Shown: piece after piece, positions 1 to 32,000 of the stretch
Position numbering within the stretch: position 1 is the stretch's first letter
Layout of the letters: the number at the start of each line of letters is the position of its first letter
From: Opitutia bacterium KCR 482
GTDB taxonomy: Bacteria; Verrucomicrobiota; Verrucomicrobiia; Opitutales; Intestinicryptomonadaceae
Reading direction: 5' to 3'
Length of the DNA: 32,000 nucleotides
Assembly: GCA_029269845.2 (NCBI GenBank)
Contig: CP149973.1
Coordinates: forward strand, 2,100,001 to 2,132,000
Notes under the pieces: generated by a model
What the model saw: the letters and a program-made list of their open reading frames with translations, nothing else
Databases searched by the model: none
Told to the model about the DNA's origin: nothing
Made by a program: the position numbers and the translations under genes

Positions 1-136
1 CGTTGAGACCGCCGTAGATTTCCTCTATGCAGTCGTGGTTGAGGGCTTCGGTGATTACGCCCGCAAGGCTCGCGTTGATGACCGCCGTAGGGCCGCCGGA
101 TTGTGCAACCAGTACATTGCCGATTAATTCTTCCAT
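1..136 (-). CDS. Phosphofructokinase family (ATP- or PPi-dependent), first 45 codons only; the gene continues off the left edge
   Basis: Not in the ORF track because there is no stop in the window. The reverse complement of 1-136 reads MEELIGNVLVAQSGGPTAVINASLAGVITEALNHDCIEEIYGGLN. The SGGPTAVINAS motif matches the N-terminal PFK loop. ATG is at 136-134. Confidence 0.55.
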   Translation of the reverse strand, partial: MEELIGNVLVAQSGGPTAVINASLAGVITEALNHDCIEEIYGGLN

Positions 137-174
137 ATGTGAATCTTTCTTAATTAAGATAAAAATTTGTTTGC

Positions 175-205
175 AGTTTGCCGTTTTTTGCCTTTTTGGC
201 AAACT
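175..205. promoter_or_regulatory. 8-bp inverted repeat (agtttgcc N15 ggcaaact) in the divergent pfk/exonuclease promoter region
   Basis: Arms at 175-182 and 198-205 are perfect complements, in an AT-rich 145-bp divergent intergenic region. A TTAATTAA palindrome lies nearby at about 150-157. Function is unknown. Confidence 0.2.
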
Positions 206-281
206 TTTTCTACCCGATTCGATAAAAAAGGTGGATTTTTTCATTCGGTTGTGTATCAAAATTCGTCTTTAATATAAAAAT

Positions 282-1202
282 ATGGATTCCGACGGGCAGC
301 ACAGTTCAGATTTTTCCGATGGCGGCGGCGCGGACGGCGGCGTTTCGCAACAGCCCGTCGTGCGCTCGCGCTTCAAGTGCCTCTACCCGCGCAGGGTAAA
401 CGCCGACATGCTCCAATGCCTGCCGATTGTCGCGTACAGGGGCGAAATAGTCCTTGTGGAAGACGACGACAGGCTCGACGCCGTTCTGCCCGAAATTCTG
501 CGCGAGCGCGTGCTCGGCTTCGACACCGAAACGCGCCCGAACTTTTCGCGCAACAAGCACTATTTGGTTTCCATTCTCCAACTTTGCGGCGCGGAGAAAG
601 TCTGGATTATCAGGCTCGAACCGCTCAAACACAGGCTTTCCGACATTTACGAAATTCTCGAAAACCCCGCAATCAAGAAGGTGGGGCTTGCGGTTCACGG
701 CGACATTCTCTCGCTCAAAGAACGCTGGCTGTTTTCGCCCGCGGGCTTTGTCGATATTGCGCAGTCCACAAAGGGAATCGGCGTGATAAACACGGGCATG
801 AAAAACCTCGCGGCCCTCGTTTTGGGCGAGCGCATTTCGAAGTCGGCGCAGCTGACGAACTGGGCGAGCGACTCGCTCACGAAAAAACAGCTCGAATACG
901 CCGCGACCGACGCTTGGATTAGCCGCAGGCTCTTTCTCGAAGTCAAAAAAAGCATCGAGACCACAAGCATCGCCCTCGAACCCGAACCGAAGCAGAAGCA
1001 CAGGTTCAACTTCAAGGTTTTCGTGTCGGGCATGATGCGCACGCTCGCAAAGAAATTCGGCGAGGTTAAGCTGCGCCGACAGCATGTTTCCGCGCCCAAG
1101 AAAAGCGACGCAAACAAACAGCAGCCCCGCAACGGCGGGCGCAGACGCTCTGGCAAACGGAATCCGCAGGACGGCCGAAATTCGGGCGGAAAGCGCGGAT
1201 AA
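282..1202 (+). CDS. 3'-5' exonuclease domain protein (RNase D / WRN-like DEDDy family) with a basic low-complexity C-terminal tail
   Basis: 306-aa ORF. Motifs: VLGFDTETRP (Exo I DxE), HGDILSLK region, and YAATDAWISRRLF (Exo III Y-x3-D). The C-terminus is Lys/Arg/Gly-rich. Confidence 0.8.
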   Translation: MDSDGQHSSDFSDGGGADGGVSQQPVVRSRFKCLYPRRVNADMLQCLPIVAYRGEIVLVEDDDRLDAVLPEILRERVLGFDTETRPNFSRNKHYLVSILQLCGAEKVWIIRLEPLKHRLSDIYEILENPAIKKVGLAVHGDILSLKERWLFSPAGFVDIAQSTKGIGVINTGMKNLAALVLGERISKSAQLTNWASDSLTKKQLEYAATDAWISRRLFLEVKKSIETTSIALEPEPKQKHRFNFKVFVSGMMRTLAKKFGEVKLRRQHVSAPKKSDANKQQPRNGGRRRSGKRNPQDGRNSGGKRG

Positions 1203-1594
1203 TTTTTGCGCAGGCTCGCGGGGCGCGAGGCGTTTCTGTCTCAACCGCGATTGGGGCAAGCGATAATTTTTGCGCAGACGCGCCGCGAGTGTTTGTTGCG
1301 CGGGGAGCGTATTTCGCGGTGTAGGCGGCTGCCGTTCGGCATGTATGCTTGCGCGTATTTGTTGCGCGGGAGGTATTATATAAAGGCGAGGTTGCTCAGA
1401 GTCGGCATTCGGCATGCAGGCGTTGCGCGTTGCAATTATATTATACAGGCGGCGCGGACTGACGCGATTGATTTTTCCGCCGCGCGTGTTTTGCGCGGAA
1501 TTTATGCGGCGCGTTGTCGGGAAAATTTCGGCGCGGATTGTTCGGCGGATTTGCGCCGCAGTCGAGAGGCGGATTTTTTGCGCGTCGGGGCGGG

Positions 1595-4003
1595 TTAAAA
1601 TTCCCCGCGCCCCACGAGCAACGCGTAGTTGTTGCCCCATTCGCTCGACGCAATGCACATTATTTTTTTCGGGTTGTCGGGCAGTTTTGCCTCGTCGAAA
1701 AGTTTTACGCCGGTGCGCTGTTTCCAGAGCGGTCTGCCGCCCGCCAAGGCTTCGAGCGCGAACACGAGCGTTGCGGGCGCGGACGCCGTTTCGAGGTATC
1801 CCGTGTTGAGCGAGCTTGCGAGCATCGGGGCGTCGGGGAAGAGCGTGTCGCGGACGAACACCGCGACGGAGTCTTGCGCGCAGCCGCGCGGACTCCACAA
1901 AACCAAGTCGATTTCCTCCGCGCGAATCTTTGCCGCGTCAAGTGCTTCGCGCGCCGCCCGCAGGAGTCCGTCGTTGTCCAAGTTGTGCGAGCCGAACGCG
2001 CAGGCGTCGGAAGCCGCCGCAAAGGCGAGAATTTCGCCGAGGATTTTTGCTCCCCGCGCTTTCGCTGTTTCCGCGTCTTCGACGAGCGCCGCAGCCGCGC
2101 CCTCGCCGAGCACTCCGCACGAGGGCGTCGAAAAGCTTAGCCTGAAATTTTCCTCTATCGCGCCCCTGTGGATTTTCCCGAATTTTTCGTAGGCGTCTAT
2201 TTCGCGCTTGTAGAGTTCGTCGGCGGCGATTGCGAGCACGCTTTTTACGGCGTTTTCGCGGACGAGCCGCGCCGCGTGTCCGAGCGTTTGCAGCCCCGAA
2301 TTCGGGCCGGACGTCAGCGTGATGTTCGCGCCCTTTATTTCGAGAGCCTTCGACACCCAGCCCGCCGTCGAGTTCGGCGTGATGTTCGAGAAGCAGGCGA
2401 TGTCGCCGCGGTTGTCGGGCGACGAGAACACCGCCTCCATGTGCGCGGTTTCCGACGAGCCGCGGCATGTGGAAACCGCAAGCCCCACGCTTTCGCAGTT
2501 GTCCCTGCGGATTCGCAGCCCAGCCTTGTCGAGCGCGCCCTTTGCGGCGAGCGTCGCCATGACCGCAATCGGCGTCATTCCCGAAAAATCGACGCGCCTG
2601 TCGAGCGTCCGCGGGTTCGGCAGGTTCACTAGCCCCGCGCTGCGCTCCGACTCGAAGCGCGAAATTTTCGCCACTCCCGATTCTCCGTTTTCGAGCGCAT
2701 CGATGTTCTTTTCCGTCCCGATTCCGAGCGGCGTTATCGCCGAACAGCCCGTGATTACCGTGCGGACTTCCGATTCGGGCTTTTCGCGCCGAACAAACGA
2801 GTCTTTCGCCACGACCACCGCCGCGTTGTTGCCCGCAAACGCGTAGTTTGCCGAAATGAAGCGGTCGTATTCGGTTTCGATTCCCGCGCCGCCGACAGCC
2901 TCTATTTCGCAGCCCGCGCGTGCGCCCACATTGCGGAGCGTGGGCGGAATGAAATTGTCGTTCATTGCCAGCAGCTGGCATGTCGCCTCTATTATTCCCG
3001 TCGCGCCCATGCAGTGCCCCGTGTACGATTTTGTCGAGGTCGTCGGCACGTTTGCGCCGCCGAGAAATTTTGCTATTCCCTTCGATTCAGCTCTGTCGTT
3101 TGCCGCCGTTCCGGAGCCGTGGGCGTTTATGCAGCCAGCTTCGGCGGGCGAAATTCCCGCGTCGGCCGCGGCGTCGCGCATGGTGCGGAACGCGCCGTCG
3201 CCGCGGGGGTCGGGCTGCGTGGGGTGGTGGGCGTCGCCGCTTGTGGCGTGCCCTACGATTTTCCCGTAGATTTTCGCCCCCCGCGCCTTTGCGATTCCCC
3301 TGTTTTCGATAATCCAGAACGCCGCGCCCTCGCCGATGTTCATTCCCACGGGCGTCGAAAACGGCGCGATTTTTTCGGGCGACATCACCTTGATTGCGTT
3401 GAAGCCCGCGAAGTTCGACAACGCCGCCGCGTCCGCGCCGCCCGCCAAGACGCAGTCGTAGCGTCCCGACTCCACGAGCGACTGCGCAATTCCCAACGCC
3501 GCCGTCGAGCCAGAGCACGCCGTGTTGATTACAATGCACTCGCCGCCGATTTTAAGCGCGTCCGCCACCGCCTTGCCGATTGCGTAGTTTTCGTACTGGT
3601 CAAGCTCGGCTTTGCCGAATTTTACGGACGGGTCGCGGTACTGCGCTACGTATTCCGCTTCTCCCGAATTTAGACCTGCGTTGCACGTTGCAAGCACCGC
3701 CGCCGTGCGGGGGGGCAGGGCGGGAAGCCCCGCGTTTTTCGCCGCCCGCCGCGCTGCGGAAATGGCGAGCCGCAGGAAGGGGTCGGTAAAAGTTTCAAGC
3801 TCGGCGGCGGACATTTCCGCGGCGTAGTCGAAATGCGTTTCGCCGCACATTTGCGACGCGAAGCGCGACGCGTCTATTTTCGTCGCCTGCGCAATGCCGT
3901 CGCGCCCCGCGCGGAGGGAGGCGAGAATGGACTCGCAGTCGTTGCCTATCGGCGTGATTGCGCCTATTCCCGTGATTGCGGCCTCAATTTTGTTTTGTTG
4001 CAT
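1595..4003 (-). CDS. Fused beta-ketoacyl-ACP synthase plus chain-length-factor-like domain (KS-CLF single chain)
   Basis: 802 aa. The N-terminal half has the KS triad motifs INTACSGSTAA, GDAHHPT, INAHGSGTAAND and GHCMGATG. The C-terminal half is KS-like, but the active-site position reads TLTSGPNSG (no Cys). The start overlaps the upstream gene by 20 nt. Confidence 0.85.
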   Translation of the reverse strand: MQQNKIEAAITGIGAITPIGNDCESILASLRAGRDGIAQATKIDASRFASQMCGETHFDYAAEMSAAELETFTDPFLRLAISAARRAAKNAGLPALPPRTAAVLATCNAGLNSGEAEYVAQYRDPSVKFGKAELDQYENYAIGKAVADALKIGGECIVINTACSGSTAALGIAQSLVESGRYDCVLAGGADAAALSNFAGFNAIKVMSPEKIAPFSTPVGMNIGEGAAFWIIENRGIAKARGAKIYGKIVGHATSGDAHHPTQPDPRGDGAFRTMRDAAADAGISPAEAGCINAHGSGTAANDRAESKGIAKFLGGANVPTTSTKSYTGHCMGATGIIEATCQLLAMNDNFIPPTLRNVGARAGCEIEAVGGAGIETEYDRFISANYAFAGNNAAVVVAKDSFVRREKPESEVRTVITGCSAITPLGIGTEKNIDALENGESGVAKISRFESERSAGLVNLPNPRTLDRRVDFSGMTPIAVMATLAAKGALDKAGLRIRRDNCESVGLAVSTCRGSSETAHMEAVFSSPDNRGDIACFSNITPNSTAGWVSKALEIKGANITLTSGPNSGLQTLGHAARLVRENAVKSVLAIAADELYKREIDAYEKFGKIHRGAIEENFRLSFSTPSCGVLGEGAAAALVEDAETAKARGAKILGEILAFAAASDACAFGSHNLDNDGLLRAAREALDAAKIRAEEIDLVLWSPRGCAQDSVAVFVRDTLFPDAPMLASSLNTGYLETASAPATLVFALEALAGGRPLWKQRTGVKLFDEAKLPDNPKKIMCIASSEWGNNYALLVGRGEF

Positions 4004-4514
4004 TCCGATTTGTGTTTAAGGTTGAAACGAATTCGAGCGCGAGCGTGTAGCTTTCCGCCTCGATTTTAATTTTCGTCGGGATTTCGCGCCCGCCGATTTT
4101 TTTGAAATTTCCGAAAACCGCCCTGTATCCGTCGAACGACACCGATTCGAGCCTGTCGCCCGACCTCCCGAAAAACACGGTGTCTGCATTCCCGAAACCG
4201 CCGAATCCGAGCACGATTCGGAGGTCGCGCAGGGCGAATTTTTCGGCGAGCCTTTGCGGCAGAATCGCGCTTCCCTCGCACGAGGCGTTTCCGTCGGCGT
4301 CCGCCGAGATTTTCGCGAGCCTCCCCGCGACGCCCTGCAAGACCATCTGCGCCGAGTTTTCTCCGCCCGCAACGTACACTGTAAGCGCGATGTCCGCGCC
4401 GCCTGCCGAGAGAATCCCGCGCTGAATGTACGACATTCCCCGCAGCGGGTAGTCTGCCGCGAATGCTGCCGCGCAGAGCATGAGCGCGAGGGCGACTGTT
4501 GCGAGTTTGCGCAT
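3984..4514 (-). CDS. Small secreted protein of unknown function; it occupies the position of the small DUF3261-type lipoprotein of aryl-polyene-type clusters
   Basis: Internal ATG at 4514 gives MRKLATVALALMLCAAAFA/ADY, a signal peptide. The Arg-rich 91-aa extension of the 267-aa track ORF was rejected. A 1-nt gap separates it from the upstream stop. The family assignment comes from context only. Confidence 0.55.
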   Translation of the reverse strand: MRKLATVALALMLCAAAFAADYPLRGMSYIQRGILSAGGADIALTVYVAGGENSAQMVLQGVAGRLAKISADADGNASCEGSAILPQRLAEKFALRDLRIVLGFGGFGNADTVFFGRSGDRLESVSFDGYRAVFGNFKKIGGREIPTKIKIEAESYTLALEFVSTLNTNRNATKQN

Positions 4515-4515
4515 T

Positions 4516-5079
4516 TTAAAATTCGGGTTTGTCGAAATTTTTTTCGTCGAACGCCGCTTCGATTCCCTTCGGATTCTCGCGGATTTCCGAAATCGAAAGT
4601 ACGGTTTTGTCGCCGTTTGTCTCGAAAAATTCGAGCGATTTCGGGAAGCGTCCCGAATAGACCACGACGATTTTTTTGATGAACTTCCGCACGCCCGCCG
4701 ACTTCGGCGTAAGCGTCGCGGTGTCGCCGTCGCGCCGCACGTTGTAGTCTTCCGAAGACTCTCCGATTGCGAGCCTGCCGATTTCACGCGCGGTGCGCCT
4801 TACCGCCTCCGCAAACGGCGTGTCGAGCCTCCGCCAGCCGTCGGACGTTTTTTCGAACGCGAATACCCCGCGCTCGTTGCAGATTGTAAGCGACTCGAAC
4901 GGCGAGAGCACGCGCCAGCGCACCCTGCCGCTTGCGTCCGCCGCAAGCGTGCATTCGCCGACGACGGGTTCGGGCAGAATCGAGACGTATTTGCTTTGCG
5001 TCATTCTCACGAGCACCGATTCGGGCGCGGCGGAGAGCGCGCACGCCGCAAGCATTATCACTGCCGCAAATTTTTTCAT
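4516..5079 (-). CDS. LolA-like outer-membrane lipoprotein carrier family protein (lipid-export accessory)
   Basis: Internal ATG at 5079 gives MKKFAAVIMLAAC, a signal peptide with an L-A-A-C lipobox. The protein is 187 aa. ATGA overlap with the upstream KS stop (5076-5079). The LolA-like call rests on size, signal peptide and cluster context. Confidence 0.5.
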   Translation of the reverse strand: MKKFAAVIMLAACALSAAPESVLVRMTQSKYVSILPEPVVGECTLAADASGRVRWRVLSPFESLTICNERGVFAFEKTSDGWRRLDTPFAEAVRRTAREIGRLAIGESSEDYNVRRDGDTATLTPKSAGVRKFIKKIVVVYSGRFPKSLEFFETNGDKTVLSISEIRENPKGIEAAFDEKNFDKPEF

Positions 5080-7157
5080 AGTATTTTGAAAATTGTCAGC
5101 GCGCGCATGTTCGTCGAGGACATTGTGTACCGCGCGAAGATTTTGCCGCTCTCGCCCGATTTTTCGGCAATCGCCGCCGCCGAAACGCAGTAGTTTGCGC
5201 CGTATTTTCCGCCGGAAAATTCGGGCGTTCCGAAGCTTTCGGCGAGCGCGTCGAGGCGTTTTTTTTGAAACGCGTTTTGCGGCGTTGACGCGAGGAATCC
5301 GCCCAATTCTTTCGGCGAAAGCCCGATGTCGGCGAGGATTTTTTCGGCTCTTGCGCGTTCCGCATTTGCGTCGCGCGAAATTCTTGCAATGTCGAGGGCG
5401 AGGATTTCCGCAAGCGGTTCGGCTTCCGCGCAGTGCTCCGTTCCGACGAAATATGCCGCGGCGAAGTCGGAGGTTTCGGCGGGGCGTCCCCTTTGCTTCA
5501 AAAACTCGTCGGCAAGTTCGGCGTGTTCGTCGCCCGCGCAGACGACCGCCGCGTCCGCGCCGCCGCAGTATATCTCGCGCAGAGTTTGCGCCATTGCGCA
5601 TTCGAACGAAATTTCCTTTGCGGTCGCCGCGCTGTTCAGCCCTCCGAATTTTTCGCGCACGGCAATCGCCGACGGCACCGCGTTGTGCACCGAGTTCGTG
5701 AACGCCGTCGGCATGGGTTCGGCCTCGCGCTTTTCGAAAACGTTTTCGACGAACGCGAGCGTCTGCGACGTCATTCCAAGCCCCGTGCCCCAGCAGACGG
5801 CGGTTCTGTTTTTTTCGGCTTTCGGCTTCGCGCGGGCGAGCGCGGTTTCCGCGGCTTGAAGTCCCATTTTTTGCAGGTGCGCGAATTTGCGTTTTTTTAG
5901 CGGCGGAATGTTAGGCAGAAGCGCGGAGTCTTCCGCAATTCCGCCGTCGCCTACGATTCCGAAGCCGTAGACGAACACGCGCCGTTTTTCGGAGGGCTTT
6001 GCCGTTTGCGGTTTTTTGCGCGAAATCGCAACCGCCGCGTTGTTGCCGCCGAAGCCGAGCGAAACCGTGAGCGCCGTGTTTATTTCGGCGTCTTTCACCT
6101 CCGCTTCGGGGGCGATTCCGACTTCTTCGTCGAATGTTTCGAAGCCCGCGTTCGGCGGAATTTTAGAGCGTTTTGCAGCCTCTACCGAAAGTATCGCGTT
6201 GACTATTCCGCTCGCGCCGAGCGTGTGTCCGAACACGCGTTTGAGCGACGAAAACGGCGGAATGTCTTGCCCGAAAACTTTTTTCAGAGCGGCGGCTTCC
6301 GCGGTGTCGTTTCCGCGCGTCGCCGTGCCGTGGGCGTTGTAGTAGTCGGCTTTCGGGGAGCTTACCAACGCCGCCGACATCGCCCGCGCCGCGCCGTCGC
6401 CGTCTGGGGCGGGGGCTGTCGCGTGGTACGCATCGCAGGTTCGCGCCCAGCCCGAAATGTAGGCAAGAGGCTCGGCTTTCGCCGCGCCGTCGGCGGCGAG
6501 AATCATCACTCCCGCGGCTTCGCCCAGATTTATGCCGTCGCGGTTTTTGTCGAAGGGCGAGCATTTGCCTTTCGAAAGCAGAAGAAGGGAGCCGAAGCCG
6601 TTTACTGTAATGCGCGAGAGCGCGTCGACCCCGCAGACTATCGCGGCGTCGCACGCTCCCTGCGAAATCGCGTTGCACGCCTCCGCGAGCGCGATTGAAG
6701 AGCTTGAACACGCCGTCGAGAACGCCGCGCATTCGCCGAGCGCGCCCGCACGTTTTGCCGCGATTTCGGCGAGGGTTGAGCATTCGTAGCCTGCGAGTTC
6801 GCGCAGTCCGTTCCCGCCGCTTTTGCGGTTTCGTTCGAGCATGTTTTCGGTCTCGAAAATGCCGCCGATGCTCGTGCCCGCAAACACGGCGATTCTCTCC
6901 CGCGCGATTCCCCCCAAGTCGGCATTCGCCAACGCTTCGTCCAACGCCGCAATCAGCAGGCGTTCGCAGCGCGAGCGTCTGCCGTTCTGCGGAATGTCCG
7001 CCGCCGCTACGAATTTGTCGGCGTGGCGCGGGCTTTCGAAGAGCCGCAGTTGCGAGAGGCTGTCGCGCCCCGAAAACGCGGCGTCTGCGGCGTCCCCGAG
7101 CGACATTCCCGCCGCCGCCGCCAGTCCGGCGGATATTACTGCGGGAACTCGGCTCAT
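5076..7157 (-). CDS. Second fused beta-ketoacyl-ACP synthase plus CLF-like domain
   Basis: 693 aa. N-terminal half: FSTACSSSSIALAEA, CDAYHATAP, YNAHGTATRGND, GHTLGASG. The C-terminal half is KS-like, with TAKEISFECA in place of the Cys motif. ATGA overlap with the ACP stop (7154-7157). Confidence 0.85.
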   Translation of the reverse strand: MSRVPAVISAGLAAAAGMSLGDAADAAFSGRDSLSQLRLFESPRHADKFVAAADIPQNGRRSRCERLLIAALDEALANADLGGIARERIAVFAGTSIGGIFETENMLERNRKSGGNGLRELAGYECSTLAEIAAKRAGALGECAAFSTACSSSSIALAEACNAISQGACDAAIVCGVDALSRITVNGFGSLLLLSKGKCSPFDKNRDGINLGEAAGVMILAADGAAKAEPLAYISGWARTCDAYHATAPAPDGDGAARAMSAALVSSPKADYYNAHGTATRGNDTAEAAALKKVFGQDIPPFSSLKRVFGHTLGASGIVNAILSVEAAKRSKIPPNAGFETFDEEVGIAPEAEVKDAEINTALTVSLGFGGNNAAVAISRKKPQTAKPSEKRRVFVYGFGIVGDGGIAEDSALLPNIPPLKKRKFAHLQKMGLQAAETALARAKPKAEKNRTAVCWGTGLGMTSQTLAFVENVFEKREAEPMPTAFTNSVHNAVPSAIAVREKFGGLNSAATAKEISFECAMAQTLREIYCGGADAAVVCAGDEHAELADEFLKQRGRPAETSDFAAAYFVGTEHCAEAEPLAEILALDIARISRDANAERARAEKILADIGLSPKELGGFLASTPQNAFQKKRLDALAESFGTPEFSGGKYGANYCVSAAAIAEKSGESGKIFARYTMSSTNMRALTIFKIL

Positions 7158-7417
7158 TTTTTCTTGGAAATCACGAAGTCGGCGAGCGCGCCGACCGACG
7201 CAAAGACCGTTTTTGCGTCCGCGCTTTCGTCCACCGACACCCCGTATTCGCGTTCGACCATCACGACGAGTTCGAGGGCGTCTACCGAGTCAAGCCCCAG
7301 CCCGCCGTCGCCGAAGAGTTCGGCGTCGGTTTCGATGTCGGACGGCGACACGCCCTGCAAGTTCAGAGCCGACACGATTTTAACCTTGATGTCTTCGATA
7401 AGCGAGTTTCTGTCCAT
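7154..7417 (-). CDS. Acyl carrier protein
   Basis: 87 aa. GLGLDSVDALELV phosphopantetheine-attachment motif (DS-x-D), with an acidic helix-II pattern. Confidence 0.85.
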   Translation of the reverse strand: MDRNSLIEDIKVKIVSALNLQGVSPSDIETDAELFGDGGLGLDSVDALELVVMVEREYGVSVDESADAKTVFASVGALADFVISKKK

Positions 7418-7475
7418 TTCAAAAAAATATAATTGCCGTCATCTTATTCCGCGCCCGTCGTCGCGCAAGCATATT

Positions 7476-8327
7476 TCAATTCCAGAAATCGTAAAAATTG
7501 AACCACTGGTACTTGTATTTTCGGAGCGCGGTTTCGAGGTTTTTCATGAATGCGCGCGCGCAGTCGTCGGGCGGCGTTTTTGCGGGGTCGAAAACCTCCG
7601 ACGCCCGCATTGCGTATTCGAATTTTTTTTCGCGCGTGCAGATTATCTGCACGGCTTTGACTTTCGCCGTTTTTGCGAGCGAAAACGCGGCGGTTGGCGT
7701 TTTCACTTTCGAGCCGAAAAATTCCGCCTCCGCGAACCTTCCGCCCGCGTACCTGTCGGCGTGGATTGCGACAATCGCGCCCCTTTTGAGTGCGGCGTAG
7801 GCTTCGACGTATCCGAGCGAGCCGTCGTCGAAAATCTTGGGCGCGCCGATTTTCCGCGCCGATTCGGCGAGCTTTTGAAGTTCGGGGTTCTCCCTGTCCG
7901 CGCCGAGTACCACGACCTCCCTGCCGTATTCCGAAAGCTTTGTTCCCGCCGCCGCCCAGCCGCCGACGTGCGCCGTGAGCACCACGACCCCGCGTCCGTC
8001 CGCCATCGCGTCTTCGAGCGTCGCGCGGCACTCGTCGCGCAGTGTTATCTTGCTTTCGCCGAGCATGACGGAGGTTCTGTCGAGCAGGCACGCTCCGAAC
8101 GTAAACAGCAGTTTGTAGGTCTCCGCCGAGAACGCCCCGACTTTCCGCCCGTTCACGCGCGACAGAAATTCGACCGCCCCCGCGCAAGCGCGTCTTCTGA
8201 AAACCATGAAGTACGCCGCCACGAACGCCAGCAGAACGTACGCGGGCGCAAGCCCCAGCTTCAGGAGTTTGAGAAAGCAGAGGTTTCCCCAGTAGCCGCC
8301 GTAGCTTTTGCCCGTCCACTGGCTCAT
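7476..8327 (-). CDS. Lysophospholipid / lipid A-type (LpxL-HtrB family) acyltransferase
   Basis: Start taken at 8327 (MSQWTGKSYGG), forming an ATGA overlap with the exporter stop. Features: N-terminal TM segment, LTAHVGGWA (H-x4-like acyltransferase motif), and a C-terminal KYKYQWFNFYDFW typical of this family. Confidence 0.7.
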   Translation of the reverse strand: MSQWTGKSYGGYWGNLCFLKLLKLGLAPAYVLLAFVAAYFMVFRRRACAGAVEFLSRVNGRKVGAFSAETYKLLFTFGACLLDRTSVMLGESKITLRDECRATLEDAMADGRGVVVLTAHVGGWAAAGTKLSEYGREVVVLGADRENPELQKLAESARKIGAPKIFDDGSLGYVEAYAALKRGAIVAIHADRYAGGRFAEAEFFGSKVKTPTAAFSLAKTAKVKAVQIICTREKKFEYAMRASEVFDPAKTPPDDCARAFMKNLETALRKYKYQWFNFYDFWN

Positions 8328-16037: not shown

Positions 16038-18356
16038 TTAGCGCACTTTGTTGCCGCTTACCACGATGTTTTTCGTGTCTGACTTGTCGTACCACACGCC
16101 GAGTCTCGGCGTCATTTCCGACTTCGTGAACTTGTTGTCGAGAATCTTCACGTCCGATGACGATACTATGAAAAATCCGTTTCTGTAAATTTGCGGATTT
16201 TTGCGCGGGGTTTCGTTGGCGAACACGTTGTCGGCAAACACCACGTTTTGCGCCGAGCCTATGAGAGCCGCCATTCCGTAGTTGTCTTTGAAGAGGTTGC
16301 CCTCGAAGAGTATGTTTTTTAGAATGGGGTAGGGTGTCTGCGCGTCGGAGGGGTCGCTTTTGAGGTATGTTCCGATGAAAACGTCGTATTCGTAGGACCA
16401 CCTCGTTCTTCCCATCTGGTTGCACGATTCGAACGTGTTGTTTTTCACGAGCACGTTGTCAACCCCGAAGCCTTCGCACCAGATGTTTTCGGTGAAGCCC
16501 GTCTCGATTTTTATCGAGCCCATTTCGTTGCGTTTGAACTTGCAGTTTTCGATTGTGACGTCGCGTGCGAGCACCAAGATTCCGCGCGCGCGGTTGTGGT
16601 GGAAATAGCTGTTTTTCACCACAATGTTGCGCGTGTCGAATGCTTTGTTGAAGAGTACGTATTTGCCGAATTTGGAGTCGGGCAGTGGCTTGTCGAAGAG
16701 GATTTCGCACTTGCCGGATTCCGTTTTTTTGTGCCCCGTGATTTTCGCCTCGAAGCCGAGGGGGGAGTAGTCGCTGTTTCGGAATTCGACAGTGTCGCCG
16801 ACAGCCCCGTAGCTCTTGCGGGCGACGAGCGAATTTTCCGACTTTTTGACGCCGAACGAGGAGTTGTCGTGGAAGTTTATGCAGTCGTCCGCGCCTCGCG
16901 AGAATTCGCAGTCGAGCACCTTGATGTAGCCGAGCGACGACGCGATGTGGTAGTGGTCGGCGGTGCATGTTATTGCGCGTTTTCCCGAGTTTTCGGGAAG
17001 CACGATTTTCACGCGCTCCATGAGCGTGTACTGCTGTTTGCCGTGCTGGACGAACGCGTGCCCGGGGTTTGAAAACACGGTGAAGTCGGAAATCGTGATG
17101 TGCTTGTTGTTCCACATGACCATGTTGTTCATGTCGTAGTAGTAGTGCTGCATTCGGAAGAGCCTGCCGACTTTCAGAGAGTTTTGGCGCGACTTCCCGT
17201 AAAACCTGATTGTGTTCGGGTTCAGCCATTTGAACTTCGGGCGCGGGTTGCGCCCCGCGAACATGTCGTAGCCGAAAGGCATTACGCCTTCAAGCCCCAC
17301 CGATTTCTCCTTTTCGTCCCAGCCCGAAAGCGTTGCGGCGCGGACGTAGTTTGGGTAGGCGGGGAATTTGTCGTAGTCTACGAATTTGAAGTCAACAAAG
17401 TCCTCCTTTTGATTGATTGCCTCGACCCTTACGACGCTCGCGAGCGGGTCGGTCTCCCAGTCCCAGTCAACTTTCACGTTGCGGATTTCCACCCGTTTGT
17501 TGCCGCGCACCCAGAAATTCGGCGCGTTCTTTTTGAGGAAAACCAGCGTCGAGCCGTTGCCGTCGAACGTGAAATTTTCCATGTCGGCGACCGCAATCGA
17601 GCTCTCGCCGACCAGCTTGTAGACCGCGTTTTTTTGCAGCAGCAGTTTTGCCGCCTTGTTTTTTCGGCAGTAGTCCATCGCCTTGTTGAATAGCTTGGGC
17701 GAAATTTCTTTGTTCGGCACAATTCCGAAGCGTTCGGCGTTTACGACCTCACCCTCAGGATTGTAGGGGCGCATTACCTCGAAGTCAGCCGAGCCAGTCG
17801 GCAGTTTCGACTTGTCGAGCTTGTAGTACCTAACGTTGCCGTTTATCGGAATGAAGCCAAGCGGCGCGTCTTCGACAATTTCGATGTTTGAAATTTCGGC
17901 TTTGAGCTTTTTGTACGCCGTAAAGACCAGCGCGTATTCGGAGGCGTTCTTGGGCGTCTTGAATTTGAGAGTCGTTTGCGGCTGTTTGTCGTAGGCGTAT
18001 GTGTTGTGCTTCAAGATGTCGGTGCCGTCGCGGTAGGCGGCGGTGTTGCGCACAAGCGTGTGCAGGTGCGCGCCGTCCTCGGCGTCGGAGATTTTTACCG
18101 ACATTTTCAGAACGTAGCGCGTGTCGGGTTTGAGCGTTCCGTTTTTGAATTCGACCACGCGCATGTACGATTCCAGCGGAATCTTTGTAGTGTCAATCGC
18201 GCAGGATTTTCCGTCGGGCGACACCGACGCATTCTTGCCGACGTACGCCAAATTTTCGTTCGAAAAGTCGGCGACCGCCTGCGTTTCCCTGTCTTCGCAG
18301 CCCGCGAACAACGCCGCCAGTGCCGCAAATATTATTGTTCTTCCCATTATATTCAT
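16038..18356 (-). CDS. Secreted lipoprotein with right-handed parallel beta-helix repeats (pectate-lyase-fold glycan hydrolase or lyase-like)
   Basis: Start taken at MNIMGRTIIFAALAALFAGC (lipobox LFAGC). C-terminal PbH1-like repeats include NSYFHHNRARGILVLARDVTIENCKFKRNEMGSIKIE and VKNNTFESCN. The substrate is unknown. Confidence 0.7.
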   Translation of the reverse strand: MNIMGRTIIFAALAALFAGCEDRETQAVADFSNENLAYVGKNASVSPDGKSCAIDTTKIPLESYMRVVEFKNGTLKPDTRYVLKMSVKISDAEDGAHLHTLVRNTAAYRDGTDILKHNTYAYDKQPQTTLKFKTPKNASEYALVFTAYKKLKAEISNIEIVEDAPLGFIPINGNVRYYKLDKSKLPTGSADFEVMRPYNPEGEVVNAERFGIVPNKEISPKLFNKAMDYCRKNKAAKLLLQKNAVYKLVGESSIAVADMENFTFDGNGSTLVFLKKNAPNFWVRGNKRVEIRNVKVDWDWETDPLASVVRVEAINQKEDFVDFKFVDYDKFPAYPNYVRAATLSGWDEKEKSVGLEGVMPFGYDMFAGRNPRPKFKWLNPNTIRFYGKSRQNSLKVGRLFRMQHYYYDMNNMVMWNNKHITISDFTVFSNPGHAFVQHGKQQYTLMERVKIVLPENSGKRAITCTADHYHIASSLGYIKVLDCEFSRGADDCINFHDNSSFGVKKSENSLVARKSYGAVGDTVEFRNSDYSPLGFEAKITGHKKTESGKCEILFDKPLPDSKFGKYVLFNKAFDTRNIVVKNSYFHHNRARGILVLARDVTIENCKFKRNEMGSIKIETGFTENIWCEGFGVDNVLVKNNTFESCNQMGRTRWSYEYDVFIGTYLKSDPSDAQTPYPILKNILFEGNLFKDNYGMAALIGSAQNVVFADNVFANETPRKNPQIYRNGFFIVSSSDVKILDNKFTKSEMTPRLGVWYDKSDTKNIVVSGNKVR

Positions 18357-18410
18357 GGTTTTATTGATAGCCGATTGGTTTTTTGAATGCAACCGAATTT
18401 GTGTTTACAA

Positions 18411-18438
18411 AAAACGCGCTTCGTTTTGAAGCGCGTTT
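18411..18438 (-). terminator. Intrinsic terminator downstream of the first PEP-CTERM gene
   Basis: 11-bp stem at 18412-18422 / 18428-18438 (core cgcgcttc/gaagcgcg) with a 5-nt loop and a U-rich tail on the minus strand. A second small hairpin, gccgaa-ttt-ttcggc, lies at 18439-18453. Confidence 0.6.
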
Positions 18439-18451
18439 GCCGAATTTTTCG

Positions 18452-18531
18452 GCCGTCTATTTGCGTCTGCGGTAGACTGCCAAACCCAGCGCGATTGCGC
18501 CGAAAATCGCCGCCCATTCGGCGGGTTCGGG
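18452..18531. repeat. About 80-bp near-identical segment (copy 1) covering the PEP-CTERM anchor, the stop and 5 nt beyond
   Basis: Aligns with 20299-20379, including a 45-nt perfect run cagcgcgattgcgccgaaaatcgccgcccattcggcgggttcggg. The rest of the two genes is strongly diverged. Confidence 0.85.
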
Positions 18532-20031
18532 AACGTTTATGCGGTTGAGGAAGTATACGTCCTTGCCGTCGAGAGTTCCCTTTACGAGAGTGAGGTCGCC
18601 CTTGCCGTAGGTTGTGCCGTCGGCGGTGTTTGCTGTGATTGTGTCGTACTTGCCGAAAACTTTGTCTTCGTCGCCCGTCCAGAAGCAAATCATGTCGTCG
18701 GCGAAGTTTTCGATGGTGAGCGTGTTGCCCGAAGCCCCCGAGATGCCGCCGATGTAGAGCTTGGCGTCGGCGTTTGTGTCGGAAAGTTCGATTGTCAGTT
18801 CCGTCGCGCCGTTCCAGTAGTAGAAGTTTCCGAATCTCGTCTTTTCGTTTACGATTATCGAGTTGTTTGCCGCCGACATCATGAGTGTTGTGTCGCCCGT
18901 TGCGCCGCTTGTCAAAATGCGCGTGAAGGCGTTCGCCTTGTTTATCACAAGCTGCGTGTTGCCGCTCAGGAACAGTCTGCCTTGGTATTTTTGCCCGTCC
19001 CCGCCTACGTTGTCGTAGAGCTTGATGTAGCCCGCGCTGCTGTCGACCGAGAGGCTCGCCAGGCTTTCCGAGGACGCGCCTTTGAGTTCGAGGGCGCCCT
19101 TTTGGTCGATAGTGCCGCCGTTCGAAACCGACATGCCCCCACTGATTACCGTGCGGGCGGATGTGCCGTTGGTAAGTTCCGTTGCGACGAATTTGCCGCC
19201 CGAAATAGACGCGTTCGCGAGCGTCAGTTGGTTTTTGCCGACGTATTCGAAGTTGCCGTTTATTTCGGCGTTCCAGCCGGTGTTCGTGTTGACTTTCTGC
19301 GTCTTGAACGTTCCGCCTGCCGCGATTTGAAGCGTCGAGCCGCTGTAAAAGTTGAAGCCAAGCTCCTTCGACGACGCGTCGACGACCGCGTTTTCGCCGA
19401 TTGAAAAGAACCCGTTTCCGGCGATGTGGGTTTGCGAAACGGTATAGTTTGCCTTGACGCCTTTTTCAAAGAACACTCCGCCTCCGGAATTTGCCGCAAA
19501 GGCGAGGCTCTGTCCCGACAGATTCGCGTTTGTCGCGATTACGAGTTTTGAGGCCTGCGAGGCCGAATAATTTACCGTCATTCTGAACTGCGCGCCCAAA
19601 TCGACGTTCGCGTAGGTGGAGTCGTTCGATTGGGAGTTTTTAATTGTGAGCGTTCCGAGATTCCAGGCGAATTTGTTGTTGCCTGTCGTAAGCGCGGTGA
19701 TGCCGCCTGCTTCTGCGGAATTAATGTCGATTATCAGGTTTCCCGAGAAATTCCATGCGGGAGTTTTGCCCGCGTCCGACACCGTTCCTGGGGTGTGCGT
19801 TGCGCCGTCGAGGGAGGCGATTGTCGCGTAGTTGCCACTGAACATCGTGCCTTCCTTTGTGGCGGCTGGGCTTTCGAGAATTATATTATAGTTTGGGTTG
19901 TCTTTGGGGATTGGCACGCGGGTTGTGTAATCGCCCGCGCCACCCATGACTGTTTTATCCACAGTCGTGGCGGCGAGAGCCGCGGAGGCCGCGAACACGA
20001 AGAGAATGGAGGTTTGTACTACTTTTTTCAT
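18457..20031 (-). CDS. PEP-CTERM-anchored secreted protein with autotransporter-associated beta-strand-like repeats
   Basis: 524 aa. Signal peptide MKKVVQTSILFVFAASAALA. The body is Asn/Thr/Gly/Ser-rich, Cys-free and repetitive. C-terminus VPEPAEWAAIFGAIALGLAVYRRRK = PEP motif + TM + basic tail. Confidence 0.8.
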   Translation of the reverse strand: MKKVVQTSILFVFAASAALAATTVDKTVMGGAGDYTTRVPIPKDNPNYNIILESPAATKEGTMFSGNYATIASLDGATHTPGTVSDAGKTPAWNFSGNLIIDINSAEAGGITALTTGNNKFAWNLGTLTIKNSQSNDSTYANVDLGAQFRMTVNYSASQASKLVIATNANLSGQSLAFAANSGGGVFFEKGVKANYTVSQTHIAGNGFFSIGENAVVDASSKELGFNFYSGSTLQIAAGGTFKTQKVNTNTGWNAEINGNFEYVGKNQLTLANASISGGKFVATELTNGTSARTVISGGMSVSNGGTIDQKGALELKGASSESLASLSVDSSAGYIKLYDNVGGDGQKYQGRLFLSGNTQLVINKANAFTRILTSGATGDTTLMMSAANNSIIVNEKTRFGNFYYWNGATELTIELSDTNADAKLYIGGISGASGNTLTIENFADDMICFWTGDEDKVFGKYDTITANTADGTTYGKGDLTLVKGTLDGKDVYFLNRINVPEPAEWAAIFGAIALGLAVYRRRK

Positions 20032-20239
20032 GGTTATGGATTTAGGTTAAAACTTTTATGGGGGTTTATAATGCGAGAATAAATAGGGACTGAATTTTCA
20101 TCAACATTTAATTTTGGTTTTTTTGTTTAACGGTTTAATTGCGCAAGTGTATTGATTGTAATTTGTTGAGGAATTGAACCTGCCCGTTTTTTTGCGTCCG
20201 CAAGTCGCTTTTTTTTAGTTTTGTTATTGACAAATGCGC

Positions 20240-20273
20240 AAAAAAAAAAGACGCGCCATTTGCGGAGCGCGCC
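20240..20273 (-). terminator. Intrinsic terminator downstream of the second PEP-CTERM gene
   Basis: On the minus strand, a 7-bp GC stem (20267-20273 / 20250-20256, one G-U pair) with a 10-nt loop is followed by 10 T (A-run 20240-20249). Confidence 0.6.
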
Positions 20274-20298
20274 ATTTGGTTTTTTTGAAAATTTTTCA

Positions 20299-20379
20299 GC
20301 CGCCTATTTGCGTCTGCGGCAGACCGCAAATCCCAGCGCGATTGCGCCGAAAATCGCCGCCCATTCGGCGGGTTCGGGG
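20299..20379. repeat. About 80-bp near-identical segment (copy 2) covering the PEP-CTERM anchor and stop
   Basis: See copy 1 at 18452-18531. Confidence 0.85.
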
Positions 20380-21893
20380 ATTGCCGCCGTCAGCCAGCCG
20401 TTTTCGCCTATGCGGACGTTCGAGATCAGGTTGCCGTCGGCGTCGTAGAACTTCGCTTTCGCCACTCCCGACGCGTTGGCGGCGTTTGTTCCTACATAGA
20501 CTGCGTTTTCCCGGAAATTGTAGACTTTAAGCCCCTCTTCCGTATTGTTCCAAAGCGTCTGTCCCTCGCCTTCGAGAATCAGCTGCGCGAGGTCGAACAG
20601 GTAGATTTCGATGTTCGAGCCGCTCGTGACGTAGAGGTCTTGGAACGTCTGCGTTGCGTAGAGATTTACGAGGCTTCCGTATTCGGAATAAACGTCCTTA
20701 GCCGTCGCAAGGCGGATACCCTTGCCGTTTTCGTCGGTGAAGGCGTTTTCCTGCCAGATGTTGAGTTCCGAGTTGCCCCAGAGCCTGATTTTTGCGTTGT
20801 CTACGCCTTCCTTCTTGACGATGAAGTTTGCGCCCGAGTTCACGTTTAGAACTGCCCGCGTTACGCTGAGCTCGTTCGAGCCGATTTTTTCGCCGAAGAC
20901 ATCCACAATGCCGTCAACCGTCCAGCTTGCGCCCGTTTCGATGTTTGAGGCTCTCTTGAATCTTACGCCGTTGTTAGACGTCGCCGTCGCCTGCACGAAT
21001 TCCGACTTCGAGTACAGTTTGTAAACCGTGAACTGTTTTGCGGGGGTCGTGTCGTGGAGGTAGGTTTTGCCGTAGAGCGAAAGCGTGCTGCCGCCGCCCA
21101 TTTCGAGCGTGCCGTAGATGTGCGCCGTTGCGTTGTTGGCGATGTAGAGCGTGTTGTTGTACGATTTGAGCGTGCCGTTTTCGCCGATTATGAATTCGCC
21201 GCCCTTTACATAAAACACTGTGTTTGAATTCCCTTTAAGCGTAAGGTTGCCGCCAACTTGTATGAGCGATTTGTTCGCCGAGCCTGTTTCGAGGCGTCCG
21301 CCGTCCCAAATTACGGAGGAGTCTTCCGAAATCGAGAGTGTCGTAGTGTTCGTCGAGTTCGAATTGCTGAGGTATGTGTTTTTTGCGCTTACCGTGCCGT
21401 TGAAATGTTCGAACGAAAGCACCTGCGTTTGGTCTGGTGCTGCGCCAGTGAGCGTGAGGTTAGAGCCGAAGTCTACGGTGATATTTGCTTTTTTGTAGTC
21501 ATTGCTCGAATTGGTGAGAACGAGCGTCATGAAATTTTGCTTCCACGAAGCCGCCGAAACCGCCGTGGCGTCCGTCGCCGAATTTGCGTCGACCGTAATG
21601 CCCGTGCTGGGGTTGCTGCTTGCGATGTTTACCGCGCCCTTGCCGTCCGCCGCGCTCGTGTCGATTGCGGTAATCGACTTCACTGTTTTGTTGGCAGCGC
21701 GGTACATTTCGCCCTGATTGGCGGATTCGTTAGGTGTCGAGTCAAGGATAAGATCGGTCGTTGCCGAGACGCCCGTGATATCCGTTCTCTGACCCGTTTT
21801 ATTTGCATACTTGCCATGCACGGTTTTTGTTTCGGCTAGAGAGAGCGAAACCGCCGCGCCGAGCAGTGCTACGAGCAGGATTTTTCTTTTCAT
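20304..21893 (-). CDS. PEP-CTERM-anchored secreted protein with beta-strand-like repeats (paralogous architecture)
   Basis: 529 aa. Signal peptide MKRKILLVALLGAAVSLSLA. The body is Asn/Thr/Ser-rich. C-terminus IPEPAEWAAIFGAIALGFAVCRRRK. Confidence 0.8.
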   Translation of the reverse strand: MKRKILLVALLGAAVSLSLAETKTVHGKYANKTGQRTDITGVSATTDLILDSTPNESANQGEMYRAANKTVKSITAIDTSAADGKGAVNIASSNPSTGITVDANSATDATAVSAASWKQNFMTLVLTNSSNDYKKANITVDFGSNLTLTGAAPDQTQVLSFEHFNGTVSAKNTYLSNSNSTNTTTLSISEDSSVIWDGGRLETGSANKSLIQVGGNLTLKGNSNTVFYVKGGEFIIGENGTLKSYNNTLYIANNATAHIYGTLEMGGGSTLSLYGKTYLHDTTPAKQFTVYKLYSKSEFVQATATSNNGVRFKRASNIETGASWTVDGIVDVFGEKIGSNELSVTRAVLNVNSGANFIVKKEGVDNAKIRLWGNSELNIWQENAFTDENGKGIRLATAKDVYSEYGSLVNLYATQTFQDLYVTSGSNIEIYLFDLAQLILEGEGQTLWNNTEEGLKVYNFRENAVYVGTNAANASGVAKAKFYDADGNLISNVRIGENGWLTAAIPEPAEWAAIFGAIALGFAVCRRRK

Positions 21894-22034
21894 GATAATC
21901 AGATACAGTTTTGAGTTAACGGTTTAAATAAACGAAATAGAGGGATGTGTTTGAAATTGCAAGTATTTTTTTACGCAAGTTTTTTGGCCGAACTTTTTGT
22001 TCCGATTTTACCTTCCCTCCGTTCGACAAAAATC

Positions 22035-22064
22035 TTTTGCGGTTTTTTCTGTTGCCGCCGCTTT
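22035..22064. promoter_or_regulatory. 30-bp conserved intergenic motif, copy 1 (ttttgcgGttttttctgttgccgccgcttt)
   Basis: 29/30 identical to 27922-27951. Weaker similarity continues for about 35 bp to gatgtccgaac (22091-22101). Confidence 0.35.
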
Positions 22065-22190
22065 TTTCGGGGCGATGTGTTTCTATTTTAGATGTCCGAA
22101 CCCGCGGAACATTAAAAATATTGCCGCTATATGGCGGAAAACAGGCGGATGCAATTCTTTGTGAATATGGAAAACCCGCGAATCCAACCG

Positions 22191-22227
22191 CAAAAAACGC
22201 GGAATTGCTGTTCGGCGATTCCGCGTT
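22191..22227 (-). terminator. Intrinsic terminator downstream of the CE15-like esterase gene
   Basis: Perfect 10-bp stem aacgcggaat (22196-22205) / attccgcgtt (22218-22227) with a 12-nt loop, followed on the minus strand by TTTTTT. Confidence 0.7.
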
Positions 22228-22294
22228 CAGATAAGAGGGGGTGGGGGCGGCGTGCGCGGAGGGTGTCGGCGCGTTGCCGCTGTGGGGATTTTTG

Positions 22295-23554
22295 CTATTT
22301 TTTCGGCGGAACGGGATTCCAGCCTCGCGAAATTGCGTAGTCCATAAATCTGTTCCAGTCGTAGGGGGTTATGCTATGCGGGCCTTCTTTGATATGGAAG
22401 CCGATGTCGCCGAAGAACGGCTTGCCCGAAGCGAGGTCGGCTTCGGTCGGCAGCTTCTTCGCCCCGAAAAGTCTATATGCGGGCGAGACTTTCATGACGG
22501 CTTCGCACTGAATGTCGGGCTGCGCGTAGATGTCGCCCGAAGACCCCGCGATGTAGAGCATGCGCGGCGCGATGCACGCTATCAGATGCCACTGGTCGGC
22601 GGGCGGAATTTCGAGGCTGCTGTTGCGCTCCTTTTTTAGCTCCGTTTGCGATACGCCTGTTGTCGCGGTATTTGTGTATTTTTTTATGTTTTTCGAGAAC
22701 CAGAACTTAAAGCGCAGGTTGGGCATGAGCGTTATCGTCTTTGCGCCGCCGTTGTTTCCGCAGACGTAGGCGAAGCGTTTGTCGTGCGCGCCCGTTATGA
22801 ACGCCGTTTTCGAGAGCCGCGAGTGTCCGACGACCCCGATTTTCTGTTTGTCGATTTCGGGCATTGTTTCCAGCAAATCTAACACGCGCATGTTGCACCA
22901 CGCCCATGCGGCGAGGGCGGTTTTTTGGGGCACTTGCGAGTCGTCGAAAATTTTGTAGACGCTTTCTTTTGCGCCGTCTCTTGTGATGTAGTCGGGGTAT
23001 CCTTCGTTGTAGCAGAATGTGGCGATTCCGAAGCCGCGGGCGACTATCTCCTTTACGGGGATTCTCTCGGTTTTTGTCGCCCGCGTTTTTTCGCGGTCGG
23101 TATTTTTCTTTTCCGCCCTGATGAAATGCGTCGGCAGGATAACCTCCTTTTCGGCGGTAAGCGTGTGGTTGCCGTAGAAGTTGGGGCACACGAATGCTGG
23201 GATTTTCTCCGCCGCGCCTTTGGGCAGGTAAATCAGGACATTGAGCGAATGCTCGCCCTTTTTGCCGCCCACGGTGATTTTATATTGTTTGCGGACCGCG
23301 ATGCCGTCGAGCGCGTTGTCGGACGATTCGAGAAGCTCGAACTTGATTGTATCGGGGCGCGGCGGAATTTCCCCGTATATTTGGGAGTCGAAGAAGTCGA
23401 TAATCATGGGGGCTGCGGTTTGGCTCCATTCCAGCGCGCTCTTGATTTCTCCGCGCCCGTCGATGCGCTGCAAGATGTCGTTTTGTTCTGCGTTGGAGAA
23501 TTGCGGCGCGCAGAGTGCGAGCGTTGCCGCCATGCAGGAAATAAGTGTTTTCAT
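22295..23554 (-). CDS. Secreted carbohydrate esterase, CE15 (glucuronoyl esterase)-like alpha/beta hydrolase
   Basis: 419 aa. Signal peptide MKTLISCMAATLALCAPQFSNA. VGHSRLSKTAF resembles the bacterial CE15 nucleophile motif GHSRLGK (recalled from memory), followed by a VCGNNGG block. Confidence 0.6.
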   Translation of the reverse strand: MKTLISCMAATLALCAPQFSNAEQNDILQRIDGRGEIKSALEWSQTAAPMIIDFFDSQIYGEIPPRPDTIKFELLESSDNALDGIAVRKQYKITVGGKKGEHSLNVLIYLPKGAAEKIPAFVCPNFYGNHTLTAEKEVILPTHFIRAEKKNTDREKTRATKTERIPVKEIVARGFGIATFCYNEGYPDYITRDGAKESVYKIFDDSQVPQKTALAAWAWCNMRVLDLLETMPEIDKQKIGVVGHSRLSKTAFITGAHDKRFAYVCGNNGGAKTITLMPNLRFKFWFSKNIKKYTNTATTGVSQTELKKERNSSLEIPPADQWHLIACIAPRMLYIAGSSGDIYAQPDIQCEAVMKVSPAYRLFGAKKLPTEADLASGKPFFGDIGFHIKEGPHSITPYDWNRFMDYAISRGWNPVPPKK

Positions 23555-23826
23555 GCTTCAAACGTATGAGCGATTTTATTCCGAGGTCAAGCAATTATTG
23601 ATTTGTTGGGTTTAAATTTGAATTTTTGGAAAATTTCAAAGCCTGCGGGTTTGTCGCGATTGCTTTTTTGTGTCGGCGCGGCGGAGCGGTAGTTTCCGCA
23701 TTTTTGCGGGGGAGGGCGGAGTATTGCCGCCGTTTTCTGCGGATGGCGGTGATTATCGGAAGCTGTAAGTTTGTGTGTCGATATTTCTTGACAAAAAATC
23801 TTCCGTTCGTTTGAATATATTTCAAC

Positions 23827-25899
23827 ATGAAACAAAACATTCCCAATCTAAAACGAAGAGCGACCGCATTTGTTTCGACATTGTCCGCCGTGTTGGCGTG
23901 CGGATTGGCTGGCTGCGCGTCGGAACAGAACAATCAGGAAGCCCAAACGCCTGCGGAGGCGCAAAAAACCGAGGTTGTTTGCGTTTATTATCCGCACTGG
24001 CACGTTTATCCCGAAGGCGAAAAGTGGTTCGGCAAGAACTGGACCGAATGGGAATTTGTCAAGACCGCAATCCCGCGCTTCAAGGGGCACAAGCAGCCGA
24101 TGAAGCCGCTGATGGGCTATTTGGACGGAAAGTCGCCCGACGACCTCGCAAAGGAAATCGAGCTTGCCTCGAACAGCGGCATCGACGTGTTTTTGTACGA
24201 CTGGTACTTCTACGGCGACGGCATTCAGACGATGTCGGAGTCGCTCGAACAGGGCTTCCTGAAAGCTCCCAACAGCGGCAAAATGAAGTTCGCCATCATG
24301 TGGTGCTACCACGACCGCCGCAATGCCTTCCGCCCCGAATACGGCAAGCCGCGCCAGATGTTGCAGCCGCTCTCGCGCACTCCGCAAGAGTTCCTGAACG
24401 CCGTTGAATACTGCGCGAAAAACTATTTCACAAAGCCCAACTATTGGCATGTAGACGGCAAGCCGTATTTTTCGATTTTTGCGGCGGCGCAATTCATGTC
24501 CGACATGGGCGGCGCGGAAAAAACGCGCGAGCTTCTGAAAAAAGCCGACGCCGTTTCCGTAAAATATTGCGGCAAGCCAGTGCACTGGTCGGGAATGGTC
24601 TTCGGCAGAAAGAATTTCGACGACTACGCGGCGGCGCAGTTCGATTCGCTCAGCAACTACAACGTCAATCCGAGCGCGATTCCCGATTTCAGAAAGTACG
24701 CCGCAAAACGCCGGTGGGTCTTCGAATATTCGCAGATGGCGGACGCCCACAGGCTCACTTGGGACTACTACGCGAACACCCCGATGAAATTTATCCCCGT
24801 TGCGACAAGCGGCTGGGACAGCTCGCCGCGCTGCCGCGCCGATGTCGAATTTCCGTGGAAAAAGGCGGAATACCCGTACGGGACAATCGCGACGAACAAT
24901 ACGGGAGACAAGTTCGAAGCGCTTTTGCGCGACGCCAAAGCCTTTACCGAAAAGTCGCAAAAATCGCCCCGCGCCGTTTTGATTAACGGCTGGAACGAAT
25001 ACACCGAAGGCTCGTTCCTGATTCCCACACTGCGCGACGGCGACTCAATGCTCCGCGCCGTCGCCGCGGTTTTCGGACGCCGCCCCGCCGACAAATACGT
25101 TTTCGGCGACATGGCGACCCGAAAGCTCTGTTCCGCGCCCGCCGCCACGTTTGAAAACCTCTCCTACGGAACGCACGCAAAGAACAAGCTCGACGTGTGG
25201 CTGCCCAAAAACGCGTCGGCAAAAACGCCCGCAGTTATCTACTTCCACGGCGGCGGCTGGGCTTCAGGCTCGACGGTTGACCGCAGGATTGCGGAGCAAA
25301 TTCCCGCGCTGCTCTCGCGCGGCGTAGCCGTTGTTTGCGCCGACTACCGCTTCATTCAGGACGCCGTAGATTCCGACATTTTCCCGCCCGTTTCCGCGCC
25401 GCTTTCCGACGCCGTTTTGGCTGTCGAATTTGTCAAGGCAAACGCCGCAAAGTGGAACATCGACGCTTCTAAAATCGGCTTGGCGGGCGGCTCTGCGGGC
25501 GCGTGCTCCGCGCTGTACGCCGCGCTTTCGGGCAAGGCGGACGTAGCGTTCGTGGCGGCGTCTGTTCCGCAGACTTCGCTCGACCCCGCGCAAATGCGCT
25601 CGTGGATTCCCGAAATCAAATACGGAGCGTCCGCGTTCGGTTTTGCCGACTTCGACGCTTGGCTCAAAAACCGCGCCTCCGTCGAAAAATACATAGCGCA
25701 GTATTCGCCTGCGGCTCTCGTGCCGAGTGCCGCCGCCCGCAAGACAAAGACGGAGTTCTTCCTCTTCTACCCGAACGAAAAGCTCGACGCGCCGCATTCT
25801 GAAAAGTTCGGCGAAAACTTCGAAAGAATCTGCAAATCAAACGGCGTGTCATGCAAAGTCGTTCGCGGAGGGTTCGACATTTCCTCCTGCCTGAAATAG
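23827..25899 (+). CDS. Lipoprotein fusing an N-terminal WbsX-like (PF14307-type, GH99-like TIM barrel) domain to a C-terminal HSL-family alpha/beta-hydrolase esterase
   Basis: 690 aa. Lipobox LACGLAGC. N-terminal half: VYYPHWHVYPEGEKWFGKNWTEWEFV, GHKQP and GIDVFLYDWYFY match the WbsX-family signature. C-terminal half: IYFHGGGWASGS (HGGG oxyanion motif) and GLAGGSAGA (GxSxG). Confidence 0.7.
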   Translation: MKQNIPNLKRRATAFVSTLSAVLACGLAGCASEQNNQEAQTPAEAQKTEVVCVYYPHWHVYPEGEKWFGKNWTEWEFVKTAIPRFKGHKQPMKPLMGYLDGKSPDDLAKEIELASNSGIDVFLYDWYFYGDGIQTMSESLEQGFLKAPNSGKMKFAIMWCYHDRRNAFRPEYGKPRQMLQPLSRTPQEFLNAVEYCAKNYFTKPNYWHVDGKPYFSIFAAAQFMSDMGGAEKTRELLKKADAVSVKYCGKPVHWSGMVFGRKNFDDYAAAQFDSLSNYNVNPSAIPDFRKYAAKRRWVFEYSQMADAHRLTWDYYANTPMKFIPVATSGWDSSPRCRADVEFPWKKAEYPYGTIATNNTGDKFEALLRDAKAFTEKSQKSPRAVLINGWNEYTEGSFLIPTLRDGDSMLRAVAAVFGRRPADKYVFGDMATRKLCSAPAATFENLSYGTHAKNKLDVWLPKNASAKTPAVIYFHGGGWASGSTVDRRIAEQIPALLSRGVAVVCADYRFIQDAVDSDIFPPVSAPLSDAVLAVEFVKANAAKWNIDASKIGLAGGSAGACSALYAALSGKADVAFVAASVPQTSLDPAQMRSWIPEIKYGASAFGFADFDAWLKNRASVEKYIAQYSPAALVPSAAARKTKTEFFLFYPNEKLDAPHSEKFGENFERICKSNGVSCKVVRGGFDISSCLK

Positions 25900-25953
25900 G
25901 GCGGCGAATGCCGAATTTACGCCGACAGTTTTAGTTTGAATAAACGAAAAAAG

Positions 25954-25988
25954 CGGAATTGCCCAATGCGGCAGTTCCGTTTTTTTTG
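25954..25988 (+). terminator. Intrinsic terminator downstream of the WbsX-esterase gene
   Basis: 10-bp stem at 25954-25963 / 25970-25979 (one G-U pair) with a 6-nt loop, followed by an 8-T run. Confidence 0.7.
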
Positions 25989-26102
25989 CCTCAGACGAAA
26001 CGCCCGCAAGCGCGTTTCTTGCGGCGCGGTTATTCCTCCGTTCCCGCAAAATAAGTTGCGAGTGTTGAAAATCTTAGCATGCCTTGCATGCAAAAACAAA
26101 AA

Positions 26103-26127
26103 AAACGCCGAATTGTTTTCGGCGTTT
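26103..26127 (-). terminator. Intrinsic (potentially bidirectional) terminator downstream of the isomerase-like gene
   Basis: Perfect 10-bp stem aaacgccgaa / ttcggcgttt with a 5-nt loop. An A-run lies upstream (a T-run on the minus strand). It sits 32 nt after the stop at 26159. Confidence 0.7.
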
Positions 26128-26158
26128 GCGTGCGGAATTTCCTTTGCGGAAATGCGTA

Positions 26159-27685
26159 TTATTTGTACTGGTCGGTCACGACAACGCATTCGATGCCGAG
26201 CGACTTCGCGACTTTCGAGATTTCGTCGGCGTGGTGTCCGATGCCGAGCGCAAAGTGGTGCGTCGGGCCTTCCATGCACCAGTTGCGCAGGAATGTGCGC
26301 ACGTCGGGCTTGAATTTGCCGTGGGTGTTTGTGTTGCCCGTCGGCGGCACGTCGCCCGCCGTCGATTCGCCCTCGGCGACGACGAACTTGAACGAGCCGT
26401 CGGCCTTGACGCCGATTGAAAGCAGGGTTATAGGGCCTTCCTTGATTTTGAATTCCACGCCCGCACCTGCGCCGGGTTTGCCGTGGTATTTTTTGAGCGA
26501 GCGCAAAACGGGCTTGCCGTCGGCGATGTTGATGTGGTGGGGGCCGTCGTGCCCGACCAAAATGGTGTCGCGGGCGAAATCGACGGGGTGGAACTCCGCG
26601 AAGCTGCCGCCGATGTCGAGGCGGTCCATAATCATCATCGCGATGCAGTTTTTAAGGTCGAATTCGCCGCACATCGGGAATCCCGCGGCGGTAAGAAGCG
26701 AATTGCCGACGATGAAGTTCGTCACCAAGCGGCGCATTTCAGTGTTCGGCAGGGCTTCGTAGTAGTAGGCGAAGCCGTCGAGATTGCGCTCGGCGGCGAA
26801 CTTTTCGAGGGCGACTGCCGCGCGCGCTGCGGTGTCGAGGTCGGCGTCGGTGAGCTTTGTCGTAATCGGGTCGGAGACGGGGTTCGGGGTGTCGAAGAAC
26901 GAGAGTATGCGCTTTTTCATGGCTTCGACTGCGGGGGCGTCCTCTTCGAGGAAGTGTTTGAGGATTTCGTCAGGCTCGCAAAGCGCGACGTGGCAGCCGA
27001 AGGTGCGGGCGACGGCGGTCGGGTCTGCCTGCATGTCGTACATGTTTTCGAGGGCGTGCCCCATCAAGCCGATTCTCGCGCGGCGCAGGTCGTGCAAAAC
27101 TTTTGCCACGTTGCACCACTTGGCGATTTCCTTGTCGGCGCGTTCGTCGCCGTTGCGCTTGCCGATGATTACGTCGGCTACGGGATTGCCGAGGCGGATT
27201 GCGACGTCGGTAAATTCGGGCACGGCGCAGATGTCGTCGTTGCAGAGCTGAATGAAGGTCGTCGCCTTTTTGTAGGGCATTGCGTCGGCGGGCTGGAGCG
27301 CGACGAGCACAATCGGGATTTTCAGCTCGCGGGCAATCGGCATGAATGTTGACGACGTCGCGTAGGTTACCATATCGACAAAGAGAATGTCCAAGTCGGC
27401 GGCGCGCATTTTTTCGAGAGCCTTGCGGGCTTCGGCGGCGTTGTCTACCAGCCCGAAGTCGAAGGTCTTGACGCCGTTTTTATCGACCTTTCCCTTGAAA
27501 GTCGCAAGCTTGTCAATCATCACGTCGCGCAGACCGTCAAACTGCTTCCAGTAGGTGTCAAGCCCGACGCCGACAATGCCGACATTTGCGGTAAGGGGCT
27601 TGCGACGCGGAATTATTTTGTTGGCTTCCGCCGCCGTAGCCGCAACCGAGGCGAACAGAAGAATCAGTGCTATCAGTTTTTTCAT
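26159..27685 (-). CDS. L-arabinose isomerase / L-fucose isomerase superfamily protein carrying an N-terminal Sec signal peptide
   Basis: 508 aa. MKKLIALILLFASVAATAAEA is a signal peptide. Collinear by eye with E. coli AraA (from memory): GEFDL vs GEGDW, SFAEFH vs SFMEDY, VGHDGPH vs GSHMLE, GPTHHFALGIGHHADEISKVAKSLGIECVVV vs [31 protein letters not shown]. Confidence 0.65.
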   Translation of the reverse strand: MKKLIALILLFASVAATAAEANKIIPRRKPLTANVGIVGVGLDTYWKQFDGLRDVMIDKLATFKGKVDKNGVKTFDFGLVDNAAEARKALEKMRAADLDILFVDMVTYATSSTFMPIARELKIPIVLVALQPADAMPYKKATTFIQLCNDDICAVPEFTDVAIRLGNPVADVIIGKRNGDERADKEIAKWCNVAKVLHDLRRARIGLMGHALENMYDMQADPTAVARTFGCHVALCEPDEILKHFLEEDAPAVEAMKKRILSFFDTPNPVSDPITTKLTDADLDTAARAAVALEKFAAERNLDGFAYYYEALPNTEMRRLVTNFIVGNSLLTAAGFPMCGEFDLKNCIAMMIMDRLDIGGSFAEFHPVDFARDTILVGHDGPHHINIADGKPVLRSLKKYHGKPGAGAGVEFKIKEGPITLLSIGVKADGSFKFVVAEGESTAGDVPPTGNTNTHGKFKPDVRTFLRNWCMEGPTHHFALGIGHHADEISKVAKSLGIECVVVTDQYK

Positions 27686-27921
27686 TTTTGTGTATGCTTT
27701 GTTGTGAGTTGAAATATTTGGGTTTTTGATAGAAAGTTAGTGCCCGAACCCACAAATGTCAACACGAAATATCGATTGAGGTTTGAAATTTTTGCGTCCT
27801 CAATCGCATGAGTGAATTTTGGCGGGCGCGGACGCGCGGCTTGTACGCGGGGCATTCAAACGCAAAGAGCGCATTTTCGGGCGCGTTTCGAAAATTTGCT
27901 TTATTTCGTCCGCTTTTTGCC

Positions 27922-27951
27922 TTTTGCGATTTTTTCTGTTGCCGCCGCTTT
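27922..27951. promoter_or_regulatory. 30-bp conserved intergenic motif, copy 2, 64-93 nt upstream of the AraC-family gene
   Basis: ttttgcgAttttttctgttgccgccgcttt, 29/30 identical to 22035-22064. It lies in the divergent region between the isomerase-like gene and the AraC gene. Confidence 0.35.
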
Positions 27952-28014
27952 GAAAATGTTTTTTGATATGTCCAGACAAAACGGGTATCCCGACAAACTC
28001 CGTTTTCGACACGC

Positions 28015-28971
28015 ATGAAACAGAAAATCACACCGCACGAAAAATACATTTGGCAGATTTTTGACGACAACCAGCTGCGTCTCCTGCCCAAGGGCAACAA
28101 GGTAAGCTATTTCTCAAACAATAGCAGTACCCGATACATGCCGTCGAACCTCATCAACAGCGGTACGCACACAATCACCGTCCCCGAAAACCTCCCGACC
28201 GACATCTTGGCGAAGCGCGGCATTGTCTCAGGCGGTTTTGCCGAGCACACAAAGGGCTACTACCACTCGCGCAAAAACAAAAAATTTACCGACGTGCTGT
28301 GCGTCGTGCGCGGCGTGCTGTCGGTCAAATACGACGGCAAAAAGTACAAGCTCCGCAAGGGCGAGTGTCTCGTAATTCCGCCGAACAGGCTTTGCGACTC
28401 ATACATCGAAGTTCCAAAGTCCAACCTCTTTTGGATGCACTTCAAAAACAACGCCTACTGGAACGGCATTTTCGGCAGCGAAATTTTGATAAAGCCGCTC
28501 GCGCGTTTCGACGACATTCACTCGGTCATGCACGTCTATCTCAACGAAGTCTACGGCAAGCACCGCTCGATGCTGATTCTCGAATCTCTTGCCGACACGC
28601 TCGCGGAGCTTATAAAGAACGAGTTTGCGGCGAACTGCCGCTCGACGAAAAAGGAAATCGAGGACAAGCTTGCGGAAATGCTCACGGAAGTTGAGCGGAA
28701 TCCAGAGGCGGATTGGAAGTCGGCGGAGGTTGCGAGGCGGTTTTGCATTTCGATAAAACAGCTTGACGAATTTTGTCTCACTTATGCGGCGCAGACGTTT
28801 TCCAAGTTCGTGTTGAAAACAAGAATGAAGATTGCAAAGGAAATTTTGAAGTCTGATTCGCTGACTTTGGAGGAGATTGCGAAAAGAGTGGGGTATGGGA
28901 CGCCGTATTCGTTCTCGCGCGTCTTCAAAAGCTACTATGGAGTGTCGCCCCGCCATTTTAACGGCGCGTGA
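28015..28971 (+). CDS. AraC/XylS-family transcriptional regulator (cupin-like sensor plus C-terminal HTH)
   Basis: 318 aa. The C-terminal EEIAKRVGYGTPYSFSRVFKSYYGVSPRHF is the canonical AraC second HTH. The N-terminal GECLVIPPN resembles a cupin motif. Confidence 0.85.
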   Translation: MKQKITPHEKYIWQIFDDNQLRLLPKGNKVSYFSNNSSTRYMPSNLINSGTHTITVPENLPTDILAKRGIVSGGFAEHTKGYYHSRKNKKFTDVLCVVRGVLSVKYDGKKYKLRKGECLVIPPNRLCDSYIEVPKSNLFWMHFKNNAYWNGIFGSEILIKPLARFDDIHSVMHVYLNEVYGKHRSMLILESLADTLAELIKNEFAANCRSTKKEIEDKLAEMLTEVERNPEADWKSAEVARRFCISIKQLDEFCLTYAAQTFSKFVLKTRMKIAKEILKSDSLTLEEIAKRVGYGTPYSFSRVFKSYYGVSPRHFNGA

Positions 28972-29089
28972 AAGCACCAGTCTAAGGGCGTTTCACGCGC
29001 GCCCCAGACCGCTTACATACGCCAAGTATGCTACGCGCCCTGTGTCGCGCGTAAAGCCGCCCTTATACTGGCACTTTGACGCGCCTAAA
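28961..29089 (+). repeat. 129-nt long imperfect hairpin element, copy R1; it begins within the last three codons of the AraC gene
   Basis: Aligns without gaps to 29095-29223 (about 99/129 identical). It folds as a three-segment hairpin: outer ggcgcgt...acgcgcc, middle acgcgcg/cgcgcgt, apical catac-gccaa-gtatg. Confidence 0.85.
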
Positions 29090-29094
29090 ATTAC

Positions 29095-29223
29095 ACGGCG
29101 CGTGAAAGCACTTCCCTAAGGGCGTTTCCCTGTACGCCCAGACCGCTCGCGTACGTCAAGTACGCCACGCGCCCTGTTCGTACAGGAAAGCCACCCTTAT
29201 GAAAGCACTTTGACGCGCCTAAA
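29095..29223 (+). repeat. 129-nt long imperfect hairpin element, copy R2 (tandem, 5-nt spacer)
   Basis: Same architecture as R1: middle stem cctgtacg/cgtacagg, apical cgtac-gtcaa-gtacg. The differences from R1 are concentrated in paired positions and are compensatory. Confidence 0.85.
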
Positions 29224-29387
29224 TAGTGAGCGCGGAGCGCGGAAGATTTTAAAATGCGCTGGGATAAAAGTTGGGTAGGGGCGTTTTGCGAGCCGATTTA
29301 TGTTTGCGGAAATCCGCGTTTGCCATGCGCCTTGCGCATGTGTGAGAGCTATTCTCTAAGCGGCGTTTTGATGTTCTCAAATGGGTG

Positions 29388-31019
29388 TTATTTTGAGTTG
29401 TCTATGAAAATTTCGGGGTATTTTTTGATAAAGTATGCGGGGGTACAGCTCCATGCGTGGCATGCGCTGTTTACGGGGAAGAAGCCGTAAGGCGAGAGAA
29501 AATCGTTATTCGGGTCGTAGGCTTCCCAAAATGTATCGGCCCCCTTTTTTATCATCGAGCCCCAGTAGTTTATCAGATATTCTTTTGCCTCTTTTTTCAT
29601 GCCGCAGGCAATCATTGCCTCTATCAGAAAGTGTGTGGCGTAGGGTGTTCCGATTTTAACGGACTTTTCATCGGCCAACGCGTTTTTTATTGCGGTTTGC
29701 TGCATTTGTCTTGTGCCCACATTCGCAATCGTGAACCAAACTTGCGACAATATCGAGACCTGTCCGCTCGGACAAACGAAGACATTGCGTTTTTTGTCGA
29801 ACAGATTTTTCAGTGAAGCTTCCTTCATTTGCCGTTCTATCGTTTCCCAATTTTCGCTACTTTCGCCGAGCATTTCCGCAAGTTGTCTTGTTTGAGACAA
29901 TGCAAAAATCGTAGCCGCCTGCATGCAGGCTGTGGTGTCCAAGCCGTTGCGCCAGTCGAAGAACCGCCAAGCCCTTTTTTGGGTGTCGTGCATTGCGCCT
30001 TTGTTTACATATTCCAGCGACAATTCGATTTGCCTTTTCGCGACTTGCCACAAGTCCCGCGCAGTTTCGTAATCGTTTGTGTCTTTCAGGTATTCGAGAA
30101 GTGTGCTGTTAAACAGCAAACTGTACGATATGCAGTTCGATTTTTGCGGGTGGGGGAACGGCTCTTCAAAACAGCACGGGTATACGAAGCCGTTTTTGCC
30201 TGAAATTGCCGCAAACAGATACAAACATCTCTTGGTGAGCTTGAAATTCTTGAACGTTTTTGCGTTTGCGAGAGATTCCAAATACAAATCGCCAAGCCAG
30301 AGGCGTTTGTCGCGCTTGGGGCCGTCTTCGTAAACGGTTTGCATGCATTCGGAAAGCGTCTTTAACGCAACTTTGTATATGTCTGCAATTTCTTTTGACG
30401 CCGATTTCGGCAATGTATCGGGAACATTGCTTGCCGATGTTTGGGCAACAACAAACATATCGTCTATCGCAAAATCGAATCCGGAGTATCCCAAAAGTTC
30501 TATTTTTAGGTATCTGAATGAAACTCTGCGCGGGATTGTAAACGACTTGCCCATTTCGGTCAAAGTTATCGTTTCGTCTTGCATCCATGCGCGGGAGAGC
30601 GCGCCCTTCCACGGGTCTAACGGCGTATTCAGTTCGGCGGGGAGTTCGCCGAAAAAGAATTTAATTCTTACGGGCGCGTCCGCGGGAGTGTTGAAGAGTT
30701 TTGTTTTAAACGTAAAATAGCCCGTGTAATGGTCTCCGAAATCGAGCGTGATGGTCTTGATTTTTCGGAAATCCGTCTTGTACAAGTCTTCGATTTTCCG
30801 CCCGCTTTTTACGAATTTAATTCCCTGAAATGCCGAAGAATCTTTTTGCGGTTCTACGACGAATTTGGGGCGCACCGTTTTGTGGGTTAGCTCGGGTTTT
30901 AAACTTTCCGCCTTTTGCAACCAATCGTTGCGTTGCTTGCCGAAATAGTCGGCCTGTGTTTCCGAAGCATTTAAAATTCCGATACAAACAAAAGATAAGA
31001 CAATCCCAATTAGTTTCAT
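29388..31019 (-). CDS. Secreted (alpha/alpha)6 six-hairpin glycoside hydrolase, GH78 (alpha-L-rhamnosidase)-like
   Basis: 543 aa. Signal peptide MKLIGIVLSFVCIGILNA. DGPKRDKRLWLGDLYLE resembles the GH78 motif D-x-P-x-RDER-x-GW-x-GD. C-terminal WEAYDP...SACHAWSCTPAYF resembles the six-hairpin C-terminal motif. Specificity is uncertain. Confidence 0.55.
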   Translation of the reverse strand: MKLIGIVLSFVCIGILNASETQADYFGKQRNDWLQKAESLKPELTHKTVRPKFVVEPQKDSSAFQGIKFVKSGRKIEDLYKTDFRKIKTITLDFGDHYTGYFTFKTKLFNTPADAPVRIKFFFGELPAELNTPLDPWKGALSRAWMQDETITLTEMGKSFTIPRRVSFRYLKIELLGYSGFDFAIDDMFVVAQTSASNVPDTLPKSASKEIADIYKVALKTLSECMQTVYEDGPKRDKRLWLGDLYLESLANAKTFKNFKLTKRCLYLFAAISGKNGFVYPCCFEEPFPHPQKSNCISYSLLFNSTLLEYLKDTNDYETARDLWQVAKRQIELSLEYVNKGAMHDTQKRAWRFFDWRNGLDTTACMQAATIFALSQTRQLAEMLGESSENWETIERQMKEASLKNLFDKKRNVFVCPSGQVSILSQVWFTIANVGTRQMQQTAIKNALADEKSVKIGTPYATHFLIEAMIACGMKKEAKEYLINYWGSMIKKGADTFWEAYDPNNDFLSPYGFFPVNSACHAWSCTPAYFIKKYPEIFIDNSK

Positions 31020-31156
31020 ATTGACTACAAACTATCGGAAAGCGGATTGCTTTCAAGGAAATTTTCAATATCCCTAAACGCACATTTCTGGATTATAGTT
31101 GGACATTTTTGATTATACTTCAAACGGAATAAAGCGCGGTTCTCCATCGCAAAAAA

Positions 31157-31184
31157 AAAGACATTACTTGTTCGTAATGTCTTT
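31157..31184 (-). terminator. Intrinsic terminator (bidirectional-looking) downstream of the platform-protein gene
   Basis: Perfect 11-bp stem aaagacattac / gtaatgtcttt with a 6-nt loop. A 9-A run lies upstream (a T-run on the minus strand) and TT lies downstream. Confidence 0.75.
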
Positions 31185-31215
31185 TTGAGCTCGTAGTTTG
31201 AGACTGTGGGACTCG

Positions 31216-31348
31216 TGATTTGGCGTAATGATTTTGCCGCTAAAAAGGCGGCGCAAGGTTGGCGGCGGGGCGCAGCGTACTTGTGTACGTAAGCGTCGCC
31301 GAACGACCGCAGCGACGCCTTTTTAGCCCAAAAGCATTCGCCAAATCA
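31216..31348 (-). repeat. About 133-nt long imperfect hairpin element abutting the stop codon of the platform-protein gene; a diverged relative of R1/R2
   Basis: Arms tgatttggcgtaatgattttgccgctaaaaaggcg (31216-31250) and cgcctttttagcccaaaagcattcgccaaatca (31316-31348) are near-complementary. Apical hairpin cgtac-ttgt-gtacg at 31276-31289. Confidence 0.7.
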
Positions 31349-32000
31349 ACCGCCGGTCAACTTTTGGATAATTTGAATGATGGGGAGGAAGAGGGCGATA
31401 ACGATAGTACCTACGACGACCGCAAGGAAGACAATCATGATAGGTTCGATGACCGACGTTATGCCGCCGACGGCGTTGTCGACCTCTTCGTCGTAGTTGT
31501 CCGCAATGCGGTTGAGCATTTCGGAGAGCTGACCCGTTTCTTCGCCGACTTCGACCATGCTCGTCACCATCGTGGGAAAAATCTTCTGCTGGTCGAGGGG
31601 AGCGGCGAGGGGCTCGCCGTCGCGCACGCGGTCGTGAACGCGGACGAGGGCGTCGGAGATAACGCTGTTTTTGATTGTGCCGCGGGTAATGTTGAGCGCT
31701 TCGAGAATCGGGACGCCCGAAGCGAGCAGCGTGCCGAATGTGCGTGTGAAGCGGGCGACGGTCGATTTCATCACGAGGTCGCCGAATTTGGGGAGCTTCA
31801 AGCCCGCGATATCCCAGAGCCGCTGCCCGACTTTCGTTTTGAAGAAAATTTTGAACGCGGCAATCACGGCAACGACAATGCCGAGGGTGGCGATGTAGTT
31901 TTCCTTCATGAAGTCGGAAATGTTGATAATGCCCTGAGTGAGCGCGGGCATGGGCGCGCCGTTGAGCATGTCGGAGAAGATTTTCTGGAACTGCGGAACG
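31346..32000 (-). CDS. Type II secretion / type IV pilus platform protein F (GspF/PilC family), C-terminal part; the gene continues off the right edge
   Basis: The frame stays open to the window edge (…[21 protein letters not shown]…). [37 protein letters not shown] and a terminal TM helix are typical of the GspF repeat domain. Confidence 0.8.

Follow-up and report, generated by a model that had tools for sequence, protein, structure and literature searches.

Stop-codon-abutting long-hairpin repeats of a probable REP- or ERIC-like family in an uncultured Opitutales clade

Structured interspersed repeats have been studied mainly in Proteobacteria. ERIC elements (approximately 127 bp) and other MITEs are co-transcribed as hairpins that modulate mRNA stability (PMC3184786), and the REPs of Opitutus terrae lie downstream of open reading frames (ORFs) and have termini that can supply stop codons (PMC3733652). 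The 32,000-nt stretch of DNA analysed here (the window) contains two elements, R1 and R2, which we assign, with a probability of roughly 0.6, to an undescribed family of non-coding long-hairpin repeats of approximately 129 nt, dispersed in one uncultured Opitutales clade and REP/BIME-, REPIN- or ERIC-like in kind; the reading includes a role in mRNA and a spread through the bottom DNA strand. Such a family would extend structured interspersed repeats to uncultured gut-associated Verrucomicrobiota.

With ERIC and the MITE-like repeats Correia/NEMIS, RUP and Nezha, the R1/R2 family shares its size (129 versus approximately 127 bp), an imperfect palindrome over its full length with inverted-repeat ends (the outer arms GGCGCGTGAAAGCAC and GCACTTTGACGCGCC are complementary at 12 of 15 positions), its non-coding, multi-copy and intergenic nature, a predicted co-transcription at gene 3′ ends as a long RNA hairpin, and filled and empty sites among relatives. 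However, it has no sequence similarity to ERIC, no TA target-site duplication such as ERIC and Correia have, and no parent IS with matching ends in approximately 130 kb of flanks. Unlike ERIC, it takes a single orientation to the upstream gene and is always flush with the stop codon, and it carries hypervariable compensated stems between invariant loops, with wobble pairs almost only on the antisense strand.

REP, BIME and REPIN elements are likewise dispersed palindromes that follow ORFs and occupy the gaps between unidirectional or convergent genes. Opitutus terrae, from the same bacterial order, has GTAG REPs that share the stop-codon-supplying termini; BIMEs share the formation of mosaics with other conserved motifs in extragenic transcribed regions; and the REPIN, a hairpin of approximately 100 nt which a strand-specific HUH enzyme reads in its single-stranded DNA form, is a further likeness. 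In contrast, REP units measure 20–40 nt, so that the 129-nt elements are four times longer, and the GTAG or CGTC end tag is absent from the ends of the R1/R2 family. BIME and REPIN units alternate or are inverted, whereas the array units here all point one way, and no RAYT was found in the flanks by Pfam scan or tblastn.

The attC sites are imperfect palindromes with terminal boxes and a conserved structure, of which the bottom strand is folded and active; their orientation is constant, each one starting at, or overlapping, the stop codon of the ORF before it, and the Vibrio cholerae repeats are attC sites of 123–126 nt. The R1/R2 family shares this length, the structural conservation, the start at the stop codon and the better fold of the bottom strand (24 of 24 copies), but its ends lack the RYYYAAC/GTTRRRY boxes; and whereas attC sites flank promoterless accessory cassettes next to intI/attI, the family flanks core syntenic genes with no integrase or attI seen. 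MIRU elements are also polar relative to flanking genes and overlap or abut the upstream stop codon, but they are 40–100-bp direct repeats without a long hairpin, with small ORFs that couple translation in operons.

The R1/R2 pair and the covariation of its stems

R1 (28961..29089, plus strand; CAGT/ACGCGCG stem subfamily, 141.7 bits) and R2 (29095..29223, plus strand; TTCC/CCTGTAC stem subfamily, 144.6 bits) are full 129-nt elements. R1 forms the 3′ end of an AraC-family regulator gene (28015..28971, plus strand), whose last codons and TGA stop codon (28969-28971) are supplied by the first 11 nt of the element; the family thus alters C-termini, the last AraC residues being element-encoded. 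The two copies align without gaps and differ at 30 of 129 positions (77% identity), with 24 of the 30 differences in paired columns; 11 base pairs are altered on both sides, and pairing is kept in 10 of these. The middle stem is ACGCGCG/CGCGCGT in R1 (28995-29001 with 29046-29052) and CCTGTACG/CGTACAGG in R2 (29129-29136 with 29179-29186). The original prediction had described a gap-free alignment with approximately 30 differences, stem changes that preserve pairing, these middle-stem sequences and positions, and a stop codon inside R1, and it was right in all of these details. The folding that it proposed gave a single long hairpin for each copy, and none of 200 dinucleotide shuffles was as good (z-scores of -8.5 to -10.7). 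Tandem Repeats Finder reports the pair with a period of 134, 2.0 copies and a score of 347.

The description of the pair as tandem elements holds in that both copies are real and adjacent here, but the adjacency is derived. In five other assemblies of the AraC locus (L001–L005), R1 and R2 are 158 nt apart, separated by a spacer module and a 5′-truncated copy, from which it follows that the direct tandem is a strain-specific deletion between identical right arms. The ATTAC linker (29090..29094, plus strand), identical to the start of the spacer module in its ATTACA variant, is the remnant at the deletion junction.

Among 23 copies, 28 of the 49 stem pairs carry double compensatory changes, and the loops and outer arms are nearly invariant. 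Over sets of 20–23 independent copies, 17–28 of the 49 pairs are changed on both sides and 95–98% of cells are paired. The covariation score is 0.36–0.40, compared with 0.13–0.15 in shuffles (0 of 500 as high), and is at most 0.14 when the pairing partners are slid; covariation therefore exceeds chance. The alignment has 56 invariant columns, and the elements end in ACGGCGCG...CGCGCCTAAA. In a distant subfamily the outer stem covaries too, with GGCGCG/CGCGCC replaced by GGCTTG/CAAGCC. The claim that selection acts on structure rather than sequence thus stands for the stems, but the loops and outer arms are also strongly constrained in sequence. The hairpin is held by selection for pairing, and the loops and outer arms are held by sequence, which together point to some partner that recognises the folded single strand. 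With 28 of 49 pairs compensated between invariant loops, the family constitutes an unusually clean natural covariation data set.

Placement, arrays and distribution

Arrays of the family start between -25 and +11 nt relative to a stop codon (approximately 17 independent loci) and are always co-oriented with the upstream gene, a placement stricter than that of enterobacterial REP and ERIC. The genes upstream belong to the core set (LptF/G, PlsX, FabH, H+-PPase, AdoHcyase, DHODH, T2SS-F and AraC), and arrays are split about equally between convergent and co-directional gene pairs. The junctions are mostly with TAA or TAG, together with three insertions within ORF ends without either. A search for target-site duplications, which had been suggested, found no direct repeat flanking approximately 20 copies, the left flank being stop-codon context, and no consistent target motif. 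That the elements are strictly polar and have their first base only a few nucleotides from the stop suggests either that their function is linked to the ending of translation or that they are inserted by a mechanism able to sense where ORFs end.

A diverged member of the family (31218..31344, minus strand; 38.7 bits, E = 3e-9 in a local search) has the orientation of a T2SS protein F gene and lies 1 nt past the TGA (31346-31348) of that gene; the orthologous copy of the hairpin is found at positions 713-840 of L021. Read directly in the sequence, a canonical intrinsic terminator (31151..31186, minus strand; A run, hairpin and T run, AAAAAGACATTAC...GTAATGTCTTTTTTTTT) follows downstream, so that the hairpin, sitting between stop codon and terminator, is predicted to be inside the 3′ UTR. 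A terminator is also found downstream of the hairpin in module C. Since arrays start where a co-oriented gene has its stop codon and, wherever the terminator of that gene is visible, lie upstream of it, the element is, as read from its position, 3′-UTR sequence that would be transcribed as such. A covariance-model search of the whole window with filters off found no copies beyond those described in this report.

In the array at the AraC gene, R2 is followed by spacer module B (29224..29274, plus strand), in which a small covarying hairpin, GCGC-GGA-GCGC (29230-29240), precedes GAAG, a T run and GGGATAAAAGT. Module B, of which 33 distinct versions were compared, lies directly 3′ of each main-family hairpin unless another copy comes directly next, and in the flanks of approximately 20 copies the right end of the element is always CCTAAA followed by this module. 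As a canonical terminator it was rejected: its T run begins 4–5 nt after the 4-bp stem and does not abut it. The long hairpin, too, has no T run directly after it, as an intrinsic terminator would (a U tract directly after a GC-rich hairpin), and a terminator scan of positions 28700-29600 found none. As for pairing between module B and the right arm, both are invariant in the relevant bases.

Next in the array is a degenerate 5′-truncated copy (29275..29382, plus strand) that comprises element positions of approximately 24–129, the right arm only, and has a mean column identity of 78% to counterpart units in four other loci. It shows no significant structure (z about -1.3) and ends 5 nt before the TAA (29388-29390, minus strand) of a convergent GH78 rhamnosidase gene. 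GTAG is present only within truncated units. Arrays are mosaics of full hairpin, module B, 5′-truncated copy and module C in varying combinations; their composition varies from strain to strain, and all units within each share one orientation. A switch in which the left arm pairs with the downstream truncated right arm was considered and rejected: only about 6 of 10 arrays have variable stems that match, and the truncated units lack significant structure.

Outside the window, the copy count that the original prediction had proposed gave approximately 20 unlinked loci, spread over related metagenome contigs and at least three MAGs of Opitutales (Verrucomicrobiota). An exact 19-mer of the right arm occurs at 12 loci in three Opitutales or Verrucomicrobiota MAGs, a two-arm pattern matches in 10 metagenome contigs, and 20 distinct full copies were gathered. 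Identical copies occur at non-orthologous loci and across source assemblies (L018 = L020 = L025; L016a = L032). AraC orthologues at 66–85% identity have empty sites, as does the T2SS-F orthologue in a relative, and none of these flanks contains a family copy. The family is multi-copy, gained in one lineage and without a counterpart in close relatives; its copies are homogenised between loci and shuffled by recombination into mosaics. It breaks short-read assemblies, and a covariance model of it could improve the annotation of MAGs. Rfam gave no match at gathering score in the window and 19 loci, or at E ≤ 1 in positions 28900-29450, and searches of phages, plasmids and viral contigs gave none either. 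A stand-alone small-RNA gene, one of the candidates originally offered, is not supported, given the absence of an Rfam match and of any conserved promoter or terminator around single units; sigma-70 promoter and terminator scans of the array and of L018 gave no clear signal.

Strand asymmetry and competing explanations

Read on the sense strand, the stems contain 118 A.C cells and 2 G.T cells (2 of 980 cells G.U). Paired cells amount to 98.2% on the antisense strand (G.U included) versus 86.3% on the sense strand, and the antisense fold is the more stable in 24 of 24 copies; pairing is better maintained on the strand antisense to the gene. The asymmetry persists at the T2SS-F locus. A genome-wide mutational or repair bias was rejected as its cause, because G.U pairs do occur on the sense strand of true terminators in these genomes. 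Wobble pairs confined almost wholly to the antisense strand set the mRNA strand apart from the one selected for pairing, and offer a means to tell selection for propagation from selection for RNA function. The proposal of a structured 3′-UTR RNA is accordingly retained as to location but not as to strand: a plain sense-strand stabiliser does not predict an asymmetry in favour of the antisense strand.

On the preferred reading of a REP- or ERIC-like family, the two strands would carry different roles. Placed right against the stop codon of the mRNA, so stable a hairpin (about -60 to -75 kcal/mol) would leave no unprotected single-stranded RNA past the ribosome-covered ORF, and may hold back 3′-exonucleases and endonucleases or assist termination; this role is suggested by analogy with REP and ERIC, for which it has been shown. 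The near-perfect bottom-strand hairpin would reflect a copying or moving step of the element, possibly through a strand-specific single-stranded DNA intermediate as in REP–RAYT, IS200/IS605 ends or attC, and the A.C mismatches left in the sense RNA would be tolerated. No transposase, RAYT or integrase was detected in a Pfam scan of 25 ORFs (20 of them flanking arrays at other loci), no IS element was seen in approximately 130 kb of flanks, and tblastn with an approximate E. coli RAYT query gave no match in approximately 400 kb of partly redundant sequence; as negatives on a mobilising enzyme these are weak. R1 and R2 thus do not appear as the terminal repeats of an adjacent transposase, and the best fit among the candidates originally offered is a palindromic element, REP/BIME-like or MITE-like, that is recognised as a hairpin.

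A dedicated cis-acting sense 3′-UTR RNA (a stabiliser, terminator helper or ribosome-proximal regulator of translation termination) that spreads only by recombination or gene conversion would account for the strict co-orientation and stop-codon abutment, the location upstream of a terminator, the strong covariation and the core, probably well expressed, upstream genes. It also has a precedent in E. coli, where REPs no further than 15 nt from a stop codon reportedly lower translation by way of stalled ribosomes and trans-translation (Liang, Rudd and Deutscher, Mol Cell 2015). However, the near absence of sense-strand G.U (2 of 980) and the 118 retained A.C mismatches are the reverse of the outcome under sense-RNA selection, with terminators of the same genomes carrying such pairs, and the lineage restriction, empty orthologous sites and identical unlinked copies point to spread at the DNA level; we regard this explanation as unlikely, if one to be taken seriously. 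Were the functional molecule instead an antisense-strand RNA, either a transcript starting in the spacer module or an insulator halting convergent or spurious antisense transcription at the ORF end, the better antisense pairing and stability and the position of about half of the arrays at convergent gene ends would be expected. This is improbable, as the antisense strand of module B has no conserved sigma-70-like promoter, the left flanks lack a U tract after the antisense hairpin, and in about half of the arrays the neighbouring genes are co-directional; moreover, at the T2SS-F locus an A-run/T-run terminator, probably bidirectional, separates the hairpin from anything downstream, yet the asymmetry is found there.

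A still smaller chance attaches to an attC-like structure-specific site, in which a tyrosine recombinase, or some other enzyme that reads structure, would recombine the folded bottom strand, and in which the units would resemble integron cassette boundaries. Size within the attC range, a kept structure with variable stems, the better bottom-strand fold, a start at or over the stop codon in constant co-orientation with the ORF, and near-identical sites recurring within a genome, like the Vibrio cholerae repeats, all agree with it, but the flanked genes are core housekeeping genes in conserved synteny rather than cassettes, the ends are ACGGCGCG...CGCGCCTAAA rather than RYYYAAC...GTTRRRY, tandem units have no intervening ORFs, and no integrase was seen in the flanks scanned. 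The core flanking genes and the absence of attC boxes led to rejection of the integron cassette reading. The view that neither a family nor selection is involved, but just an ordinary tandem duplication on the spot or inverted repeats arising by chance, is compatible with the finding of only two full copies in the 32-kb window by simple pattern searches, but is refuted by the approximately 20 unlinked loci in several genomes, by fold z-scores of -8 to -11 and by covariation above all 500 shuffles, and has virtually no chance of being correct.

A more far-reaching and rather doubtful reading, a shade less probable than the sense-RNA explanation, is a mobile system that targets ORF ends, in which a bottom-strand DNA (or cDNA) hairpin would be read by an enzyme that installs the element in fixed polarity where translation ends. 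With such an enzyme, three observations would share one explanation: the abutment on the stop codon, the footprints at the left end and the restriction of wobbles to the antisense strand. Targeting may proceed through a single-stranded or R-loop state once ribosomes leave the transcript, and the system would be analogous to attC and HUH substrates, but acting on core genes.

Two oppositely oriented copies lie only 2.3 kb apart, and therefore the polarity of the elements tracks gene direction and not replication direction; a replication-strand explanation of the polarity was rejected on these grounds. Polarity by gene direction is also not what replication-strand-coupled transposition predicts.

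Tandem hairpins at the 3′ end of the AraC gene

The AraC-family regulator ORF (28015–28971, + strand) ends inside the first of two tandem hairpin elements of 129 nt, R1 (28961–29089) and R2 (29095–29223), with a period of 134 and a Tandem Repeats Finder score of 347. In agreement with the original prediction, a gap-free alignment of the two copies shows 30 substitutions over 129 positions, 24 of them in paired columns; 11 pairs are altered on both sides, and 10 of these keep pairing. The predicted stem segments were found where they had been placed, and each copy folds into one long hairpin (z of −8.5 to −10.7 against dinucleotide shuffles). The AraC stop codon TGA (28969–28971) lies within R1, as had been claimed, and the element encodes the last residues of the protein (NGA; DGA in other species) together with the stop codon (28961–28971). 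Overall, the reading as hairpin repeats is supported and the feature is real.

R2 is followed by the spacer module B (29224–29274) and by a degenerate truncated copy (29275–29382) ending no more than 5 nt from the stop codon of the convergent GH78 rhamnosidase gene (29388–31019, − strand), so that the entire 417-nt AraC–rhamnosidase intergenic region consists of repeats. In AraC orthologues at 85% identity (P0002), the element is present at the same codon. Orthologues devoid of the element have different terminal residues and are one residue shorter; for those at 66–85% identity (L033–L038), whose terminal residues likewise differ and whose 3′ flanks are short and ordinary, no family copy was detected within 2.6–21 kb. 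In the L036 orthologue of the type II secretion gene T2SS-F, too, an ordinary terminator follows the stop codon.

Eleven public contigs encode the same AraC protein. In the five long ones (L001–L005), the AraC 3′ intergenic region is 158 nt longer (L001 11076–11238 versus window 29090–29094) and is ordered R1, module B, a right-arm-only copy, ATTAC and R2. Because the right arm of R1 is nearly identical to that of the truncated copy in these contigs, the direct R1–R2 tandem is a strain variant, a deletion derivative formed by recombination between the two. Five short Logan contigs with the AraC gene (L006–L010) all terminate 10–13 nt beyond the R1 left arm, which implies that the repeat, or its hairpin, breaks assemblies and that copy numbers in metagenome-assembled genomes (MAGs) are underestimates. 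Arrays at the same gene also vary between assemblies (L016 versus L024; the window versus L001), and the left half of the T2SS-F hairpin, intact in the window, is replaced in L001–L005 by a separate repeat, module C.

A dispersed family at gene 3′ ends

Three GTDB representative genomes (an uncultured Verrucomicrobiota bin, Opitutia UBA4654 and Opitutales UMGS1069) contain the 19-mer GCACTTTGACGCGCCTAAA, at 12 loci in all, and a two-arm pattern search yielded 10 further metagenome contigs. Together, these searches provided 20 distinct full-length copies of 128–129 nt, from which a covariance model was built. The model identified diverged members at L018 3844–3972 and 6877–7000, at window 31218–31344 (− strand), which it alone detected, and at L021 713–840, the orthologue of the latter. 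No match to the hairpin family was found in Rfam, even at E ≤ 1, or among the viral contigs, plasmids and phages searched. Loci that are not orthologous, and also different species, share identical copies, indicating that the family evolves in concert.

Arrays are co-oriented with the upstream gene in every case, and units within one array share direction. Across approximately 17 independent loci, the element starts −25 to +11 nt from the stop codon, mostly −1 to +2; in three cases the ORF terminates within the element, which supplies TGA (positions 9–11) and TAA (23–25). Upstream of the arrays lie ordinary core genes (LptF/G, PlsX, FabH, H+-pyrophosphatase, S-adenosylhomocysteine hydrolase, dihydroorotate dehydrogenase, T2SS protein F and AraC), whereas the next gene on the downstream side is convergent at roughly half of the loci and co-directional at the rest. 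The four larger gaps (L012 1947–1953, L014 ~2611–2619, L018 1381–1386 and L027 852–862, each before the first full copy) hold 5–9-nt remnants of the element left end, namely ACGGC, GCGCGTGA, CGGCGC and ACGTCGC, which look like footprints of former copies at the same site. A 34-nt 5′ fragment is additionally present in L014.

The diverged copy at 31218–31344 begins 1 nt past the T2SS protein F stop codon, and a canonical terminator (31151–31186, − strand), preceded by an A run and followed by a T run, lies 3′ of it, which places the hairpin in the 3′ UTR. This copy and the AraC array are oppositely oriented only 2.3 kb apart; polarity therefore follows the gene, and the replication fork is ruled out as its source.

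The architecture of a full hairpin, a spacer and a copy without positions 1 to ~25 is shared by two subfamilies, that of L018 3844–4140 and that of the main-family arrays. Their spacers are unrelated, and the recurring truncation hints that breaks occur preferentially close to the internal CTAAG|GGCG motif. Folding of the truncated units gave no significant structure.

Pairing constraint and strand asymmetry

On the gene-sense strand, 86.3% of cells in the 20 main-family copies are paired and 18 of 49 pairs are double-changed (111 cells), with a covariation score of 0.284 versus 0.088 after shuffling (reached in 0 of 500) and at most 0.11 with slid partners. On the opposite strand the paired fraction is 98.2%, with 17 of 49 pairs double-changed and a score of 0.356 (shuffled 0.130). 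Adding three diverged copies gives 95.4% paired cells, 28 of 49 double-changed pairs and a score of 0.401 (shuffled 0.151, reached in 0 of 500; slid partners ≤0.14). Stem variation is modular: discrete complementary versions exist of the lower, middle and apical stems, including CAGT/ACTG, TTCC/GAAA and CGTTGATGCGG/CCGCCTGAACG in the lower stem and ACGCGCG, CCTGTAC, ACAAACG and GCGAATGG in the middle stem. The outer stem is also compensated in the L018 3844 subfamily (GGCGCG/CGCGCC to GGCTTG/CAAGCC), and 56 columns never vary, most of them in the loops and outer arms. The element thus joins structure-only with strict sequence constraint, the hallmark of a folded single strand that a specific partner recognises.

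The two strands show an unexpected asymmetry. Among its non-Watson–Crick cells, the sense strand has 118 A·C or C·A over 11 pair positions and only 2 G·T, meaning that wobble pairs occur almost only on the antisense strand. The antisense fold is more stable in 20/20 main-family and 4/4 diverged copies, with means of −82.6 versus −66.0 kcal/mol (RNA parameters) and −47.8 versus −36.3 kcal/mol (DNA parameters). As a control, module C terminator hairpins from the same genomes have 1–7 sense-strand G·U pairs, and for 6 of 7 the sense fold is the more stable one, which rules out a genome-wide mutational or repair bias.

Selection for pairing on the sense 3′-UTR RNA predicts the reverse of this asymmetry. 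An antisense RNA as the selected molecule is not supported: both a conserved promoter and a U tract are absent, and at the T2SS-F locus the A-run/T-run terminator, probably bidirectional, shields the hairpin. The asymmetry is explained with least strain if selection for pairing acts on a single-stranded DNA intermediate of copying or movement, derived from the bottom strand, with the sense RNA hairpin staying very stable and tolerating the mismatches; we infer the mode of spread, as well as roles in mRNA 3′-end protection or termination. The stop-codon abutment with strict polarity and the antisense-only wobble pairs are the two properties worth following up.

Known elements and accompanying repeats

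The hairpins are a new family within a known kind of element. Like ERIC, MITE-like long hairpins and REP/BIME/REPIN, they are non-coding, multi-copy, co-transcribed and mosaic, lie at gene 3′ ends and have filled and empty sites. Opitutus terrae is rich in REPs, which lie chiefly downstream of ORFs and whose GTAG termini often provide the stop codon (PMC3733652); as RNA, ERIC and other MITEs form hairpins that influence the stability of the mRNA (PMC3184786). A strict ERIC or MITE is ruled out by the lack of a target-site duplication, together with the absence of a parent IS from the flanks examined, and REP/REPIN by the element's length (129 versus 20–40 nt) and the absence of a GTAG tag or alternating orientation; no RAYT was seen flanking the arrays. 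Neither attC (no RYYYAAC/GTTRRRY boxes, and flanks of core genes rather than cassettes) nor an intrinsic terminator (no U tract abutting the long hairpin) fits.

Module C, a dispersed repeat distinct from the hairpins, measures approximately 200–265 nt (L001–L005 13422–13600, + strand; also L011, L013, L014, L017, L020, L023, L024 and L030–L032) and has no match in Rfam. A canonical terminator forms its beginning, followed by GCGCAAAGCGCGTCTATTTTAAT, three conserved small hairpins and the palindrome GCAGGCTGCAGCCTGC. Its end is often just upstream of a gene start, which makes it a candidate portable promoter or leader, or else a candidate small-RNA gene. Elsewhere in the window, 15932–15959 is a perfect tandem of four GCGTTTG heptamers (Tandem Repeats Finder score of 56).
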